A model generated the notes under the pieces. That model did no database searches and was not told where the DNA came from. It saw only the letters and a list, made by a program, of their open reading frames with translations. Below, piece after piece: positions 1 to 64,000 of a DNA stretch of 64,000 nucleotides. Every line of letters begins with the position of its first letter. Position 1 is the stretch's first letter. Source of the stretch: Lysobacterales bacterium (GTDB lineage: Bacteria; Pseudomonadota; Gammaproteobacteria; Xanthomonadales; Rhodanobacteraceae); the NCBI GenBank assembly GCA_016707485.1, contig JADJHN010000003.1, positions 363,770 through 427,769 of the forward strand. The letters run 5' to 3'. Made by a program: the position numbers and the translations under genes.

Positions 1-566
1 TCGGCACGGCCGGCACCGGCAAGACCCTGCTCGCCTTGGCCGCGGGCCTGGCCCAGGTCATGGACCAGCAACGCTATCGCGAGATCATCATGACCCGCGC
101 CACGGTATCGGTTGGCGAAGACATCGGCTTCCTGCCCGGCACCGAAGAGGAAAAGATGACGCCGTGGATGGGCGCATTGACCGACAACCTCGAAGTGCTG
201 ACCTCGCCACAGGAAGGTGGTGCCTGGGGTCGCGCCGCGACCAATGACCTGCTCGCTTCACGGATCAAGATCCGCGCCATGAACTTCATGCGCGGCCGCA
301 CGTTCCTGAATCGCTACATGATCGTCGACGAGGCGCAGAACCTGACGCCCAAGCAGATGAAGACGTTGATCACGCGCGCCGGACCGGGCACCAAGATCAT
401 CTGCCTGGGCAATGTCGAACAGATCGATACGCCGTACCTTACCGAAACGACATCCGGCTTGACCTATGCCGTCGATCGTTTCAAGAGTTGGGGACATTCG
501 GCGCACCTGACCTTGCGCCGCGGCGAGCGTTCACGCCTGGCGGACATTGCTTCCGAAGTCCTCTGA
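1..566 (+). CDS. PhoH-family ATPase (PIN-PhoH/PhoH2 type), C-terminal part; 5' end lies outside the window
   Basis: Frame open from base 3 with Walker A GTAGTGKT; later motifs FMRGRT, DEAQNLTPKQMKTLITRAG and GNVEQIDTPYL. Confidence 0.9.
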   Translation, partial: GTAGTGKTLLALAAGLAQVMDQQRYREIIMTRATVSVGEDIGFLPGTEEEKMTPWMGALTDNLEVLTSPQEGGAWGRAATNDLLASRIKIRAMNFMRGRTFLNRYMIVDEAQNLTPKQMKTLITRAGPGTKIICLGNVEQIDTPYLTETTSGLTYAVDRFKSWGHSAHLTLRRGERSRLADIASEVL

Positions 567-610
567 CACGGCAGCGGGATCGTCGCAGGAAGCAAGCGCA
601 GACCGGCTGA

Positions 611-651
611 TGCACGCGGCGGAATCCACAACGCGGGTTCCGCCGTGTGCA
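611..651. repeat. 17-bp GC-rich hairpin between convergent genes (terminator or REP-like)
   Basis: tgcacgcggcggaatcc (611-627) pairs with gggttccgccgtgtgca (635-651), using two G-U pairs. Confidence 0.6.
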
Positions 652-754
652 AACCAGGCGGCACGGCGCATCCATGCGAAAACGTCATCCACGCTTGCAG
701 CCCGGCGCGATCGATTTGCCGGGGCAGAGCTGAAGAACCGGATTGTGGTCGCGG

Positions 755-1945
755 CTAGAAACGCCAGGCCCAGGCGGCCTGATATTCGACCTGGTTGCCG
801 GTCACACGGTTGGCCGAGCGGTAACTCGGCACGCCGAGGAAATAAGGCGCACTGGAATAAATCGCCTGCACGCTGAGGATTGCCTGCTGCCCGGTATGGC
901 GCGAGTAGCCTATGGCCACCGTGTGGTCTGCCGGATCACCGCCAAGCGCATTGCGCAGGAGACTTGACGTTGGCGAGGGCTGCTGGCGAGTCGTGTAGCG
1001 GAGCTCGACATTGCCGAGAGACTGATTGCGCAAGGTCCAGCCGGCCGAATAGACCGTCAGGTCATCCCAGGCGAAAACCGGGCTGACTCCGGAACCGAGC
1101 AAGGCGAGGAAGCGCCGTGGCAGGGCTGGGCTGGTGAACGGCGTGACGTCACTGTAGACGACGCGTTGCGCGCCGACATCGATGCTCATGGCCGGCGTCA
1201 ATGCATAGCTGAAACCCATGCTCGCGCTGGCCGGAATATCAAACTGTCCCGGATCGGAATAGACACCGCGCAAGGACTTGAGCGCATCCATGTTCACGCG
1301 CGACTGGTAGGCCGCATTCCAGCTCAGGCGGTTGGACAGCTCGTTGCCGACATCAAGACGCACGCCGGCACCGTATGAGCTTTCGCCGGGCAGCATGGGC
1401 CAGATCGGCAAGCCATCGCGCAAGGTGGATTCACCAAGGCCGAGGCTGGCGAAACGCTGATAGGCAAGTATCGCTGTCACCCCGAATGATCCCGATGCGC
1501 CCCACTGGCCGGTCAATGAAGGGGCCACGATGGTGCGCTTGAGCGCGACGTCGGAAAATTCGTTACCGACATCAAGGCGCGGGCTGGACAGTGCCGATAC
1601 GCGATTGTCCACGCGCTGTTCGGCAATTGACAGGTTCAGGCGGCCGTTTGCCTGGTTGCCGAGGACGTGCAGGGTCAAGGCAAAATTGGCCAAGGCATCC
1701 TGCGCATCGGTAATCTGCGGCGCATCACGCTCGTTTTCCGGAGCCCAGGCAAATGCCGGCGTGATGCTGGCCAGGGCATAGTTGCGCCAACGCTGGGGCA
1801 CGCTGGCAGCAGACGCTTCGGCAACAGTCATCCCCGGCGACGCATGCGGCACGCTCGCCGCGTTCGCTGCCAGGGAAATCGGGAGCGTCAGCGCGATGCC
1901 GAGCGCTACCCTGATGCTTGATGTTGCTGCTGTTGGCCGCTGCAT
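755..1945 (-). CDS. Outer-membrane beta-barrel, FadL/TodX/OmpP1-like
   Basis: Signal peptide MQRPTAATSSIRVALGIALTLPISLAANA; motifs AYQSRVNMD, GQFDIPA and FAWDDLTVY resemble the FadL family; ends in aromatic WAWRF. Start trimmed from the ORF-track 2452. Confidence 0.65.
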   Translation of the reverse strand: MQRPTAATSSIRVALGIALTLPISLAANAASVPHASPGMTVAEASAASVPQRWRNYALASITPAFAWAPENERDAPQITDAQDALANFALTLHVLGNQANGRLNLSIAEQRVDNRVSALSSPRLDVGNEFSDVALKRTIVAPSLTGQWGASGSFGVTAILAYQRFASLGLGESTLRDGLPIWPMLPGESSYGAGVRLDVGNELSNRLSWNAAYQSRVNMDALKSLRGVYSDPGQFDIPASASMGFSYALTPAMSIDVGAQRVVYSDVTPFTSPALPRRFLALLGSGVSPVFAWDDLTVYSAGWTLRNQSLGNVELRYTTRQQPSPTSSLLRNALGGDPADHTVAIGYSRHTGQQAILSVQAIYSSAPYFLGVPSYRSANRVTGNQVEYQAAWAWRF

Positions 1946-1993
1946 TGCCCTGTTGCTGCGGTTGGAGGAAGGAGTGTCTGTGTCGCTTTGCGG

Positions 1994-2022
1994 ATATTGG
2001 CGTAAAAGCAACAGCGGGTCAA
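1994..2022 (-). promoter_or_regulatory. Possible sigma70 promoter of the barrel gene
   Basis: Minus strand TTGACC-N17-CAATAT; the -10 element is weak. Confidence 0.3.
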
Positions 2023-2140
2023 GTACGCAACAATCACGCCAGCCGATCATTTTCATTGGGCCAGCAGTGCTTTGCGCGAAATATTGCGGACGCATGTCGA
2101 GCTCGTTGTCCGAACCATTTGTTGCAGGAAACCAACACCG

Positions 2141-2968
2141 ATGAAGCCATTCCCTACACGCACGCCGCCACCCTGTGCCATGACCATTGCCGGCTCCGAC
2201 TCCGGTGGGGGTGCCGGCATCCAGGCCGACCTGCGCAGCTTTGCCGCGTTCGGCGTGCATGGGCTCAGTGCGATCACCGCGGTTACGGCGCAAAACACCT
2301 GTGGCGTCACCGATATTGAAATGCTGCCGCAGCGCATCGTGCGCGCGCAGATCGGGGCGCTGCTCGATGATTTCCGCGTCGGTGCCATCAAGATCGGCAT
2401 GCTGGGAACGCCAGCGCTTTGCCGGGCCATTGCCGAAACGCTCGAATCGCATCGCGGGATTCCGCTGATTGTCGACCCGGTGCTGATCGCGACCAGCGGC
2501 GCATCGCTGTCACGCGGCCGGCTGGTCGGCGCAATCCGGCAGTACTTGATCCCGCGCGCGGATTTGCTGACGCCGAATGTTCCCGAAGCCGAGCAACTGG
2601 TCGGCCGCAGCTTGCACAGTCGCGACGATCTGCTCGATGCAGCCCACGCCTTGCGCAAGCGAGGAGCGCGGGCGGTCTTGCTCAAGGGCGGCCATGTGCC
2701 AGGCGCTGAGGTCTTCGATGTGCTGGTCAGTGAATCCGGCACGCGCTGGTTTTCGCACCCGCGCATCGATGTCGAAGGCCACGGCACCGGCTGCACGTTG
2801 GCCGCGGCAGTGGCTGCCGGCGTTGCCAGGGGTGCGTCGATCGAAATCGCGGTGGCCGACGCGATCGAGTTCGTCAATCGCGCACTGGCCCTTTCATATC
2901 ACCCCGGCAAGGGGGCCATCGCGGTGCTGGATCACCTCGCCGCCGCGCCGCTTCCGTTCAATCGCTGA
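2141..2968 (+). CDS. thiD: Hydroxymethylpyrimidine/phosphomethylpyrimidine kinase
   Basis: [53 protein letters not shown]. Confidence 0.95.
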
Positions 2969-3968
2969 CGCGCTGGACCAAGGCGTCGGTGAAGCTGGTC
3001 GTTGTCCCGCTGCCACCGAGATCCGGAGTCAGATGATCCTGCGCGGCCAGGGTGGCTCGAATCGCCTCGCGCACCCGTACGGCCTGATCTTCGTGACCCA
3101 GATGACTGAGCATCTGGGCGGCACCCAGCAGCAAGGCACAGGGGTTGGCCACGCCCTTGCCGGCAATATCCGGAGCCGACCCATGCACCGCCTCGAAGAT
3201 CGCCACGTCCGTTCCGATATTCGCGCCCGGCGCAAGGCCAAGACCGCCAACCAGTCCTGCGCAGAGGTCGGAAATGATGTCGCCAAACAAGTTGGTGGTC
3301 ACGATGACGTCGAATTGATGCGGGTTCATCACCAGCTGCATGCAGGTGTTGTCGACGATCATCTCGTTGAAGGCGATGTCGGCATATTCTCGGGACACAT
3401 CGCGGGCCGCCTTGAGAAAGATCCCCGAGGTGGTTTTCATGATGTTGGCCTTGTGCACGGCCGTGACCTTGTGCCGGCGCTGCTTGCGCGCCAGTTCGAA
3501 CGCATAGCGCACGATGCGCTCGCAACCACGCCGCGAATTGCGGATCAGCGATTGCGCGTGCTCGCCATCTTCGGACAAGGTCTGGCCTTCCGAGCCATAG
3601 GCACCCTCGGTGTTCTCGCGCACGGTGATGATGTCGATGTTCTCGTAGCGCGCCTTGGTGCCGGGGAAGGTGATCGCCGGGCGCACATTCGCGTACAGGT
3701 CGAAATGCTTGCGCAATTCGACATTGAGTGAACTGAAGCCGCCGCCAATGGGCGTGGTCAAAGGGCCCTTGAGGGCAACCTTGTGCCGGCTGATCGCATC
3801 AAGGGTCGCTTGCGGCAGCAACTCGCCGACACTCTGCTGCGCCGCCATCCCGGCTTCGACGAACTCGTACTTCAGGCCAAGCTTCAACGCATCCAGCACG
3901 CGCAAGACCGAATCGACGATTTCCGGCCCGATTCCGTCACCACGAATGACCGCAATTGTCTGACTCAT
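2958..3968 (-). CDS. icd: NAD-type isocitrate dehydrogenase (isocitrate/isopropylmalate DH family)
   Basis: MSQTIAVIRGDGIGPEI, LKGPLTTP, TTNLFGDIISDLCAGLVGGLG, FEAVHGSAPDIAGKGVANP. Confidence 0.85.
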   Translation of the reverse strand: MSQTIAVIRGDGIGPEIVDSVLRVLDALKLGLKYEFVEAGMAAQQSVGELLPQATLDAISRHKVALKGPLTTPIGGGFSSLNVELRKHFDLYANVRPAITFPGTKARYENIDIITVRENTEGAYGSEGQTLSEDGEHAQSLIRNSRRGCERIVRYAFELARKQRRHKVTAVHKANIMKTTSGIFLKAARDVSREYADIAFNEMIVDNTCMQLVMNPHQFDVIVTTNLFGDIISDLCAGLVGGLGLAPGANIGTDVAIFEAVHGSAPDIAGKGVANPCALLLGAAQMLSHLGHEDQAVRVREAIRATLAAQDHLTPDLGGSGTTTSFTDALVQRVSD

Positions 3969-4030
3969 CGCTTTCTGAACTCCATGAAACCGGCTTGCCG
4001 AAGGCAGCAAAGGGCGCGCATTATCCGAAA

Positions 4031-5182
4031 ATGATGCCGCATCGCACAACCGACAAAGGACCGCACCGGCCTGCCCTGCGCTGTTTCGCCCTGCTGGCGG
4101 CATTCCTGCTGGCGCTGTCGGAATGCGTCCTGGCGGCGCCTTCGCTTGCCGAGGATGCCTATCTCGACATGCGCCTGGTTGCCGCCTCGGATGTGGCACC
4201 ACAGTGGCCGCCGGACCTGGTCATCTCAGGCATCTGGTCCGACGCCTGCCTGCCCTCGGTGCAGCGCTCACGACTCGCCGGCCAGGATCTCGACATCTAC
4301 CTGCGCAGTGAAAGACAAGTCTGCGCACAAGTGCAGACCCCGTTCGAGCTCAAGCTCAATCCGGCGCGCCTGGCCGGGCGCAGCCAGCTGGGACTGGGTG
4401 TCTACCGCGTGCGCCTGTTCCTTGCGCATGACAACGGCAGCTACCAGCTGATCGCCTTCCGCTTGCTGCGTTCCGGTGGCGAAGATCGCCGTTCGCGCCC
4501 TGAAAGCGGCTTCTGGTGGTCGGTTGCAACCGCCAACAACATTCCCGCCCTGCCCGGCAATGGCCTGTCGATCGAACAGCAGGGCGACACGCTGGCGGTA
4601 AGCTGGCTCAGCTATGAATCCGGAGCGCCGACCTGGTATTTCGGCAGCCAGTCCATGCCCGGAAGGATTGCCCGCATTGAACTGTCGCGCATGGTGGGCG
4701 GTGCCGAAGCCTTCTCCGGGCCGAATTCAGCGCCCGGCATCGAACCGGGCCTGGCCCTCAATATCGAGTTCCTGAGTCCGGCGCATGCCAATGCATGGCT
4801 GGTTCGCGGACAACCGGGATCGAACCGCAGCATTGAAATCCAGGATCTCAACCTGGTTCGCCTGCCGTTTGCGGCCGGCAACCCCGGCAAGGACTGGCAA
4901 GGACAATGGGCATTGGTAGTCGGTGATGAGACCGCGGCACGGATCATCGACTTGACCACGGCGGAAACCGCGGACGCGGAAACCTTCCGCATCCGCGATC
5001 GACTCGGCAGCATCAACCTGCAATGCCGCCTTGAAGACGTGGATGGCCATGCCATTGCCTCGTCCTGCAGCCTGGTTGACGGCGCCAGCCTGCTGGCCGA
5101 TTTTGACCAGGTCGGCCGCGATCGGCTGTCCGGTCAGAATGCCGACGGCATGCCGGTGCGACTGGTCCGCCTGCCACGCTGA
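4031..5182 (+). CDS. Secreted hypothetical protein: Cys-pair Ig-like domain plus SGFWW-type beta domain
   Basis: Hydrophobic signal ALLAAFLLALSECVLA; WSDAC...QVC pair; PESGFWW...GNGLSIEQQGDTLAVSWLSYESGAPTWY. Confidence 0.7.
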   Translation: MMPHRTTDKGPHRPALRCFALLAAFLLALSECVLAAPSLAEDAYLDMRLVAASDVAPQWPPDLVISGIWSDACLPSVQRSRLAGQDLDIYLRSERQVCAQVQTPFELKLNPARLAGRSQLGLGVYRVRLFLAHDNGSYQLIAFRLLRSGGEDRRSRPESGFWWSVATANNIPALPGNGLSIEQQGDTLAVSWLSYESGAPTWYFGSQSMPGRIARIELSRMVGGAEAFSGPNSAPGIEPGLALNIEFLSPAHANAWLVRGQPGSNRSIEIQDLNLVRLPFAAGNPGKDWQGQWALVVGDETAARIIDLTTAETADAETFRIRDRLGSINLQCRLEDVDGHAIASSCSLVDGASLLADFDQVGRDRLSGQNADGMPVRLVRLPR

Positions 5183-5191
5183 AGGTGCACT

Positions 5192-5458
5192 TCAGGCCTT
5201 GCTGGTTGCGCTGATCTCGGCCAAACGGCCGCTGCGATCGGCAGCGACCAGGTCATCGAAACCACCGATGTGCGTGCCGTTGACGAAGATCTGCGGCACC
5301 GTACGCCGACCACCGCTGCGTTCGAGCATTTCCTCGCGCCGCGCGGAATCCGTATCCACGCGGATTTCGCTGTAGTCGAAACCCTTCTGCTTGAGCAGGT
5401 TCTTTGCCGCCACGCAGTAGGGGCAGGCTGCCGTGGTGTACATCTCGACCGAGACCAT
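5192..5458 (-). CDS. grxC: Glutaredoxin 3
   Basis: CPYC active site, RRTVPQIF, HIGGFDDL; 88 aa. Confidence 0.95.
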   Translation of the reverse strand: MVSVEMYTTAACPYCVAAKNLLKQKGFDYSEIRVDTDSARREEMLERSGGRRTVPQIFVNGTHIGGFDDLVAADRSGRLAEISATSKA

Positions 5459-5630
5459 GGGATCACTCCGAATTCAACCAATAGCGCCATGAATGCGGGC
5501 CATTCTGCCCGATTCAATGTCCCATCCGGGGCCAGGCGGGCTGCCTGTTGATTTTGCGGGCATCACGTCCACTTAAGGAACGAAGCACTACACTTGCCGG
5601 CACTTCGAGCGTTTTGTGGAGCGCAATGCC

Positions 5631-7338
5631 ATGTCCCGACTGAAATGGCTGCCGATGCTGATGGCCGCGGCATGCGCAGGCCTCGCCGGCGCGCAGGAAA
5701 GCGGCGTGCGCCTGCCGGATATCGGCAGCTCGGCGGCGTCCGCGGTCTCGCCGGGTGAAATGAAGGAATACGGGGCATCGATGCTGCACGAGATGCGCTC
5801 CTACAACATGGTGCTCGACGATCCGCTGGTCGGCGATTACCTGCATGCGCTCGGCTATCGACTTGTCTCGGTCAGCGATCGACCCGATCTCGAGTTCACC
5901 TTTTTCGTTGTCCGCAGCAACGAGATCAATGCCTTTGCCGCGCCGGGTGGCTACATCGGCGTGAACGTCGGTCTGATGAACGCCATGCACACCGAGGACG
6001 AGCTGGCCGCCGTCATCGCCCACGAAATCGCCCACGTCACCCAGCAGCACCTGTTGCGCGCGTTCGAGGATTCGCGCAAGAGCAGCTTGCCGATTGCGCT
6101 GGCCATGCTCGGGGCCCTGGTGGCGACTTCGGGCCGCAGTGACGATGCCAGCCAGGCCGTACTGATGAGCGGGGTATCGCTGATCCAGCAACGGGCCATC
6201 AATTTCACCCGCTACGACGAGATCGAAGCCGATCGCGTCGGCATCCAGAGCCTGGCGCGCGCCGGTTACGAGCCATTGGCCATGGCCGAGACGTTCGCGA
6301 CCATGCAGCGCGTCATGCGCGTGAACGGTGTCGACATCCCCGAGTTCCTGCGTTCGCATCCGGTCGATGTCAACCGCATTGCAGACGCCAAGGCCCGTGC
6401 CGTCAAGCTCGGCGAAACCGCCGGCATTGCCCGCGCACCGACTTGCGACTGGCGGCCCTGGCACGATGGATGCCAGCCTGCCGCGAACGGGCTCGACGCT
6501 GGATCTGTCCTTGCCAAGCGGGCCATCCGTCGCAGAGGCCGCAATCACCTCGACCCGTGGCAACTCCTTCGAGCTGATGCGGGAACGTGCGCGGACGCTG
6601 AACGCCGATTCGGCAAACGCCATCGTTCGCTATTACGCCGATGAATTGCAACGCAACCCGGACTCGAACACGCTCGCCAATCGCTACGGCCATGCCCTGG
6701 CCCTCGTGCGTGCGCGCCAGCCGGACAAGGCCATCGTGGAATTCGGCAAGCTGCTTGCCAGTGACCCGGACAACTCGGTGTTCCAGTTGGGCATGGCCGA
6801 TGCCGAGGACCAGGCCGGCAAGCGCACCTCGGCGTTTGCCCGCTATGAAAGGCTGAGTGCCAACTTTCCGGGCAACCGTGCCATCGCACTGGCCTTCACG
6901 GATTCCCTGCTGGCTCGCAACGACGCCAAATCAGCACTGCGCGCCCAGGATCTGTTGCGCCCCCTGCTCAGCCGCTACAAGGAAGATCCCGATCTGCAAC
7001 GCAGCTTCGCCCGTGCCAGCGAGATTGGTGGCGACAAGATCCGTGCAGCCGAAGCCTATGCCGAATGGGCGTTCCTCAATGGCCGCGCCGAGGATGCCCT
7101 GAACCAGCTCAAGGCCCTGTCCAGCAAACAGGAACTTACCTATTACCAGCGCGCCCGCGTCGATTCGCGGATCACCGCGATGACCCCGATCGTGCTCGAC
7201 CTGCGCAAGCGTGAGCGGCGCAATGCCGATGACGAGAAGAATGGAGGCTTTTCGGCATCGGCGGTGAATCCCATGCACTGTCGAACACATCGCTGCCCGG
7301 GCGTGTCATTGAGTCGTAACATATCTCCGCTGCAATAG
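5631..7338 (+). pseudogene. bepA: M48 metalloprotease/TPR chaperone BepA, split by a frameshift near 6400-6570 (true lesion or assembly error)
   Basis: First frame: signal peptide, INAFAAPGG, HEIAH zinc motif, EADRVG, SHP. The TPR half (FELMRERAR...RARVDSRI) continues in the +1 frame (ORF 6328-7338). Confidence 0.8.
7303..7324 (+). promoter_or_regulatory. Candidate Pho box upstream of phoB
   Basis: GTGTCATTGAG TCGTAACATAT: GTCA and GTAA half-sites 11 bp apart, about 60 bp before the phoB start. Confidence 0.55.
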
Positions 7339-7383
7339 ACGCGTCACAACGAGGCCATTCTGGCCTCCAGGGCCAGTGATCCC

Positions 7384-8073
7384 GTGCAAAAACGCGTATT
7401 GATCGTTGAAGACGAGCCTTCCATCCGCGACATGGTCGCCTTTGCCCTGAGCAAGGCGGGCATGCAGGGGATCCATGCCGCCGATGCGCGCGCTGCGCAG
7501 TCGGCGATTGCCGACCAGGTTCCCGACCTGATCCTGCTCGACTGGATGCTGCCGGGCATGCCCGGGATTGATTTTGCACGACGCCTGCGCCGCGAGGACC
7601 TGACCCGCGACATTCCCATCATCATGCTGACCGCCCGCGGCGACGAAGTCGATCGCGTCAACGGCCTGGATGCAGGCGTCGACGACTACGTGGTCAAACC
7701 GTTCTCGGCCCGCGAACTGATCGCGCGCATCCGTGCCTTGATGCGCCGTGCCCACGGTGAAGACAGCGCCGGAGTCATCGAGATTGCCGGCCTGCGCATC
7801 GACAGTGCCGCGCATCGCGTCTTTGCCGGCGAGCATATCGTGCCCATCGGCCCCACCGAATACCGACTGCTGCACTTCTTCATGACCCACCCCGAGCGCG
7901 TCTATTCGCGCAGCCAGTTGCTCGACCATGTCTGGGGCGGTGGCGTCTATGTCGAGGAACGCACTGTCGATGTGCATATCCGTCGCCTGCGCATGACCCT
8001 GATGCCGTTTGCCCTGGATGGCTGCGTGCAGACCGTTCGCGGCAGCGGCTACAGATTTTCGGCCAGCGTGTGA
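7384..8073 (+). CDS. phoB: Phosphate regulon response regulator
   Basis: [61 protein letters not shown]. Confidence 0.97.
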
Positions 8074-9143
8074 AAAAGCGCGTCGCACTTCGCCGAGCCG
8101 GCTTGTTCGGCATGCTGCGCGCGTTCCGCGATGCAGCGATGGCCTTGCCGGACGGACTCGTCGCACTCGATGGCGAGCGGCGCATCCGCTGGTTCAATAC
8201 CGCCGCCGGCAGCATGCTGAATATCCAGTATCCACAGGATGTCGGCGCGGCCCTGCTCGATGCGGTGATGATTCCAGGCCTCGATGCATGGATCGGCTCG
8301 GGGGCTGCCGAGCCGATGGCGGATGTCACCGCGCCGGCCAATGCCGCCATCCACCTGCACCTGCGCCTGATCCCCTATGCGGAAGATCACGCCCTGCTTC
8401 TGGTTCGCGACATCAGCCAGGCCCGGCGTGTGGAGAAGATGCGCCGCGATTTCGTCGCCAACGTGTCGCACGAGTTGCGCACCCCGCTGACGGTGGTGCA
8501 CGGCTATCTGGAAATGATCGAGCCGGAACAGATTCCCGAGTTCGAAACCATCATCCGCGAACTGCGCAGCCAGTCACGGCGCATGACCCAGATTGTCGAG
8601 GATCTGCTGACCTTGTCGCGCCTCGACGCCGAAGAAAAGCTGCCGAAAACGCGTGTGGCCATGGTGCCGATGGTGGTTGCCCTGCAGCGCGATGCCGAAG
8701 GCCTCAGCCAGGGCCGCCACACGATCAGCACCAGCATCGAAGGCAATGCCGACCTGCAGGGGTCGGCCAAGGATCTGTACAGCGCCTTCTCCAACCTGGT
8801 CAGCAATGCAGTGCGATACACGCCCGTCGGTGGACTCATACGAATTGTGTGGCACAGTGACGCCAATGGCGGTCAACTGCGCGTCACGGATACGGGTCAT
8901 GGTATTCCGGAAGCGCACCTGCCGCGCCTGACCGAGCGGTTCTATCGCGTCTCGACCAGCCGATCGCGCGAGAGTGGTGGCACCGGCCTCGGCCTGTCGA
9001 TCGTGAAACACGTGTTGCAGTTGCATGACGCACATCTGCAGATCGAGAGCGAAGTCGGCGTGGGCAGCACGTTCACCTGCGTGTTCGGTGCAAACCGCCT
9101 GCTTTCGCCAGACTCGCCGGATCTGCCGACCGAGGAGGATTGA
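8070..9143 (+). CDS. phoR: Phosphate sensor histidine kinase lacking its N-terminal membrane region
   Basis: PAS region [65 protein letters not shown]; only 357 aa with no transmembrane segment. Confidence 0.9.
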
Positions 9144-11300
9144 GTGACTCAATGCAGCACCGAAAGCCCTGCCGATCCGGCCGCGATCGCGGCAACTGCC
9201 GTGGGCGAAGCGCAAGGCAATGCGCTGCCTGTCCGGTCACCCGATTTCAGTGATCCGCTGCTGTACCTGAACCGCGAACTGGCGCAGATCGAGTTCAATT
9301 CGCGGGTCATGGCGCAAGCCGAGGATCCACGCAATCCGCTGCTCGAACGCCTGCGCTTCATGTGCATTTCGTGCACCAACCTCGATGAGTTCTTCGAGGT
9401 TCGCGTGGCAGTGCTCAAACACAATCATGCCTTTGGCGAAGGTCAGCCGCGCGCCGACGCATTGTCGATCACCGAGATCCTTGGCCTGATCCGCGAGCGC
9501 ACGCTGGTGCTGGTGGAAAAGCAGTACTCGTTCTGGAACATGACCTTGCTGCCCGAGCTTGCCCGCGAGGGCATCCGCTTCCTGACCCGCAAGGTCTGGA
9601 CGAACAAGCAGAGGCGTTGGCTGCAAGGTTATTTCCGTAACGAAACCCTGCCCGTGCTGTCGCCGCTTGGCCTCGATCCGGCGCATCCATTTCCGCGCAT
9701 CCTCAACAAGAGCCTCACACTCGCCGTCGTCCTCGCCGGCAAGGATGCGTTTGGCCGCGAAGGGCACATGGCCTTGCTGCGCGCGCCGCGCTCGCTGCCG
9801 CGCATCATCCGCCTGCCCGAGGAAGTTTCCGACGGATGTATCGCCTTCGTCTTCCTCTCGGACCTGCTGCACGAGTTCATGGATGAACTGTTCCCCGGCA
9901 TGCAGGTCAAGGGTTCGTACCAGTTCCGCGTGACCCGCAACAGCGAGTTGTTCGTCGACGAGGAGGAGGTCGAGAACCTGGCGCTGGCCTTGCGCGACGA
10001 ATTGCGCGGGCGCGGCTACGCCAAGGCCGTGCGCCTGGAAGTCGGGGCAAACTGCCCGCGCGCCATCACCAGGCTGCTGGAACAAAACTTCGAGCTGACC
10101 GACCAGGATGTCTACCTGTGTGAAGGTCCGGTCAATGTCAGCCGCAGCATCGCGATCTACGACCAGATCGACCGGCCCGACCTCAAGTACCCGACCTTCG
10201 TGCAGCGCGTGCATCCGGCCATGGCCGATGGCGACAGCCTGTTCGCCGCGATCCGCGAGCGCGACATCCTCCTGCATCATCCGTTCGAGTCGTTTGCCAC
10301 GGTCAGCGAACTGGTCAGGCAGGCGAGCGTCGATCCGGGCGTGCTGGCGATCAAGCAGACCCTGTATCGCGCCGGCACCGATTCGCAACTGGTCGACCAC
10401 CTGATCGAGGCGGCGCGACTCGGCAAGGATGTGACTGTCGTCGTCGAATTGCGCGCCCGTTTCGACGAGGAGGCAAACCTGCGCCTGGCCAATCGCCTGC
10501 AGGAGGCCGGTGTCCAGGTCGTCTACGGCGTTGTCGGCTACAAGACCCACGCGAAAATGTTGCTGATCGTTCGCCGCGAGGCGGATGGATTGCGTCGCTA
10601 TGTGCATCTGTCAACCGGCAACTACCACCAGATCACCTCGCGCATCTATACCGATTTCGGCTTGATGACGGCCAATCCGGAAATCGGCGAGGACGCGCAC
10701 CTGTTGTTCCTGCAACTCTCCGGCCTCGGCCCGATCATCCAGCTCAAGCGCCTGCTGCATTCACCGTTCACGCTGCACAAGGGCCTGATGGCCAAGATCG
10801 AGCGCGAAACCGCGCATGCCATGGCCGGCAAGAAGGCGCGGATCATCGCCAAGATCAATGCGTTGAACGAACCGGAAGTGATCCGCATGCTGTATCGGGC
10901 ATCCTGCGCGGGCGTGCAGATTGACCTCATCGTCCGCGGTGCCTGCACCCTGCGCCCGGGCATTCCCGGCGTTTCCGAGAACATCCGCGTGCGCTCGATC
11001 GTCGGTCGCTTTCTCGAACACAGCCGGGTCTACTGGTTCCAGAACGACCAGACTGCGGAGATCTACTGTTCAAGTGCGGACTGGCTCGATCGCAACCTGT
11101 TGCGTCGGGTCGAAACGTGCTTCCCGATCCTCGATCCCGGACTCGCCGCGCGCGTGTACGAGGAATCCTTGCAGAACTACCTCGCCGACAATACCCAGGC
11201 ATGGCAACTTGAATCCGACGGCAGTTACCGGCGGGTCCAGGGCGATGCCGAGCACCCGCATTCCGCGCAACTTGCCCTGCTCGAAAAGCTTTGCCAATGA
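9144..11300 (+). CDS. ppk1: Polyphosphate kinase 1
   Basis: YLNRELAQIEFN, NLDEFFEVRVA, LLHHPFESF, KTHAKM, IVGRFLEHSR, SSADWLDRNL. Confidence 0.97.
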   Translation: MTQCSTESPADPAAIAATAVGEAQGNALPVRSPDFSDPLLYLNRELAQIEFNSRVMAQAEDPRNPLLERLRFMCISCTNLDEFFEVRVAVLKHNHAFGEGQPRADALSITEILGLIRERTLVLVEKQYSFWNMTLLPELAREGIRFLTRKVWTNKQRRWLQGYFRNETLPVLSPLGLDPAHPFPRILNKSLTLAVVLAGKDAFGREGHMALLRAPRSLPRIIRLPEEVSDGCIAFVFLSDLLHEFMDELFPGMQVKGSYQFRVTRNSELFVDEEEVENLALALRDELRGRGYAKAVRLEVGANCPRAITRLLEQNFELTDQDVYLCEGPVNVSRSIAIYDQIDRPDLKYPTFVQRVHPAMADGDSLFAAIRERDILLHHPFESFATVSELVRQASVDPGVLAIKQTLYRAGTDSQLVDHLIEAARLGKDVTVVVELRARFDEEANLRLANRLQEAGVQVVYGVVGYKTHAKMLLIVRREADGLRRYVHLSTGNYHQITSRIYTDFGLMTANPEIGEDAHLLFLQLSGLGPIIQLKRLLHSPFTLHKGLMAKIERETAHAMAGKKARIIAKINALNEPEVIRMLYRASCAGVQIDLIVRGACTLRPGIPGVSENIRVRSIVGRFLEHSRVYWFQNDQTAEIYCSSADWLDRNLLRRVETCFPILDPGLAARVYEESLQNYLADNTQAWQLESDGSYRRVQGDAEHPHSAQLALLEKLCQ

Positions 11301-12838
11301 AATCGCCCACCCACCCCGACCAGCTTCGTGATGGTGACTTGATCGCAGCGGCGGATATCGGATCCAACAGCTTCCACCTGGTCGTCGCCCGCTACACGCA
11401 TGGCGACCTGCGCGTGATCGATCGCTTGCGCGAAAGCGTGCAGTTGGCCGCCGGCTTGCGCAAGGATGGGTCGCTGACGCCGGAACGCCGCGAAATCGCG
11501 TTCAAGTGCCTTTCGCAGTTTGGCCAACGCCTCGCCAGCCTGGATCCCAGCCATGTGCGCGCCGTCGCCACCAACGCGATCCGCCAGCTGAGCCATCCGC
11601 AAGCCTTCCTCTTGCCGGCGGAAACCGCGCTCGGTCACCCCATCGAAGTGGTTTCCGGTCGCGAGGAAGCACGCTTGATCTATCAGGGTGTCGTGCACGG
11701 TCTGCCTTCCAGCAACAAGAAGCGTCTGGTCGTCGACATTGGCGGCGGCAGTACCGAGTTCATCATCGGTCGCGGCCATGAAGCGCTTGAGCGCGAAAGC
11801 CTGCAGGTCGGCTGCATTGCCAGCACCCTGCGCTTCTTCGAGGACGGCAAGATCACGCAGCGCCGCTGGAACCAGGCGAAAAGCGAGATTGCCGTTGAAT
11901 TGCAGCAGTTCGGCGCGAACTTTCGCGGCCGCGGCTGGAGCGAAGCGGTCGGTTCATCGGGCACGATGAAGGCGATCGGTGCCATCGTCCAGGCCAATGG
12001 ATGGTCGGAACAGGGCATCACCGCCGCATCTCTGGTGCGCCTGCGCGAGGCCTTGCTTGCAGCCGGCAACAGCAACCAGTTGAACCTGCCGGGCCTGTCC
12101 AGTGATCGGGTCAGCGTAATTGCCGGCGGCGTCGCCATCCTCGATGCGGTCTTCTCGACGTTTGGCCTGCAGCAGATGAATGTCTGCGAGACAGCAATGC
12201 GCGAAGGCCTGCTCTACGAAATGCTCGGCCGCGCGCAGCACATCGATTCGCGCAACGCCAGCATCAGCGCCCTTGCCGAGCGCAACGGCGTCGACGAAGC
12301 GCAGGCGACGCGGGTCGCCGACACGGCAATGCGCCTTTTTTCCGGCGCCAGCAAGGGCTGGAACCTGGATGCGCAGGCGCTGGAAATGCTCGGCTGGTGC
12401 GCACACACCCATGAAATCGGCCTGGCCATCGCCCACAGCCAGCACCAGGCGCACGGTGCCTACATCATGGCGCAATCGGATCTGGCGGGTTTCAGCCGCC
12501 AGGAACAGCAGCAACTTGCGGCTATCCTGCGCTCGCATCGGCGCAAGCCGGATGCGGGTGGCTTGAGCAGCCTGCCACCGCGCATGCAGCCGACAACCCA
12601 GCGTTTGACCTCGCTGCTGCGCCTCGCCGTCTTGCTGCACCGTGCACGCAGCGAAGAAGCCATTCCGGAATTTCGCGTGCACGCCGAAGAAAACGTGCTG
12701 ACCCTCGAACTTCCCGCGCGCTGGCTGGAAAGCCACCCGTTGACCCGGGTCGACCTCGAACAGGAGCGCGACTACCAAAAGCAGATCGGCATCAAGCTGG
12801 TGGTCAGCAAATCCGCACCGCAGGCCAGCGCGGCCTGA
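11297..12838 (+). CDS. ppx: Exopolyphosphatase Ppx/GppA
   Basis: [37 protein letters not shown]-like C-terminal domain; ATGA overlap with ppk1. Confidence 0.95.
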
Positions 12839-12852
12839 ACAGGACGCAGGGC

Positions 12853-12973
12853 GGACAAGCGCAGCACAGCCGCGACCGGGGGCCCGAAAAAACCCCACCC
12901 CCGAAACGGGGGGGGGGCCCCGGGGGGGGGGGCCAAACGCGCGGGGGGGGGGGGGGAAGCGCTGCGCTTGTCC
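12853..12973. repeat. REP-like inverted repeat pair enclosing a G/C homopolymer-rich tract (probably mis-sequenced)
   Basis: ggacaagcgcagc (12853-12865) is the exact reverse complement of gctgcgcttgtcc (12961-12973); the interior consists of G and C runs. Confidence 0.6.
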
Positions 12974-13073
12974 ACCTTACCCTGCTTGTTCGCCCTGCCC
13001 AGGACTGAAAGTTCTCCAGGGCGTCGGCAACGCTTATCATGGTCACCCCTTGACCCCCCAGGAAGATCCGACG

Positions 13074-13733
13074 ATGTCCAGACCTCTTCGAGTCAAAGCA
13101 CTCCAATCCTTGCTGCCGTTCGCGTTGATTCTGCTGCTTCCGCTTGGCGCATTCGCGCAGGGCAAGGCGGAACCGGCGGCAAAGCCGGCCGCAGGCGAGA
13201 CCGCCGTGGCGACTGAGGCGGCGACCAATCCGAAAGCCCTGATCAAGACCACGCTTGGCGACATCACCATCGAACTCGACGCTGCCAAGGCTCCGAAGAG
13301 CACCGAGAACTTCCTCAAGTACGCGAAAAGCGGCTTTTACAATGGCACGATCTTCCACCGCGTGATTGGCAACTTCATGATCCAGGGCGGCGGTTTCACG
13401 CCCGATCTGAACCAGAAGCCGACCAACCCGTCGATCCCGAACGAGGCGAAGAACGGTCTCTCCAACAAGCGCGGCACGCTAGCCATGGCACGCACACCGG
13501 ATCCGAACTCGGCGACGGCACAGTTCTTCATCAACCTGGTCGACAACCGCAATCTCGACTACGTCAGCGATGAGCGGCCGGAAACGTGGGGCTATGCGGT
13601 ATTCGGCCAGGTGGTCGCGGGCATGGATGTGGTGGACAAGATTGCCGCGACGCCAACCGGTCCAAAGGGCCCGTTCCGCAGCGACGTGCCGACCACGGAT
13701 GTCGTCATCGAGAAAGTCGAGATCCTTCCCTGA
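13074..13733 (+). CDS. ppiA: Exported cyclophilin-type peptidyl-prolyl isomerase
   Basis: Signal peptide; [47 protein letters not shown]. Confidence 0.85.
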
Positions 13734-13793
13734 TCTGCGCTGTTCCTGCTCCCGCAGAGCGGCAGAAGGCTCGGCCCGCCCGAGCTTCGCCCC

Positions 13794-13838
13794 CCTTCTC
13801 CCGCCTTGCGGGAGAAGGTCCCGAAGGGGGATGAGGGG
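13794..13838. repeat. REP-like palindromic element
   Basis: ccttctcccgc-ctt-gcgggagaagg, an 11-bp perfect stem, followed by a ggggatgagggg tail. A second hairpin gcaggagtg...cactcctgc lies near 13886-13918. Confidence 0.6.
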
Positions 13839-13943
13839 CTCTTGATAAAATCGCCTGGAGCCCTGGACAGCCGCAGAACAAGCTGGCAGGAGTGCTAGCT
13901 GACCCCGCACACTCCTGCTCCGCAAGGCTGTCGATCAAACCCC

Positions 13944-14636
13944 ATGACCACCCTCTTCATCTCCGATCTCCATCTCGATCCGTCGCGACCGGAAATCATC
14001 GCGACCTTCCGGCGCTTCATCGCCGAGGAAGCGGTCAACGCCGACGCGCTCTATATCCTCGGCGATCTGTTCGAAGCGTGGATCGGCGATGATGCCGACG
14101 ACGAAACAGGCAAGCAGTTCGTGGACGCCATGCGCCCACTGCGCGAGGCACGCAAGCCCTGCTTCTACATGCACGGCAACAGGGATTTCCTGCTTGGCGA
14201 ACGCTTTGCAAGGGAATCGGGCATGACCCTGCTGCCCGACCTCTCCGTCATCAACCTGTACGGCACACCCACCCTGCTCATGCATGGCGACAGCCTGTGC
14301 ACCGACGATGCAGCCTATCAGGCGTTTCGCAAACAGGTTCGCTCAGCCGAATGGCAGAGACAGTTTCTTTCGCAAGGCATCGAAAAGCGCCAGGCCTTCG
14401 CCACGCAAGCGCGCAACGAAAGCCAGCGCCACACCAGGGACAGCAGCAAAGCGGCCATCATGGACGTCAACCAGCAAGCGGTCGAAGCCGCGATGAAATC
14501 AGCCAAAGTCCGGCGTCTGATCCATGGGCACACGCACCGACCAGCGACCCATTCGTTTGACTTGAACAACGCTCCCGCCACTCGAATCGTGCTGGGGGAT
14601 TGGTATGAGCAAGAAAGCGTAATGCGAATCCCCTAG
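13944..14636 (+). CDS. lpxH: UDP-2,3-diacylglucosamine diphosphatase
   Basis: ISDLHL, YILGDLFEAWIGDD, MHGNRDFL, HGDSLCTDD, IHGHTHRP, VLGDW. Confidence 0.96.
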   Translation: MTTLFISDLHLDPSRPEIIATFRRFIAEEAVNADALYILGDLFEAWIGDDADDETGKQFVDAMRPLREARKPCFYMHGNRDFLLGERFARESGMTLLPDLSVINLYGTPTLLMHGDSLCTDDAAYQAFRKQVRSAEWQRQFLSQGIEKRQAFATQARNESQRHTRDSSKAAIMDVNQQAVEAAMKSAKVRRLIHGHTHRPATHSFDLNNAPATRIVLGDWYEQESVMRIP

Positions 14637-14699
14637 CGAGCCGGAATTCACCAACTCGCCAAAGAGGCATGCACGCGTTGTGTGCTGGACCCGCGAAGG

Positions 14700-16109
14700 C
14701 TACTTGGCAACTATTTTTTGCGGGCTTGTGAACTGCTGCTTGCGACCCTTGTTGTAAACGATGTTGATGTAATACCAATACGTATTACCCGATTCCGCAG
14801 ACGAATCTCTCCACTGGTAGATCGACCCCGCTTCGGGATCTCCATCCAGCCGCTCCAGAATCTTGTCGTTAACCCTCGAATATGGCCCAGTTTCTGCCAC
14901 GGAACGATAGATCTCGTAACCGTAAATATCGTACTCATTGGTCACCTGCCATTTGAGCAGCGGACCAGTTCCATCTGGCGTCGACATTGTCGCTGGAGCT
15001 TTGGCTTTCTCGGTCGTCTTCGTAACGGATGACTGCAAAACCGAAGAAATTGACTTAGATTCCTCCTGTGCGGCCTTGAAGTCTTCTTCGAGACTCCGGA
15101 TTTGGGTATTCTTGCCAATTCCGATCGCACCAAAACGAACAACCAGATTCTGTTTGTAAGACGGCAACTCAATTTCAAGCGTTCCGCCCGTAGTACCGAG
15201 CAAATTCATCGGCGGATAGGCGACCTTGACATTCTTGCACGACTCGTTCTTCGGAACGCAATCATTAACCGAGGTGAACACCTTCATTCTGCTTTTTGCG
15301 ACAACTTTGCCAATATTCAGTGGTTTGCCAGTTACATCGTTCAGAACAAGCATCATCTCGGCCGCCTGCCCCTCTCTCAAGAGACCAAAGTCGAGTGGAT
15401 CGGAACTCGGTACGACTGAACCGCGCGCCTGCCCCTTCAAGCGAAACGCAACAATAGGCTGCAGCGGGTTGTCCGTTCGGATTAGCAGCTTCTCGTCGAA
15501 GCTCGACCAAGGCGCATCAGCCCTACTGTGCAACTCAAGTGCCCCGCCATTTCGGACAATTTTCACGTCGAAATAGGCGCTCGGCTTTTCGACGCCAACC
15601 AGGTGCAGCGTAGCCCCGGGCCTGACATCGATCGGAATCACTTTCTCAATTGGCTGGGCAAGCTTGATGGTGTTGAAATCGATGCCCAGGCCGTCGGGGG
15701 AAACCAGCCAGTCTGCAAACCCCCGCACGACGAACCCATCAATTGGGCCAGGCTGGCCTTTCACGAACACGTCGAAATAGTGGGCAACGCGGCCAACTTC
15801 CTCTGTCAACGAAAAATCAAGTTCGGCCACAAATGACTCGCCTGCATTTACCTGCGATGGCGTAAATCCGATCGTTACCTTTTCTGTCCCACGTGGCACG
15901 ATCCTCTCAATCAACATCGAAGTACCGGTAAGGTTTCGTGCCACTACCTGTGCGTGCACCTTAGCAAACGGATGAGTTTGGCCAATTTCAGTGCCGGTAA
16001 ATTCGAACTTGCCAGTTGAATGTGCCTGAGTTGGAACAAGCGTGGCTGCTTGGCCGGCAGGAAACGCCAAAAGGAGTACCACTATGAGGAGAAAATTGGT
16101 GGGTTGCAT
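14700..16109 (-). CDS. Secreted protein: tandem DUF1573/PapD-like Ig domains plus a C-terminal FN3-like beta-sandwich that lacks a clear first strand
   Basis: Signal MQPTNFLLIVVLLLAFPAGQA; repeated LDFG...L.I..V and IRTDNP..P..L.G motifs; C-terminus LLKWQVTNEYDIYGYEIYRS...YQWRDSSAESGNTYWYYI. Family names are from recall, not a search. Confidence 0.7.
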   Translation of the reverse strand: MQPTNFLLIVVLLLAFPAGQAATLVPTQAHSTGKFEFTGTEIGQTHPFAKVHAQVVARNLTGTSMLIERIVPRGTEKVTIGFTPSQVNAGESFVAELDFSLTEEVGRVAHYFDVFVKGQPGPIDGFVVRGFADWLVSPDGLGIDFNTIKLAQPIEKVIPIDVRPGATLHLVGVEKPSAYFDVKIVRNGGALELHSRADAPWSSFDEKLLIRTDNPLQPIVAFRLKGQARGSVVPSSDPLDFGLLREGQAAEMMLVLNDVTGKPLNIGKVVAKSRMKVFTSVNDCVPKNESCKNVKVAYPPMNLLGTTGGTLEIELPSYKQNLVVRFGAIGIGKNTQIRSLEEDFKAAQEESKSISSVLQSSVTKTTEKAKAPATMSTPDGTGPLLKWQVTNEYDIYGYEIYRSVAETGPYSRVNDKILERLDGDPEAGSIYQWRDSSAESGNTYWYYINIVYNKGRKQQFTSPQKIVAK

Positions 16110-16165
16110 ATGAAAAAGCCCACGTGACAAGCACGTGGGCTCTAGTTCCTCAATCAGACGATCAA

Positions 16166-16693
16166 TTATTCGACAGAGAAATTCTGCAGAGCGACTGGCA
16201 GACGGGGTACAGCGATCGTGACCGGGCCGCATTGTCCGACAGTGAAGGATGTCACCGCCAAGTAGTATTGGCCAGCAGCAAGTCCTTGCACCGAAATTGT
16301 TTCACTACCGCCAGCCGGATTGCTATCTGCCTCGACTGGACATGGTGCTGCTCCCGAGCACGCACCCTGCATCAGAGCAGCATACATGTCATAAGTAGCC
16401 GAAGTAGTAGAAATCACGAAATTCTGTTCCGCTGCGGTAGCGCCGCCAATTGCTCCCGGACCCAATGTCACAGACCAAATGGCGTCTGTTGCCGAGCTTG
16501 TTCCCGCAGCACTGCACATGACAGCCAACTGATTGGTGACACCGCAAGTGTCGAAATTAGTAACCGCAGTTGTCAAACTCTGCGGTCCGGCCAACGAGAT
16601 TGCACCTGCACTAGCTGTGCATACCTGTGCAAATGCGGATCCAGTTGCAAGGCATCCAACCATCGCAAGCGAACATACCAAATAATTCTTCAT
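16166..16693 (-). CDS. Small secreted Cys-rich PPC-like protein ending in LPVALQNFSVE
   Basis: GGAG RBS; signal MKNYLVCSLAMVGCLATGSAFA; six Cys in the mature chain; GLAAGQYYLAV; terminal PVxLxxF motif. Confidence 0.8.
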   Translation of the reverse strand: MKNYLVCSLAMVGCLATGSAFAQVCTASAGAISLAGPQSLTTAVTNFDTCGVTNQLAVMCSAAGTSSATDAIWSVTLGPGAIGGATAAEQNFVISTTSATYDMYAALMQGACSGAAPCPVEADSNPAGGSETISVQGLAAGQYYLAVTSFTVGQCGPVTIAVPRLPVALQNFSVE

Positions 16694-16741
16694 AAAGTCA
16701 CTCCAATGAAATTTAAAAGCAAACAAGTTATCAGTTAGTTA

Positions 16742-17494
16742 TTAGTGACCAATGAAAGTCTGGCGGCGCGAATCGAACTGGTCGAAATAGACATAGCTGG
16801 TATTGGTGAAATTCTGGCGGTAGAAGGTATTCGCGGTCGAAAAACCGAGTGCAACCTGGTCAACACCGGTCCAACCAGTATTTGCCAAGTTGGTGAACGT
16901 GCCAGTCGGGGCACCTTCAGTTGTTGACGCAGACGCGTTGGTAACCCAGTACTTCATCGTTGCCGCCGCGCCCGTAACCAAATCGATTTCAACGCGATTT
17001 GCGCCCGCCTGATTCGGAAGTGGAATATCAAGTGTTTGGTACTGACTTCCCTGATTGGTATCACCAACGAACATACGCAAGATTGCCGCTGATCCATTAC
17101 CAGTCAACAGCGCAAAGACCATTCGGTTGTTGCCACCGGCGGGAGCCGTCGCACCAAGAACAGAAAACGCGATTACGTTTCGATTCGCTTGAGTCAAACC
17201 AATGCCCGATGCGTCAATAATGAATTGAGCACGATAACGGGTCTCATTCGCCGGAGTCTGATCGAGTACAAAAGCCTTTGAGCCAGTCGAACCGTTCTGG
17301 TTCAGCGCAACTCGCAGCCTGCAAGCTGTGGAGTCATAACCACCTGTCACGCTGGTTGCCGTGCCTTGCAGCGTCGAAACCAAGCTCCAAGGCGGGGAAA
17401 GGCTGGCCGGGCACTGCGCCATTGCGGCACCGGCGGCACCGAAGCCCACAAAACCGAGAACTGCCAGTGACAGTGTTTTCATTTTGCTGTTCAT
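16742..17494 (-). CDS. Secreted Ser/Thr/Gly/Asn-rich ConA/jelly-roll-like protein ending YFDQFDSRRQTFIGH
   Basis: GGAGAG RBS; signal MNSKMKTLSLAVLGFVGFGAAGAAMA; motifs VLDQTPANETRYRAQFIID, RVEIDL, VDQVALG. Confidence 0.8.
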   Translation of the reverse strand: MNSKMKTLSLAVLGFVGFGAAGAAMAQCPASLSPPWSLVSTLQGTATSVTGGYDSTACRLRVALNQNGSTGSKAFVLDQTPANETRYRAQFIIDASGIGLTQANRNVIAFSVLGATAPAGGNNRMVFALLTGNGSAAILRMFVGDTNQGSQYQTLDIPLPNQAGANRVEIDLVTGAAATMKYWVTNASASTTEGAPTGTFTNLANTGWTGVDQVALGFSTANTFYRQNFTNTSYVYFDQFDSRRQTFIGH

Positions 17495-17583
17495 TAAAAC
17501 TCTCCAGGATTGTCCGGGCGGGGCGGGTCCCCTGTCCCCTTTGCGCATTGCAGAATGGTCTTGCCGATGCCTGAACCTGTCGA

Positions 17584-17613
17584 AGCATAAAGAGTAAGGT
17601 CTTTTGCCGTCAA
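17584..17613 (-). promoter_or_regulatory. Near-consensus sigma70 promoter for the 17494-14700 operon
   Basis: Minus strand TTGACG-N18-TATGCT, about 90 nt upstream of the ATG at 17494. Confidence 0.6.
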
Positions 17614-18018
17614 CAAGTTCCGCGCAGAAGTTTGACCGACTTGTCAGAACCGAGGGTGGCCATGACGTTGCTGATCGGGCCGGCATTTCTGAATCGCTAC
17701 CGGTTTCCGAGCCCCAGGCTTTCCACGTCCACGCCGGATGAGACGCAGCGCGGGACTGGATCCGGACACCTGCCACGATTGTGGCTGATCCGCCACGCAC
17801 GGCCGCACGTCCAGTTGAGGCCGCGATCATGATGATCCGGCCCTCAGCGGCCGCAGGCCCTGGAGGCAGCAAATGCATGGATCGTTGTCCCTTGGCGGGA
17901 TTCGTTGCATTAAATGGGGCTGGTTGGGCTTGCCGGCCGGGCTGGAAGCTTGCTGCGTGATTGACATCGATGCGCGTCGCTGCCGAGAATCGCGCCCCCT
18001 TTGAGGCCATTGCCGCCC

Positions 18019-18747
18019 ATGTCCAGCCTCGCCCCCGCTGATTGTCTGGCCGTGATTCCCGCCAGGGACGAGGTTGCCACCGTGGCTGAAGTGGTGCGGG
18101 GCGTGCGCGAATCCCTGGGTTGCCGGGTGCTGGTGGTCGACGATGCCAGCACGGATGGCACGGCCGCGGCGGCGCGCGCTGCCGGTGCGGAGACGTTGAT
18201 GTTGCCGATCGGCCTCGGTGCCTGGGGTGCGTGCCAGGCAGGAATCCGCTATGCAGCCAGGAATGGATTTGCCGGAGTCATCAGCCTGGATGCGGATGGC
18301 CAGCATCAGCCGGAATTGCTGCCCTTGTTGTTCGAGGAACATGCGCGAAGCGGGGCAAATGTCGTTATCGGCACGTGCATCGAGCGCCTGAGCCTGCCAA
18401 AGCGCATTGCGTGGCAATATCTGCGCCTGCTGACCGGCCTGCCCTTGCGGGATTTCACCTCCGGCCTGCGCCTCTATGATTGCCGGGCAGTGGAGGTGCT
18501 TGCCGCGCCCGAGGCCAGCCTGCTCGATTTCCAGGATGTCGGTGTGCTCATGTTGCTTGCAGGGAAAGGAATGAGGATTGTCGAGACGCCAACCTTGATG
18601 CAGCCGCGCCAGGAGGGTCATTCGCGCGTTTTCGCTTCGTGGGCGGTGGTAGCACGCTACATGTTCCATACAACCATCTTGTGCATCTCGCGCCTCGACC
18701 TCGGCCTGCGCTCGACCAGGGTCGCGGCAAGGGGAGCGCAATCCTGA
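18019..18747 (+). CDS. GT2 glycosyltransferase (polyprenol-phosphate sugar synthase-like)
   Basis: VIPARDE, LVVDDASTDGT, LGAWGACQAG, LDADGQHQP, DFTSGLR. Confidence 0.9.
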   Translation: MSSLAPADCLAVIPARDEVATVAEVVRGVRESLGCRVLVVDDASTDGTAAAARAAGAETLMLPIGLGAWGACQAGIRYAARNGFAGVISLDADGQHQPELLPLLFEEHARSGANVVIGTCIERLSLPKRIAWQYLRLLTGLPLRDFTSGLRLYDCRAVEVLAAPEASLLDFQDVGVLMLLAGKGMRIVETPTLMQPRQEGHSRVFASWAVVARYMFHTTILCISRLDLGLRSTRVAARGAQS

Positions 18748-19139
18748 TGCTTGATGCACAGATCACGGCGGCCATCATTGGCGTCGCCCTAGCCGGTGCC
18801 ATCCTTTATCTGGTGCGACGCGACCACCTGCACGGCCCGTTTGCGGCCTGGTGGCTGCTGGTGGCGGCGGCAACCCTGATTCTCGGCACGTTTCCGTCGC
18901 TGGTGATCTGGCTAGGCAAGCTGACCGGCATCAACTACGCGCCGGTATTGCCGATCATCATCGGCCTCGGCCTGGTGCTGCTGCGCTTGCTCAAGCTCGA
19001 TATCGACCGCTCCCGGCAGGAGCGCCGCATGCGCCGGCTTACCCAGAAACTGGCCATCCTCGAACAGGAAATCGAGCAGTTGCGCCATGGCCGGGCTGTG
19101 GCCGATCCGCTTGCCGAATCCCGCGACAAGCCGAATTGA
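18747..19139 (+). CDS. DUF2304-like small membrane protein
   Basis: Three hydrophobic segments, FPSL..WLGKLTGINY, coiled tail RRLTQKLAILE; coupled to the GT2 gene (TGATG), the usual context for this family. Confidence 0.75.
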   Translation: MLDAQITAAIIGVALAGAILYLVRRDHLHGPFAAWWLLVAAATLILGTFPSLVIWLGKLTGINYAPVLPIIIGLGLVLLRLLKLDIDRSRQERRMRRLTQKLAILEQEIEQLRHGRAVADPLAESRDKPN

Positions 19140-20296
19140 TGCGCATCCTGCATCTCGGCAAGTACTACGCGCCACAACGCGGCGGCATCGAACGACACCT
19201 GCAGGATCTGTGCGAGTGGTTTGCCGGACACGGGCATCAGGTGACCGCGCTCGTGCATCAGGCGGCCGGTTGCTGGCGCAGCTCGGTGGAGTCGATCCAC
19301 GAAGTTGATATCTGCCGGGTCGGCTGTGTCGCCGCGCCACTCTATGCACCGATCAGCCCGACTTTCCCGTTGCAGCTTGCGCGCCTGATCAAGCGCTTCA
19401 AGCCGCAGATCCTGCATCTGCACCTGCCCAACCCTTCGTGCTTCTGGGCCTTGCTGAGCCGGCGCGCGCGCGCCTTGCCGTGGATCGTGCACTGGCACGC
19501 CGACGTTTCGGCGGAGATGCCGGACTGGCGGGTGCGCGCGGCGTATCGCCTCTATCGCCCGTTCGAGCAGGCCGTGCTGGCCAGGGCGTCGGCCATTGTC
19601 GTCACCTCGCAGGCGTACCTCGACGCCAGCGGAGCACTGGCACGCTGGCGGGACAAGTGCACGGTGGTGCCACTGGGTATTGCCGAGGCCAACGGCGACA
19701 AGGGAACTGCGCCGATCTGGCCGCGTCCCGATCTTCTGCGCCTGCTCGCAGTGGGCCGATTGAGCCACTACAAGGGTTTCGCCGTCCTCCTCGACGCGCT
19801 CGCACGGACTCCGGTGGCGAGCCTGGTGCTGATCGGCCAAGGCGAGGAATCTGATCGGCTGCGTGCGCAGGTGGCACGCCTGGGCCTTGGCGATCGCGTT
19901 GCCATGGCTGGCGAATTGAGTGAAGCCGACCTGCTCGCAGCCTATGCAGCCGCCGATGCACTCGTGTTGCCCTCGCTGGATCGCAGCGAGGCGTTTGGCC
20001 TGGTCCTGCTGGAAGCAATGCGGGCGCGACTGGCGCTGGTCGCCAGCAACATTGCCGGCTCGGGCATTGGCCAGGTCATCGTCAATGAAATCAGTGGGTT
20101 GCTGGTGAAACCTGGCGATGTGGATGAGCTCGCCAAAGCCCTGTCGCGGATTTCCGACCCGCTCCTGCGCGCATCGCTGGCCGATGCCGGGCACCAGCGC
20201 TGGCGCGAACACTTCACCCTGGAGCAGTCGGCCCAGTCGGTTCTGGCGATTTACTTGCAACTGGCAGGTGCAGGTCGGCAAGCAGCACGGCAATGA
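19139..20296 (+). CDS. GT4 glycosyltransferase
   Basis: MRILHLGKYY..GGIE, AVGRLSHYKGF, EAFGLVLLEAM; TGATG overlap with the upstream gene. Confidence 0.9.
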   Translation: MRILHLGKYYAPQRGGIERHLQDLCEWFAGHGHQVTALVHQAAGCWRSSVESIHEVDICRVGCVAAPLYAPISPTFPLQLARLIKRFKPQILHLHLPNPSCFWALLSRRARALPWIVHWHADVSAEMPDWRVRAAYRLYRPFEQAVLARASAIVVTSQAYLDASGALARWRDKCTVVPLGIAEANGDKGTAPIWPRPDLLRLLAVGRLSHYKGFAVLLDALARTPVASLVLIGQGEESDRLRAQVARLGLGDRVAMAGELSEADLLAAYAAADALVLPSLDRSEAFGLVLLEAMRARLALVASNIAGSGIGQVIVNEISGLLVKPGDVDELAKALSRISDPLLRASLADAGHQRWREHFTLEQSAQSVLAIYLQLAGAGRQAARQ

Positions 20297-21656
20297 GGCT
20301 GAACAGCGCCGGCACTATGTGCAGCACCAGCCGGTTGGCGCTTGTGTAGTTTTCGGCCCAGGCCGCGGCATCGGTGAAGAAGAACAGGACAAACAGGAAC
20401 AACGCGCAGCCGGCAAGCAAGGAACCCAGAGACCGTGCGCAGCGGTCGTGCGCAAAGGCCGTCCAGCGCAAGGCGATAACCAGCGGCGTGGCGTACCAGA
20501 GCAGATGCCAGTTCGGCAGGGTCAGCAAGCCGGACAACATCGCCCCGCCGACCGGCCGCCAGTGCAGGTCCAGCGCACCGAGTGCCGGAATCACCACCTG
20601 CCCCCACGCCAGATGGACCCAGCCGAGGCCGAATATCGGCAGCGGGAATCCACCCACGGCGATGCCGACCGCGGCAAGGGAAACCAGCGTCACGGCCACC
20701 ATGCGGCGCGCGCGGCGCGAAAGCATGTCCAGTCCGACGACGAGGGCGAATATCAACAACCAGACCGCGCCTTCCAGCTTGATCAAGGGCAGGCTCAGCG
20801 CGAACACGACGGCGAGCAGCAATTGGCCGGGATTGCGCTGCCGCATCCAGCGCATCCAGCACAGCACCGCCATGCCGAAGGCGGCGGCAATCCAGAGGTC
20901 GGCATAGCCGGCCAGGGCCGCATGTGCATCGAGCAAGGGCAAGGACATGAGCGCATAGACCAGCACCATGGTCAGGCCGGGTCGAAGGCCCAACGCACGC
21001 CACTGGCCATAGCTCGCCAGGCCGATGGCGGCGAGCGCACCGACCCATACCGTGTTGACCAGGGGCTCGTTCCAGTCGCCGAGCGCACTGGCAAACCAAA
21101 TCTGCACCCATGCCAGCAACTCGGGGTAATCCCAGATGCCGGAGGTGCGCGTTTGCAGGTCCGACTGGGTCAGCCATTCCTGCATCGGCACATAGGGCAC
21201 GTGATGGCCCAGCAGGAACCAGGCCTTGGGCTTGACCGCCCAGGCAGCCCAGGCATCCCAGGGGAACGTGGGGCGCAACAGGGTTTCGCTGGCGATGACG
21301 CCGAGGCGCAGCAGTACTGCAATCAGCAGCAGGCACCAGAGCACGCGCCAGCCCATGCCTTCGGCCCTGGCAAAAAAAGCCGGCGCCCTTGCGGGTTCAC
21401 GAAAAACGACAACCGCCGTCCAGGCCAGCAGGCCGATGCCTGCCAGCCACGGCGCGCCGCGCGAAAATGCATGTGCGGTATCGGCCAAGGCGAGCACGCT
21501 GGACAGAACGGCAGCGAGAAAGACACCGACGAGAAAGCCAAGGCCGATTGCCGCGGCAAGATCGCCCGGCTCGCGCCGGCCCCGATTCACGGCAAGACAG
21601 ATTCCGCAACCCGTGACCCAGGGCAACAGCCAGGCGAGGAAGTACTGGACACTCAT
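20214..21656 (-). CDS. Multi-pass membrane protein, GT-C (ArnT/PMT-like) glycosyltransferase candidate
   Basis: About ten hydrophobic segments; loop motif PTFPWDAWAAW..KPK, DYPELL, GYADLW, IKLEG. Confidence 0.55.
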   Translation of the reverse strand: MSVQYFLAWLLPWVTGCGICLAVNRGRREPGDLAAAIGLGFLVGVFLAAVLSSVLALADTAHAFSRGAPWLAGIGLLAWTAVVVFREPARAPAFFARAEGMGWRVLWCLLLIAVLLRLGVIASETLLRPTFPWDAWAAWAVKPKAWFLLGHHVPYVPMQEWLTQSDLQTRTSGIWDYPELLAWVQIWFASALGDWNEPLVNTVWVGALAAIGLASYGQWRALGLRPGLTMVLVYALMSLPLLDAHAALAGYADLWIAAAFGMAVLCWMRWMRQRNPGQLLLAVVFALSLPLIKLEGAVWLLIFALVVGLDMLSRRARRMVAVTLVSLAAVGIAVGGFPLPIFGLGWVHLAWGQVVIPALGALDLHWRPVGGAMLSGLLTLPNWHLLWYATPLVIALRWTAFAHDRCARSLGSLLAGCALFLFVLFFFTDAAAWAENYTSANRLVLHIVPALFSLIAVLLADLHLPVASKSPEPTGPTAPG

Positions 21657-22834
21657 GGCGCCTCGCCCACGCGCAAGACCAGCAGTCGATCCCGACGCAG
21701 CAAAACCTCGCCGGTGAAGGTCAACCCACCGCCACGCAGTTGCCGGGTTTTCGGATCGTAGCTCCAGTCCGGCACGTCGTAGACAATGATGATGCTGCGA
21801 TCGGGCAGATGCACGGCGGGCGATAATTCCGCGGCCAGCACCAGCACGCCGACATTCATCGGCAGCAGGTGATAGATCATTCGCAAGGTGGCAAAACTCG
21901 ATGCCCCGTGCACGAGGATGCGCGAATTGGCCGGAAGGTCACGCAGATCCTGCTTCAGCGCCCGTGCCGTTTCGATGATGTCCTGATCGGCCGAATGCAA
22001 TTCGCGATCCGGCCAGTCGAACCCGGCGTACAGGCTTTGCGTGGCTGCATGTCGCCAGCTCAGGCCCGCCCCCCATTGCAGGTCCAGCAGGATCCAGCCA
22101 AGGAAGACGGAAACGACGCCCACGCGCAGCAAGGCGGCACCGCGCCAGCGCAGGATCAGCAGCGCGCCCATCACGACCAGGGCAATGAACAAGGCCAGGC
22201 AAAGCACCAGTGACTGCGCGCGCGGCGTATCGGTATCGCGACCGAGGGCATGCACCGAGCGCTGGCTCCACGGCCATTGGCCCAGCCAATCGGTTGCCAG
22301 CGCGGCAACGTCGCCAATCCAGGAACGTGAAGCGAGGCTGGCATCGACCAGGGTGAAGGGACGGAATCCCTGCATGGGCGGCACGATCTGCGGGGTCGGA
22401 TATTCGGCAAAGGCCAGCTCGGTGATCTGTCCGCGCCACTCGGGAACGGTGCCGAGATCAAACCAGGCGCTGCCATTGCCGGGCCAGGGCAAGGAAACGA
22501 CAGTCACATCCTCGTCGCCGGCGCGGCGGAAGACCAGCGACAACTCCAGCGTGTGCGGGAATTGCTCGAAGCGATAGCGCAGGATCGGATTCTCGTCGGC
22601 ATCGATTCCGTTGAGGACAACCGACTGCAGCGCCGTGCGGTTTTCGCCCACGGCACCAATGCGCAGGCGGGTTTCATCCTGGGCCGCGCCACCCATGACG
22701 ACGCGGAAATCGGAACCATCCCAATTCCGCATCTGGCTGGCAACGAACGGCGATGACGGCTGGATGCCCGCGGCCCAGCCGAGGATGCCGCCGAGGCCGA
22801 GCAGGACGAACAGTGCAAACAGCAATTTCCTCAT
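21653..22834 (-). CDS. Hypothetical membrane protein with an extracytoplasmic beta-rich domain
   Basis: N-terminal TM, soluble domain (WFDLGTVPEWRGQITEL), two further TMs; ATGA-type overlaps at both ends. Confidence 0.65.
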   Translation of the reverse strand: MRKLLFALFVLLGLGGILGWAAGIQPSSPFVASQMRNWDGSDFRVVMGGAAQDETRLRIGAVGENRTALQSVVLNGIDADENPILRYRFEQFPHTLELSLVFRRAGDEDVTVVSLPWPGNGSAWFDLGTVPEWRGQITELAFAEYPTPQIVPPMQGFRPFTLVDASLASRSWIGDVAALATDWLGQWPWSQRSVHALGRDTDTPRAQSLVLCLALFIALVVMGALLILRWRGAALLRVGVVSVFLGWILLDLQWGAGLSWRHAATQSLYAGFDWPDRELHSADQDIIETARALKQDLRDLPANSRILVHGASSFATLRMIYHLLPMNVGVLVLAAELSPAVHLPDRSIIIVYDVPDWSYDPKTRQLRGGGLTFTGEVLLRRDRLLVLRVGEAP

Positions 22835-23649
22835 GCGCCAAGGGTACCGAGGTGGGCGAGTTCGGCGCTGCTGAATCCGGCATCGCGGCGAGCTTCGATG
22901 TTGAACGGCCCGCGCAGGCTGCCATGCATGTGGCGATCCAGCAGTTCGGCAAATGTCGATTCGGGTTCGACACCCGCCTGCGCACAACACCAGCTGAACC
23001 AGCGTGATCCGGCGGCGACGTGCGCGACCTCCTCGCTCAGGATGACCTCGAGGATGTCGGCGCTGGCCGAGTCGCCGACAGCGCGCAGGCGCCGAATCAT
23101 TCCCGGCGTCACATCGAGGCCACGCGCTTCAAGCACGCGCGGCACGAGGGCCATGCGTTTGAGACAGGAATCCGCCGTGACCACCGCCATTTCCCAAAGC
23201 CCGTTGTGCGCATCGAAATCACCGTAGCGATAGCCCAGCTCGGCGAGTCGCCCGCTGAGCATCCGGAAATGACGCGCTTCATCATCGGCGACTGCAACCC
23301 AGTCGGAATAGAAATCTTCCGGCATGCCGCGAAAGCGCTGCACCGCATCCCAGGCCAGATTGATGGCGTTGAACTCGATATGGGCAATCGCATGAACCAG
23401 TGCCGCCCTGCCCTCCGCCGAGCCGAGTCCGCGCTGGGCAAGCTGGCGCGGTTCGACCAGATGCGGGCATGGCGGGCGTCCCGGCGTTTCGATGGGATCA
23501 AGGCAGCCATTATCAGCGGGAATCGAAAGGCTGCCGGCACGGAATGCCGCCGCGCTGGCACGGGTCAATGTCAGCTTCTGTTCGGGATCGCTCGCAGAAA
23601 GGCAACACTGCGCCGCTGCAAACAGGCAACTTGTCGGCACTGGAGTCAT
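22831..23649 (-). CDS. Ferritin-like DUF455 family protein
   Basis: LVHAIAHIEFNAINLAWDA, DEARHF, LVPRVLEARGLDVTP, EEVAHVAAGSRWF. Confidence 0.9.
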   Translation of the reverse strand: MTPVPTSCLFAAAQCCLSASDPEQKLTLTRASAAAFRAGSLSIPADNGCLDPIETPGRPPCPHLVEPRQLAQRGLGSAEGRAALVHAIAHIEFNAINLAWDAVQRFRGMPEDFYSDWVAVADDEARHFRMLSGRLAELGYRYGDFDAHNGLWEMAVVTADSCLKRMALVPRVLEARGLDVTPGMIRRLRAVGDSASADILEVILSEEVAHVAAGSRWFSWCCAQAGVEPESTFAELLDRHMHGSLRGPFNIEARRDAGFSSAELAHLGTLGA

Positions 23650-23747
23650 TCTGCCCTTTCCAAAAAAAACGGCTGATCGTCGTCAGCCGCTTGTGATTCT
23701 GACCGTTTAGACGGAAACCCGACAGCTATCCGGTCACGTAACGGCAA

Positions 23748-25226
23748 TCAGCCGGATTGACGGCGCTTGTCCTTGGCCTCGTCGGACCGTGAAAACTGGA
23801 GTTCGTCGAGGTAGGTAGGCTCGACGCCGGTGACGTACTCGCCGGAGAAACACGAGGCATCGAATTCATGCAGGTTGTCATTGCCTTCGGTGATCGCGGC
23901 GACAAGGTCGGGCAGATCCTGGTAGACCAGCCAGTCGGCACCCAGCAACTTCTCGATCTCCTGCTCGGTTCGCCCATGCGCGACCAGCTCGGCGGAAGTC
24001 GGCATGTCGATACCGTAGATATTCGGGTAACGCACCGGCGGCGCGGCCGAGGCAAAGTAGACATTGCGGGCACCCGCTTCGCGCGCCATCTGGATGATCT
24101 GCTTCGAGGTCGTGCCGCGCACGATCGAATCATCGACCAGCAGCACGTTCTTGTTGCGGAACTCGAGGCCGATGGCATTGAGTTTGCGGCGCACCGATTT
24201 CACGCGCTCGCTCTGCCCGGGCATGATGAACGTGCGGCCGACGTAGCGGTTCTTGACGAAGCCCTCGCGCATCGGCACACCCAGCGCCTGGGCCAGCGAC
24301 GATGCCGCCGTGCGCGCGGTATCCGGGATCGGGATCACGGCATCGATGCCATGCTCGGGTTTCAGCCGCGCGATCTTCGCCGCCAGACGCTCGCCCATGC
24401 GCAGGCGCGCCTTGTACACCGAGACATCCTCGATCATCGAATCCGGTCGCGCCAGGTAGACGTACTCGAAAATGCACGGCGTGTGCGTGGCTGCTTCGGC
24501 GCATTGGCGCGTGTGCAGCGTGCCATCCGGCGTGATCAGGATGCCCTCGCCCGGCGCGACATCGCGCAGCAGGCGAAAACCAAGGATGTCAAAGGCGACC
24601 GATTCCGAGGCAACGGCGTATTCCTTTCCCTGCGGGGTGTCGCGCTCGCCGAGCACGAGCGGGCGGATGCCATGTGGATCGCGGAAGGCGAGCAGGCCGT
24701 AACCGAGGACCACGGTGACCACGGCGTAGCCGCCGATGCAGCGGCCATGCACGCCGGCGACCGCCTTGAAGATGTTGTCGTGCGAGAGCGCCATGCGCTC
24801 CTGGATCTGCAATTCATGGGCGAGCACATTGAGCAGGAACTCGGAATCCGAATCGGTGTTGATGTGGCGGCGATCGTCCTCGAACATCTCGCGACGCAAG
24901 GTTTCGGTATTGACCAGGTTGCCGTTGTGCGCCAACGCGATGCCATACGGGGAGTTCACGTACAGCGGCTGCGCCTCGTTGCTGCCTTCCGATCCGGCAG
25001 TCGGATAACGGCAATGGCCGATGCCCAGGTTGCCGCGCAAGCCGAGCATGTTCTCGCGCTGGAAAACATCCTGGACCAGGCCATTGCCCTTGTGCAGGCG
25101 CAGGCGCGCGCCATCGACCGTGGCGATGCCAGCGGCATCCTGACCGCGATGCTGGAGCACGGTCAGTGCGTCATACAGGGCCGAGGCGACTTCCGACCTG
25201 CCGACAATTCCGATGATTCCACACAT
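23748..25226 (-). CDS. purF: Amidophosphoribosyltransferase
   Basis: MCGIIG N-terminal nucleophile, [24 protein letters not shown]. Confidence 0.98.
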
Positions 25227-25233
25227 GATCAGT

Positions 25234-25812
25234 TCACTGCGAAGGTGAGGGTTGTGGCGGATCCTGCGCCACCGGCGCAGTCTGTTGGATCACTTTGGCA
25301 GCCGCCGCAGGAATGCCTGCCGTGGCCGGTTCAAGATATTTCGCTACCGCCTCGGGCAACAAGGTGGTCATCCAGCTCGCACTGCGCTCGAAGGTCGGCA
25401 GCAGGCGCGATTGCTGCCACCAGTCATCACGGATGACCGGCGTGAATTTCATCAGCACGATCACCAGCACGACCAGGGCGAAGCCACGGACCAGGCCAAA
25501 CACCATGCCGAGCAGGCGATCCGTGCCGGACAAGCCACTGCCGCTGACCAGCTTGCGCAACAGATAACTGACGATCGCACCGGCAATCAGCACCGCAACG
25601 AAGCACACTGCATAGCCAAGCATGACGCGCACCGACGGCACTGAGATGCTGGCGGAGAATTGCTCGGCCAGCACCGGGCCAAACATCCAGGCCACCCAGA
25701 ACGCGAGCACCCAGCACACCAGAGCCATGACTTCGCCGATGAAACCGCGCCACAGGCCAACCAGCACCGACAATGCCAGCGCCACGATGATTGCGTAGTC
25801 AAACCAGTTCAT
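25234..25812 (-). CDS. cvpA: Colicin V production protein
   Basis: [31 protein letters not shown]; sits between dedD and purF. Confidence 0.95.
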
Positions 25813-25821
25813 TGCCGCGAC

Positions 25822-26742
25822 TCAGGGCTGGCTGACGATCATGCCGTCCAGTTTCAGCTTGTCCTTGACGCGCTCGCGCAACTTCTCGGCATTCGCGCGA
25901 TCGACCTCGGGCCCGACCCGCACGCGCCAAAGTGTTTTTTCCTCGGCGTTGAAACGATCGACGAATCCGGCAAAACCGGCCACCCGCAGGCGACCGACAA
26001 GTTTGTTCGCATCCTCGGCGGTCGCGAATGCGCCCAATTGCACGGCCCAGCCGCCTGGCGTGGCGGCAGTCGCTGCGCCGGGCTGGGCATCGGCCTTCGC
26101 ATCACCGGCAACGCCGATCACGCTGCTCGGCACATCGCTGCGCACCTGCTTTATGCGGATGCGCGCGGCCTCGGCTTCGGCGCGATCGGCAAACGGGCCG
26201 ACGCGCACGCGTTGCGCCGGTTTGCCCTTGAAATCAACCTGTTCGGAAAATGCGGCAAAGCCGCTTTTCTTCAGTGCGGCAAGCAGATCCTTGGCATTGC
26301 CCTCGGCCGTGTACACGCCGAGATGCACCAGATAACGGCCTTCGGCAGCCTTGCCCGCCTGCAATTGCGCGTCGCCTGCCGGTTTGGGCGGTTCCACGAG
26401 CGGTGCTGGCGCAGCGGTTTTTTCCGGCGCGGGCTTGGCGCTGTCCGGACCTGCCGCATCAGGCAGTGCATCGACGCGCGGAGGAACCTTGGTGTCGACG
26501 GTCGCCAGCGGCTCGGGGGCCGCTACCGTCTGCGCCGGAAGGCTCGCGGCGGGTTCATTGGCACCATCCACCGCCAGCACGCGCGTCTCGAACTCGCGCG
26601 TAGGCACCGGTGGAATCTCCAGGTTGGCGGTGACCGAATCGGAATTCGGCGCCTTGCCGCTGAACAGCATCGGCAGGAAGATGATCGCCAGCGCAATCAG
26701 GACGACGGCACCAAGCAGGCGTTGTTTCAATGCGGGATCCAT
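25822..26742 (-). CDS. dedD: SPOR-domain cell division protein
   Basis: LKQRLLGAVVLIALAIIFLPML; two SPOR domains (WAVQLGAF...RVRVGP); canonical folC-dedD-cvpA-purF order. Confidence 0.85.
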   Translation of the reverse strand: MDPALKQRLLGAVVLIALAIIFLPMLFSGKAPNSDSVTANLEIPPVPTREFETRVLAVDGANEPAASLPAQTVAAPEPLATVDTKVPPRVDALPDAAGPDSAKPAPEKTAAPAPLVEPPKPAGDAQLQAGKAAEGRYLVHLGVYTAEGNAKDLLAALKKSGFAAFSEQVDFKGKPAQRVRVGPFADRAEAEAARIRIKQVRSDVPSSVIGVAGDAKADAQPGAATAATPGGWAVQLGAFATAEDANKLVGRLRVAGFAGFVDRFNAEEKTLWRVRVGPEVDRANAEKLRERVKDKLKLDGMIVSQP

Positions 26743-26800
26743 GGGCGTGGGTGCGCTTACGAGTCGGGGTGATTATACCCGTCCATCGCAAGCGATACGT

Positions 26801-28093
26801 TCAAGCGGTGTTGGCCGTGCGCTTGCCCACGGCATCCATGACGGCCGCGGCGACCAGGAACGATCCAAAGGCGACGATGCGATCGCCATCCCGAGCCAGG
26901 TCGATGGCGCCTGCGAGCGCCGCGGCGACATTGGCGTGACAACGATCGGCAGCGGTTTCGACGAGAACGCCGATGCGCGCCCGCAAGGCGCTGGCTGCGA
27001 GACCGCGCGCGCTGGCGGCATCAAGGCCGGCCAGCACCCAACAATCGATGTGGGGTCGCAAGGGATCGACAATGCCTTCGATATCCTTGTCAGCAAGGGC
27101 ACCGAATACCGCAAGCGTGCGCCCGCGCGACGGATTCGCCTGCAGCCAGTCGGCGAGCACACGTGCGGCCTGCGGATTGTGCGCGACATCGACGATCAAC
27201 TCGGGCGATCCGGCAAATCGTTGCAGGCGTGCCGCTGCCGTCGCCCCGGCAATGCCCTGTCCGATGGCCTGCGCTTGCCAGTCGATGCGCCCGCGCAGGG
27301 CATGCAAGGCGGCGATGGCCGCCGCCGCATTGGCGTGCTGGCACGGTGCCTCGAGGCGAGGTTCAGGCAAGTCGAGGGTGATGTCCCCGGCCAACCAGCG
27401 CCACCCGTTTGCCAATGCCTCGAAGCGATAGTCCAGCCCTGCCCTGAGCAGGTTCGCGCCGATGTCTTGCGCCTGCTCGAGCAAACTTTGCGGAGGCTCG
27501 GTCTCGCCCACGATCGCCGGCTTTCCGCGGCGGAAAATGCCGGCCTTTTCGCGGCCAATGAGTTCGCGGTCACTGCCGAGCCAATCCTGATGATCGAGTT
27601 CCACCGTGGTCACGATCGCGGCATCGGCATCGATGATGTTGACGGCATCGAGGCGGCCACCCAGGCCGACTTCCAGGATCGCGACATCGAGATCCGAGTC
27701 GGCAAATATGAGCAAGGCAGCCAGCGCGCCGAATTCGAAATAGGTCAGCGCGGTGTCTCCGCGGACCGCTTCGATGCGATCGAATGCGGCGATCAGCGTC
27801 GCGTCATTTGCATCCACGCCCTGCACGCGGACGCGCTCGTTGTAGCGCAACAGATGCGGCGAGGTGAAGGCCCCTACACGCTGGCCACCGGCGCGCAGGA
27901 TCGCTTCCAGAAAGGCCACCGTGGAGCCCTTGCCATTGGTGCCGCCGACGGTGATCACGATCCTTGCCGGCGCCGGTGCACCAAGGCGTTGCCAGACGGC
28001 ACGCACGCGATCGAGGCCAAGCTCGATTTCGCGAGAATGCAGGCGCAACTGCCATTGCAGCCATTGCTCCAGGGATTGCGGAGGCGTCGCCAC
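26801..28093 (-). CDS. folC: Dihydrofolate/folylpolyglutamate synthase
   Basis: VGGTNGKGS, FTSPHL, EVGLGGRLDAVN, LDHQDWLG, DVAHNP. Confidence 0.97.
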   Translation of the reverse strand: MATPPQSLEQWLQWQLRLHSREIELGLDRVRAVWQRLGAPAPARIVITVGGTNGKGSTVAFLEAILRAGGQRVGAFTSPHLLRYNERVRVQGVDANDATLIAAFDRIEAVRGDTALTYFEFGALAALLIFADSDLDVAILEVGLGGRLDAVNIIDADAAIVTTVELDHQDWLGSDRELIGREKAGIFRRGKPAIVGETEPPQSLLEQAQDIGANLLRAGLDYRFEALANGWRWLAGDITLDLPEPRLEAPCQHANAAAAIAALHALRGRIDWQAQAIGQGIAGATAAARLQRFAGSPELIVDVAHNPQAARVLADWLQANPSRGRTLAVFGALADKDIEGIVDPLRPHIDCWVLAGLDAASARGLAASALRARIGVLVETAADRCHANVAAALAGAIDLARDGDRIVAFGSFLVAAAVMDAVGKRTANTA

Positions 28094-28111
28094 GACTTTC
28101 CGGACTTGCCC

Positions 28112-28759
28112 TCAGCGCATGAGGATGCGGCGCGGCTTCAGCGGCAGACGTCCGCGCCAGTACTGGATGATGACGAAGCCCGCCGCCATGCCTCCAAGAT
28201 GGGCGAAATGGGCGACGCCCGCCTGCGTTCCGGTGACGCCGAGAAAAAGCTCGATGGCGCCGTAGGCAGTAACGAACAGCCACGCCGGCATGGGAATTGG
28301 CGGGAACAGCAACATCAGGCGCTGGTGCGGAAACATCATGCCGAACGCCAGCAGCAGGCCGAACACGCCGCCCGAGGCGCCGAGGGTCGGATAGATGCCA
28401 CCGGTGAAGTAGCGCACCACGATCAACTGTGCCACGGCGGCACCCACCACGCAGGCGAGATAGTAGGTTGCAAAAGGGCGCGAGCCGAAAAGGCGTTCGA
28501 TGGCACCACCAAACATCCACAGCGCAAGCATGTTGAAAAACAGATGGGGGAGGCCGCCATGCAGGAATCCATAGCTGACCAGTTGCCAGATGCCGAAGGC
28601 AACCCGGGTTCCGTCCGGCCCGGCAAGGTCGGTGCCAAGGGGCCACAAGGCGAAATGCATGATCATCGGATCGGGAATCAACTGCTGCAAGCCGAAGATT
28701 GCAAGGTTGGCAATCAACAGTGCGCGGGTGACTGGCGGCAGATCAATGGGCATCGGCAT
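28112..28759 (-). CDS. Rhomboid intramembrane serine protease
   Basis: FLHGG..HLFFNM, GASGG (Ser), AHLGG (His). Confidence 0.93.
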   Translation of the reverse strand: MPMPIDLPPVTRALLIANLAIFGLQQLIPDPMIMHFALWPLGTDLAGPDGTRVAFGIWQLVSYGFLHGGLPHLFFNMLALWMFGGAIERLFGSRPFATYYLACVVGAAVAQLIVVRYFTGGIYPTLGASGGVFGLLLAFGMMFPHQRLMLLFPPIPMPAWLFVTAYGAIELFLGVTGTQAGVAHFAHLGGMAAGFVIIQYWRGRLPLKPRRILMR

Positions 28760-28818
28760 TCCTGAAGGCAGACGGATTCAAGGCGAATCCAGCGAAATCG
28801 TGGCGGCGGTGCCGGGAT

Positions 28819-29181
28819 TCAAGCATCTGTCGGAGCCCACAGTTCGGCGTCGAGGTCGCGTTGCCAGCCGAAACGCCGCAGATCGACGCGACGACCAGCC
28901 ATCTCGACACCTTCGCGCGACAAGCGACGGCGCTGTTCGATGAAAGCGACACTGCCTGGCGCGAAGGCGAGACAGCCATCCGCGCGGACGACGCGATGCC
29001 ACGGCAAGGCGAGGCTTGCGTCGGCCTCGCGCAACACGCGCCCGACCAGGCGCGCGCGACGCGGCAATCCGGCCCGCGCCGCGATCTCGCCATAGCTGGC
29101 AACACGGCCCCGCGGAATCGACTGGATCACCCGACAGATTCCAGGATGAGGACAACCAAACGGGATTTCCCCGTCCTTCAT
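28819..29181 (-). CDS. MGMT/ATL-family alkylated-base binding protein; start uncertain
   Basis: IPRGRVASYGEIA, ARLVG, LPWHRVV; Trp in place of the catalytic Cys indicates the alkyltransferase-like type. Confidence 0.85.
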   Translation of the reverse strand: MKDGEIPFGCPHPGICRVIQSIPRGRVASYGEIAARAGLPRRARLVGRVLREADASLALPWHRVVRADGCLAFAPGSVAFIEQRRRLSREGVEMAGRRVDLRRFGWQRDLDAELWAPTDA

Positions 29182-29232
29182 CACCAGGCCAGGCCCGGAC
29201 CACCCATGCATACTCCACGCAACGCGCAGGAT

Positions 29233-29330
29233 GGGGGTCCCCGCGCGGGGCGGGGGAAAAGGGCGGGGGGCCCCCCCCGGCGGGGGGGGGGGGGGGGCCG
29301 GCGCCCGGGCGGGGGGGGGGGGGGGGGGGG
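29233..29330. other. G/C homopolymer tract, probable sequencing/assembly artefact
   Basis: Runs of more than 15 G interleaved with C runs, unlike the flanking DNA. Confidence 0.6.
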
Positions 29331-29382
29331 TTCTAGGACGACCGGGCTAGCATGCTGCAAACGTGACCTCCGGGAGAATACC

Positions 29383-29787
29383 GTGCAGAGCTTCGAGCAG
29401 ATCCGTTCCCATGTAAGCAACCTGCACGCGTTGCGTACCAATGATCCATACCTGATCAGCTTCGACCTGACCCTTGCCGACAACCGTCAACAAGGCATCT
29501 ACCTGGCCGAAATGGAAGGCGAGAATGAGCAGAAGTTCCTGCGCATATCGACACCGGTCGGACCGGCCACCGGAGTCGATGCCACGCGCTGCATGCGCTT
29601 CAACTGGGAACAACGCACCGGCTTCCTCGCCATCAGCGACCTGGACGGATCGCCCTACCTGCACCTCATTGAAAACCGCCCTTATACAATGTTGCAGCGG
29701 GATGAACTCGATCGCCTGATCAATGAACTCGGCCAGCTTGGCGATCGCTTGGAGCAGGCCATGTCAAGCGGCGGTGATTCCTTCTGA
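29383..29787 (+). CDS. Hypothetical protein, YbjN/T3SS-chaperone-like fold candidate
   Basis: GGGAG RBS plus GTG; 134 aa; RQQGIYL, FLRISTPVG, C-terminal helix ELGQLGDRLEQAMSSGGDSF. Confidence 0.6.
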   Translation: MQSFEQIRSHVSNLHALRTNDPYLISFDLTLADNRQQGIYLAEMEGENEQKFLRISTPVGPATGVDATRCMRFNWEQRTGFLAISDLDGSPYLHLIENRPYTMLQRDELDRLINELGQLGDRLEQAMSSGGDSF

Positions 29788-29795
29788 CGGGATCA

Positions 29796-30932
29796 TCAGG
29801 CCAGGTCGAAAACCTGCAACAGACGCACCATCAACCAGGCCAGCAAGCCGGTGATCGGGATGGTCAGGATCCACGCCCAGACCATGCGTTCGACCACGGT
29901 CCAGCGGATTGCCGAAAGGCGCTTGGCCGCGCCGACACCCATGATCGCCGCCGAAATATTGTGCGTCGTCGACACCGGGATGCCGAAGTGCGAGGCAGCG
30001 ATGATCACGCTTGCCGAAGCTGTTTCGGCAGCCACGCCATTGACCGGATGCAGCTTGACCAGTTTGTGGCCGAGCGTGCGGATGATGCGCCAGCCGCCCA
30101 TGGCCGTGCCTGCAGCCATGGTCACCGCGCACAACACCTTGATCCACAGCGCGATCGGGAACTGCTGGTTTGCATCTTCCTCGATTCGCAGGAACGAGAG
30201 CCAATCTGGCAAGCCGTCCATGGTACCAGTCGATGTCGCGCCGACCAGGGCCAGGGCGATGATGCCCATGGTTTTCTGGGCATCGTTCATGCCGTGGGAA
30301 AGGCCCATCGCGCTGGCCGAGATCATCTGCATCTTGCCGAAGAACCCGTTGAGAAAGCGCGGTCGGCCGAATTTCTGCAAACCGCCACTTCTTGATCCGA
30401 GCCAACTGGTGATGGCGAACAGCGCGCCCATCATGGCGAAGCCGAGGACGAAGCCGAGCAGCGGCGAACTGAACATCGGCAGGACGACCTTCGGCAGCAG
30501 GCCCTTGCCTTGCCACCAGTGCTCGCCGCCCTGCCACCAGATGATCGAGGACCAGTTGTTGTGCGCAGCCGCGAGCGCCGCGCCGCAGAGGCCGCCGACA
30601 AGGGCATGCGAGGAGCTGGATGGCAAACCCCACCACCAGGTGATCAGATCCCAGATGACCGCGCCGAGCAGCGCGCAGATAAGCACCTGCGGCGTCACCG
30701 CGACGATGCCGAGATCAATCAGTCCGGAGGCGATGGTCTTGGCCACCGCCGTGCCCCACAACGCTCCGATCAGGTTGGTGAATGCCGCCAGCGCGACGGC
30801 CTGACCAGGGCTGAGGACCTTGGTGGCGACCACGGTCGCGATGGAATTGGCGGTATCGTGAAAACCGTTGATGTACTCGAAGACGAGCGCCACCAGAATG
30901 ACGAGCAGGACCAGGCTGAGGCTCAAGGTCAC
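29796..30932 (-). CDS. PiT-family inorganic phosphate transporter
   Basis: INGFHDTANSIAT, GLPSSSSHAL, SHGMNDAQK, GIPVSTTH. Confidence 0.95.
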   Translation of the reverse strand: MTLSLSLVLLVILVALVFEYINGFHDTANSIATVVATKVLSPGQAVALAAFTNLIGALWGTAVAKTIASGLIDLGIVAVTPQVLICALLGAVIWDLITWWWGLPSSSSHALVGGLCGAALAAAHNNWSSIIWWQGGEHWWQGKGLLPKVVLPMFSSPLLGFVLGFAMMGALFAITSWLGSRSGGLQKFGRPRFLNGFFGKMQMISASAMGLSHGMNDAQKTMGIIALALVGATSTGTMDGLPDWLSFLRIEEDANQQFPIALWIKVLCAVTMAAGTAMGGWRIIRTLGHKLVKLHPVNGVAAETASASVIIAASHFGIPVSTTHNISAAIMGVGAAKRLSAIRWTVVERMVWAWILTIPITGLLAWLMVRLLQVFDLA

Positions 30933-30953
30933 GGAGATTCCTCGCCAGGCAGG

Positions 30954-31583
30954 TCAGGAGTTTTTCAGGGCAATTTGATAGATCACATTGCCGGCGTCGC
31001 GGCAGCGATCGATCGCTTTTTCCAGCAACTCGAACAGGTCCCTGCGCACCATCAGTCTTGCCGCATCGGCGGCATCCGAGAACAGGCGCTTGTAGAGATC
31101 CAGGAGGAGACGATCCGCCTCCGATTCAATCGATTGCATGCTTTCGTTGAGGCCGTGCATGACATCGAGCTTGATGCCGCCACGCAACTCGCCAACCATC
31201 TTGACGATCACCTCGCAGGCACGCTCGAGCATGGCCGATTGCGAGCTGTAGTCGACATCGGCCAGGCGATCGGCAAACAGCGCATAGCGCTCGGCAAACT
31301 TTTCCACGGTCTTCGGAATCTTGTACAAGGCTCCGGCCAGGGCTTCGATGTCCTCGCGCTCCAGCGCGGTCACGAAGGTATTGACGAGTTCCAGGTTGAT
31401 CTGTGCAAACAGGTCCTTTTCGCGTCGGCGCGCCATCCTGAAGCCGTCCAGGGCCGGCGTCTCGGCGCCCTCGGCAAGCATCTTGCCGAGCGCCCGCGCA
31501 CTGAGCAGGGCGGCTTCGGCGCTGGCTTCGAGCAAGCCATAGAACTTGTCGCCCTTGCCAAAGATTGTCTGCAACGAAAACAT
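30954..31583 (-). CDS. DUF47 (PhoU-like) PiT accessory protein
   Basis: FVTALEREDIEAL, IESEADRL, DRCRDAGN; directly upstream of the PiT gene. Confidence 0.9.
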   Translation of the reverse strand: MFSLQTIFGKGDKFYGLLEASAEAALLSARALGKMLAEGAETPALDGFRMARRREKDLFAQINLELVNTFVTALEREDIEALAGALYKIPKTVEKFAERYALFADRLADVDYSSQSAMLERACEVIVKMVGELRGGIKLDVMHGLNESMQSIESEADRLLLDLYKRLFSDAADAARLMVRRDLFELLEKAIDRCRDAGNVIYQIALKNS

Positions 31584-31657
31584 GCGGTCGCTCCGAAACG
31601 GGCTGAAAGGGTGATTCCCCGGGCTGCGACCACGATTCCCGGGGCAGCGGAGGGCGC

Positions 31658-31677
31658 ATGTTACAACATTGTTTCAG
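31658..31677 (-). promoter_or_regulatory. Candidate Pho box upstream of DUF47-PiT
   Basis: Minus strand CTGAAACAATG TTGTAACAT, 11-bp periodicity, about 75 bp upstream of the ATG at 31583. Confidence 0.45.
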
Positions 31678-31709
31678 CTGCAATCGCGCGACGGGACGCG
31701 CAGCGGCAC

Positions 31710-32471
31710 TCACTTGCGCCGGGCAAGGCCGGCGCTGCGCTGGACATCGGCAAGAATCCCGCGCAGGACGCGCAGCTCGCGCTGGTCGGGAGCCGCACGC
31801 AGGAAAAAACGCCGCAACCTTTGCATGATCGTGCGCTCGGAGCGGCCCTTGTGAAAATCGATGTCATGGAGGGTGGTCGCAAGATGCTCGAAGAATCCTT
31901 CCAGTTCCGCGGCCGTCGAGGGTGGATCGGCATTGCCCTGTCGCTGCGGACTGCCCTCAAGCCGGGCCATGCGCAACTCGTAGGCGACCACCTGCACGGC
32001 CTGGGCCAGATTCAACGACGAGTAGCCCGGATCACTCGGAATATGCACGGCAGCGTGGCATAGCTTGATCTCGTCGTTGCTGAGCCCGGATTGTTCGTTG
32101 CCGAAAACAAGGGCAACCTCGCGCCCTTGCGCGGCCGCATCAAGAGCACGGCGCGCAGCCATGCGCGGGTTCAACTCCTCCAGGGCGACGCCGCGCAAGC
32201 GCGCGGTCGCGCCGAGAACGAGGTTGCACTCGGCAACGGCTTCGCGCAGGGAATCGAAGCGCTCGGCGGCTTCCAGGACATCGTCGGCACCTGCCGCCAT
32301 CTTGTACGCATCCATGTGCGGGTATTCCGCAGGCGCGACCAGCGACAGCCGACGAAAGCCCATCGTGCGGATTGCCCTGGCGGCGCTGCCGATATTGCCC
32401 GGATGCGAGGTTCGGGCGAGGACGAATCGCACGCGCGAAAGCGCCAACGGCTGCTCGGGAACATCGGTCAC
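31710..32471 (-). CDS. trmJ: tRNA (cytidine/uridine-2'-O)-methyltransferase, SPOUT family
   Basis: RTSHPGNIGSAARA, VFGNEQSGLSN, SSLNLAQAVQ; divergent from suhB. Confidence 0.92.
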   Translation of the reverse strand: MTDVPEQPLALSRVRFVLARTSHPGNIGSAARAIRTMGFRRLSLVAPAEYPHMDAYKMAAGADDVLEAAERFDSLREAVAECNLVLGATARLRGVALEELNPRMAARRALDAAAQGREVALVFGNEQSGLSNDEIKLCHAAVHIPSDPGYSSLNLAQAVQVVAYELRMARLEGSPQRQGNADPPSTAAELEGFFEHLATTLHDIDFHKGRSERTIMQRLRRFFLRAAPDQRELRVLRGILADVQRSAGLARRK

Positions 32472-32603
32472 GGTTGTTCATTCCTCATGGTTTCCCGGCT
32501 CCTGTTTGTCGAGGTGACGCCGGATTTGCTACCCTTCCGCGCCGCACGCGCCCCGATGCGCGCTGCACTTGCTCTTTTTCAGTCCACTTCCGATGGAACC
32601 AAC

Positions 32604-33404
32604 ATGCCCAGACCTGCCGTGAATGTGGCGGTGCGCGCCGCGCGTGCCGCAGGCCAGATCATTTTGCGCTACATGAATCGCATCGAGAGCCTTGCCATTG
32701 TCGAAAAACAACGCATGGATTTCGCTTCGGAAGTGGATCGGGCCGCGGAGGCCGAGATCATACGCGAGCTGAAGCGCGCATTTCCCGGCCACGCCATCCT
32801 CGCCGAGGAATCCGGTGCCCAAGGCAAGGGCAAGCACGTCTGGGTCATCGACCCGCTGGATGGCACGCACAACTACCTGCGCGGCTTTCCGCATTTCTGC
32901 GTATCCATCGGCATGCTCGAAAACGGCGAGCCGATGCATGGCGTTGTCTACGACCCGCTGCGTGACGAGCTGTTCACCGCAAGTCGGGGCGATGGCGCCT
33001 ATTTGAATGACCGGCGCATCCGCACCAGTGCGCGGAATGACCTCGAAGGAGCATTGCTGACCACGGGTTTTCCGTACCGGCAACGCGCCCATCTCGACGC
33101 ACAGATTGAGATGACCCGCGCCCTGCTCGGCCAGGCCGAGGACATCCGCCGCACGGGTTCGGCGGCGCTTGATCTGGCCTACGTCGCCAATGGTCGCATT
33201 GATGGCTATTACGAGATCGGATTGAAGCCGTGGGACATGGCCGCAGGCTGTCTGCTGGTGCGCGAGGCCGGTGGCCGCTATTGCGACTTCGTCGGCCGTG
33301 AAGGCATCCCTGAAAGCGGCAATTTGATCGCAGGCGGCCACAAGGTAGTCGACTCGATCATCAGGACCATCGCGCCCCAGTTGACGCCCGCGCTGGCGCG
33401 CTGA
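32604..33404 (+). CDS. suhB: Inositol monophosphatase-family protein
   Basis: ILAEE, WVIDPLDGTHNY, RRTGSAALDLAYVA, WDMAAG. Confidence 0.95.
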   Translation: MPRPAVNVAVRAARAAGQIILRYMNRIESLAIVEKQRMDFASEVDRAAEAEIIRELKRAFPGHAILAEESGAQGKGKHVWVIDPLDGTHNYLRGFPHFCVSIGMLENGEPMHGVVYDPLRDELFTASRGDGAYLNDRRIRTSARNDLEGALLTTGFPYRQRAHLDAQIEMTRALLGQAEDIRRTGSAALDLAYVANGRIDGYYEIGLKPWDMAAGCLLVREAGGRYCDFVGREGIPESGNLIAGGHKVVDSIIRTIAPQLTPALAR

Positions 33405-33444
33405 CCCGATTCAGGCAACCTGCCCTTGCGGGATTTGCGCAAAG

Positions 33445-33472
33445 AAAAAGCCCGGCTTGCGCCGGGCTTTTT
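33445..33472. terminator. Bidirectional intrinsic terminator (suhB/ompA)
   Basis: aaaaagcccggc-ttgc-gccgggcttttt. Confidence 0.9.
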
Positions 33473-33502
33473 GCGTGTCACTCGAACGATATTGCCAGTC
33501 GA

Positions 33503-34564
33503 TTACTGACCGTCAACTGCAAGCTCGGTGCGGCGGTTGCGCGCACGGCCTTCCTTGGTGTCGTTCGTATCGATCGGGTTGCTCTCGCCAAAACCCTTGA
33601 CGCCGGAGATCTGGCTGGCATTGACGCCATGCGAGGTCAGGTAGTCATAGACGATCTGCGCGCGGCGCTCCGAAAGCTTCTGGTTGTACTCGTCACTGCC
33701 GATGGAATCGGTGTGCCCATCGAGTTCGACGCGCACGTTCGGATTGCGGCTGAGCACATCAACGGCCTGATCGAGAATCGCGATCGAATCCGCAGTCGGT
33801 TCCTGCAGCGACGGGGTGATGTCCTTTTCGTTCGAACGCGGGCGGTCGAACTTGAAGTTGACGCCACGCAGGTCGATGACGACCGGAGTTGCGGCGGGTT
33901 CTTCCGTTGCGGCTTCCGGCGGCGGCGGGGGCGGCGGCGGTGCGGCTGCCGGCTCCGGCTCGGCTGCGGCTGCGCCACCGAAACCGATGGTCAGGCCGAC
34001 CGAGACGATTCCGTCGACATAGTGGTTGTAGTCGCCGGCACCCGGGAACTGGCCACGCAGGCTGTTGTTGTCGTGGTCATAGCGGGCAGCCAGCTCGCCA
34101 CGCAGGGCGACGCGCTCGTTGAAGTTGTACTGGATACCGCCACCAACGGTGGCCATCGGATCCCAACCATCATGCTGCACGGTGCCCGAATACGCCGCGT
34201 GACGAACGGCACCCAGGCCGCCGAGCACGTACGGGCGCCATGCGGAACCCTGGTCACCGAAGAACCAGCGACCGGTCACACCGAGGCTGACGCTTTCCCA
34301 CTCGTGACCGGCGCGGAACGAATCGTTCTGGAAGTCGGCATCGTTGTGGGCGATCTCTGCATCAACGGCGAAATTCGGTGAAACCCACCAGCCAATGCCA
34401 AGACCGGTGTACAGCGAGGAATCAGTGTCACGATTGCTGTCGGAGAAATTGACGCCGACGCGCGGAGCGAGATACCAGCTTCCGTCCTGCGCATAGACAG
34501 TCGACACGCCGCCACCAAGCATGGCAACTGCGATCAATGCACTCAGTGCCTTGTGTTTCATCAT
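33503..34564 (-). CDS. OmpA-family outer membrane protein (MopB-like)
   Basis: Signal peptide, 8-strand barrel, Pro-rich hinge, [29 protein letters not shown]. Confidence 0.93.
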
Positions 34565-34788
34565 TGCGGAATCCTCATTTTTGTTTGATCCAATTTCTAC
34601 CGTCACAGCGCGACGCCAAAAGCGGACACCCTGTTGTCAGCCATCATACGATGATTCTTGGCCGGAAGAACATGATTTTAACAACAGATTCGAGTTCGAA
34701 CATGAACGGACGAAAAGCCATAATTTGCTTGCTTTTCATGGAGTTGCTGCGGAAACCCAAATGAACGCCAAGTTAAGCGCAGGTCAAA

Positions 34789-36240
34789 TCAAATCGCAAA
34801 CAAGTCTAACAGTTGATTGACCGGCATCGCTTCGAAGCGTGCCGCATCGGCACTGGCGGCGAGAATCCGGGACACATTCCGCGCCGGAAGCTGCGCCGTG
34901 ATCGCCGCCTCGAACTTCTTCAGCAAGACCGGAATGCCCTCATCGCGGCGCTTGCGGTGTCCGATCGGATAATCGATGGAAACCTTGGCAGTGCTCGTTC
35001 CGTCCTTGAAGAACACCTGCAAAGAATTGCCGATGTAGCGCTTTTCGGGATCGAAATAGTCCTTGGTGAACTGCGGATTTTCCTTGACCGTCATCTTCGC
35101 GCGCAGGGCGTCGATTCGCGGATCCGCGGCGACGTCATCATTGTAGTCATCAGCGACCAGGCGTCCGAAAATCAGCGGCACGGCAACCATGTACTGGATG
35201 CAATGATCGCGATCAGCGTAGTTGGCCAGCGGGCCGGTCTTGTCGATGATGCGCACGCCCGCTTCCTGGGTTTCGATCTCGATGCGCTCGATCTCGTCGA
35301 TCCGCGAACCGACTTCGCCATGAAGTTGCATGGCGCATTCAACCGCGGTCTGCGCATGGAACTCGGCGGGAAAGCTGATCTTGAACAACACGTTCTCCAT
35401 GACGTAGCTGCCAAACGGGCGCTCGAACTCGAACTGCTTGCCCTTGAACGCAATGTCATAGAAACCCCATGTTTTCGCCGACAACGCCGATGGGTAGCCG
35501 ACGACATTCTTGTCGACCGCGTTGAAGGCATGGGTCACGGCGCGACGGCAGGCATCACCGGCCGCCCAGCTCTTGCGCGGCCCGGTGTTTGGCGCGTGCC
35601 GGTAGGTGCGCAGGACGCCGTTGTCGATCCAGCTGTGCGAAATGGCATTGATGATCTGCTCGCGGCTGCCGCCGAGCATGGCCGTGGCCACCGCGGTCGA
35701 CGCCAGGCGAACGAGGATCACATGATCGAGGCCGACCCGGTTGAAGCTGTTCTTCAGGGCATAGCAACCCTGGATTTCATGCGCCTTGATCGCCCAGCCC
35801 AGGACATCGCGCACGCTCAGCGGCTTGCCACCTTCGCGTTCGGCCTTGCGCGACAGGTAGTCGGCAACGGAGAGGATGGCCCCGAGGTTGTCGGACGGAT
35901 GACCCCATTCGGCAGCCAGCCAGGTGTCATTGAAATCCAGCCAGCGGATCTGCGTACCAATGGCGAATGCCGCCTGCACCGGATCGAGTTCGTGGCTGGT
36001 TCCCGGAACACGCACGCCACCAGGCAGCACGGCACCGGGAACGATCGGACCGAGATGCTTGACGCAATCGGGGAATTTCATTGCCAGCATCGAGGTGGCC
36101 AGCGAATCGAGCAGCATGTAGCGCGCCGTGTCGTAGGCTTCGGGCGAATCGATGACGTAATCGACAATGTAGTTGGCGATATCGACCATGGGCTGATCGG
36201 GATCCGGCCGAACGGCCGAGCGGATGTCATGTCCGGACAT
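34789..36240 (-). CDS. prpD: 2-methylcitrate dehydratase
   Basis: RWLDFNDTWLAAEWGHPSDN, GLDHVILV, FKISFPAEFHAQTAVE, DRDHCIQY. Confidence 0.96.
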   Translation of the reverse strand: MSGHDIRSAVRPDPDQPMVDIANYIVDYVIDSPEAYDTARYMLLDSLATSMLAMKFPDCVKHLGPIVPGAVLPGGVRVPGTSHELDPVQAAFAIGTQIRWLDFNDTWLAAEWGHPSDNLGAILSVADYLSRKAEREGGKPLSVRDVLGWAIKAHEIQGCYALKNSFNRVGLDHVILVRLASTAVATAMLGGSREQIINAISHSWIDNGVLRTYRHAPNTGPRKSWAAGDACRRAVTHAFNAVDKNVVGYPSALSAKTWGFYDIAFKGKQFEFERPFGSYVMENVLFKISFPAEFHAQTAVECAMQLHGEVGSRIDEIERIEIETQEAGVRIIDKTGPLANYADRDHCIQYMVAVPLIFGRLVADDYNDDVAADPRIDALRAKMTVKENPQFTKDYFDPEKRYIGNSLQVFFKDGTSTAKVSIDYPIGHRKRRDEGIPVLLKKFEAAITAQLPARNVSRILAASADAARFEAMPVNQLLDLFAI

Positions 36241-36431
36241 GGGGGAGTTCCGTTGGGTTGGGAAGCATGTGTACGCGCCGGGGGCGCTGTTGCAGTCCGC
36301 TATTGTGCCAGATGGACATCGGCAAGCCGACTGGAGAGCAATGTCGCCTCGGGGTGACTGACGATCCGGCGGGCATGGCTGGTTGCGCTTGCCCCGCAGG
36401 CGTCCGGCTGGCATCTTGAACGATCGTTTGA

Positions 36432-38465
<2,034 letters not shown>

Positions 38466-38653
38466 AGCAACACTGATCAAGGTCAACGATGCCGGATGGG
38501 CGTATTGCGTTTTCGACGTTATCCGCCCAGCTGGTTTGTGCAATTCATTCGGCGCAAAATGCCGAGCGGATCACACTCTCCTGCTCGCCCGTGTCACGAT
38601 TCGACGCGGTTTTGCGATTTAGCATCCACGGAATCTTCAGTGGAGTCACGGTC

Positions 38654-41545
38654 ATGCCCTGCACAGCGTTTCGTCGCGTTTCGCTCATAGGCGGCTTGGT
38701 TGCCGCATTTTTCACCTCGGCGGCACTGGCCGCGGTCGGAACCTGGAGCACCACCGGCCCCTATGGCGGCTCGAATTACCTGCTCAAGGTCTACGAACCC
38801 GGTCCAAGCACGTTGTTCGCCGCTGGCCGCGGCGGCCTGTTCCGCAGCTATAGCAGCGGAGGCACATGGGAGCGGATCGAGGTTGGCTTGCCGGAGGCGG
38901 TCTATGTGAACGCGATGGACACGAGCACGATCGCGCCGGTTGTCTACCTGTCCACCTATGCGGGTTTGTATCGAACCGGCAACGCCGGTGATTTGTGGGT
39001 GCCGATCAGTACTCCGCTGTCAGGCGACAACGTCACACTCGATGTCAGCGTGCAGCGCGCCACCAGCAACAACATCGCCATCGCAACCACGGCCGGCGCC
39101 TATGTCTCGACCAATGCAGGCAGCACCTGGACAGGTCCTGGCGCGTCCGCGAGTGGTGGCGGTTACAGCAAGATCGTCTTCGCCGCCGATGGCTCGCTGT
39201 ATCTCGGCATCCAGTATGCGGATCCCGGCATTTTCAGCGGCGCGACCTTGCTCAAGAGCACCGATGGTGGCGGCACGTGGGCACCCCTCGCCACGCAGCC
39301 ACCTGGCTTGTGGGGCATTGATCAGCTATCGGTTTCTCCAGCCGATCCGCAACGGGTCTTTGCCAGTGACGGCGCAACCATGGTAACCAGCGGCAATGGC
39401 GGCAGCACCTGGTCGACAGTCACTTTGCCCGCCAGCGGATCCGGTTGCCAGCAAGTGGTGGCGATTACGCCGAGTCCTGCATCGGCCACTGGGGCGTTTG
39501 TCGGCTGCAGATCGAATGGTGTGCATTTTGCTGCGGACGTGATGCTTCCCGCTCCGGCTTGGACGGACTGGACTGCGGCCAACGCACTGACCGCCAATGG
39601 AACCGATCCGGTCCAGGCTAGCGAGATCGCCGTACATCCCGGCTACCCGACGACGCCCACGCTATGGACTGGAACCATCGATGCCGGCGTGTTCCGCTCG
39701 ACCAATGGCGGCACCGCCTGGGCACCGGTCAACAACGGCTACCAATCCGCCAACATCCGTGCACTCGCGCCGCATCCGCTGGATCAAAGTGCATCGGGCG
39801 CAGTCCTGCTGGCAGGCTACGGCGATGCATTCTCCACCGCGACGCCTGTCTACAAGTCGTCGGACGGCGGTGCGAGCTGGGCTGCATCGCTGGGGGGGCT
39901 CAACGCGGAGCAGATCCGTTCTATGGTGATCGATCCGACCACCGTCGACAACACCCTGACCACCTCCGAGTCCTTCACCGTGTATGCCTCGGGCCGTTCG
40001 GAACGCATTCCCACGCCGGCAAGCCGCGACGGTGGCATCTACAAGAGCACCGATGCGGGAGCAACCTGGACGACCATCGACAATGGCATCGCCACCGTTT
40101 CCGGAACGCGATACCTGGGCACGGCGCGTGCGATTGTGTTGGACCCGAATTCCTGTGCGAGCCCTCCCTGCGTTGCCGGGTCGAGTCCACTGCAAACGCT
40201 GTATGTGGCCGGCACCGGAGTTCCGGCTGAACCCGGACTGCCTTATCAATCCGCCCGGGTCTACAAGAGCACCAATGCAGGCGCTTCATGGGTGGCCTCG
40301 GAGAGTGGCTTGCCAACCACCGAAGATCTTGGGCCTCCAGGAACATTCAACTACGTCTACCGGATTGTCGTTCCCCTGGTGATCGACCCGGCCAACCCGT
40401 CCACGCTGTACCTGGGTACGACCACCTCCTGGAATGCCGAGTCTTTCGGCGGCGTTTTCCCGACCGCCGCCAATGGCGTCTTCAAGTCCACCAATGGCGG
40501 CGCAACCTGGGTCAACTCCAGCAACGGCCTGCCACGCTTTGGTGGACCCGGGACCTCGCATTACGACGTCCTGGCCCTGGCGATCAATCCGGCCAATACG
40601 CAGGTCCTCTATGCGGGGGTGACGAGCTTCGCGTACACCGGTGCCGTTGGCAGCATCTACAAGAGCACGGATGGCGGCGCCAACTGGTTCGAAACCAGCA
40701 CCGGCATCGCCGGCCAGGATGTCCGCGCCTTGTTCATCGATTCGGCCGACAGCAGCGGTGACACGATCTACGCCGGCACCGGTGGCAATGGTGCCAATCC
40801 GGGCGGCGTTTATCGCAGCACCGATGGCGGTGCCACCTGGAACTCGTTGAGCATCGGCCTTCCGGCTGACGCCGCCCTCGCCCTGACCATGCCACCACGC
40901 GCACTGGGCGCTCCGGCCCGCATCGTCGCCGGCACCACCGCCGGAGTCTGGGAATACACGGCTACGCCCGACGAAGACGCGGATGGCTCGCCTTCGGCCG
41001 TCGAAAACAGCGTGCTGGCAGGTGACGGCAATGGAGATGGCACGCCCGATGCAATGCAATCCAATGTCGCATCGACCTCCGCAAGCAGTACCAGTGCAAC
41101 AAACGCCTCGGCGCCCACGGGAACAATCGTGCGCACGACGATGGAAATTGTCTCGGCAACGTGCAGCCAGCTCAACGACAGCACGACACAACCCGCCGAT
41201 CTGTATCCACCCGATCCACTCGGCTCGGCATCGAGCCACACGCCGTGGGGACTGGTCCACTTCTCCATGCCCGACTGCAGCCAGGCTACTGTCCTTGTCA
41301 CCTTTCATGGCGCCAATTTCGGACCGGGCTGGAAATGGCGCAACTATGGTCCGCGCATCCCCGGCGATGCATCGACGTTTGGCTGGTATTCGTTCGCCGG
41401 TGCACGGCGCATCGATGGACAAACCTGGGAGCTGAAGATTGACGCCAGTCGGCAGGGCAATTATCGGGCTGATGCCAACAACATCCTGTTCATCGGTGGC
41501 CCCGGCGACCTGCCCGACTCGATCTTCGATCACGGCTTCGAATAA
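38654..41545 (+). CDS. Secreted Asp-box/BNR (VPS10/sortilin-like) beta-propeller plus choice-of-anchor-U-like domain, ending DSIFDHGFE
   Basis: GGAG RBS, signal peptide; about 12 SxDGGxTW-type repeats; DEDADG..GDGNGDG..D..QSNVAS...WRNYGP...GGPG; terminal IFxxGFE motif. Confidence 0.8.
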   Translation: MPCTAFRRVSLIGGLVAAFFTSAALAAVGTWSTTGPYGGSNYLLKVYEPGPSTLFAAGRGGLFRSYSSGGTWERIEVGLPEAVYVNAMDTSTIAPVVYLSTYAGLYRTGNAGDLWVPISTPLSGDNVTLDVSVQRATSNNIAIATTAGAYVSTNAGSTWTGPGASASGGGYSKIVFAADGSLYLGIQYADPGIFSGATLLKSTDGGGTWAPLATQPPGLWGIDQLSVSPADPQRVFASDGATMVTSGNGGSTWSTVTLPASGSGCQQVVAITPSPASATGAFVGCRSNGVHFAADVMLPAPAWTDWTAANALTANGTDPVQASEIAVHPGYPTTPTLWTGTIDAGVFRSTNGGTAWAPVNNGYQSANIRALAPHPLDQSASGAVLLAGYGDAFSTATPVYKSSDGGASWAASLGGLNAEQIRSMVIDPTTVDNTLTTSESFTVYASGRSERIPTPASRDGGIYKSTDAGATWTTIDNGIATVSGTRYLGTARAIVLDPNSCASPPCVAGSSPLQTLYVAGTGVPAEPGLPYQSARVYKSTNAGASWVASESGLPTTEDLGPPGTFNYVYRIVVPLVIDPANPSTLYLGTTTSWNAESFGGVFPTAANGVFKSTNGGATWVNSSNGLPRFGGPGTSHYDVLALAINPANTQVLYAGVTSFAYTGAVGSIYKSTDGGANWFETSTGIAGQDVRALFIDSADSSGDTIYAGTGGNGANPGGVYRSTDGGATWNSLSIGLPADAALALTMPPRALGAPARIVAGTTAGVWEYTATPDEDADGSPSAVENSVLAGDGNGDGTPDAMQSNVASTSASSTSATNASAPTGTIVRTTMEIVSATCSQLNDSTTQPADLYPPDPLGSASSHTPWGLVHFSMPDCSQATVLVTFHGANFGPGWKWRNYGPRIPGDASTFGWYSFAGARRIDGQTWELKIDASRQGNYRADANNILFIGGPGDLPDSIFDHGFE

Positions 41546-41560
41546 GCAAGCCTTGAAAGC

Positions 41561-41593
41561 GAAGGGCCTCGGAACAACATTTCGAGGCCCTTC
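41561..41593 (+). terminator. Hairpin after the propeller gene
   Basis: gaagggcctcg...cgaggcccttc, 11-bp stem, no U tract. Confidence 0.5.
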
Positions 41594-41608
41594 TGCAAGG
41601 AGTTGCGC

Positions 41609-42217
41609 ATGAAGCTCTACTGTCTGCCCGGTGCCTGTTCGCTTGCCGACCACATCGTTCTCGAGTGGATCGGCAAGCCCTACGAAATCAGCGTGGTTCC
41701 GCGCGATCAACTGAAAACCGGTTACCTCAAGATCAACCCGAACGGCGCCGTACCGGCACTCGAAGTCGACGGCTGGGTGCTGACCCAGAACTCGGCGATC
41801 CTGAATTACCTCGCCGATGAAAATCCCGAAAGCGGTCTGGGTGGCGATGGCTCGGCGAAAAGCCGTGCCGAAATCAACCGCTGGCTGGCCTTTGTCAACG
41901 CCGATGTGCATCCGGCATTCAAACCCCTCTTCGGCACCACCGCCTATCTCGAGGATCCCGCGATGATCGAAAAGAGCAAGGATGCGGCGCGCAAGAGCCT
42001 GCGTGGATTGTTCGAAAAGGCCAATGCCCAGCTTGAAGGACGCGACTGGCTGGCGGGAACGCGGTCAATCGCCGATCCGTATCTTTATGTGGTCTTGCGC
42101 TGGGCGCAGGCCTTGAACATCGACCTTTCCGGATTCGACAACCTGGCTGCCTTCAGCAAGCGCATGGAAAGCGATCCAGCCGTCGGCAAGGTACTCAAGG
42201 CCGAAGGCTTGGCCTGA
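41609..42217 (+). CDS. Glutathione S-transferase
   Basis: MKLYCLPGACSLADHIVLE, INPNGAVPAL, LTQNSAILNYL, SIADPYL. Confidence 0.93.
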   Translation: MKLYCLPGACSLADHIVLEWIGKPYEISVVPRDQLKTGYLKINPNGAVPALEVDGWVLTQNSAILNYLADENPESGLGGDGSAKSRAEINRWLAFVNADVHPAFKPLFGTTAYLEDPAMIEKSKDAARKSLRGLFEKANAQLEGRDWLAGTRSIADPYLYVVLRWAQALNIDLSGFDNLAAFSKRMESDPAVGKVLKAEGLA

Positions 42218-42246
42218 GCCGATTCGATCGGCTCCTCCTCACACAC

Positions 42247-42271
42247 GGAGGCCGCGCAATGCGCGGCCTTC
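42247..42271. terminator. Terminator hairpin between gst and prpC
   Basis: ggaggccgcgc-aat-gcgcggccttc followed by tgatttt. Confidence 0.7.
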
Positions 42272-42289
42272 TGATTTTCCGGATCTGCT

Positions 42290-43438
42290 TCAGCGCCTTT
42301 CGATGGGCACGAACTCGAGATCCTCGGGCCCGGTGTAATTCGCACTGGGGCGGATGATCTTGCCGTCGATGCGCTGCTCGATCACGTGCGCGCTCCAGCC
42401 CGCGGTGCGCGCAATGACGAAGAGCGGCGTGAACATCGCCGTCGGCACACCCATCATGTGGTAGCTCACCGCGCTGAACCAGTCGAGGTTCGGGAACATC
42501 TTCTTGATTTCCCACATGGTCGATTCAAGGCGCTCGGCAATGTCGAACATCTTCGTGTTGTCCTGTTCGGCAGACAACTCGCGGGCGACTTCCTTGATCA
42601 CCTTGTTGCGCGGATCGCTGACCGTGTAGACCGGGTGGCCGAAGCCGATCACGACTTCCTTGCGCTCGACGCGCTCGCGGATATCGGCCTCGGCCTCGTC
42701 CGGCGTGTCGTAGCGTTTCTGGATCTCGAAGGCGACTTCGTTGGCGCCGCCGTGCTTCGGGCCGCGCAGGGCACCAATGCCGCCGGCGATGCTCGAATAC
42801 ATGTCGCTGCCGGTGCCGGCAATCACGCGCGAAGCAAAGGTCGACGCGTTGAACTCGTGCTCGGCGTAGAGGATCAGCGAGGTGTGCATGGCTCGCACCC
42901 AGGATGCACTCGGCGACGTGCCATGCAGCAAATGCAGGAAATGTCCGCCGATCGAATCGTCATCGGTCTCGACATCGATGCGCTTGCCGTTGACCGCGAA
43001 GTGATACCAGTACAGCAGGATCGAGCCAAGCGACGCCATCAGCCGATCGGCGATATCGCGCGCGCCAGGATGATTGTGATCGTCCTTCTCGGGCAGCACG
43101 CAACCGAGGATGGAGACCCCCGTGCGCATGACATCCATCGGATGCGCCGAAGCCGGGATCTGCTCAAGTGCGCTCTTCAACGCGGCCGGAATCCCGCGCA
43201 GGGATTTCAGCTTGCTCTTGTAGGCGGCCAGTTCGGCCACGGTCGGCAACTTCCCGTGCACGAGCAGGTGGGCGATTTCCTCGAACTCGCAGGTCGTTGC
43301 GACATCGAGGATGTCATAGCCGCGATAGTGCAGATCGTTGCCGGTCTTGCCGACCGTGCACAGCGCCGTGTTGCCGGCAGCGACTCCGGACAGGGCAACG
43401 GACTTCTTCGGTTTGAACGGGGTCGCTGGTTCGGTCAT
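42290..43438 (-). CDS. prpC: 2-methylcitrate synthase
   Basis: [56 protein letters not shown]. Confidence 0.96.
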
Positions 43439-43494
43439 TTCTTTCTCCGGATCAATGGTTCGTTTCACGGACAACCGAAATTGCCCGCTTGCAC

Positions 43495-44385
43495 TCACTC
43501 GTCCTTGCCAGCCGCAAACAGCGTATCGAGCTTGTCTTCGTAGGCGTGGTAATCGAGATAGTCGTAAAGCTCGGCGCGCGTCTGCATCGTCGGCACAGCC
43601 GCCTTCTGCGTGCCGTCGCGACGCACCGTCTCGTAGAAATTCAGCGCGGCCTTGTTCATCGCGCGATAGGCACCGCAGCAATACAACACGATATCGACGC
43701 CCGCCGCTTTCAATTCGTCGGTGGTGAACAGAGGGGTTTGCCCGAACTCGGTGATGTTGGCGAGGATCGGCACCTTCACCGCATCCTTGAACTGGCGGTA
43801 TTGCTCCAGCGTGTAGATGGCCTCGGGGAAGATCATGTCGGCGCCGGCTTCGACGCAGGCGACCGCACGCTCGATTGCCGCTTCGATGCCTTCCACGGCA
43901 ATCGCATCGGTGCGCGCCATGATGACGAATCCGGGATCGTGGCGCGCATCGACTGCGGCCTTGATCCGATCGACCATTTCGTCCTTCGCGACGATGGCTT
44001 TGCCGGGTCGGTGGCCGCAACGCTTGGCGGCGACCTGATCCTCGATATGCATCGCGCCTGCCCCGGCCTTGATCATCGAACGCACCGTGCGCGCGATGTT
44101 GAATGCGCCACCCCAGCCGGTATCGACATCGACCAGCAGCGGCAGGTCGCAGACATCGGTGATGCGGCGGATGTCGGTCAGCACGTCTTCCATCGAACTG
44201 ATGCCGAGATCGGGCATGCCGAGCGAATTGGCGGCAACGCCGCCACCGGACAGATAGATGGCCTTGAAGCCCGTGCGTTTGGCCATGCGTGCGACATAGG
44301 CGGTGATCGTGCCGACCACCTGCAAAGGCTGCTCCTCGGCGACGGCCGCGCGGAAACGCGCGCCTGCGGATGCGGGCTGGCTCAT
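43495..44385 (-). CDS. prpB: Methylisocitrate lyase
   Basis: [37 protein letters not shown]. Confidence 0.97.
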
Positions 44386-44517
44386 GGGATCTCCCGGAAA
44401 AACGTCGATTTTAGCGCAGACCCGGGCAGGACCGGGGATTGACCTGCAACTGGGCTGCGCGCCTCCTCCGGAAACGAATGCCCGCGCGCTGCGGATGCCC
44501 CGCCGACTGTCGCAGGC

Positions 44518-45738
44518 TCAGGAAGTCGTTTCCAATTCGGACTCATCCCCGCTGCGCCGCCTGGCAAGTCGCAACGTCAGGTAGCCGAGCACGCCGGCCG
44601 CCAGCGATCCACAAAGGATGCCGACCTTGACCTCGCTCTGCAGCACCGGGTTGTCGGCGAATGCAAGCATGCCGATGAACAGGCTCATGGTGAAGCCAAT
44701 GCCGCACAGCATGGCGACGCCGAACATCTGCATCCACGAGGCGTTCTGCGGGAGTCGCGCGATACCGGTTCCGATCGCGATACTGGAAAATCCGAAAACA
44801 CCGATGATCTTGCCGCAGAGCAAGCCAAGGGCGACGCCCAGGGTCAGCGGATCGACCAGGTTGGCCCAAGTCAACCCATCGAACGAAAGCCCGGCATTGG
44901 CGAATCCGAACAGAGGCACAATCAGAAATGGCACCACGCGATTCAACGAGTGTTCGAGCGTGATCAACGGTGGATCGGCGAACTCGTTGTCCATGCGCAA
45001 GGGAATCGTCAAGGCCAGCACAACCCCCGCGACGGTCGCGTGAACACCGGATTTCAGAACCAGGAACCAGAGGATGGCACCGAGCACCAGGTAGGGCGTC
45101 AACCGGCGCACACCGGTCTTGTTCAGCACGACGAGCAAGATCAGCACGGCAGCAGCCAGCAGCAGGTGCAACATCGAAAGCTCGCTGGTGTAGAACAAGG
45201 CAATGATCAGCACCGCGCCCAGGTCGTCGATGATCGCCAGCGCGGCAAGGAACACCTTGATCGAGGTCGGCACGCGCTTGCCAAGCAGGGCAAGCACACC
45301 GAGCGCGAACGCGATGTCGGTGGCGGCCGGGATAGCCCATCCGCGCAAGGCTTCGGGATGATTCCGGTTGAAGGCGACGTAGATCAGTGCGGGCACGATC
45401 ATGCCGCCAAGTGCGCCGATGCCGGGCAACATGCGGCGCGACCAGGAGGACAACTGCCCGACCAGCATCTCGCGCTTTATTTCGAGGCCGACGAAGAGGA
45501 AAAAGATCGCCATCAGGCCATCGTTGATCCAGTGCAGCACGCCGAGACCGCCGAACCGGGCATGCAGGGATTCGAAGTACAGCGGTGCGGCCGGTGAATT
45601 GGCAACGACCAGGGCCAGGGCGGCGGCAGCCATCAAGACAAAGCCACCGGAGGCTTCGCCACGCATGAACTCGGTGACGAGAATCACCGGCTTGCGGATC
45701 AGTGGCGTCCGCAGCGTTGGGGTCTGCTTGGTGGCCAT
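44518..45738 (-). CDS. nhaA: Na+/H+ antiporter NhaA
   Basis: [43 protein letters not shown]. Confidence 0.96.
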
Positions 45739-45852
45739 GGGGCGACTCCCGGCTTCACGCGGGAAGCATGGACAAGGGCAATGAAGATGACACCGTTCCG
45801 CCTTGACGCCGTTTCAGCGGCGGCAAGGCGAAAACAGGACCAATAGTCCCGC

Positions 45853-46836
45853 TTACTTCACGAAAAGTTGCTCGACGGCGGCACGCTCTTCACGCAATTC
45901 CTTTTCCGTGGCATCGATGCGGGCCTTCGAGAAATCATTGATGTCGAGGCCCTTGACGATCTCGTACTTGCCGTCCTTGATCGTCACTGGATAGCCAAAG
46001 ATCACGCCGGGTTTGACGCCATAGGAGCCATCCGAGGGAATGCCCATCGAGACCCAGTCGCCGTCGGCCGTGCCATGCGTCCAGTCGCGCATGTGGTCGA
46101 TTGCCGCCGAGGCGGCGGAGGCCGCCGAGGAAGCGCCGCGCGCCTTGATGATTGCCGCGCCCCGCTGCTGCACCAGCGGAATGAAGGTATCGGAGTACCA
46201 GGCCTGGTCGACCAGCGACAGCGCCGGCTTGCCTTTCACCGTGGTCTGGTGGATGTCCGGATACTGGGTCGAGCTGTGGTTGCCCCAGATCGTCACCTTG
46301 GCAATATCGGTGTTGAGCGCGCCGGTCTTTTCGGCAAGCTGGCTGATCGCACGGTTGTGGTCGAGGCGCACCATCGCGGTGAAGCGACCGGGGTCGAGAT
46401 CCGGCGCGTTCTGCTGCGCGATCAAGGCATTCGTGTTGGCCGGATTGCCGACCACCAGCACGCGCACATCACGCTTGGCATGGGCGTTGATTGCCTTGCC
46501 CTGCGGCGCAAAAATCGCGCCATTGGCTTCGAGCAGATCCTTGCGCTCCATGCCCGGTCCACGCGGGCGTGCGCCGACCAGCAAGGCGTAATCGACATCC
46601 TTGAAGGCGACATTGGGGTCATCCGTGGCGACCACGCCGTGCAGGGTCGGGAAGGCGCAATCGTTGAGCTCCATGACCACGCCTTCCAGCGCCGGCAGCG
46701 CCGGAGTGATTTCCAGCAGATGCAGGATCACCGGCTGATCGGCACCAAGCATGTCGCCCGCGGCGATGCGGAACAACAATGCATAGCCGATCTGGCCAGC
46801 AGCGCCGGTAACGGCAACACGAACGGGAGCTTTCAT
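45853..46836 (-). CDS. mdh: Malate dehydrogenase
   Basis: [47 protein letters not shown]. Confidence 0.97.
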
Positions 46837-46865
46837 TGCTTCAACCTCACAAAGTCCGGGGAAAA

Positions 46866-47237
46866 TCAGGGAGTGGAAGAATCGGGAATCAACTTCGCCG
46901 CCAGCAACATGTTGCGCGAGCGATCCGGCGCATAGCCGTGGACGACCTTGTCACCGATCACCAGGATGGGCACGCCACGACCGTTGACCAGGTCGTAGGC
47001 ACGCCAGCCGTCGTCATTCGACTCGACATCGAGATCGACATAGTCGACGCCCCAGGCGGCGAGATCGGCACGCAATTTCTTGCAGTAACCACAGGTCGAG
47101 GTCGACAACAGCACGACCGGCGCATCGCCAATGGCGGCGCGCACCTCGGCGATATCCGCCTGGCTGGTGCAAGCCGCCAGCATGACCAACAGAAAGGCCA
47201 ATCCGGCACCGCGCAACACGGCAATATTCGGCATCAT
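46866..47237 (-). CDS. Glutaredoxin-like lipoprotein
   Basis: Lipobox LAAC, CGYC active site, GRGVPIL; ATGA overlap with the upstream aminotransferase. Confidence 0.75.
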
Positions 47238-48430
47238 TTCAGCTCGGCAATGAATTCCTGGAAGCGCTGCAAGCCGGGTGCCAACTGCTCGGCCGGGCAG
47301 GTATAGGAAATCCGCAGCGCCAGCGGATCGCCAAACGCACTGCCGGGCACGCAGGCGACACCCTTGGCTTCCAGCAATGCACTGCAGAAATCCACGTCGT
47401 TGCTGATCATCCGGCCGTTGTGCGATTTGCCAAACGCGCAGGAAATGTTCGGGAATGCGTAGAACGCCCCCTGCGGTCGTGGGCAGACCACGCCGGGAAT
47501 CGCGCTCAGCGCGGCATAGACCTGGTCGCGACGCGCGGCAAATTCGGCATTCTTCGACGCCGGCACATCCTGCGGCCCGCTCAGTGCGGCAAGCGCGGCG
47601 GCATTGACGACTTCCGGAATACTGGTGATGTGGTTCGAGTTGAGCGTGACCATGGCATTCGCCACCGCCTCCGGGCCGGCGATGAAACCGACGCGCCAGC
47701 CCGGCATGCCGTAGGTCTTGGAAAGCGAGTCGACCTGGATCACGCGATCACGCAATTCGGGCCGCGCATTGACGAAGTTGTGATAACCGACGCCATCGAA
47801 AACCATGCGGTTGTAGATGTCGTCGCAGATGATCCAGACGTGCGGATGCCTGACCAGCACATCGGCCAGCGCGGCAATCTCCTGCTCGGTGTAGACCATG
47901 CCGGTCGGATTGGACGGATTGTTGAACAGGAACACCTTGGCGCCGGGCAATGCGGCATCGAGCTGGGCCGGCGTCAACTTGTAGTTCTGCTCGGCCGGAC
48001 ACGGCAACAGGCGCGCCTCTGCACCGACTATTTCGGCGAGATCGAGGTAAGTCGTCCAGTACGGCACCGGAAAGACGATGACGTCGCCCTCGTCGAGCAA
48101 GGCTTCGGCAAGGTTGTAGAGCATGTGCTTGGCGCCGATGCCGGTGGCGATGTTGCTGCGCTGGTAGCCGCGCAGGCCGCCTTCTTCCAGATGCGCGATG
48201 AAGGCATCCAGCAGCGCCTCGGGGCCGCGGTTCGAGCCGTACTGGCCGCTGTCCTTGTCCAGTGCCTTGCGCGCCGCCTCATACACATGCGGACCCGGCA
48301 GGAAGTTCGGCACGCCGATCGAAAAACTGATGATGTCGCGACCGGCAGCCTTGAGTTGCTTGGCCTTTTCGGCAATCAGCATGATCGCACTGGGCTTGGC
48401 GCGACTCATGCGCGCAGCAAGATGCGGCAT
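47234..48430 (-). CDS. PLP-dependent class I aminotransferase (aspartate aminotransferase-like)
   Basis: PVPYWTTY, NNPSNPTG, DDIY, SLSKTYGMPGWRVG, GAFYAFP. Confidence 0.92.
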   Translation of the reverse strand: MPHLAARMSRAKPSAIMLIAEKAKQLKAAGRDIISFSIGVPNFLPGPHVYEAARKALDKDSGQYGSNRGPEALLDAFIAHLEEGGLRGYQRSNIATGIGAKHMLYNLAEALLDEGDVIVFPVPYWTTYLDLAEIVGAEARLLPCPAEQNYKLTPAQLDAALPGAKVFLFNNPSNPTGMVYTEQEIAALADVLVRHPHVWIICDDIYNRMVFDGVGYHNFVNARPELRDRVIQVDSLSKTYGMPGWRVGFIAGPEAVANAMVTLNSNHITSIPEVVNAAALAALSGPQDVPASKNAEFAARRDQVYAALSAIPGVVCPRPQGAFYAFPNISCAFGKSHNGRMISNDVDFCSALLEAKGVACVPGSAFGDPLALRISYTCPAEQLAPGLQRFQEFIAELK

Positions 48431-48604
48431 GGAAACCTCTTCGAGAGTCAAGTTGGGAGTGTCTGAAAAAGCGGGTGATTTTAGCACAGCGGCGACCCGG
48501 CCCTGAGCCGACCATGAACAATTGCATCGCCGCGATTGACGATGAATGAATAGCGCTCCTCACTGCGTTACAGTGCGGACTGTTCACCAAGAGCGGAGGT
48601 TTGC

Positions 48605-48871
48605 ATGTCCTGGCTGTGGATGTTCATCGTCGGCCTGCTGGTCGGCATCGTGGCCAAGTTTCTGATGCCGGGCAAAGATCCCGGCGGCTTTTTCCTGACC
48701 GGAATCCTCGGCGTGGCCGGCATGTTTCTGGGTGGCTGGTTGAGCAGCCTGATTTTTGGCACCGCCGCACCGGGCGGTCAGGTCGAACCGGCCGGGTTTA
48801 TCGGCGGGGTGATCGGCGCGGTGATTCTGCTGGCGCTCTATCGGATGTTCACGCGCAAACGCACATCCTGA
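48605..48871 (+). CDS. GlsB/YeaQ/YmgE (transglycosylase-associated) membrane protein
   Basis: IVGLLVGIVAKFLMPGKDPGG, GVIGAVILLALY. Confidence 0.9.
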   Translation: MSWLWMFIVGLLVGIVAKFLMPGKDPGGFFLTGILGVAGMFLGGWLSSLIFGTAAPGGQVEPAGFIGGVIGAVILLALYRMFTRKRTS

Positions 48872-48929
48872 GTACAGGATCGGCAACGGACCACGGAACA
48901 TGGCGTTTCGTGGCCCGTTGCGTCGATGA

Positions 48930-51332
48930 TTGCGCATGGCACTTGTCGAACTCGATTCGCTCATCCCCTTGAATACACCCACCACTCGACGAAGCCGATG
49001 GTTGTGCCGGTTGCGTCGCCTTGCCTTTGCGATGCTCGGCCTGGCGATCGTCGCCCTGATTCTTGACCGCTTGTTCCCGCTGCCGCTGCCTGATCCACAT
49101 CGAGGCAGCACCGTGGTGCTTGCCCGCGACGGGTCGCCACTGCGCGCGTTTGCAGATGCGCAAGGAATCTGGAGCTACCCGGTTGCGCTTGAAGATGTCT
49201 CCCCGCTGTATGTCGAGGCGCTGGTCACTTACGAGGATCGCTGGTTCTGGCATCACCCCGGCATCAATCCGGTTGCGGCGCTGCGCGCGCTCGGGCAGTT
49301 GATCGGGAATGGTCGCATCGTCTCGGGTGGCTCGACGCTGACCATGCAGGTCGCGCGCATCCTTGAACCGCATTCGCGCAGTTTCGCCGGCAAGCTGCGG
49401 CAGAGTCTGCGTGCCGTGCAACTTGAAGCGCATCTGTCCAAGCGCGAGATCCTCGAACTCTATCTCGACAACGCGCCGTTTGGCGGCACCTTGCAAGGGG
49501 TCGAGGCAGCTTCCTGGGCCTATCTCGGACACTCCTCGAAACAGCTTTCGCATGCCGAGGCAGCCCTGCTCGCCGTGCTGCCGCAGGCACCAAGCCGCTT
49601 GCGGCCGGATCGCGAAGCCACAGCGGCGCGTGCGGCGCGCGACAAGGTGCTTGAACGCCTGGCCACCCTCAAAGTGTGGACGCCAGCCGCAGTGCAGGAT
49701 GCGCGCGTCGAAGCCGTCATCGCGCGCACCCTGCAAGCCCCGCTCAGTGCCGCCCTGCTTGCGCGTCGCCTGCACCACGATCATCCCCGGCAGCGTCGCA
49801 TCGCGACGACCATCGATATCGAATTGCAGCGCAGCGTGCAGGATCGCGTCAGCAGCTATCTGGAACGGCTTCCCGAGCGCACTTCGGCCGCCCTGCTGGT
49901 CGTCGACAACAAGGATCTGAGCGCCTTGGCCTATGTCGGCTCGGCATTGTTTGGCGACGAGGCGCGGCTCGGTCATGTCGACATGGTGCGTGCCTGGCGC
50001 TCGCCCGGATCAACGCTGAAGCCTTTCCTGTACGGACTCGCCCTTGACGATGGCCTGATCCATTCCGAAAGCCTGCTGGTCGATGCGCCGCAAACCTTTG
50101 GCGACTATCGCCCGGGCAACTTCGACAGCGCCTTCAACGGCCCGGTCGGTGCCGCGGAAGCGCTGCGCCTGTCGCTCAACGTGCCGGCGGTCGACCTGCT
50201 CGATCGCGTCGGCGCGGCACGCTTCACTGCACGGCTGGCCAATACCGGCCTGCAACTGCGCCTGCCGCGCGGCGTCGAGCCGAATCTCTCGATCATCCTC
50301 GGCGGCGTCGGCGCGCGCATGCAGGATCTGGCCGGTGCCTATGCCGCGCTCAATCGCAACGGCATCGGCGGCAGCGTCCGCTACACGGCGGATGATCCGC
50401 TGATCGAGCGTCGCGTCATGTCTGCAGGCGCGGCCTGGATCGTGCGCGAAATCCTCGAAGCCAATCCGCGACCGGGCTACCGGCCTGGCACCTTCGATAC
50501 CGGTTCACGCCCGCGGGTCGCCTGGAAAACCGGCACCAGTTACGGATATCGCGATGCCTGGGCGATTGGTGGCACAAACCAGTACACGGTCGCGGTATGG
50601 ATCGGCCGACCCGATGGGACCCCTCTGCCCGGCCAGTACGGCGCGGTGACTGCATTGCCCTTGCTGTTCCAGGTGGTCGACAGCCTGCCGCGGACGGTGC
50701 TGGCCTCGGTTGCGCAAGCGCCACCGGAAAGCGTCGGGGAAATCGAGATCTGCTGGCCGCTCGGTCTCGCCTTCGATGAGGGCAGGGCCGAACAATGCCA
50801 GCAGAAGCACACGGCATGGACACTCGATGGCGTGGTGCCACCGACCTTTGCCGAACGTGATGCCCGCACCTGGAGCGCGGGACTCGTGCATGTGCGCATC
50901 GATGCACGCAGCGGACAGCGCCTGAGTCCCGGATGCGCGGCAACGGCGGTCAAGGAGATCGACATCCTGCGCTGGCCAGCACTCGCCTACCCCTGGCTGT
51001 CACAGGCACAACGCAAGCAATCCAGTCTTCCACCTCTGGCCGCGCAGTGTGCCGCAGACGGGCTTGAGTCGAGCCAGGAGCTGCGCATCGATGGAATCGC
51101 CGATCATTCCAGCATCGCCCGCGCGCCAAACAGCGACAAACCCGCCATTGTCCGCTTGCGCGCACTGGGGACGACCGGCGCGGTCGCCTGGCTGGTCAAT
51201 GGTCGCCTTGAAGCGACCACGGAGAGCACGCAAACCTGGGAATACGCCTTTGCCGAAACCGGAGAGCAGACCATCACCGCGATGACCGACGCCGGTCGCT
51301 GGGCGCAGGTGCGCATTCGTGTATTGCGCTGA
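48930..51332 (+). CDS. pbpC: Penicillin-binding protein 1C
   Basis: YEDRWFWHHPGIN, SGGSTLTMQVAR, RSPGSTLKPF, SLNVP, WKTGTS, BiPBP_C tail. Confidence 0.95.
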   Translation: MRMALVELDSLIPLNTPTTRRSRWLCRLRRLAFAMLGLAIVALILDRLFPLPLPDPHRGSTVVLARDGSPLRAFADAQGIWSYPVALEDVSPLYVEALVTYEDRWFWHHPGINPVAALRALGQLIGNGRIVSGGSTLTMQVARILEPHSRSFAGKLRQSLRAVQLEAHLSKREILELYLDNAPFGGTLQGVEAASWAYLGHSSKQLSHAEAALLAVLPQAPSRLRPDREATAARAARDKVLERLATLKVWTPAAVQDARVEAVIARTLQAPLSAALLARRLHHDHPRQRRIATTIDIELQRSVQDRVSSYLERLPERTSAALLVVDNKDLSALAYVGSALFGDEARLGHVDMVRAWRSPGSTLKPFLYGLALDDGLIHSESLLVDAPQTFGDYRPGNFDSAFNGPVGAAEALRLSLNVPAVDLLDRVGAARFTARLANTGLQLRLPRGVEPNLSIILGGVGARMQDLAGAYAALNRNGIGGSVRYTADDPLIERRVMSAGAAWIVREILEANPRPGYRPGTFDTGSRPRVAWKTGTSYGYRDAWAIGGTNQYTVAVWIGRPDGTPLPGQYGAVTALPLLFQVVDSLPRTVLASVAQAPPESVGEIEICWPLGLAFDEGRAEQCQQKHTAWTLDGVVPPTFAERDARTWSAGLVHVRIDARSGQRLSPGCAATAVKEIDILRWPALAYPWLSQAQRKQSSLPPLAAQCAADGLESSQELRIDGIADHSSIARAPNSDKPAIVRLRALGTTGAVAWLVNGRLEATTESTQTWEYAFAETGEQTITAMTDAGRWAQVRIRVLR

Positions 51333-51390
51333 GCGGCCGCAGCAGGCGCCCTGCCCGCGTAGAATCCAGGATTCGCCCCCGGAGCCTGCC

Positions 51391-51873
51391 ATGCCTTCAT
51401 TCGACATTGTTTCCAAACTCGATTCGCACGAACTGACCAACGCGGTCGACCAGGCCAGCCGCGAACTCGACAAGCGATTCGACTTCAAGGGCAGCGGCGC
51501 GAGTTTCGAGCTCAATGACGGTGTCGTCGTGCTGAAGGCAGATGCCGAGTTCCGCCTCAAGCAGATGCAGGACATCTTGCTGCAGCGCCTCAGCGCACGC
51601 GGCATCGATGTGCGCTGCGTCGATATCGCCGATGCCGAGGTCAATCTCGCCAGCGCACGCCAGAATGTCACCCTCAGGCAAGGCATCGAACAGGCACTGG
51701 CGAAGAAGATCATCAAGCTGATCAAGGATTCCGGCAGCAAGGTGCAGGCGCAGATCCAGGGCGACCAGCTCCGCGTCACCGGCAAGAAGCGCGACGAGCT
51801 GCAGGACACGATCGCCCTGCTGCGCAAGAGCGAACTTGAAATGCCGCTGCAGTTCGAGAACTTCCGCGACTAG
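51391..51873 (+). CDS. yajQ: YajQ nucleotide/c-di-GMP-binding protein
   Basis: MPSFDIVSK, RFDFKGS, QIQGDQLRVTGKKRDELQ, LQFENFRD. Confidence 0.96.
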   Translation: MPSFDIVSKLDSHELTNAVDQASRELDKRFDFKGSGASFELNDGVVVLKADAEFRLKQMQDILLQRLSARGIDVRCVDIADAEVNLASARQNVTLRQGIEQALAKKIIKLIKDSGSKVQAQIQGDQLRVTGKKRDELQDTIALLRKSELEMPLQFENFRD

Positions 51874-54800
51874 CGCGTGTTGCGCGCGATCAGTTGCGCG
51901 ATCAGTGAACGCAAGGCCAGTGGCTTCAGCGGTTTGTGCAGGAGCTGGCAACCGGCCGCGGCAACGGCGTCGGCGACCGCCTTGCCATGATCGGCGGTGA
52001 TGATGACGCATGGAATCGACAGCGCCGCCTGACCCAACGCGGCGCGCAGCTCAAGCCCGCTGACATGGTCATCGAGGTGATAGTCGAGCAGCAGCAGATC
52101 GGCACCATGCGCGGCAAACAATTGGCGAGCCAGCTCCGGCGCCTGCGCCGCATGCACCTCGGCCTTCCAGCCGGCAAGCAGGTCCTGCATGGCCCTGAGC
52201 ACGGCGGGATCGTTGTCGACGACGAGCACGCGCAAGCGCGGCAGTGGCGGTTCCGCTGCTTTGGCCTCCGGCGGTGGCAGATCCATTGGCGTCGCCATCG
52301 GCACCTCGACTGCGAAGACCGAGCCGCGGCCGAGCCGCGAATCCAGGCGCAGGCGATGATCGAGCAGGCGCGCAATGCGCTCGGCAATCGCCAGACCCAG
52401 CCCCAACCCTTCGCCGGAATGCCCGAGACGGCGGAACTCCTCGAAGATCAATTCCTTGTCGCCTTCGGCAATGCCCGGACCGGTATCCCAGACCTCGATC
52501 GAGAGATGCCGGCCGCGACGGCGGCAGCCCAGCAGGATTCGTCCCGAGCGCGTGTGCCGCACGGCATTGGCGAGGAAATTCTGCACGACCCGGCGCAACA
52601 ATTGCGGATCGCTGCGCAGCCACGCCCGTGAAGGGACCCAATCCAGTTGCAGGCCGCGCTCTCCTGCCAGCACGTTGAACTCCGCAGCCAGGCTGCGCAG
52701 CCATTCATCGATCGCGAAGACCTCGAACCTGGCCCGCGTGCGCCCGCCATCCAGACGTGAAATATCGAGCAGGCCGGCGAGCAGGCTTTCCGCCGAAGTC
52801 AGCGCGCCATCGATATTCGTGATCGACTCGCGGTACTCGGCATGAGCGAGGCGCTGCGCAAGCGCATGCGTGAACAGGTGCGCCGCGTTCAGCGGCTGGG
52901 CAAGATCGTGGCTGATCGCCGCGAGGAAGCGGGATTTCGCCTGGTTGGCCTTTTCCGCCTCCTGGCGGGCGAGGTCCAGCTCCGAGGTGCGGTCTATGAC
53001 GCGTTGCTCCAGGGTCTCGGCGACAACCTTCAGCTCGGCTTCGTTGCGGCGAAATTCCGTGACATCGGTGAAGGTCGCGACAAAGCCGCCTCCCGGCATC
53101 GGGTTGCCGCGGATCTCGACCACGCGCTCACCCTTGGCCCCGGGGAAGCGGCGCTCTGCGACGTAAGGCGTGCCGGCACGCATGTGCTCGATGCGCTTGC
53201 GCACCTCATCGTCGACGCGCTGACCGTCCGCGCCAAGTCCACGGGCGAGATTCCAGCGCACCAGATCGGCCACCGACACGCCGACCCTCAGCAGCTCTGG
53301 CGGATAACCGAACAACCCGGCATAGGTTCGATTCCAGGCGACCAGGCCGAGGTCGCGGTCGACCACGCTGATGCCCTGGCTCATGTTCTCGAGTGCCGCT
53401 TCGAGGACACGTTGATTGAAACGCAGATCCTGCGAGGTCTCGCCGACAATGTCTGCAACCGCCTCCAGTTCGTCCGTTTGCTCGCGGCGGGCGACGGTCA
53501 GCAGCAGGCGTGCCGACGACGCGCCGATCACCGCTGCCAGCTCATGTTCGATGGCAGCGACCAGCGCTTCCGAGGCCGAGGCAGCGGGATCTGCACCGAC
53601 GAACAACATCTGCACCTGCTCTGCGGGCAGGAAGCGTGAGGACAGTGCGCGCAGGTCGGCAACGCCGACACGGCCACGCATGCCCGCCAAGGCCGGCCTG
53701 GCAAAGCGCGAGCCGGCCACCAGCACGAGCACGCCGATGTTGGCGGCCAGACTCGCCACCACTGCCCGCGCCAGGCGGCTCCAGTCGCCAAGCCCGAACA
53801 AGTGGTCCGGTGCCAGCCATTGCTTGCCGAAGGGTCCGCTCTCGATCCACGGCATGGATTGGCCGGCCAGCAGGGGCAGCATCAACACATAGACCCAGAT
53901 CAGGCTGCCGACGAAGAGTCCGGCACTCACCGCGCGCGCACCGGTCTGCGGTCGGTACACTGCGACCAGCACGCCCGGCGCAATTGCCGACAAGGCCGAA
54001 AACGACACCGCGCCAATATCGGCCAGGGCCGCATTGGCGACCAGCACGCGACTGTAGACCCACGCCAGCAACACCACGACGAGGATGATCAGGCGCCGCT
54101 GCATGAGCACCTCGGACCGCAGGTCGCCGCCATCGCTGGCACGACCCCAACCCGCGCGCACGCGCAGCGGCGCGATCCAGTGGTTGCCGATCATCAGGCT
54201 CAGGGCCAGCGTCGCCACGACCACCATGCTGGTAGCCGCACTCAGTCCACCGAGAAATGCCATCAGGGCGAGTGCGCCATGACCCTGCGCCAGCGGCAAG
54301 GCCAGCACGTACAGGTCAGAGGGCACGCCCATCGGCCCGAGCAACGCTTCACCGGCATGCGCGAGCGGCAACAGCGGCAACGCGATCAACAACATGTACA
54401 AGGGGAAAACCCAACGTGCCGTACGCACATGTTGCGCATCCCGGCATTCGACGACGCCGGCGTGGAATTGATGCGGCAAGGTGAATACCGCCAGTGCACC
54501 GAGCAGGATCAGCGGCGGGAAACCCGACGTCCCGCCCGGCTCGGCGACCACTTCGGCCGTCGCTGCCGGAACTTCCAGGCCGAACCAGACCAGCGCACCC
54601 AAGGCCAGCATCGCCACCAGCTTGAACACCGATTCGAACGCCATGGCCAGCACGAGACCACGATTGTGTGCGTTGGCGCTGGCCCGGCGGGCACCGAACA
54701 ACATGGCGAACAAGGCCATCGCCAAGGCCACCCACAGCGCGCTGTCCTGCCAGGCGGGTGCGGCAAGGTCATGGCGACGCGCAAGCATGCCGTAACTCAT

Positions 54801-55214
54801 CGCCACCGATTTCAACTGCAGGGCAACGTAGGGAATGATGCCGATGATGGCGACCGCCGTGACCAGCGCAGCCAGCAACGGGCTGCGATCGAGGCGAATG
54901 GCGATCAGGTCGGCCAGCGAACTGCTGTTGTGCGCACGCGCAATGGTCACCAGGCGCATGAGCAGGCCAATGCCGAAGACGTACAGCAGAATCGTGCCGA
55001 CAAAGGTCGGTGGCAGCCACCAGCCCGAACGCAAGGCCTGGGTGACCGTTCCGTAGAAGGTCCACGAGGTGCAATAGACGGCCAGCGAGAGTGCGTAGAT
55101 GTACGACCAGTGCCTGGCGAAAATCCGCGGGCGGCGATCGCCCAGCACGGCGACGCCAAACAACACGCCAAGCCAGAGCACGCCAGCGGCGAGAATGCTC
55201 AGGTCAGGCAGCAT
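51870..55214 (-). CDS. SLC5-transporter-fused hybrid sensor kinase (CrbS/CbrA-like; SLC5-STAC-PAS-HisKA-HATPase-REC)
   Basis: YALSLAVYCTSWTFYG, YVALQLK, LPHQFH in the membrane domain; ENMSQGISVVD PAS; SHDLAQPL; GLGLGLAI; C-terminal receiver domain. Confidence 0.88.
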   Translation of the reverse strand: MLPDLSILAAGVLWLGVLFGVAVLGDRRPRIFARHWSYIYALSLAVYCTSWTFYGTVTQALRSGWWLPPTFVGTILLYVFGIGLLMRLVTIARAHNSSSLADLIAIRLDRSPLLAALVTAVAIIGIIPYVALQLKSVAMSYGMLARRHDLAAPAWQDSALWVALAMALFAMLFGARRASANAHNRGLVLAMAFESVFKLVAMLALGALVWFGLEVPAATAEVVAEPGGTSGFPPLILLGALAVFTLPHQFHAGVVECRDAQHVRTARWVFPLYMLLIALPLLPLAHAGEALLGPMGVPSDLYVLALPLAQGHGALALMAFLGGLSAATSMVVVATLALSLMIGNHWIAPLRVRAGWGRASDGGDLRSEVLMQRRLIILVVVLLAWVYSRVLVANAALADIGAVSFSALSAIAPGVLVAVYRPQTGARAVSAGLFVGSLIWVYVLMLPLLAGQSMPWIESGPFGKQWLAPDHLFGLGDWSRLARAVVASLAANIGVLVLVAGSRFARPALAGMRGRVGVADLRALSSRFLPAEQVQMLFVGADPAASASEALVAAIEHELAAVIGASSARLLLTVARREQTDELEAVADIVGETSQDLRFNQRVLEAALENMSQGISVVDRDLGLVAWNRTYAGLFGYPPELLRVGVSVADLVRWNLARGLGADGQRVDDEVRKRIEHMRAGTPYVAERRFPGAKGERVVEIRGNPMPGGGFVATFTDVTEFRRNEAELKVVAETLEQRVIDRTSELDLARQEAEKANQAKSRFLAAISHDLAQPLNAAHLFTHALAQRLAHAEYRESITNIDGALTSAESLLAGLLDISRLDGGRTRARFEVFAIDEWLRSLAAEFNVLAGERGLQLDWVPSRAWLRSDPQLLRRVVQNFLANAVRHTRSGRILLGCRRRGRHLSIEVWDTGPGIAEGDKELIFEEFRRLGHSGEGLGLGLAIAERIARLLDHRLRLDSRLGRGSVFAVEVPMATPMDLPPPEAKAAEPPLPRLRVLVVDNDPAVLRAMQDLLAGWKAEVHAAQAPELARQLFAAHGADLLLLDYHLDDHVSGLELRAALGQAALSIPCVIITADHGKAVADAVAAAGCQLLHKPLKPLALRSLIAQLIARNTR

Positions 55215-55496
55215 GTGTGGATTTCTTCACGCGGCACCATGCCGGAAGCTGCGACGCCAGCCCGGGTTCGCGCCGGAAGCCGCTTTCAGAGCCCGATGCA
55301 CATCCCGGCCGGGATGCACACGCGGCGTGGAGCGGAGCGACCGCATCCACCTGATTCGACAGCTGCGGCGGGATCGTCTTGGGCCGATCATGCCGGGCTC
55401 CCGAATGGTGCCTGAGCACCCTGCGCTGAAAGCGACTACTGACGCGAATTTCAATGGACGAGGCTGCACACCGCTTCGTCGCAAATCCCGGTTGTC

Positions 55497-56588
55497 CTAT
55501 TCCAGTGGTGCGCCGAGAGCAGCAGCGGCGTTGGCCATCCAGCGCAATTGCACGCCCTGGCGCGTATCGTAATCCGACCCGGAATAACCCCACCAGTCCC
55601 AACATGCCTTTGGATTCAATGGCGCGTAGCTTGCGCGGGTCTGAGGATATAGCACGACCAGGTGCCGGGCATCTGCCCAGCGGTTGTAGCCGGCATCGCG
55701 GGCGAATGCTTCGCCGACGGCATCGGCATTCTGCTGGCAGCCATGCAGGGCGATATGCAGGCCGCAGGTTTCGCCGGCCGCACAGGATTTCGGCACATAG
55801 ACAAAGCCGATGTCGGCCAGCATCGCGTCCTTTCCATCCGGCAGATAGGCCTTTTGATCGAAGCGGCGCAGCTCGCCCGCAGCAGTTGTCGGCGTAGCCG
55901 GTTTGTCAGCATAGAGGGCGGCCAGCAGTTCGCCGGCACCGTCGAACCCGCACTTGCCGATATACGGCGCTTCGCTGTCCGTGCAGGCGGTGCCGGTGGC
56001 TTCGGTCGGGAAGGTATGTGCCATCTCGCGCGCGTTGTCTTCGACGACCTGCGCGACACCGAGCTTGCGATAGAACTCCGCCGCAGCCGCGCTGATTGCC
56101 GTGCCCACCGTCGCATCGAGCGTGCCGTGCATGACAAACACCCTGTCGTCGGCCACGCCTTCAAGCGGCGCAAGCGCACCACTGCCAGCCCGCGATCTTG
56201 CATTCTCGACCAAGGCATCGACATCAGGCGGGTTTTCCCCTGCCGGATTGAGGCAGCGCGACAGCGCGGTTTCAAGGTTGCCTTGCGCACAGGCGTACGG
56301 CCCCCCGGCGATCATGGCGACCCCGGCGACATGGCTGGAGAAGGCCATGTGAACCTGGGTCGCCATGTACGCACCGGACGACAGCCCCGAAACCGTCGTC
56401 CGCGTTGCATCCAGGTTGAGCTTGGGCAGCGGCATTCCCGCACCTGCAGGCTTGCTGCCGCACGCGCCCAGCCCCATCCCGAACAGGCAAGCCAGGGACG
56501 TGGCGAGTACCAGCCTGGCCGGCAAGGACACGCGCCCCCGGCCCGATGCCTTCTTCGTCACGGCGCACAAGCGAGTCGGGTCCGTCAT
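55497..56588 (-). CDS. phaZ: Extracellular PHB depolymerase-type esterase, predicted lipoprotein
   Basis: VSGLSSGAYMA lipase box, LHGCQQ, VLYPQT, NPKACWDWWGY; lipobox GLGAC. Confidence 0.8.
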   Translation of the reverse strand: MTDPTRLCAVTKKASGRGRVSLPARLVLATSLACLFGMGLGACGSKPAGAGMPLPKLNLDATRTTVSGLSSGAYMATQVHMAFSSHVAGVAMIAGGPYACAQGNLETALSRCLNPAGENPPDVDALVENARSRAGSGALAPLEGVADDRVFVMHGTLDATVGTAISAAAAEFYRKLGVAQVVEDNAREMAHTFPTEATGTACTDSEAPYIGKCGFDGAGELLAALYADKPATPTTAAGELRRFDQKAYLPDGKDAMLADIGFVYVPKSCAAGETCGLHIALHGCQQNADAVGEAFARDAGYNRWADARHLVVLYPQTRASYAPLNPKACWDWWGYSGSDYDTRQGVQLRWMANAAAALGAPLE

Positions 56589-58825
56589 CAGAAGTTGTAC
56601 CGCGCGGTCAGATAGTAATTGCGTGGCATGGCGTAATAGGCGGTCTGGATATTGCCGACGCTGCTGAATTCCTGGGCGTCGGTCTTGTACAGCTTGTCGG
56701 TCAGGTTACGCACGCCGGCACGCACCTGCCACTTGTAATCGGCCGAATCCCAGATTCCGAACAGGCCGACGGTGGTGAAGGCGTCCTGGGTGAGCACATC
56801 GCGGTTGTCGACGCTGAGCCAGCTCTTGGCGCGATAGGAAACATCGCCGCCGAAGGTCAGGCTGCCGGCATCGCCAAGTCCGAAGATATGGCTGGCGGCG
56901 ATGCGCGAGGTCCACTTTGGTGAAAATGGCACATGGTCATGCAGGCCGGCCAGCGCCGGGACCGTGGCCACGCGCGGATCGTTGAACTCGCCATAGCGCG
57001 CATCCAGCCAGCCGACCTGCGCCGACAGGCGGGTGCCTTCGCCAACCATGGCGACGCCTTCGAACTCGATCCCATCGACCTTGACCTTGGCCGCATTGAG
57101 CACGGGGAAGCTGCCCACGACCTCGCCGCTGACACGGGCCTGGAAATCATCGTAGTTGCTGTGGAAGGCTGTGATGTTGCCGAGCAGGCGGCCGTCGTCC
57201 GAGCTCATCTTCAGGCCCATTTCATAGGTCCATACGGTCTCCGGATCGAATTCCGGGCGGGTCGCTTCGGCCACCGCATTGGCACGACCATTGAAGCCGC
57301 CGGACTTGAAGCCCTTGTTCGCCGAGACATAACCCATCACCCGATCCGAGAACGCCTTCTGCAGGCTCAGTGATGGCGTGACCGCGGTCCACGACTTGCT
57401 TGCGTCGAAAGCCACGGTTCCATTCAGGGCGGCAAACGCCGGGCCCCAGAACGTGCTGGTGGTGCGGTCGTAATCCTTGGTCTCGCGCGTATAGCGCACG
57501 CCGGCACCGAGCGTCCACGACGGTGCGAATTCCCAGTTGAGCTGGCCATAGGCCGCCGTGCTGCGCGTGGTCAGGTCGTCGCCGATCGTGCGCAGGAAGG
57601 TGATGGGCGAACCGGCCAGGGCATACAGGTCATCGGCGTAGGCCTCCTGGTTGGAAGGCACATGCTCGCGCAGGAAATACAGGCCGTAGGTGGCGTGCAG
57701 GTTGCTGCCGTTGTCGTACTGCGCCTGCAGCTCCTGGCTGAACTGATCCTGGTGGAAGCCGACGAAGACATCACCCAGTTCGAATTCGGAAGCATCGATG
57801 TCGATGAAGGACTTGCTGTCGAGTTCGCGGTACGCAGTGATGCTTTTCAGCGACCACGCATCCGACAGCGACCAGGTCAGCGCGGCCGAACCACCCTTGT
57901 GGATCAACTTCTGACCCTTGTCCGGTCCGAGCGAGGTGCGCGTGCGATAGTCGTAATCCTCCGACGGCGAGGGATGCAGCACGATCGCGCCCAGCGCGAC
58001 GTCGGTCTGGATCAAGGGCGCTTCCGGATTACCCAGGGTGAGGGCGTTGTCCTGGTGAGTGTAGTCGAGCGAGAACGCCGCCTTGAAGCTGTCGTTCGGG
58101 TTGCCGACCAGCTTCAGGCGAATGGCCTGGGTGTTGTCGTCGTTGTAATGCCGGCGCGTTTCCGGATCCTTCACGTAGCCATCATTGCCACTGCTGACGA
58201 TCGCCGCACTGAGTCCCCAGGTGTCGCTGAGCGGCGTTGCCGCATAGGCCTTGGCCTCAAGCAGACCGAAGCTGCCGGCGCTGATTTCGACACTGCCGGC
58301 AGTTTCCTGGCCGGGATCCCTGGTCACCACCTTGATCGCGCCACCGGTCGAGTTCTTGCCGTACAGGGTGCCCTGCGGACCGCGCAACACTTCGATGTGG
58401 TCGACGTCATAGAGCTTGAACAAGGCTCCCTGGATGCGCGAGTAGTAGACGTCGTCGACGTACATGCCGACACCTGGATCAAACGTCTGCAACGCATCCG
58501 GCTGGCCGATGCCGCGAATGAACACGTTGACCGACGATGCCGAGCCGCGCCCTTGCACGATGTTCATGTTGGGCACACTGCCTTGCAGGCTGTCGATGTT
58601 GTTGGCCTGCATCTCGACCAGATCGGCATCGCTGAATGCGCTGACGGCAACGGGCACTTCCTGCAGGGTTTCCTCGCGCCGGCGCGCGGTGACCACGATT
58701 TCGTCGAGGCGTGCAGTCTCCTTTTCGGAAGGATTGGCAGGCTCCGGCGTGCCTTGCTGGGCCTGCGCCATTGCCGACATGCCGACGAGCAAGCCGATGG
58801 CAAGACTCAAATGCGTACGTTTCAT
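56588..58825 (-). CDS. TonB-dependent receptor
   Basis: Signal peptide, EIVVTARRREE TonB box, IEVLRGPQGTLYGKN, ends ARYNF; TGATG-coupled to the depolymerase. Confidence 0.95.
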   Translation of the reverse strand: MKRTHLSLAIGLLVGMSAMAQAQQGTPEPANPSEKETARLDEIVVTARRREETLQEVPVAVSAFSDADLVEMQANNIDSLQGSVPNMNIVQGRGSASSVNVFIRGIGQPDALQTFDPGVGMYVDDVYYSRIQGALFKLYDVDHIEVLRGPQGTLYGKNSTGGAIKVVTRDPGQETAGSVEISAGSFGLLEAKAYAATPLSDTWGLSAAIVSSGNDGYVKDPETRRHYNDDNTQAIRLKLVGNPNDSFKAAFSLDYTHQDNALTLGNPEAPLIQTDVALGAIVLHPSPSEDYDYRTRTSLGPDKGQKLIHKGGSAALTWSLSDAWSLKSITAYRELDSKSFIDIDASEFELGDVFVGFHQDQFSQELQAQYDNGSNLHATYGLYFLREHVPSNQEAYADDLYALAGSPITFLRTIGDDLTTRSTAAYGQLNWEFAPSWTLGAGVRYTRETKDYDRTTSTFWGPAFAALNGTVAFDASKSWTAVTPSLSLQKAFSDRVMGYVSANKGFKSGGFNGRANAVAEATRPEFDPETVWTYEMGLKMSSDDGRLLGNITAFHSNYDDFQARVSGEVVGSFPVLNAAKVKVDGIEFEGVAMVGEGTRLSAQVGWLDARYGEFNDPRVATVPALAGLHDHVPFSPKWTSRIAASHIFGLGDAGSLTFGGDVSYRAKSWLSVDNRDVLTQDAFTTVGLFGIWDSADYKWQVRAGVRNLTDKLYKTDAQEFSSVGNIQTAYYAMPRNYYLTARYNF

Positions 58826-58912
58826 CGTGTTTCCCTTTCTTGTGATGAGGCAGTCGGGGCCGACCGCGGGCAGAATGGCCGCAGACTAGCGGCATCGGCA
58901 AAGGGTCGACAC

Positions 58913-58928
58913 CTGTACCTTGGTACAG
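58913..58928. promoter_or_regulatory. Palindromic operator candidate in the divergent TBDR/permease promoter
   Basis: CTGTACC-TT-GGTACAG, a perfect 7-2-7 dyad. Confidence 0.5.
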
Positions 58929-59000
58929 TGGGCTGGCCGAGCGCAGCTGCCGATACTGCGCAACCGCAGCGTGTTGCGCATTGCCGCCCGGAGTCCATGG

Positions 59001-60398
59001 ATGTCCCTGCTGATCGTGCTGGCCGCGCTGGCATTCCTGATGTTCGTCGCCTATCGCGGCTACAGCGTGATCCTGTTTGCGCCGATCGCCGCGCTCGGTG
59101 CCGTGCTGCTGACCGATCCTGCGCTGGTTGCGCCGATGTTCACCGGCCTGTTCATGGACAAGATGGTCGGCTTCCTCAAGCTGTACTTTCCGGTGTTCCT
59201 GCTTGGCGCGGTATTCGGCAAGCTGATCGAGATTTCCGGATTTTCCAAATCGATTGTCGCCGCGACCATCCGCGTGGTCGGCGCACAACGCGCCATGCTT
59301 TCGATCGTGCTGGTGTGCGCCCTGCTGACCTATGGCGGCGTCTCGTTGTTCGTGGTGGTGTTTGCCGTCTATCCGTTTGCCGCCGAGCTGTTTCGCCAGA
59401 GCGACATTCCCAAGCGCCTGATCCCCGGCACGATCGCGCTCGGTGCGTTCACCTTCACCATGGACGCCCTGCCCGGCACGCCGCAGATCCAGAACATCAT
59501 CCCGGCGCCATTCTTCGGCACGACCAGTTGGGCAGCCCCGGTGCTCGGCACGCTCGGCGGGATCTTCATCCTCATCGTCGGCATGATCTATCTTGAATCG
59601 CGGCGCCGTCGTGCAGCGCGAAATGGCGAGGGTTATGGCGACAACCTGCTCAACGAGCCGGTTGCGTTCGCCGGTGAAAAACTTGCCCACCCGTTGATCG
59701 CGATCCTGCCGCTGCTGCTGGTCGGCGTCGCCAACTTTCTGCTCACGCGCTGGATTCCCGGGTTCTACGGCGAAACCCAATCGTTTGTTCCCTCGGTGAT
59801 CGGGTCACCGGCACCGATCGTGCAGGAAGTCTCGAAGATCGCCGCAATCTGGGCCGTGCAAGGTGCCTTGCTGATCGGCATCGTCTGCGTGTTCGTCTTT
59901 GCCTGGCGCAATGTCATGGCAAGCTTTGCCGAGGGCAGCAAGAATGCGATCAGTGGCTCCCTGCTGGCTTCGATGAACACCGCTTCCGAATATGGATTCG
60001 GTGCGGTGATCGCGGCCTTGCCCGGATTTCTCGCTGTCGCCACGGCACTGAAAGCGATTCCGAACCCCTTGGTCAATGAAGCGGTTTCCGTCACCGCCCT
60101 GGCGGGCATCACCGGCTCGGCATCGGGCGGCATGAGCATCGCCCTGGCAGCGATGGCCGACAGCTTCATTGCAAATGCCAATGCCGCCGGCATTCCGATG
60201 GAAGTCCTGCACCGCGTCGCCTCGATGGCATCCGGTGGCATGGACACGCTGCCGCACAATGGCGCTGTAATCACCTTGCTTGCGGTCACCGGCCTCAGCC
60301 ATCGCCAGAGCTACAAGGACATTTTCGCCATCACCCTGATCAAGACCACCTCGGTCTTCGTCATCATCGGCCTGTTCTATCTGACCGGCTGGGTTTGA
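59001..60398 (+). CDS. GntP-family permease (3-hydroxybutyrate permease-like)
   Basis: FPVFLLGAVFGKL, LTYGGVSLFVVVFA, PGTPQIQNIIP, ITGSASGGMSIAL, LPHNGAVITLL. Confidence 0.88.
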   Translation: MSLLIVLAALAFLMFVAYRGYSVILFAPIAALGAVLLTDPALVAPMFTGLFMDKMVGFLKLYFPVFLLGAVFGKLIEISGFSKSIVAATIRVVGAQRAMLSIVLVCALLTYGGVSLFVVVFAVYPFAAELFRQSDIPKRLIPGTIALGAFTFTMDALPGTPQIQNIIPAPFFGTTSWAAPVLGTLGGIFILIVGMIYLESRRRRAARNGEGYGDNLLNEPVAFAGEKLAHPLIAILPLLLVGVANFLLTRWIPGFYGETQSFVPSVIGSPAPIVQEVSKIAAIWAVQGALLIGIVCVFVFAWRNVMASFAEGSKNAISGSLLASMNTASEYGFGAVIAALPGFLAVATALKAIPNPLVNEAVSVTALAGITGSASGGMSIALAAMADSFIANANAAGIPMEVLHRVASMASGGMDTLPHNGAVITLLAVTGLSHRQSYKDIFAITLIKTTSVFVIIGLFYLTGWV

Positions 60399-60559
60399 GC
60401 CGAAGCCATCGCCCAGGCACCCATTGCCGGCGCGCAGGATCACCGCGTATTCATGAACGGACGGCCCGGCGATCGCGCGACGCCGCAGTCGATCACGCCT
60501 TGCGTTGATTTCCACCAGGGCCGCGCCCGCCGCCTTCGACGATGACGTGCGGTGCATGG

Positions 60560-60730
60560 CCCAATCCAGCGCGTGGCCATCGCCGACAACTGCTCGGCAA
60601 CTGCTCCTGCGTTGCTCTCGGCCCTTGTTCCCGACAGGGCTCTACCGCCTCCATCCTTGGAGGCGTACCTCCTGCATCCGTGCAGTCGTCCTGCGTTGTC
60701 GGCATACAGGCCATCCATGGCCATAAAAAA
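60560..60730 (-). ncRNA. Candidate CsrA/RsmA-binding structured RNA or repeat element (GGA-hairpin array)
   Basis: Minus-strand hairpins GGCC-AUGGAU-GGCC, CUGC-ACGGAU-GCAG and GCCUCC-AAGGAU-GGAGGC, plus further CAGGA/GGGA motifs. Confidence 0.45.
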
Positions 60731-60849
60731 GGGTATCCGGATCGAGCTGTGGGATTGCTCGTCATACAGTATGCTGATCTAGCTTTCTATTTCGGATTCT
60801 AGTGTTGGCTCAGTCAGTGAATGTGTTGGAGTAAATCTCGGACTTCACT

Positions 60850-61927
60850 GTGGGGCTGCGCATTACCGATTTGCTGCAGTTATCTAGCCTCAAGACGGTA
60901 TCGGTTATTTCGCAAGACGACGCGTACGTCGTCGTCGCTGAGGGGCGGATGGTCCCGAAAGCGTGTCCCGATTGCCGATCTGGCCGGCTGTACGGCCACG
61001 GGACCAACGGGCAGACTTATCGCGATACGCCGATCCACGGCAAGACGGTCCAGATCACGGTGAACCGCAGGCGATATCGGTGCCAGAATTGCGGCAAGAC
61101 GCTGTTCGATCCGATCCCAGACTTAGACGCCAAGCGGCTTGCCACCAGCCGCTTGATTGCCTACGTGCGAGCCAACTGCTTCCAGGAGCCGTTTGCCGTC
61201 GTCGCTCGCCGCGTGGCAATGGACGAGAAGACAGTTCGCCAGATTTTCGGAGATTACGTCGAGGAACTGGAATCGACGATTCGCTTCGTGACGCCGCGCA
61301 TTCTTGGCATCGGCGAGATCAAGATCATCGGCGACTATCGCGCCATGATCACGAACATTGAGCACCATACCCTGTTTGACATGCGGGAGAGCCGCAAGAA
61401 GCCGGAGCCGCTCGCCTACTTCAAGACGCTGCGCGACAAGGACCGGGTCGAGTGGGTGGCGATGGACATGTACCACGTCTATCGGCAAGTGGTTCAGGCT
61501 ACGTTGCCGCAGGCGCGTAGTACCACCCGAGCAGAAGCCGGTGTTCAAGGATTTGCTTTCCGCAATGACAAACTGGTCGAACGAAATCTTCTCCTTCTTC
61601 GAGCAACCGATCACCAATGCCTATACTGAATCCGTCAATAGTCTGGCCAAGGGGATGAATCGCATGGGACGTGGCTACAGCTTCGATGTGATCCGGGCAC
61701 GCATGCTTTACGACCCCAAGGCGCGCAAGATGGGATCGGTTCAGGTGGCCGAACCCGTTCGGACTTCAGATGCCGGAAATCATGTCGAGTTCATGACGGC
61801 GAACTCGATGAGTCGACCTGTGAGGATGCATCGGCGCACCATCGAGTATGGGGCGCATATCCCAACCTTGGTCAAGCTGCTCGATTCTGGGTACTTCGAG
61901 CAGCCAGGCACAAATGAGACGCCGTGA
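60850..61927 (+). mobile_element. ISL3-family transposase remnant with an internal deletion and frameshift near 61518
   Basis: Zinc finger CPDC...RRRYRCQNC, RILGIGE, VAMDMY; then jumps frame to TNAYTESVN...GRGYSFDVIRARML. The central segment is missing and terminal IRs were not identified. Confidence 0.85.
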
Positions 61928-61965
61928 TGCGCTGGGTAGGCTCGCTCTCAATCAAGGAGACGAAG

Positions 61966-64000
61966 ATGAAACGCGTGTACTTCAAGGGTGTAGCAGCCTT
62001 CATTTTTGCATTATATGTGCAGATCGCTCATGGGTTCGTTGACCCGCCGGTCATTTTGCCGGTTGATCCTGTCGCAGGGCAGGCGCTGTCTGTCAGTGTC
62101 CGATCGGGTATTTGCGACGGCTTCTTTTCGAACGAGCCAGCGCAGGTCATTCGCACGGGCAACTCGGTTCGTGTCGTGCTTGAAGGCGTCCACGAGGAAG
62201 ATCCGCTTCACTGCATCATGCCTGACTACACGAGCGTCTATCCGATCGGCTCTTTCGAGGCGGGCTCCTATACGTTCCAGATTGACAGGCACTATGTACC
62301 ATTTGGCGGGACCAGCACCACGGAGACGCTACGCACGCTACAGGTTGTCGTCGCTGGAACGCCGAATGTTCCCCTTCCAGCGATTGGCCCCATGGCGGCG
62401 CTTGCCGTTGTGCTCGCCTTGTTCTTTGCCGCCGCATTCCGACTGCGGCGGCACCATGTCTCCTTGATCGTGATGCCGTTTCTTGCGCTGCTGCCGTTGT
62501 TCAGTAATGCGCAGGAGCCGGACCGCTACATCAAGGTACTTGTGTCAATCGAGCCCGGCGCTCCGACCGCGTACGACCTGGTTCACTACCTTGACTTCTC
62601 GCCCCCAGCCGGGCCTCCACCCCTGGAGGCATTCAGCGCCATACCGCCGGCGGGAGTGAGCTACTTGCTGCCGTTGCGCGCGTCTGGCGATTTTCTGGCC
62701 TACCTGGAGGCCAATCCGGAATCCGTGCGCGCCCGTCTCGAGCGCTATGTGCTTGTCGCTTATACCGCCCAGACGGACTATGAAGCGGCCCTTCAGTCAC
62801 TTCGATCCGACCCGTACGTAATGGCGGCCTATCCGTCGTTGGAAGTTGAATTCTCGTCCGCGTCGCTTATCGATTTCGGGATTGAGGATCAAGCGCACCT
62901 GGGATCTGGTTTGCAGGGAATCCCGGCGCAGTACGGGTGGGATTCCCTCAACATCGGTGCAGCGTGGGAACTCGCTGGCGGCTACGCCATGATCGGAAGC
63001 GCCGACTCAGGCTTGGCCGTTGCGCATCCCGCACTGCGACAGTTCTCGGCGACAGGTCAGTACCTGGGAGGGAACTTCATTCCAGCGTCTTCGCTTGATC
63101 TTGGAGACGGACCGGGTTTCTACGACGCCGATGTTAACGAAGTGACGCCCATGCCGTTGCCTGTGAATTCTCCGTGCAATCCGAATGGCCTTCCTGCCGT
63201 TGAAACGTCAAGAGCCGGACACGGAAGCCATGTGGCCGGTTTACAGGCTGCAAATGGCGCGAGTGGGCTCGGTGTGAAGGGCACCTGCAAGCATTGCGGG
63301 ATAGCGATGTGGAAGATTGCCAGGAATCAATGCATTGGTGGGCTGGTTCTTCCTCGTGCAAATTCCGATGTGCTCGAACCAGCGCTCATTCACATGACGG
63401 ATACAGGTTCACAAGTTGTTAATCTCAGCCTTGGAGTTCAACGATCGCCGCAATCGCCGGAGACCGAATGGTGTCCAACGCATCTCAATGACCCATGGTG
63501 CCTGGGGTTGGCTCATGCGGAATTCCGAGGTGCGGTGATTGTCGCATCGTCGGGGAATCATCGTGATCGCTTGCAGTTTCCGGCAATGGAGTCGAGTGTG
63601 ATCGCGGCCGGAGGCTTCGATAGCAATCACGCATTGTGGGACGACTCGCCGGGCAGTACGACGTTTTGCCCGAACCCGCCGAGCAGCCTGGAGTGCGGTT
63701 CCAACTACACGAAGAACCTGGGTGAGGCGCGGCAGGAGTTGATGGCGTCGGCTAAATCCGCCTTTTCTACGGTGTATCCCGGTAAAGACTATTCAATAGT
63801 CTCTGAGTGCGGCGACTCGTTTGGCACTCCCATGAGCGACGGGTTGGGCCTATGCACGGGAACATCAATGTCAGCGCCACAGATAGCTGGTGTCGTTGGG
63901 ATCCTCCGCTCCATCAATCCTCTCGTGATTGCGGGCAAGCCGGTCCTGCAGTTCGGAGACGTGGTGGGCATTCGCACGGTTCTTGCGCAGACCACAGTGG
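61966..64000 (+). CDS. S8 subtilase with N-terminal Ig-like domain, internal CTERM-like anchor and second signal peptide; 3' end beyond the window (not in the ORF track)
   Basis: AAGGAG RBS; frame read by hand with no stop through 64000; triad ADSG (63001), GHGSHVAG (about 63220), GTSMSAP (about 63859); oxyanion SSGN. Confidence 0.9.
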   Translation, partial: MKRVYFKGVAAFIFALYVQIAHGFVDPPVILPVDPVAGQALSVSVRSGICDGFFSNEPAQVIRTGNSVRVVLEGVHEEDPLHCIMPDYTSVYPIGSFEAGSYTFQIDRHYVPFGGTSTTETLRTLQVVVAGTPNVPLPAIGPMAALAVVLALFFAAAFRLRRHHVSLIVMPFLALLPLFSNAQEPDRYIKVLVSIEPGAPTAYDLVHYLDFSPPAGPPPLEAFSAIPPAGVSYLLPLRASGDFLAYLEANPESVRARLERYVLVAYTAQTDYEAALQSLRSDPYVMAAYPSLEVEFSSASLIDFGIEDQAHLGSGLQGIPAQYGWDSLNIGAAWELAGGYAMIGSADSGLAVAHPALRQFSATGQYLGGNFIPASSLDLGDGPGFYDADVNEVTPMPLPVNSPCNPNGLPAVETSRAGHGSHVAGLQAANGASGLGVKGTCKHCGIAMWKIARNQCIGGLVLPRANSDVLEPALIHMTDTGSQVVNLSLGVQRSPQSPETEWCPTHLNDPWCLGLAHAEFRGAVIVASSGNHRDRLQFPAMESSVIAAGGFDSNHALWDDSPGSTTFCPNPPSSLECGSNYTKNLGEARQELMASAKSAFSTVYPGKDYSIVSECGDSFGTPMSDGLGLCTGTSMSAPQIAGVVGILRSINPLVIAGKPVLQFGDVVGIRTVLAQTTV

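Follow-up and report, generated by a model that had tools for sequence, protein, structure and literature searches.

The locus described here raises the question of why a small secreted protein should end in a short conserved tail, LPVALQNFSVE, and how this tail relates to the protein encoded directly downstream, the C-terminal domain of which lacks a conserved first strand. Both genes lie on the minus strand of the window, the whole 64,000 nt stretch of Lysobacterales DNA that was analysed, as an earlier note had placed them; its reading of the end of the small gene was confirmed in the sequence, but the end of the big protein had been quoted 15 residues short. The features are as follows.

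16742..17479, minus strand: gene for a third secreted protein of 245 aa (ORF), 5' of the small gene in the same operon
16166..16693, minus strand: gene for the small secreted protein of 175 aa (ORF and translation), comprising a signal peptide, a PPC/CBM-like beta-sandwich and the C-terminal tag
16169..16201, minus strand: the tag LPVALQNFSVE, residues 165-175, read from the sequence, with the stop codon (16166-16168) directly after it
14700..16109, minus strand: gene for the big secreted protein of 469 aa (ORF), directly downstream of the small gene, comprising a signal peptide, three Ig-like (DUF1573/ASH-type) domains, a helical linker and a C-terminal FN3-like domain
15105..16022, minus strand: the three Ig-like beta-sandwich domains, approximately residues 30-335 (AF2 secondary structure and confidence)
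15027..15092, minus strand: two-helix linker, residues 340-361 (AF2 helices 340-349 and 354-361)
14976..14996, minus strand: PATMSTP, residues 372-378, at the strand-A position (AF2), non-conserved and apparently vestigial
14703..14978, minus strand: FN3-like domain without strand A, P378-K469, the most conserved part of its family

The small protein terminates in ...VPRLPVALQNFSVE*, the tag being contained in the peptide PRLPVALQNFSVE; the big protein terminates in ...KAPATMSTPDGTGPLLKWQVTNEYDIYGYEIYRSVAETGPYSRVNDKILERLDGDPEAGSIYQWRDSSAESGNTYWYYINIVYNKGRKQQFTSPQKIVAK*.

All 34 homologues of the small protein are 164-176 aa long. The match of the protein to the PPC domain (PF04151) scores 19.4 bits (E = 0.002), under the Pfam gathering cut-off of 25.9, and the top Foldseek matches of its AF2 model (pLDDT 81.6) are to C-CPE, PPC and CBM6 folds, all of them weak (best E = 6.5e-3; PPC structure 5sv5, E = 0.04). 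The model is a complete sandwich showing no sign of an incomplete fold, the final strand of which spans residues 157-161. The tail is placed outside this PPC-like fold as coil, with a pLDDT of 58 over the last five residues. With 11 residues after the fold, the protein lacks a T9SS C-terminal domain (CTD), an Ig-like module of about 70-100 aa.

Homologues of the big protein begin at the same ATG as the 14700-16109 ORF. Its AF2 model has a pLDDT of 86.2 overall and below 50 at residues 351-367, the low-confidence stretch running to residue 367. There is a weak match to DUF1573, and the Ig-like domains match HYDIN/ASH-type Ig arrays in Foldseek. The C-terminal domain carries the motifs PxGxGPLLKW (strand B), YGYEIYR, YQWRD and TYWYYI, ending in PQKIVAK at the C terminus; its strand order in the AF2 model is consistent with FN3, and it has 12,739 relatives in the representative library. 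It has no Pfam match at E<=10, and neither Pfam nor NCBIfam matched the domain or a chimera of tag and domain; the best PDB sequence match, a marginal one, was 3mpc, 'Fn3-like protein' (E = 0.03). Strand-less domains standing alone were sought and rejected, the short candidates being contig-end fragments or frameshift-split big genes. A further short protein, P0113, is 123 aa long with a signal-peptide-like start, on a 1.4-kb contig.

The earlier note had described a domain in which equivalents of the two pieces are contiguous, and such a domain was found: at least 120 metagenome stretches have the pattern LPVELxxF-x12-W-x4-E... within a single domain, at the predicted spacing, mostly followed by a T9SS-CTD-like YPNP segment. 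A profile HMM was built from 125 contiguous LPVEL-type domains from metagenomes. All 41 of the big-family ORFs match this profile, each only from position 16-21; the native domain of the window scores 17.7 bits (conditional E = 1.7e-7) over positions 18-89, that is, from strand B onward. Joining the small protein's tail to this domain raises the score to 32.4 bits, in an alignment free of gaps from position 2, whereas chimeras with shuffled tails score 18.4±1.0 bits, none of 300 reaching the real one. For 36 gene pairs the tail adds 8.7 bits on average and a shuffled tail 0.4; part of this gain arises by construction, because a tag-like pattern was used to select the strand-A columns of the HMM. 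An independent profile, from the nine-repeat protein P0064, gives the same register of tail and domain, and the distance from Phe to Trp across the join is 13 residues, as in the contiguous domains. The strand B-to-G motifs of the contiguous form (xLxW, Glu at W+5, [FY]x[LIV]xR, YxFxD and GxYYY) are present in the big domain; the strand A that the contiguous form has in the same polypeptide, 13 residues before the Trp, is absent from the big protein.

Judged by homology, the tail is the detached first strand of the FN3-like domain encoded next door, the two forming the halves of an LPVEL-type domain in exact register. Gene fission by a simple stop codon was rejected as the origin of this arrangement, because about 370 residues of the next protein separate the tail from its complement; a frameshift or pseudogene was likewise rejected, because the stop position is the same in all homologues. 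No fusion of the tag strand to a big-type GxGPLLxW domain turned up in a Rosetta-stone scan.

The mechanism we propose would begin with export of both small and big proteins by Sec. LPVxLQxF[ST][VI][ED]-COOH would then act as a modular docking tag, corresponding to the first beta-strand (A/A') of an LPVEL-type FN3-like domain but detached from it, and its receptor would be the domain formed by strands B to G at the C terminus of the 469-aa Ig-repeat protein, where a conserved strand A is missing. The tails of the small protein and of other tagged proteins of the same genome, being free, would insert beside strand B (LLKWQV) and strand G (QKIV), completing the sandwich by donor-strand complementation and displacing the weak PATMSTP self-segment where present; the big protein could thereby be a receptor, adaptor or chaperone shared by all tagged cargo. 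Physical binding, geometry and purpose are here inferred, and we consider it slightly short of evenly balanced that the tag is such a natural split-domain docking tag, a variant of donor-strand complementation.

No part of the small family is as conserved as the tail. Among 24 homologues of 51-100% identity, P163, L165, P166, V167, F172 and V174 are invariant, and the tail is nearly invariant over the 36 gene pairs; it is kept at loci whose big protein shares only 24-36% identity with that of the window, and persists where the remainder of the small protein is barely alignable. It is also not confined to this family. The DNA pattern for LPVxLQxF[ST][VI][ED] plus a stop codon has 97 matches in GTDB species-representative genomes, compared with about nine expected by chance (our own estimate, from 37 bits and 1.2e12 positions), and about 88 of these truly end an ORF of 100 aa or longer. 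At the fetched loci the tag is terminal 104 times and internal not once. By BLAST, the 84 tagged ORFs form at least 23 mutually unrelated groups of secreted proteins, on which P_proprotein, PPC, MAM, LTD and beta-propeller+TIG domains are found; their carriers are Lysobacterales and Acidobacteriota, sludge and soil bacteria. Among these carriers are the culturable Tahibacter aquaticus DSM 21667, Dokdonella immobilis and D. ginsengisoli, as well as Holophagales and Thermoanaerobaculia. The tag is a modular, strictly C-terminal element that is not private to the small PPC-like protein, and the earlier picture of a small protein plugged into the tip of a stalk was too narrow.

Such a distribution over cargo-like families resembles that of known sorting signals. 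The tail might accordingly be imagined as a sorting, secretion or quality-control signal read by other machinery, such as an outer-membrane exporter or a periplasmic protease or chaperone, with the likeness to FN3 strand A reflecting evolutionary origin only and the big domain folding alone; we consider this unlikely, though it has several observations on its side. About 40 tagged genes of other families, all of the Acidobacteriota ones included, have no big-type domain within 8-kb blocks. On the other hand, no non-tagged gene family recurs beside tagged genes of different families, and so no candidate machinery is indicated there. The final residue of the tag is E or D, with few N or S, across all instances, not the C-terminal aromatic residue of an outer membrane protein (OMP) beta-signal; an acidic end is unlike OMP beta-signals or typical PDZ ligands, which counts against such a signal. 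The tag also lacks the transmembrane helix and basic cluster of sortase- and exosortase-type signals, as these are outlined in two sources (bioRxiv 10.1101/2023.06.07.544157; PMC11980579). A signal of this kind would furthermore give no reason for 36 pairs to have the tag's exact complement in the adjoining gene.

The AF2 model of the big protein bears on the same alternative, since it gives a confident monomer in which the APATMST block has a pLDDT of about 90 and forms a two-residue beta-bridge at 373-374. Because of this bridge, PATMSTP is better regarded as a vestigial self-strand than as the absence of a strand, and its confident placement means that the domain may be self-sufficient. Across the big family, this position is unconserved and rich in Pro, Ala and Glu, being Pro-rich (PPPPG, PPAG) in most of 91 representatives, and the divergent members of this family come almost entirely from metagenomes; by our own reading, a P-[AVLI]-x-[ML]-x-x-P-like segment is found there in closer relatives, in 11 of 36 pairs. 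Classical FN3 relatives have Leu at -13 and Ala at -11 from the Trp. The earlier note had itself suggested that PATMSTP could be a vestigial self-strand, and the confident bridge goes half way towards what that note had named as evidence against its proposal.

Synteny of the gene pair, which the earlier note had put forward as a check, is borne out: 36 distinct pairs from other genomes have the small gene directly 5' of the big gene, with both on one strand. The third gene is kept syntenic at every locus examined; its product has a conserved C terminus, FDxFDSRRxTFIG[HN], and no match in Pfam, NCBIfam or PDB. Small genes with no adjoining big gene were found at three loci (L014, L015 and L092), in two of which (L014 and L092) the third and small genes remain together. 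There are several tagged genes per genome, and extra tagged paralogues are found beside a single big gene in L008 (n = 4) and L004 (n = 1); L008 and L093 have tandem tagged paralogues.

Transcription of the operon appears to change between the small and big genes, where one further feature is found.

16113..16140, minus strand: terminator-like hairpin between the small and big genes, with a 9-bp GC-rich stem, a 5-nt loop and a T5 run

The predicted RNA fold of this hairpin has an energy of -23.4 kcal/mol (z = -2.45); it was not listed by a consensus terminator scan. Metatranscriptome contigs from three runs stop at 16148, where depth changes from 6-12 to 0-3.6: the third and small genes, which are spanned by one RNA contig, are transcribed at a depth of 6-12, and the big gene patchily at 0-3.6. 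With big-gene mRNA so much rarer than small-gene mRNA, most of the small protein would remain unbound if the two proteins formed a 1:1 complex, and this difference too favours a signal read by other machinery.

The abundant cotranscription of the third and small genes is compatible with a different arrangement, in which the tag would mediate assembly among tagged proteins or with the third protein, for instance by inserting as a strand into the third protein or the PPC-like sandwich of a neighbour; the receptor would then not be the big protein. The pairing of third and small genes in L014 and L092, where the big gene is missing, and the tandem paralogues of L008 and L093 would fit such an assembly. 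However, the proteins that carry the tag have unrelated folds, and a homopolymer mechanism tied to one fold can therefore not be general; beside most tagged genes of the other families there is no third-like gene, and the complete sandwich of the small protein gives no indication of a fold awaiting a strand. We regard assembly of this kind as improbable. Most improbable of all is a tail without function, left over from an FN3-like domain that was truncated, or one that is simply each carrier's last structural strand: its sequence does equal the strand A of a domain found in contiguous form in other phyla, but it is near-invariant while the rest falls to 29% identity (a figure inflated by how the sequences were found), has the same exact end residue in at least 23 families of two phyla, and is kept out of the small protein's fold by AF2.

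Docking of the tag to the big-protein domain remains the reading we put forward, with several observations counting against binding in trans, namely the self-bridge, the scarce big-gene mRNA and the acidobacterial tag loci with no domain nearby; the three loci with no adjacent big gene and the failure of the scan to find a natural fusion of tag and domain also tell against it. Tentatively, Lysobacterales, and perhaps Acidobacteriota, may possess a 'strand-tag / catcher' system by which dozens of unrelated secreted proteins would be captured non-covalently by an Ig-repeat protein. It is with similar reserve that we suggest such a docking or sorting principle to be distinct from both sortase-type signals and fibre-forming donor-strand exchange.

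If the tag does bind, a naturally split Ig-like domain would be a general docking device for many cargo proteins. This would constitute a new class of C-terminal signal, 11 residues long, with no membrane anchor and no processing enzyme, and would provide a role for the hypothetical proteins of a widespread family, which forms at least 90 clusters at 50% identity, a hint as to the job of the LPVEL-type domain ahead of the T9SS CTD in Bacteroidota, and, for protein engineering, a natural peptide/domain pair of small size. Should binding fail, there is still a C-terminal motif to be explained, which is unannotated and lineage-restricted, is common to at least 23 families and is described nowhere in the literature searched.

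The closest relative of the arrangement is the LPVEL-type FN3-like domain that precedes the T9SS CTD in Bacteroidota-like cargo, which no Pfam or NCBIfam model matched in this analysis. It shares the LPVxLxxF strand A, the Phe-to-Trp distance of 13 residues, the Glu at W+5, an aromatic-x-hydrophobic-x-Arg at W+11 to W+15 and Y-x-[FW]-x-D ... G-x-Y-[YW]-Y. The contiguous domain is part of one polypeptide and is followed by about 80 aa, with YPNP in 108 of 118 complete cases, the contiguous forms extending 165-210 aa to the stop codon; here, by contrast, strand A stands at the C terminus of one protein and strands B to G at that of another, which stops at the domain itself (...VAK*) with no CTD.

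Short, conserved, lineage-restricted C-terminal elements on many unrelated secreted proteins of a genome are also seen in the LPXTG, PEP-CTERM, GlyGly-CTERM, MYXO-CTERM and T9SS CTD systems. The tag differs from these in having 11 residues instead of 30-80 and neither transmembrane helix nor basic tail; the protein ends at the last residue of the motif, no sortase-like partner was found and no NCBIfam model matched. Donor-strand complementation or exchange is known from chaperone-usher pili, Bacteroidia type V pili, TasA fibres and archaeal threads or bundling pili, with which this locus would have in common an Ig-like fold encoded without one edge strand and the matching strand on another polypeptide. 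Those systems form homopolymeric fibres or use a dedicated strand-supplying chaperone, whereas the proposal here is of one receptor domain for many unrelated monomeric cargo proteins bearing a common C-terminal tag. In the engineered SpyTag/SpyCatcher pair, derived by splitting CnaB2, a terminal beta-strand peptide reconstitutes an Ig-like domain in trans and is fixed by a covalent isopeptide bond; the tag and domain described here would be a natural counterpart and, if they bind at all, presumably a non-covalent one.

Three genes for secreted proteins, each with a signal peptide, lie in a block at 14-18 kb of the window with a G+C content of 54-55%, against approximately 63% for the window as a whole:

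16742-17479, minus strand: third protein, 245 aa (ORF)
16166-16693, minus strand: small protein, 175 aa (ORF)
14700-16109, minus strand: big protein, 469 aa (ORF)

The small protein ends ...VPRLPVALQNFSVE, and the C-terminal region of the big protein reads ...KAPATMSTPDGTGPLLKWQV...TYWYYINIVYNKGRKQQFTSPQKIVAK; hence the tail and the FN3-like end that the earlier note proposed to form a single domain in trans are both present in the window translations. In many Lysobacterales the trio is found at one and the same site in the chromosome, flanked by GT2-DUF2304-GT4 on one side and lpxH-ppiase-ppx on the other; the low-G+C block at 14000-18000 is therefore old and not a recent insertion. An identical small protein is encoded by a Lysobacterales MAG (L073), the nearest named relatives are Dokdonella, and the window sequence is common in activated-sludge metagenomes. 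An ATG at 16232 gives a longer, 510-aa version of the big frame (extra segment 16110-16232, minus strand) that overlaps the end of the small gene, but this version is probably not used, as homologues begin at the ATG at 16109. The third protein, whose C terminus YFDQFDSRRQTFIGH is strongly conserved as FDxFDSRRxTxIG[HNWQ] in all syntenic loci, had no match in Pfam, NCBIfam or PDB searches.

A scan of GTDB genomes, each species represented by one, for LPVxLQxF[ST][VI][ED] followed by a stop codon identified 97 stretches, where around nine would be expected by chance on our estimate assuming uniform composition. In 84 cases the motif forms the exact C terminus of an ORF of at least 100 aa, many with a signal-peptide-like N terminus; carriers include Dokdonella, Tahibacter, Rudaea and others in the Lysobacterales, and Holophagales, Thermoanaerobaculia and others in the Acidobacteriota, with several genomes having more than one tagged gene. 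With the tail removed, these ORFs fall into at least 23 groups unrelated by BLAST, 44 belonging to the small-protein family and 40 to others, the latter bearing P_proprotein, PPC with P_proprotein and MAM, LTD, or beta-propeller with TIG domains. A relaxed motif applied to all ORFs of the tagged loci was C-terminal in 104 cases and internal in none, a contrast partly biased by the ascertainment of these loci with a stop codon. The tail is thus very probably a modular tag; no Pfam or NCBIfam model covers it, and a literature search found no description of it.

The contiguous LPVEL-type domain, which the earlier note had described as having strand A in the same polypeptide, does exist. A metagenome scan with LPVELxxF-x12-W-x4-E-x5-[FY]x[LIVF]x[RK] found at least 120 stretches, most before a CTD-like segment; these are genuine domains, running on with features absent from the pattern, such as YSFxD...YYRLKQxDxDG. 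Among the matches listed, the stop lies 165-210 residues on in 108 of 118 complete cases (median distance from LPVEL 186 aa in contigs L107-L186), and 77 of 129 have a subsequent [YFVL]PNP motif, which we take to be typical of T9SS CTDs. Given the fixed distance to the protein end and the usual YPNP-containing segment, this is a widespread and apparently unannotated 'pre-CTD' module of T9SS-type cargo.

Against an HMM built from 125 such domains, the native window domain aligned only from position 18 (17.7 bits), whilst the tail joined to P378 onward aligned without gaps from position 2 (32.4 bits; 300 shuffled tails gave 18.4±1.0, maximum 25.9). In all 36 small-big pairs the native start fell at positions 16-21 and that of the chimera at 2-3, with a mean gain of 8.7 bits from the tail against 0.4 from shuffled tails, although the strand-A columns of the HMM were chosen by a tag-like pattern, which accounts for part of such gains. 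The 41 big-family ORFs likewise all align only from strand B, and no other ORF of the fetched loci matches the HMM. The top relative, and the closest complete one seen, is the metagenomic protein P0064 (895 aa), which comprises nine tandem contiguous repeats beginning xPTVxLExF or xPAxxxLxxF, with the F 13 residues ahead of the Trp; the FSVE + PDGTGPLLKW junction has the same spacing. A P0064 profile gives the same register (43.7 against 41.4 bits, one of 200 shuffles scoring as high). P0064 also shares the YWY motif and [IV]K-DG--R-L ending of the big domain, with its own V-x-L-E-x-F strand A in each repeat. Contiguous domains at exactly this spacing, together with the P0064 register, provide sequence-level support independent of the HMM, and we consider it highly likely that the tail and the big C-terminal domain are homologous to the two halves of one domain.

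Profile searching with the big C-terminal domain found 12,739 relatives among 1.84 billion representatives. Those with several repeats are FN3 arrays of the classical kind, in which Leu and Ala stand 13 and 11 residues, respectively, before the strand-B Trp. In the 91 big-family representatives, P(-9), G(-7), G(-5) and P(-4) precede LL[KR]W, and the sequence ahead of them, at the strand-A position, is just unconserved and Pro/Ala/Glu-rich (e.g. ...DPPPPGTGPLLKW). Only the Dokdonella-like subset, to which the window belongs, retains a remnant of the form P-[AVLI]-x-[ML]-x-x-P. The big C terminus (14700-14708, minus strand) is a near-invariant PQK[IV]VAK-COOH, in which Q464, A468 and K469 are invariant in 21 sequences, and, given a parallel pairing of strands A' and G, could adjoin the acidic tag end. 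One database protein of 123 aa, on a 1.4-kb contig (P0113), passes from a signal-peptide-like start directly into DPPGQGPLLKW, and is possibly a genuine stand-alone strand-less domain.

The 34 small-protein homologues are all 164-176 aa long, and LPVxLQxFSVE ends all 24 that were aligned (one with D last), with six invariant positions within the tail. The synteny of the gene pair, which the earlier note proposed as a check, is borne out by 36 distinct pairs, across all fetched loci, in which small lies directly upstream of big; three loci (L014, L015 and L092) lack an adjacent big gene. The order third-small-big is retained even where the big protein is just 24-36% identical, with [LF]PVxLxxF[ST][VI][EDNS]* preserved there at the end of a small protein that has otherwise heavily diverged. 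Extra tagged paralogues occur in L004 (one) and L008 (four), the latter a tandem array (7433-9854, minus strand) on the other strand from the big gene and bearing shortened tags such as TPVSLQGFSID and VPVTLQSFSVE; L093 (3571-5129, minus strand) has three tandem small paralogues with a variant ending F-W-V-[ED]. In L022 (1530-3148, minus strand), L227 (5099-6417) and L228 (4995-6372) the big gene is broken at the linker into two or more ORFs, probably through indel errors of long-read assemblies, and the pieces appear in databases as spurious 'stand-alone' domain proteins (104-170 aa).

Pfam gave only sub-threshold hints of PPC (small protein) and DUF1573 (big protein), and NCBIfam matched neither. 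The AF2 model of the small protein (pLDDT 81.6) is a PPC/CBM-like sandwich with weak Foldseek matches, its last strand at 157-161 and the tail (162-175) predicted as coil, the final five residues having a pLDDT of 58. That of the big protein (pLDDT 86), for which Foldseek matched generic ASH/Ig arrays only, comprises:

Approximately residues 30-335: three Ig-like sandwiches
Residues 340-361: two helices, then a low-confidence linker
Residues 371-469: confident seven-strand C-terminal domain

Before strand B (384-389), the sole secondary structure in this domain is a two-residue bridge at 373-374. APATMST is placed confidently in the monomer, so that a self-closed domain is possible.

Between the small and big genes is a further feature, identified from sequence and RNA folding:

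16113-16140, minus strand: strong hairpin with a GC-rich stem of 9 bp and a T5 run

A consensus terminator scan did not list it. The third gene is co-transcribed with the small gene, one metatranscriptome contig covering both; their word depth was approximately 6-12 in four metatranscriptomes, and contigs of three independent runs end at 16148, 8 nt ahead of the hairpin. The big gene is represented by scattered fragments only, at depths up to 3.6, a several-fold fall past the hairpin, though the depth of contigs reflects expression only roughly.

Of the possible readings, a split FN3-like domain has the best support: the tag would be strand A, borne by many cargo proteins, and the big protein, carrying strands B to G, would be a likely receptor or adaptor, possibly sub-stoichiometric or transient. 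Binding of the tag to the big C-terminal domain in trans is a tentative proposal, at slightly below even odds. The picture of a 'plug on a stalk' with simple 1:1 stoichiometry is opposed by the placement of APATMST, the scarcity of big transcripts, the tagged loci without the domain (no big-type domain occurs in the 8-kb blocks around tagged genes of other families, including all those from Acidobacteriota) and the absence of any match in a scan for natural fusions of tag strand and big-type domain. The main rival, in which other machinery reads the tag as a signal for sorting or quality control, would accommodate such loci, but seems less likely: no alternative conserved family recurs among the neighbours of tagged genes, and the tag, which lacks both a transmembrane segment and a CTD and ends in an acidic residue, belongs to no known sorting-signal family. 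The split FN3-like tag system, with its predicted binding, would be a new form of both donor-strand complementation and C-terminal tagging.

Follow-up and report, generated by a model that had tools for sequence, protein, structure and literature searches.

The 250-residue exported protein encoded at 16742–17494 on the reverse strand of the window (the whole 64,000-nucleotide stretch of Lysobacterales DNA analysed here) may be the major, very highly expressed subunit of a conserved assembly of three proteins, extracellular or at the cell surface, in Dokdonella and its Rhodanobacteraceae relatives. We prefer this reading while giving it slightly less than even confidence. Alongside this ConA-like protein, the assembly would contain a PPC-like partner and a protein with DUF1573-like and FN3-like regions. 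The ConA-like protein would have arisen from a repeat module of the form IFxDGFE...RYRARFYFD...SRRQTYIGP, becoming a stand-alone jelly roll through loss of the half-strand IFxD, and its new N-terminus, QCP, would be kept in the former GFE position, probably by a disulfide between Cys28 and Cys58. We predict a lectin-like role, in which this coat or matrix protein would bind a surface glycan or be decorated by one.

A Conserved Operon and Its Highly Transcribed First Two Genes

The gene for the ConA-like protein heads an operon, its position as first gene being borne out by synteny, and this operon diverges from a set of glycosyltransferase genes (18001–20296, forward strand). The features of the region are as follows.

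14700–16109, reverse: third gene, an exported protein of 469 residues that has an FN3-like domain at the C-terminus, starting at LLKWQVTNEYDIYGYEIYR, and a region weakly resembling DUF1573; syntenic in loci L001 and L002
16166–16693, reverse: second gene, a 175-residue exported PPC-like protein (weak Pfam PPC match) ending PVALQNFSVE at the stop codon
16742–17494, reverse: first gene, the coding sequence of the 250-residue exported ConA-like protein (type T2), from the open reading frame and its translation, stop codon included
17495–17723, reverse: 5′ leader, with a Shine-Dalgarno sequence, GGAGAG, at 17500–17505; an RNA contig (X26, 17433–17723) reaches 17723
18001–18747, forward: GT2 glycosyltransferase (Pfam)
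18747–19139, forward: small membrane protein, placed where the syntenic loci have DUF2304
19139–20296, forward: GT4 glycosyltransferase (Pfam)

Dokdonella and a Rhodanobacteraceae metagenome-assembled genome (MAG; protein 53% identical) share the order of ConA-like gene, PPC-like gene and third gene, with GT2-DUF2304-GT4 running divergently, and the equivalent three genes flank the operon in L001–L004. Distant stand-alone relatives in proteobacteria of 35% GC lie within glycan-tailoring clusters that contain sulfotransferases, a sulfatase, an epimerase and acyltransferases; a profile search of the divergent stand-alone group gave 24 matches. The second gene matches Pfam PPC at E values of 0.0014–0.002, under the family cut-off, and is syntenic in L001 and L002 with its C-terminal tail retained. 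A PPC-like domain is fused to ConA-like relatives in four proteins (P0232, P0236, P0238 and P0255), and these natural fusions argue that the ConA-like and PPC-like proteins of the operon would work together.

RNA contigs from four metatranscriptomes have a depth of 5–33 over 16148–17500. In the surrounding 15 kb the depth is mostly 0–2, the 5′ leader of this transcript excepted, and such contig depths measure expression poorly. The mRNA level is very high, in keeping with the abundance that the original prediction had proposed, and at least 20 RNA runs yielded an assembly of the ConA-like gene. Single RNA contigs cover the ConA-like and PPC-like genes, which are thus co-transcribed. The third gene has a low RNA depth, and a 1:1:1 complex of the three operon proteins is therefore unlikely. 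Because the leader contig extends to 17723, the promoter is located at 17723 or further upstream. Of the strong promoter that had been postulated, the high expression is seen in the RNA, but the promoter itself was not identified by sequence; a sigma-70-like match at 17613–17584 agrees at only 9 of 12 positions and lies inside the transcribed stretch.

The mature part of the ConA-like protein is hypervariable between strains: alleles with common upstream DNA and a common signal peptide (33–36 of 36 residues identical) are only about 50% identical in the mature part. The cassette has a GC content of 48–55%, compared with 62–68% in its flanks; recent horizontal transfer is unlikely to be the sole cause of this low GC, given the synteny conserved across genera. 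Like S-layer proteins and other abundant glycosylated coat proteins, the ConA-like protein is exported, has a very high mRNA level, is hypervariable, lies next to glycosyltransferase genes and is rich in Thr, Ala, Gly, Ser and Asn (together 49.6% of the mature protein). Unlike S-layer proteins, it is only 24 kDa in its mature form and carries no SLH or other known anchoring domain by Pfam or NCBIfam.

Fold and Kinship with the IFxDGFE Repeat Module

The open reading frame, whose ATG stands 5 nt downstream of GGAGAG, encodes MNSKMKTLSLAVLGFVGFGAAGAAMA/QCPASLSPPWS...FVLDQTPANETRYRAQFIID...YVYFDQFDSRRQTFIGH, and each of the motifs quoted in the original prediction is present in this translation. 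The product is identical to a Dokdonella sp. MAG protein when rounded to 100%, with Asn in the window and Lys in the MAG protein at residue 2. Five elements of the product, all on the reverse strand, are referred to below.

17417–17494, reverse: signal peptide, residues 1–26, read from the sequence; predicted signal-peptidase I site AMA/QC
17384–17416, reverse: N-terminal cap QCPASLSPPWS, residues 27–37 (alignments, conservation, model)
17321–17323, reverse: codon of Cys58, at the start of strand 58–64; an invariant column in 91 homologues
17222–17239, reverse: RYRAQF motif, residues 86–91; counterpart of RYRARF in the multidomain repeat
16745–16786, reverse: C-terminal motif FDQFDSRRQTFIGH, residues 237–250, comprising the end of the last strand (235–242) and a conserved RRQTFIG tail

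Residues 4–23 of the signal peptide form a helix at low pLDDT in the AlphaFold2 (AF2) model, and the mature protein is likely to be exported across the outer membrane. A lipoprotein with an N-terminal cysteine was considered and rejected, as the site reads A-M-A-Q-C, with Gln at −1 and no lipobox L-[AS]-[GA]-C. Most relatives have AQC or AVC at this site, and a few (P0126 and P0112) have LAAC.

The ConA-like protein has no Pfam, NCBIfam or PDB sequence match. Its AF2 model (pLDDT 90.7, pTM 0.84) gave 62 PDB matches in Foldseek at E≤0.001, all of which are jelly-roll lyases, lectin-like domains or glucanases. The top match is the PL20 glucuronan lyase 2zzj (E 2.8e-8, TM 0.57/0.60, probability 1.0), followed by the lectin-like HcN domain of a clostridial toxin and then by PL7 alginate lyases. 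The predicted structure thus supports the assignment of the protein to the jelly rolls of the ConA-like lectin/glucanase fold, as had been suggested from the sequence. The fold class is common to PL20 2zzj, PL7, clostridial neurotoxin HcN and Cip1, but identity to these proteins is 9–16%, with no family-level sequence match and no lyase catalytic signature seen. In carbohydrate-binding modules of the CBM4_9/CBM22 type, which open with a GFE strand, the first strand pairs with the last. The start of the repeat module resembles CBM_4_9, with residues 19–63 of P0245 corresponding to profile positions 3–46; this match to PF02018 (E 0.0095, 16.8 bits) is under the Pfam cut-off of 25.9, and the window protein has no match to PF02018 at E≤1.

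The repeat module that the original prediction had described, IFxDGFE...SRRQTYIG, does exist and is homologous to the window protein by phmmer and MAFFT. Searched with phmmer against 1.84 billion representatives, the ConA-like protein matches the multidomain proteins P0217 (E 1.5e-9), P0243 (4.5e-6), P0249 (1.2e-5) and P0268 (1.7e-4), with alignments that cover query residues 36/41–249. Each repeat copy in these proteins reads D.IFxDGFESGxLSAWS...RYRARFYFD...YYFDAFESRRQTYIGP. As had been anticipated, the HMMER and MAFFT alignments start downstream of GFE, at W36, which falls on the Trp of LSAWS, and from this register the likeness, judged on sequence, is homology rather than chance. The window protein and the repeat module, found for example in the subtilase P0243 and the cadherin/Big_9 protein P0249, have in common this Trp, RYRA[RQ]F, an E.D/W core and a FDxF[DE]SRRQT[FY]IG ending. 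Residues kept in both the window family and the module are E84, Y87, R88, D238, D241, R243, R244, I248 and G249; these could form a specific binding site, a suggestion that stands outside our preferred explanation. Within the C-terminal motif, D238, F240, D241, S242, R243, R244, I248 and G249 are invariant in the 91 homologues. The module itself has no Pfam or NCBIfam family. In contrast to its copies, the window protein follows a signal peptide as a single free-standing domain, has no IFxD, shows Q-C-P where they have G-F-E, and contains a conserved Cys pair.

These differences bear on how much of the first strand is missing. The N-terminal IFxDGFE is absent from all 91 aligned stand-alone homologues, and a motif scan for [ILVF]F..GFE found none in the ConA-like open reading frame. 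The predicted absence of the motif therefore holds, but when the Trp is used as the anchor, the loss amounts to only some four residues (IFxD). Q27-C28-P29 aligns with G-F-E, and the spacing of 8 residues from C28 to W36 equals that from the Phe of GFE to the Trp of LSAWS. Among the 91 homologues, C28 is more than 90% conserved and both W36 and C58 are invariant; C28 and C58 are the only Cys residues of the mature protein and probably form a disulfide. This Cys pair is conserved solely in forms without an adjacent N-terminal GFE. Covariation of a Phe/Gly pair to Cys/Cys was considered and dropped, as C58 falls on a variable Tyr/His/Lys position and not on the Gly of NYGMQ in two alignments. 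In the AF2 model, the cap is an ordered coil, with a mean pLDDT of 95 for residues 31–40. The possibility raised at the outset, that QCPASL itself takes the place of GFE, is thus largely the case at the level of the alignment, and the segment is ordered in the model.

IFxxGFE Tails and a Possible Receptor

One protein in the window ends in the motif that the ConA-like protein lacks.

38489–41545, forward: 1018-residue Sortilin/BNR-repeat exported protein, C-terminus ...DLPDSIFDHGFE before the stop codon
41522–41542, forward: IFDHGFE tail, the last seven residues of this protein (motif scan)

This tail is the sole [ILVF]F..GFE in the 64-kb window, and relatives of the Sortilin/BNR protein down to 39% identity keep it at, or a few residues from, the C-terminus. 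About 100 diverse exported proteins, almost all from Lysobacterales and including proteases, nucleases, beta-helix proteins and BNR proteins, end in IFxxGFE-stop. The predicted class of tailed proteins is thus real and large, and it belongs to the same clade as the ConA-like protein. IFxxGFE-stop is a clade-wide C-terminal tag for which we found no earlier description, either in the full-text literature (searched with motif strings and Dokdonella/sorting terms) or in family libraries, where no family model matched it. Like PEP-CTERM/exosortase, GlyGly-CTERM/rhombosortase, T9SS CTD and cohesin-dockerin elements, it is portable, occurring at the C-terminus of unrelated exported proteins from a single clade; unlike them, it is only about 7–8 residues long, has no transmembrane helix or basic tail and sits at or near the stop codon. 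Clustering of the neighbours of tail genes for a candidate sorting enzyme gave only ECF sigma factor and Ser/Thr-kinase-TPR pairs. To our knowledge, no sorting enzyme or receptor for the tag is known, and the frequency of the tag implies that some partner recognizes it or that some step sorts the proteins bearing it.

The original prediction cast the window protein as that receptor. The IFxxGFE tail would insert as the missing first β-strand beside the C-terminal xFDxF strand, and by this β-augmentation, or strand complementation, the abundant protein would become a scaffold displaying many exoenzymes. We consider this reading unlikely, although it has several points in its favor. The tail, its LPD linker included, has the motif that opens each repeat copy (LPDVIFADGFE in P0245 and VIFDHGFE in P0249, compared with LPDSIFDHGFE at the C-terminus in the window), and the window protein retains the conserved residues of the repeat module and is abundant at the RNA level. 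Many tails occur on unrelated exported enzymes of the same clade; family and tails are both found in Dokdonella and Tahibacter, and Dokdonella sp. MW10 by itself carries a family member and tail genes. P0262 has IFRDGFE directly behind its signal peptide and, 430 residues on, a copy of the domain without GFE, as would fit a separable strand. The operon also has an apparent second pair of orphan first strand and strand-less domain.

The mechanism is nevertheless weakened by the cap. With Q-C-P on G-F-E, a Cys at the Phe spacing and a conserved Cys pair, a GFE strand added in register would collide with the protein's own N-terminus, and the AF2 model is complete and confident without any added strand. 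In P0218, a homologous strand-less domain with a GFE-like tail of its own, the tail is undocked in the model at a pLDDT below 50, from an alignment of only 19 sequences. An HMM search of all open reading frames in 120 tail loci found no member of the ConA-like family in any of them. Tails occur as well in Aquimonas, Pseudofulvimonas, Denitratimonas and Lysobacteraceae MAGs with no family member among the named matches, which is a weak point against the receptor, most matches being nameless. Relatives that are strand-less and lack the cap (P0203, P0212, P0224 and P0265) appear better suited to the role. A circular permutation in cis, with the tail serving as the missing strand in relatives ending ...FDQIESxDDxLF[WY]xxFE, was rejected, as that tail is disordered in the AF2 model.

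Donor-strand complementation in chaperone-usher and type V pili, and C-terminal capture by PDZ domains, offer an analogy for a receptor with a missing edge strand, but the supposed slot of the window protein is partly filled by its own capped N-terminus. Besides the genes of the three exported proteins, the neighbourhoods of the operon in the window and in L001–L004 contain only glycosyltransferase and housekeeping genes, and no chaperone, usher or processing-protease gene was found near the operon in any of them. More broadly, it is conceivable but quite improbable that Lysobacterales (Dokdonella, Tahibacter and Aquimonas) run a new display system in which a detached-strand tag is caught by a strand-less jelly roll, be it the window protein or one of its capless relatives; exported proteins with the 7-residue IFxxGFE end would be on the order of 1–4% of the genes sampled around tail genes. 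If true, this would be a split-domain scaffold of cohesin-dockerin kind on a Gram-negative surface. The candidate receptors, the window protein and the capless P0203-type relatives, are concrete and cheap to test.

Alternative Readings and Implications

The second strand/domain pair of the operon allows the ConA-like protein to be read instead as one subunit of a fibre or lattice that is held together by donated strands, independently of GFE tails. In the third protein, the FN3-like domain would be completed by the PVALQNFSVE tail of the PPC-like protein; the PPC-like protein would also be the docking site for the conserved N/C-terminal face of the ConA-like protein. The PPC-like tail, conserved in L001 and L002, resembles a strand, PVEL[VI]SF[SN]A, that stands in cis before LxWxTATExNNxGFxIER in P0314 and P0378, and the C-terminal domain of the third protein begins without that strand. 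In locus L005, the PPC-like protein has no tail and the third gene is missing too. The fusions of ConA-like and PPC-like domains are also in line with such docking. Against this, the resemblance of the strands, as far as the sequences go, is at the level of a motif only, just two examples in cis were seen, and the third gene has its low RNA depth. We regard donated-strand joining as rather unlikely. Were it and the display system both correct, the scaffold would be wired through the pairing of PVALQNFSVE tail with FN3-like domain.

The structural matches suggest, with still less probability, that the window protein is a polysaccharide lyase or glycanase of PL20/PL7 type that trims the glycan produced by the adjacent glycosyltransferases. 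Its closest structures are indeed PL20 2zzj and the PL7 alginate lyases, and genes for glycan synthesis or tailoring adjoin it in three distant lineages. Yet its identity to the lyases is 9–16% at TM values of about 0.4–0.6, there is no Pfam lyase match and no PDB sequence match to PL7 or PL20, and the 91 homologues have no invariant His. Proteases and adhesin-like proteins carry the homologous module in tandem, as accessory copies, in the manner typical of binding modules, and an mRNA level 10–50 times above that of the neighbours, together with hypervariability between strains, would be unusual for a processing enzyme.

The preferred reading of the ConA-like protein as a lectin-like coat or matrix protein, predicted to associate with a surface glycan and with its operon partners, concerns a family with no relative by sequence in Pfam, NCBIfam or the PDB. 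Its gene is one of the most highly expressed in the wastewater Dokdonella, a bacterium common in activated sludge. The coat of Dokdonella cells and their surroundings bear on floc formation, on interactions with phages and predators and on antigenic variation.

The ConA-like protein and its operon

The window protein is the first of three exported proteins encoded in an operon:

16742–17494, minus strand: ConA-like protein, 250 aa by ORF translation (first gene)
16166–16693: PPC-like protein (second gene)
14700–16109: DUF1573/FN3-like protein (third gene)

Translation of the first gene bears out what had been read from the DNA: a Sec-type signal peptide, MNSKMKTLSLAVLGFVGFGAAGAAMA, precedes a mature chain that begins QCPASLSPPWS, and the motifs FVLDQTPANETRYRAQFIID and YVYFDQFDSRRQTFIGH are both present. 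The Shine-Dalgarno sequence GGAGAG lies 5 nt upstream of the ATG. The mature protein (224 aa, 23.7 kDa) has just two cysteines, and Thr, Ala, Gly, Ser, and Asn account for 49.6% of it. Its closest database entry, annotated as hypothetical in a Dokdonella sp. MAG, is 100% identical when rounded, with a different residue 2, and the DNA recurs in many metagenomes of activated sludge and wastewater. The protein has no match by sequence in Pfam, NCBIfam, or PDB.

The AlphaFold2 model (91 homologues in the alignment; pLDDT 90.7, pTM 0.84) has its first strands at residues 38–42 and 44–50 and its last at 235–242, with residues 27–37 and 243–250 as ordered coil. The predicted label "ConA-like" is correct, because the model falls among ConA-like jelly rolls in Foldseek; neighbors include the PL20 glucuronan lyase 2zzj (E 2.8e-8, TM 0.57/0.60), PL7 alginate lyases, Cip1, and clostridial-toxin HcN domains. 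The window protein is a new, uncurated variant inside a known fold class.

The operon is divergent from a set of GT2, DUF2304-position, and GT4 genes, an arrangement shared by a second Dokdonella and by a Rhodanobacteraceae MAG with a ConA-like protein of 53% identity. GC content is 48–55% in the three-gene cassette versus 62–68% in its flanks. GC3 across 14600–17500 is 0.46–0.58 versus 0.7–0.8 for the genome, and the low-GC cassette is nevertheless syntenic across genera. In four metatranscriptomes, contig depth, by the tool's own warning only a rough guide to expression, is 5–33 over the first two genes versus 0–2 for most of the 15 kb around them, leaving aside the 5′ leader of the transcript itself, which supports the predicted abundance. 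Single RNA contigs span the ConA-like and PPC-like genes, one of them extending to 17723, and assemblies from at least 20 RNA runs contain the ConA-like gene. Contigs of two runs (X25 and X26, depth 13–15) connect 19534 to 15666 across 35 unmatched letters, a junction that could be a chimeric assembly or another gene order in a co-occurring strain.

The protein is hypervariable in its mature part (16742–17416). Alleles P0055 and P0069 have upstream DNA and signal peptide in common (33–36/36 residues) and are just 49–52% identical in the mature part; RNA contigs of the same samples part at 17418, right at the boundary between signal peptide and mature part.

Relation to the IFxDGFE module

Among 1.84 billion representatives, 169 matched the window protein. 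The majority are stand-alone proteins of ~250 aa, and a few are large and multidomain (P0217, P0243, P0245, P0249, P0268, P0234, and P0235). Every module copy in the latter reads D.IFxDGFESGxLSAWS ... RYRARFYFD ... YYFDAFESRRQTYIGP. The domain described in the original prediction is real, and this repeat module is absent from the Pfam and NCBIfam family libraries. HMMER and MAFFT alignments to the window protein both begin past the GFE, W36 pairing with the Trp of LSAWS, and the window protein is a trimmed version of the module. Five architectures were distinguished across the matches:

T1 (P0217, P0243, P0245): IFxDGFE immediately preceding the domain; tandem copies; no Cys pair
T2 (window protein): signal peptide, then (Q)C...W; conserved Cys pair; end FDxFDSRRQTFIG
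T3 (P0213, P0218, P0231): distant stand-alone; Cys pair as in T2; end FDQIESxDDxLF[WY]xxFE
T4 (P0262): signal peptide, IFRDGFE, IgGFc_binding domain, GFE-less copy
T5 (P0203, P0212, P0224, P0265): signal peptide abutting xxAWS; no GFE, no Cys pair

T5 proteins stand alone, their chain beginning just ahead of the Trp, and by the logic of the original prediction they would be better strand-accepting receptor candidates.

At alignment level, the view that the place of the GFE strand is vacant largely falls. When the alignment is anchored on the invariant Trp, Q27-C28-P29 take the G-F-E positions, and the QCPASL segment would itself fill the place. The spacing from C28 to W36 is 8 residues, as it is from the Phe of GFE to the Trp in GFESGxLSAWS. 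Distant T2-like proteins, QVCDDTNLSAWS for example, have this spacing too. Because C58, which opens strand 58–64, is invariant, C28 is >90% conserved in the homologue alignment, and the two are the sole cysteines of the mature chain, we infer that a C28–C58 disulfide staples the shortened N-terminus at the former GFE position. Only IFxD would be truly absent.

IFxxGFE tails before the stop codon

One tail lies in the window itself:

38489–41545: Sortilin/BNR protein, 1018 aa, C-terminus GGPGDLPDSIFDHGFE; tail at 41522–41545

Relatives down to 39% identity retain [ILV][FY]xxxF[ED] at the C-terminus or a few residues off, in variants such as IFDNGFE, VFGSGFE, IFASGFD, IFSDKFE, and IFANGFE. A scan of one genome per GTDB species with the DNA pattern ATCTTCNNNVAYGGNTTCGARTRA (IFx[DNH]GFE plus stop) found at least 121 matches in at least 120 loci, compared with ~26 expected by chance (our estimate, assuming uniform base composition). 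Of the 121 matches listed, ~100 terminate ORFs of 100 codons or more whose upstream sequences are unrelated, and a crude pattern finds a signal-peptide-like start in 54 of 71 full-length ORFs. Ten proteins sampled include endonuclease I, reprolysin-like and PA-domain peptidases, beta-helix/NosD-like proteins, a DUF7452 protein, and a MAM-like protein.

By locus title, the matches listed are almost all from Lysobacterales (Dokdonella, Tahibacter, Aquimonas, Rudaea, Pseudofulvimonas, Denitratimonas, Chiayiivirga, and Rhodanobacteraceae, Lysobacteraceae, and Lysobacterales MAGs). Eight listed matches in clearly unrelated taxa (Chloroflexia, Thioalkalispiraceae, Sulfidibacter, Sphingobacteriales, Legionellales, Rhodospirillaceae, Pelagirhabdus, and Bacteroidales) are ascribed to chance because all lie in ORFs of ≤71 codons. 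Five more long-ORF tails come from three MAGs labelled Burkholderiaceae, Sedimenticola, and Patescibacteria (three in the last), which are possibly mis-binned. Across the loci fetched, 102 occurrences of the motif sit at the very C-terminus, 17 lie within 10 residues of it, and 8 are internal; of 534 further long ORFs close to the listed matches, ~20 bear independent tails.

With ~100 long ORFs from unrelated families (nucleases, peptidases, beta-helix and BNR proteins), nearly all of Lysobacterales, and 119 C-terminal versus 8 internal positions, IFxxGFE-stop behaves as a portable C-terminal tag across this clade. The tailed class is real and larger than originally supposed. A full-text literature search found no paper describing the tag, and no family model matched it. 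Genes for ECF-type sigma factors (7 loci) and for Ser/Thr kinases with TPR repeats (9 loci) recur beside tail genes in different genomes, as at 2071–5400 of locus L114.

Proposed partners of the ConA-like protein

The proposal that the window protein is the receptor for these tails has in its favor that the tail motif, linker included, equals the start of T1 copies, T2 retains residues conserved in T1, and the T4 protein suggests that a first strand can come from a distance; T2 proteins and tails also occupy one clade, and Dokdonella sp. MW10 has both. However, the receptor slot would already be occupied by Q27-C28-P29 and its conserved Cys pair, and the T2 model is already complete, with high confidence. 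In the AlphaFold2 model of the T3 protein P0218 (just 19 sequences aligned), its own tail, FLFYDGFE (241–248), has pLDDT <50 and forms no strand. No ConA-like family member occurs in any fetched tail locus (L007–L126), tails occur in genera without a family member among the few named matches, and T2-like proteins also occur in 35%-GC proteobacteria, within sulfotransferase clusters. The receptor mechanism is not supported, the capped N-terminus and undocked cis tail partly contradicting it, and we regard it as unlikely. Marginally less likely is a strand-linked fibre or lattice subunit, and a lyase, despite the lyases among the Foldseek neighbors, is the least probable.

A second orphan strand lies within the operon. 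The PPC-like protein ends PVALQNFSVE (16169–16198), and its counterparts end PVALQNFSVN and PVTLQQFSVD (two genes of locus L001) and PVSLKNFSIE (L002). P0314 and P0378 carry a strand PVEL[VI]SF[SN]A in cis, ahead of LxWxTATExNNxGFxIER; the C-terminal FN3-like domain of the third protein (14700–14990) begins LLKWQVTNEYDIYGYEIYR, without that strand. At the T3 locus L005, the PPC-like protein has no such tail and the third gene is also missing. Because the tail matches the strand that the third protein's domain lacks, and tail and third gene are jointly absent in L005, these motifs suggest that strand donation may occur within a putative three-protein assembly.

Natural fusions in P0232, P0236, P0238, and P0255 join a ConA-like domain of this family to a PPC-like one, and the inter-domain linker bears a GFE-like motif (LFWSDFD and similar). 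At L127–L129, from proteobacteria of 35% GC, distant stand-alone relatives lie inside sulfotransferase-containing clusters, with a sulfatase-family protein, epimerase, methyltransferases, and acyltransferases, and the PPC-like partner is absent there.

Overall, the window protein is most likely, if still tentatively, a glycan-associated subunit of a surface or matrix, both abundant and variable, that acts together with the PPC-like protein. The more novel lead is the IFxxGFE-stop tag and its putative partner.

Follow-up and report, generated by a model that had tools for sequence, protein, structure and literature searches.

The closest described counterpart of the gene analysed here is the IPTL-CTERM sorting signal (TIGR04174) together with exosortase H (XrtH, TIGR04177). 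This signal has a tripartite layout, lies at the extreme C-terminus and carries the signature IPTLxxWG, after the NCBI protein name. The likeness extends to the proline motif, which reads [VAL]-P-[AT]-L-[GS] in the family described here and I-P-T-L in the known signal, to the membrane helix and to the Arg cluster. In addition, related modules are found at the true C-terminus of proteins of about 170 aa, and XrtH occurs in the clade and in one carrier genome. However, the xxWG part is missing from the family, the signal is internal in the window (the whole stretch of 64,000 nucleotides that was analysed), most members score below the cut-off of 20.5 bits, and the copy in the window has no score at all. 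A second curated family, NF033207, is named "midcut-by-XrtH protein", a name that puts an XrtH-type signal midway along a protein. The segments described below match positions ~27-80 of this model, which comprise the motif, the transmembrane (TM) helix, the basic cluster and some of the hydrophobic stretch behind it. In contrast to our gene, NF033207 is a 175-position model of another small protein without an attached protease, and because no score exceeds 32.1 bits, with the cut-off at 45, the proteases are not members. A literature search found no paper on XrtH activity, IPTL-CTERM function or "midcut" proteins.

The generation of two proteins from one ORF at an internal signal peptide is known from the cytochrome b-c1 precursor FbcH of Bradyrhizobium japonicum, whose two products are membrane/periplasmic proteins. 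FbcH encodes a pair of respiratory complex subunits and has neither a sorting signal nor a protease, and we know of no switching between fused and unfused forms among its close relatives. Searching the literature for this bacterial precedent returned viral polyprotein papers only. In polyproteins of eukaryotic viruses, for example at the HCV core-E1 junction and in the flavivirus structural proteins, internal signal peptides are cut by host signal peptidase (PMC5402940, PMC7601889). The viral arrangement resembles ours in that an anchor segment is followed in frame by a signal peptide that restarts translocation, and cleavage releases several products per ORF. It differs in that our system is bacterial, would use Sec and signal peptidase I, and comprises two (sometimes three) units, the upstream one ending in a dedicated sorting signal and not in a plain anchor.

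The protease half has its counterparts in the secreted pre-pro-subtilases (Peptidase S8) of the Lysobacterales. Short-form homologues are ordinary members of this group and consist of signal peptide, propeptide, S8 domain and C-terminal extension, whereas the form in the window has an extra complete secretory unit before its signal peptide. In this gene a small protein predicted to be surface-sorted and a predicted secreted protease of the subtilisin type share one frame, an arrangement that we did not find described in the papers searched.

Layout of the open reading frame

The ORF translates without a stop from position 61966 on the forward strand to position 64000 and is open to the window end. 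It contains the following features:

61954..61959, + strand: ribosome-binding site AAGGAG, 6 nt before the ATG at 61966 (direct reading)
61966..62034, + strand: predicted first signal peptide SP1, residues 1-23, ...IAHG↓FVDPP (family alignment)
62035..62358, + strand: modelled Ig-like beta-sandwich domain, residues 24-131, 108 aa (AF2, family alignment)
62374..62388, + strand: putative sorting motif LPAIG, residues 137-141 (IPTL-like, from the family consensus)
62389..62439, + strand: TM1, transmembrane helix of the putative sorting signal, residues 142-158 (hydropathy; AF2 helix 142-164)
62440..62457, + strand: basic cluster RLRRHH, residues 159-164, end of the putative sorting signal and n-region of the internal signal peptide
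62458..62511, + strand: h- and c-regions of the internal signal peptide, VSLIVMPFLALLPLFSNA, residues 165-182 (homology to short-form signal peptides)
between 62511 and 62512, + strand: predicted signal peptidase I site after Ala182, S-N-A↓QEP
62512..62985, + strand: putative protease propeptide and linker, residues 183-340, with QEPDRYIKVLVS...GAPT at the start
62986..64000, continuing past the window end, + strand: Peptidase S8 catalytic domain (Pfam PF00082)
63004-63006, 63220-63222 and 63865-63867, + strand: predicted catalytic residues Asp347, His419 and Ser634 (motif location)

All segments quoted in the original prediction were reproduced by this translation at the coordinates given there. 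SP1 is modelled as an N-terminal helix by AF2, and its boundary A-x-A/G↓F-x-D-P-P is conserved in the family alignment. Hydropathy gives two hydrophobic segments in the internal region. A Sec-type signal peptide is recognised by a basic n-region, an h-region of 10-15 residues, a helix breaker and small residues at -3 and -1. Residues 159-182 have these features, namely RLRRHH, then VSLIVMPFLALLPLF, then S-N-A↓Q.

The part of the S8 domain within the window (residues 341-653) matches PF00082 with 81.1 bits (cut-off 21.8), and the full-length relative P0001 matches with 83.7 bits. The motifs SADSGL at residue 345, GHGSHVAG at 418 and GTSMSAP at 632 follow in the order of the Asp-His-Ser triad. 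With the domain match and the triad motifs intact the product is a predicted protease. Residues 183-340 would be its propeptide, as judged from their position before the S8 domain, and this region follows the signal peptide immediately and is conserved in both forms, long and short. P0001 comprises 1003 aa and continues beyond the S8 domain with a DUF5648-like region, TSP3-like repeats and the end ...IFQNGFQ. The same layout with all of its segments is present in 38 homologues (long forms) at 29-57% identity.

The small module and the internal signal peptide

The small domain had been proposed to be an Ig domain with a Cys pair. This agrees with the AF2 model, according to which it is an Ig-like beta-sandwich of eight strands (mean pLDDT 94), and with the family alignment, in which Cys50 and Cys83 are invariant. 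No Pfam or NCBIfam model covers this domain, and a Foldseek search of the PDB gave nothing at E<=1e-3 and no functional clue, the best matches being TRAP beta/delta-like "beta-sandwich plus TM" proteins with E ~2e-3 and a TM-score of ~0.4. An inhibitor or chaperone role, which had been suggested as a possibility, found no hint in the structure and sequence searches.

A profile of this N-terminal module detected 1587 relatives at E<=1e-3. Among the 185 module instances analysed, 58 end within 15 residues past the module, that is, past the Arg cluster. These stand-alone modules are proteins of about 165-175 aa with genuine stop codons within the contigs. The claim that the first internal segment is a sorting signal of the C-terminal type was therefore borne out by the finding that the same module ends free-standing proteins. 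Modules also form tandem gene arrays, and where tandem modules are fused each one has kept its own signal peptide (P0064, P0061, P0066).

About ten homologues lack the N-terminal module (P0021, P0033, P0034, P0039-41, P0043, P0045, P0047, and P0049). The N-terminal signal peptides of these short forms align column for column with the internal segment of the long forms, for example MRRYRPALLLIVLACVPFGARA↓Q in P0033 with ...RARRSALWLVALASLPLGARA↓Q in P0014, and RLRRHH is aligned with their n-regions MRRYR or LARRR. Counted over the alignment columns of the 38 long forms, the internal site has Ala at -1 in 36, a small residue at -3 in all 38, and Gln at +1 in 31, and a helix-breaking Pro or Gly is found at -7 to -4 in 33. 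The median distance from the last basic residue to the site is about 16 residues in the family. This match to short-form signal peptides and the preserved -3/-1 rule speak for the earlier idea that the Arg cluster doubles as the n-region of a signal peptide.

In three loci whose sequences were verified (L006, L091, and L092), one to three separate module genes are located directly upstream of a short-form protease, which in L006 and L091 follows an intergenic gap and has a start codon of its own. On a fourth contig a gene of 169 aa occupies the corresponding upstream position, judged by gene size only, and L001 encodes one separate and one fused module. The search for homologues with the two halves as separate neighbouring genes, proposed together with the original prediction, was thus successful in L006, L091, L092, and L001. 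On the protease tree, a plain neighbour-joining tree without support values, long and short forms are intermingled, and fused and unfused states have switched repeatedly. The ORF probably represents the natural fusion, in frame, of two secretory units encoded elsewhere by separate neighbouring genes.

The putative sorting signal and exosortase H

In the sorting segment of the family, the proline of the motif is kept in 53 of 58 stand-alone and 87 of 93 fused modules, and the median distance from the motif to the first basic residue is 20 residues. When all NCBIfam models were scanned, only XrtH-class models matched the segment recurrently, mostly below their cut-offs. Matches to midcut-by-XrtH were obtained for 22 of 38 fused and 22 of 55 free modules, and matches to IPTL-CTERM for 13 of 38 fused (E<=10) and 7 of 55 free modules (E<=1). 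P0013 is the only homologue seen above the IPTL-CTERM cut-off (25.1 versus 20.5 bits). The segment in the window has the tripartite layout of LPAIG, a 17-residue hydrophobic stretch and RLRRHH, but is located at residues 137-164 of about 1000 and not at the extreme C-terminus, the position that it takes in the stand-alone relatives. Its own copy did not give a reportable score with IPTL-CTERM (TIGR04174) or midcut-by-XrtH (NF033207). The proposed assignment to an IPTL/PEP-CTERM-type signal is supported for the family, for which the XrtH-class models are the best and only recurrent matches, but was not confirmed by a model match of the window copy itself.

XrtH was not found in the 64-kb window, neither by NCBIfam scans of multi-span ORFs nor by tblastn with three XrtH sequences. 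The genome of the long-form homologue P0014 encodes XrtH (TIGR04177, 184 bits versus a cut-off of 86), and orthologues were found in 263 stretches from GTDB species representatives. Of these, the 80 that were listed belong mainly to Dokdonella, Rhodanobacteraceae and Lysobacterales, with some metagenome-assembled genomes assigned only to Proteobacteria or Gammaproteobacteria. D. fugitiva and D. ginsengisoli are among the carriers of XrtH (L018, L021, L035). Across seven sludge runs, an XrtH-like contig type tracks the coverage of the window with r=0.94 (one run is off 1.7-fold, and an eighth was unclear), which is no more than suggestive of XrtH being encoded in the window's own genome. A conserved neighbourhood of XrtH and protease was considered and rejected, as the protease was found within 10 kb in only one of the 80 XrtH loci listed (L008, the same locus as L001). 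Another XrtH locus (L032) contains a weak module-like gene. No other IPTL-type genes were found near XrtH by a regular-expression scan, the pattern of which was probably too strict.

Proposed biogenesis and its meaning

In the long forms the export signal that belongs to the protease is retained midway in the frame, and therefore a single translation product probably gives rise to two exported proteins by cleavage, as the original prediction had it. This is supported at the sequence level by the signal peptides of the short forms, the stand-alone modules and the interleaved tree. The first unit would be a small Ig-like protein that carries its own signal peptide as well as a tripartite, IPTL-CTERM-like sorting signal of the exosortase-H class, and the second unit a pre-pro-subtilase. 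SP1 would initiate the Sec export of the small domain until transfer is halted by TM1, so that the Arg cluster stays in the cytoplasm. This cluster and the hydrophobic stretch that follows it would then jointly act as a signal peptide of reverse orientation, with which export of the protease restarts. Signal peptidase I is predicted to cut after S-N-A (Ala182) and would set the pro-protease free. The small protein would remain on a membrane hairpin and, if exosortase H is encoded, might be cut by it at LPAIG, as free-standing IPTL-type proteins would be. The fusion and its two-step processing taken as a whole are the explanation that we favour, with some confidence but well short of certainty.

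It is almost inconceivable that the arrangement is an accident, be it a stop or frameshift missed in the assembly or a decaying pseudogene beside an IS element, or that the protease is translated from an internal start codon. A broken ISL3 transposase is located directly upstream of the ORF, the internal segment contains in-frame TTG, GTG and ATG codons, and a few relatives do resemble recent or erroneous joins (the linker of P0066 keeps a Met, and L092 has an out-of-frame overlap). However, the junction (62200-62700) is identical, with 0 differences and 0 gaps, in contigs of eight independent sludge metagenome runs, and the 38 homologues, the most divergent of which have 29% identity, keep the tight junction. 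A missed stop or frameshift, one of the outcomes named beforehand as fatal to the prediction, was rejected on these data. The intact S8 match and triad motifs argue against a pseudogene, and a separate internal translation start was rejected because the internal segment is preceded neither by a conserved Met or start codon nor by a Shine-Dalgarno sequence. On these data the reading has already been refuted for the most part. The product could also remain uncut and span the inner membrane twice, its Ig-like domain and its (pro)protease both being periplasmic, which would make it a membrane-tethered subtilase. The two hydropathy segments and a topology of N-out, TM1, cytoplasmic Arg loop, TM2 and C-out would fit a stable hairpin, and the cleavage itself is a prediction. 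Yet we regard such an enzyme as very unlikely: the second segment is short, most members have a helix breaker and nearly all have an (A/V/T/S/G)-x-A↓Q c-region, the segment is homologous to N-terminal signal peptides, and the repeated switching is hard to reconcile with a soluble enzyme becoming a tethered one each time.

If signal peptidase I splits the product and releases the protease, exosortase might still play no part. TM1 would then be a plain stop-transfer anchor, and as a consequence the Ig-like domain would stay attached to the periplasmic side of the inner membrane by a hairpin of TM1, loop and signal peptide. This corresponds to the literal "anchored domain" version of the original prediction. 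The scoreless motif region of the window, the absence of XrtH from the window, and the missing linkage between XrtH and the family in 79 of the 80 XrtH loci listed are in line with this reading. A plain anchor would, however, not need a motif just outside TM1 that is more than 90% conserved in free and fused modules. Moreover, only XrtH-class HMMs match recurrently, and the clade is one in which XrtH is widespread, with at least one carrier genome encoding it. We therefore consider a simple anchor rather unlikely and prefer processing by both signal peptidase I and exosortase H.

Extending the favoured fusion and two-step processing, we tentatively suggest a class of Dokdonella-type secretory polyproteins, an idea that we hold with somewhat more doubt than conviction. 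These would consist of one to three XrtH-sorted Ig-like modules and a subtilase, each with its own signal peptide and with the Arg cluster shared between units, to be separated by signal peptidase I and XrtH. The modules might be dedicated partners of the protease, as substrate, surface dock or inhibitor. Because the terminal Arg cluster of one unit would be the n-region of the next, fusion and fission would be nearly neutral and thus recurrent. If this holds, C-terminal sorting signals would be able to work from internal positions.

Polyprotein-style biogenesis via internal signal peptides is rare in bacteria. Definitions and searches place exosortase-type signals at the C-terminus and signal peptides at the N-terminus, and the family breaks both rules in a conserved manner. 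Standard annotation therefore yields just "S8 family peptidase" or "hypothetical protein". The series of fused, unfused and tandem genes offers a natural way to test whether exosortase substrates with an internal signal can be processed, and the family is a defined and abundant set of candidate substrates for exosortase H. These bacteria are common members of activated sludge communities, and there both exosortase-sorted proteins and secreted proteases matter for the biology of flocs and biofilms.

Architecture and integrity of the fused reading frame

Starting with the ATG at 61966, the protease reading frame is translated without a stop for 678 codons up to the window end, and the order of segments proposed from the bare sequence matches the translation exactly.

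Segments of the protease reading frame (plus strand; residues counted from ATG 61966)
6 nt 5' of ATG 61966, plus strand, ribosome-binding site AAGGAG, read from the sequence
Residues 1-23, plus strand, signal peptide SP1
Residues 24-131, plus strand, 108-residue domain
Residues 137-141, plus strand, LPAIG motif
Residues 142-158, plus strand, hydrophobic helix (TM1)
Residues 159-164, plus strand, RLRRHH basic cluster
Residues 165-182, plus strand, second, shorter hydrophobic stretch ending in S-N-A/QEP, with the predicted cut at A-Q
Between this stretch and the S8 domain, plus strand, propeptide-like region
Residues 341-653, plus strand, Peptidase_S8 domain (81 bits, cut-off 21.8) with DSG, GHG and GTS motifs

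In the protein database, the full-length relative P0001 (1003 aa) continues beyond the S8 domain with a DUF5648-like stretch, TSP3-like Asp repeats and the C-terminus ...IFQNGFQ. All full-length proteases end in TSP3-like DSDGDG repeats followed by ...SDPC..C..(I/V)F.(N/D)GF(Q/E/D) as the last residues. In the homologue P0062, which has no protease body, an SDPC...GF(Q/E/D)-type ending directly follows two copies of the small domain with its signal peptide and sorting signal (the N-module), and the stand-alone module P0142 ends in ...LADGFE. The protease-type ending may be another C-terminal signal, so far unrecognised, or a recognition tag.

Around the junction, a stretch of 501 bases is unchanged, without any indel, in contigs from eight independent activated-sludge or wastewater metagenome runs of different studies. 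In addition, 38 of the 60 proteins found by homologue search keep the same segment order at 29-57% identity; these long forms, where named, belong to MAGs called Dokdonella, Rhodanobacteraceae or Xanthomonadales. Therefore, a decaying pseudogene is excluded, as is the frameshift or missed stop between the halves that the original prediction had named as a possible refutation. A conserved in-frame start codon or ribosome-binding site 5' of the second hydrophobic stretch was looked for and not found, and separate translation of the protease is thus not the explanation either. Given these results, it is extremely unlikely that the fusion reflects an artefact, a pseudogene or an internal start.

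In about ten homologues of about 820 aa (short forms), the first 165 residues are missing and the protein starts with an ordinary N-terminal signal peptide. This signal peptide and the internal stretch of the long forms line up column by column (compare P0033 MRRYRPALLLIVLACVPFGARA/QSA with P0014 ...LRARRSALWLVALASLPLGARA/QDA, the slash marking the predicted cleavage boundary), so that the Arg cluster ending the upstream segment takes the position of the short-form basic n-region. The alignment thus supports the earlier proposal that this cluster doubles as the n-region of a signal peptide. Among the 38 long forms, 36 have Ala at -1, the two exceptions being minor shifts of the alignment; all 38 carry A, V, T, S, G or L at -3, 31 have Gln at +1, and 33 have a Pro or Gly at -7 to -4. 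The stretch is short, the predicted site lying about 16 residues after the last basic residue. These features are characteristic of a cleavable Sec signal peptide rather than of a permanent membrane span, and the second hydrophobic stretch is most probably the protease's own signal peptide. An uncleaved zymogen tethered by two spans is accordingly quite improbable.

The small domain and its sorting signal

An N-module profile (alignment A2) retrieved 1587 relatives at E<=1e-3 and 226 at E<=1e-30 from 1.84 billion representative proteins. Among 185 complete module instances whose tails were classified, 58 end at most 15 residues past the Arg cluster (e.g. ...TAVPALTRTGIALLIAAILAAGCITTRRRPKTAK), and in 78 a second signal-like segment comes next according to a rule requiring the propeptide motif, or in 93 according to a later rule without it. 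The remaining instances have other tails, several being misclassified long forms or apparent gene-calling artefacts. Stand-alone module genes end at genuine stop codons inside contigs and frequently occur in tandem arrays (contigs L088, L089 and L090). To judge from these genes, the first unit appears to be a self-contained exosortase-type sorted protein. The AlphaFold2 model based on the family alignment (mean pLDDT 94) is an eight-strand β-sandwich followed by one long helix, and Cys50 and Cys83 are invariant in the family. Calling it an Ig domain with a Cys pair, as in the original prediction, is thus reasonable. A Foldseek search of the model against the PDB gave no matches at E<=1e-3 and nothing to suggest an inhibitor or chaperone fold; the nearest matches are the TRAP β and δ subunits, which have the generic "β-sandwich plus one TM" layout in common with it. 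Next to a stand-alone N-module gene (L088, 5840-6343) lies a divergent gene for a 527-aa Rhomboid-domain protein (4198-5781, minus strand). This may or may not be a coincidence, since a different class of C-terminal sorting signals has rhomboid-type "rhombosortases" as its processing enzymes.

The motif-TM-basic segments of the 38 long forms were scanned against all 18,950 NCBIfam models. The "midcut-by-XrtH protein" model NF033207 is matched by 22 segments (best 1.1e-7, 32 bits, cut-off 45), the IPTL-CTERM model TIGR04174 by 13 (best 25.1 bits, cut-off 20.5), and no other sorting-signal model by more than six; 22 and seven of 55 stand-alone modules match the two models, respectively. By the curated thresholds, most copies are not formal IPTL-CTERM members and no copy qualifies as midcut-by-XrtH. 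NF033207 was curated for a different small protein, the common idea being an XrtH (exosortase H) signal in mid-protein, and its name shows that NCBI curators already know such an arrangement. The literature searches turned up no paper on midcut-by-XrtH proteins, XrtH or the function of IPTL-CTERM. The Pro of the family motif [VAL]-P-[AT]-L-[GS] is present in 53 of 58 free and 87 of 93 fused modules, which means that an internal position does not relax the constraint on the motif. Based on these matches and the motif conservation, the sorting signal is therefore likened to an XrtH signal and may work in the same way.

XrtH itself is found on the contig of the long form P0014, where a gene for 167 aa, 1.9 kb downstream, clearly belongs to this family (TIGR04177, 183.9 bits, cut-off 86). 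With this protein as query, a scan covering each GTDB species by a single genome found 263 XrtH-encoding stretches. Most of the 80 listed carry the names Dokdonella, Rhodanobacteraceae or Lysobacterales; the others belong to a few further Lysobacterales genera or to MAGs with no label finer than Proteobacteria or Gammaproteobacteria. Among the 80 are the cultured D. fugitiva and D. ginsengisoli, and L071, which is syntenic with the window over phoB-phoR-ppk (73-80% amino-acid identity). Adjacency is not general, since among the 80 listed loci only that of P0014 has the protease within 10 kb of XrtH. Matching sludge assemblies to the L071 XrtH gene at 80% likeness gave one recurrent XrtH-like contig type, with ...GSFIVSIERG and FGLFFGFLA as the translations of its flanks. 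The depths of this contig type across seven runs (10, 37.1, 25.9, 20, 38.7, 12.1 and 6.95) and those of the window contig in the same order (10.7, 33.8, 15.6, 21.6, 30.6, 9.8 and 7.0) correlate with a Pearson r of 0.94 (n=7, one outlier; an eighth run is ambiguous), a co-variation that is only suggestive of XrtH in the window's own population.

The motif-TM-basic layout of the original prediction is thus present as LPAIG, helix and RLRRHH, and the models recurrently matched in the family are of the XrtH class. The window's own segment matches neither of the two in the NCBIfam scan, and the 64-kb window encodes no exosortase. Both points would fit a precursor that is split by signal peptidase but leaves the small domain on a plain anchor, with no exosortase involved; against this stands the Pro retained in free and fused modules, and we regard it as rather unlikely.

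Many of the XrtH loci (L008-L087) have a response regulator about 0.4-0.9 kb downstream, about 37% identical to the window's PhoB, and many a histidine-kinase-like gene about 4-5 kb beyond it. The arrangement suggests a conserved gene neighbourhood of XrtH and resembles the two-component pair found with XrtA/PEP-CTERM systems.

Fused and unfused states

The two halves also exist as separate genes, as the original prediction had proposed to check. Wherever short-form loci were examined, N-module genes immediately precede the protease on the same strand. Locus L006 encodes the double module P0064 (332 aa), whose modules are joined via the same Arg-cluster/signal-peptide junction, followed after a 243-bp gap by an 827-aa protease with its own ribosome-binding site and signal peptide. 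L091 has three module genes of about 171 aa before the protease P0047, and the 169-aa gene in this position on the P0040 contig is, judged by size, a putative module. In L092 (3960-4060), the module gene overlaps the short-form protease start by 40 nt in a different frame; the module's own frame is without the usual Arg cluster, and the protease frame provides GRKR. This pair is a one-base indel away from a long form; either the fission happened very recently or the contig contains a sequencing error. L001 contains one separate module gene and then a fused long form, and P0061 and P0066 combine two modules and the protease in a single ORF. Because long and true short forms interleave several times in the protease-body tree (neighbour-joining, without support values, some "short" entries being N-terminally truncated gene calls), repeated fusion or fission is implied. 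The two halves thus seem to be partners, fused or not. Module arrays also occur without any protease nearby (L089, L090), and the module is therefore a broader family, in many but not all cases paired with this protease.

Directly upstream of the window's protease gene lies a broken ISL3-family transposase (60850-61927, plus strand). Positions 2-203 of NF033550 are covered by ORF 60850-61629, and positions 307-369 by ORF 61358-61927, which overlaps it in a different frame; the transposase is therefore frameshifted or internally deleted. The third-position GC of the protease ORF is 0.65 compared to 0.72-0.82 in most neighbours, which hints at acquisition by transfer. About 3 kb at 14500-17500 have 51-54% GC (window 62.5%), with one 103-aa ORF (15528-15836) as the sole confident call of GC3-based gene picking, possibly a foreign island beside the glycosyltransferase at 18001-18747; the whole window is free of tRNA genes. 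At 55497-58825 (minus strand), 3-6 kb upstream of the protease gene, an extracellular type-2 short-chain PHA depolymerase (NF050059, 351 bits, cut-off 280) adjoins a TonB-dependent receptor; it is ordinary but may be of interest as a trait of a sludge organism.

A probable secretory precursor for two products

The known ingredients are S8 pre-pro-proteases, IPTL-CTERM/XrtH sorting, the curated midcut-by-XrtH concept and, beside the internal signal peptides of viral polyproteins, the bacterial FbcH precursor. Two papers describe internal signal peptides in viral polyproteins (PMC5402940, PMC7601889). What appears to be new are conserved bacterial secretory polyproteins in which the basic tail of a sorting signal would be the n-region of the next signal peptide. 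The combination includes natural fused, unfused and tandem states; it is not described in the papers searched and not recognised by current annotation.

That the precursor gives two products via signal peptidase is probable, and an involvement of XrtH is slightly favoured; the combined statement, two secretory units split by signal peptidase I with the small protein sorted by XrtH, seems moderately likely. SP1 would export the small domain, TM1 would stop transfer and leave the Arg cluster on the cytoplasmic side, and this cluster together with the next hydrophobic stretch would restart export, now of the pro-protease. Signal peptidase I would cut after Ala182. The small protein would remain on a hairpin of TM1, loop and signal peptide, a longer version of the normal sorting tail, and would then be open to XrtH at the LPAIG motif. 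Candidate roles of the small domain are substrate, surface dock and inhibitor. A sorting signal's end and a signal peptide's start make the same demands on charge and topology; loss of the stop codon and spacer between two genes would therefore result in a precursor still yielding the same two products, which would explain why both states are found among close relatives.
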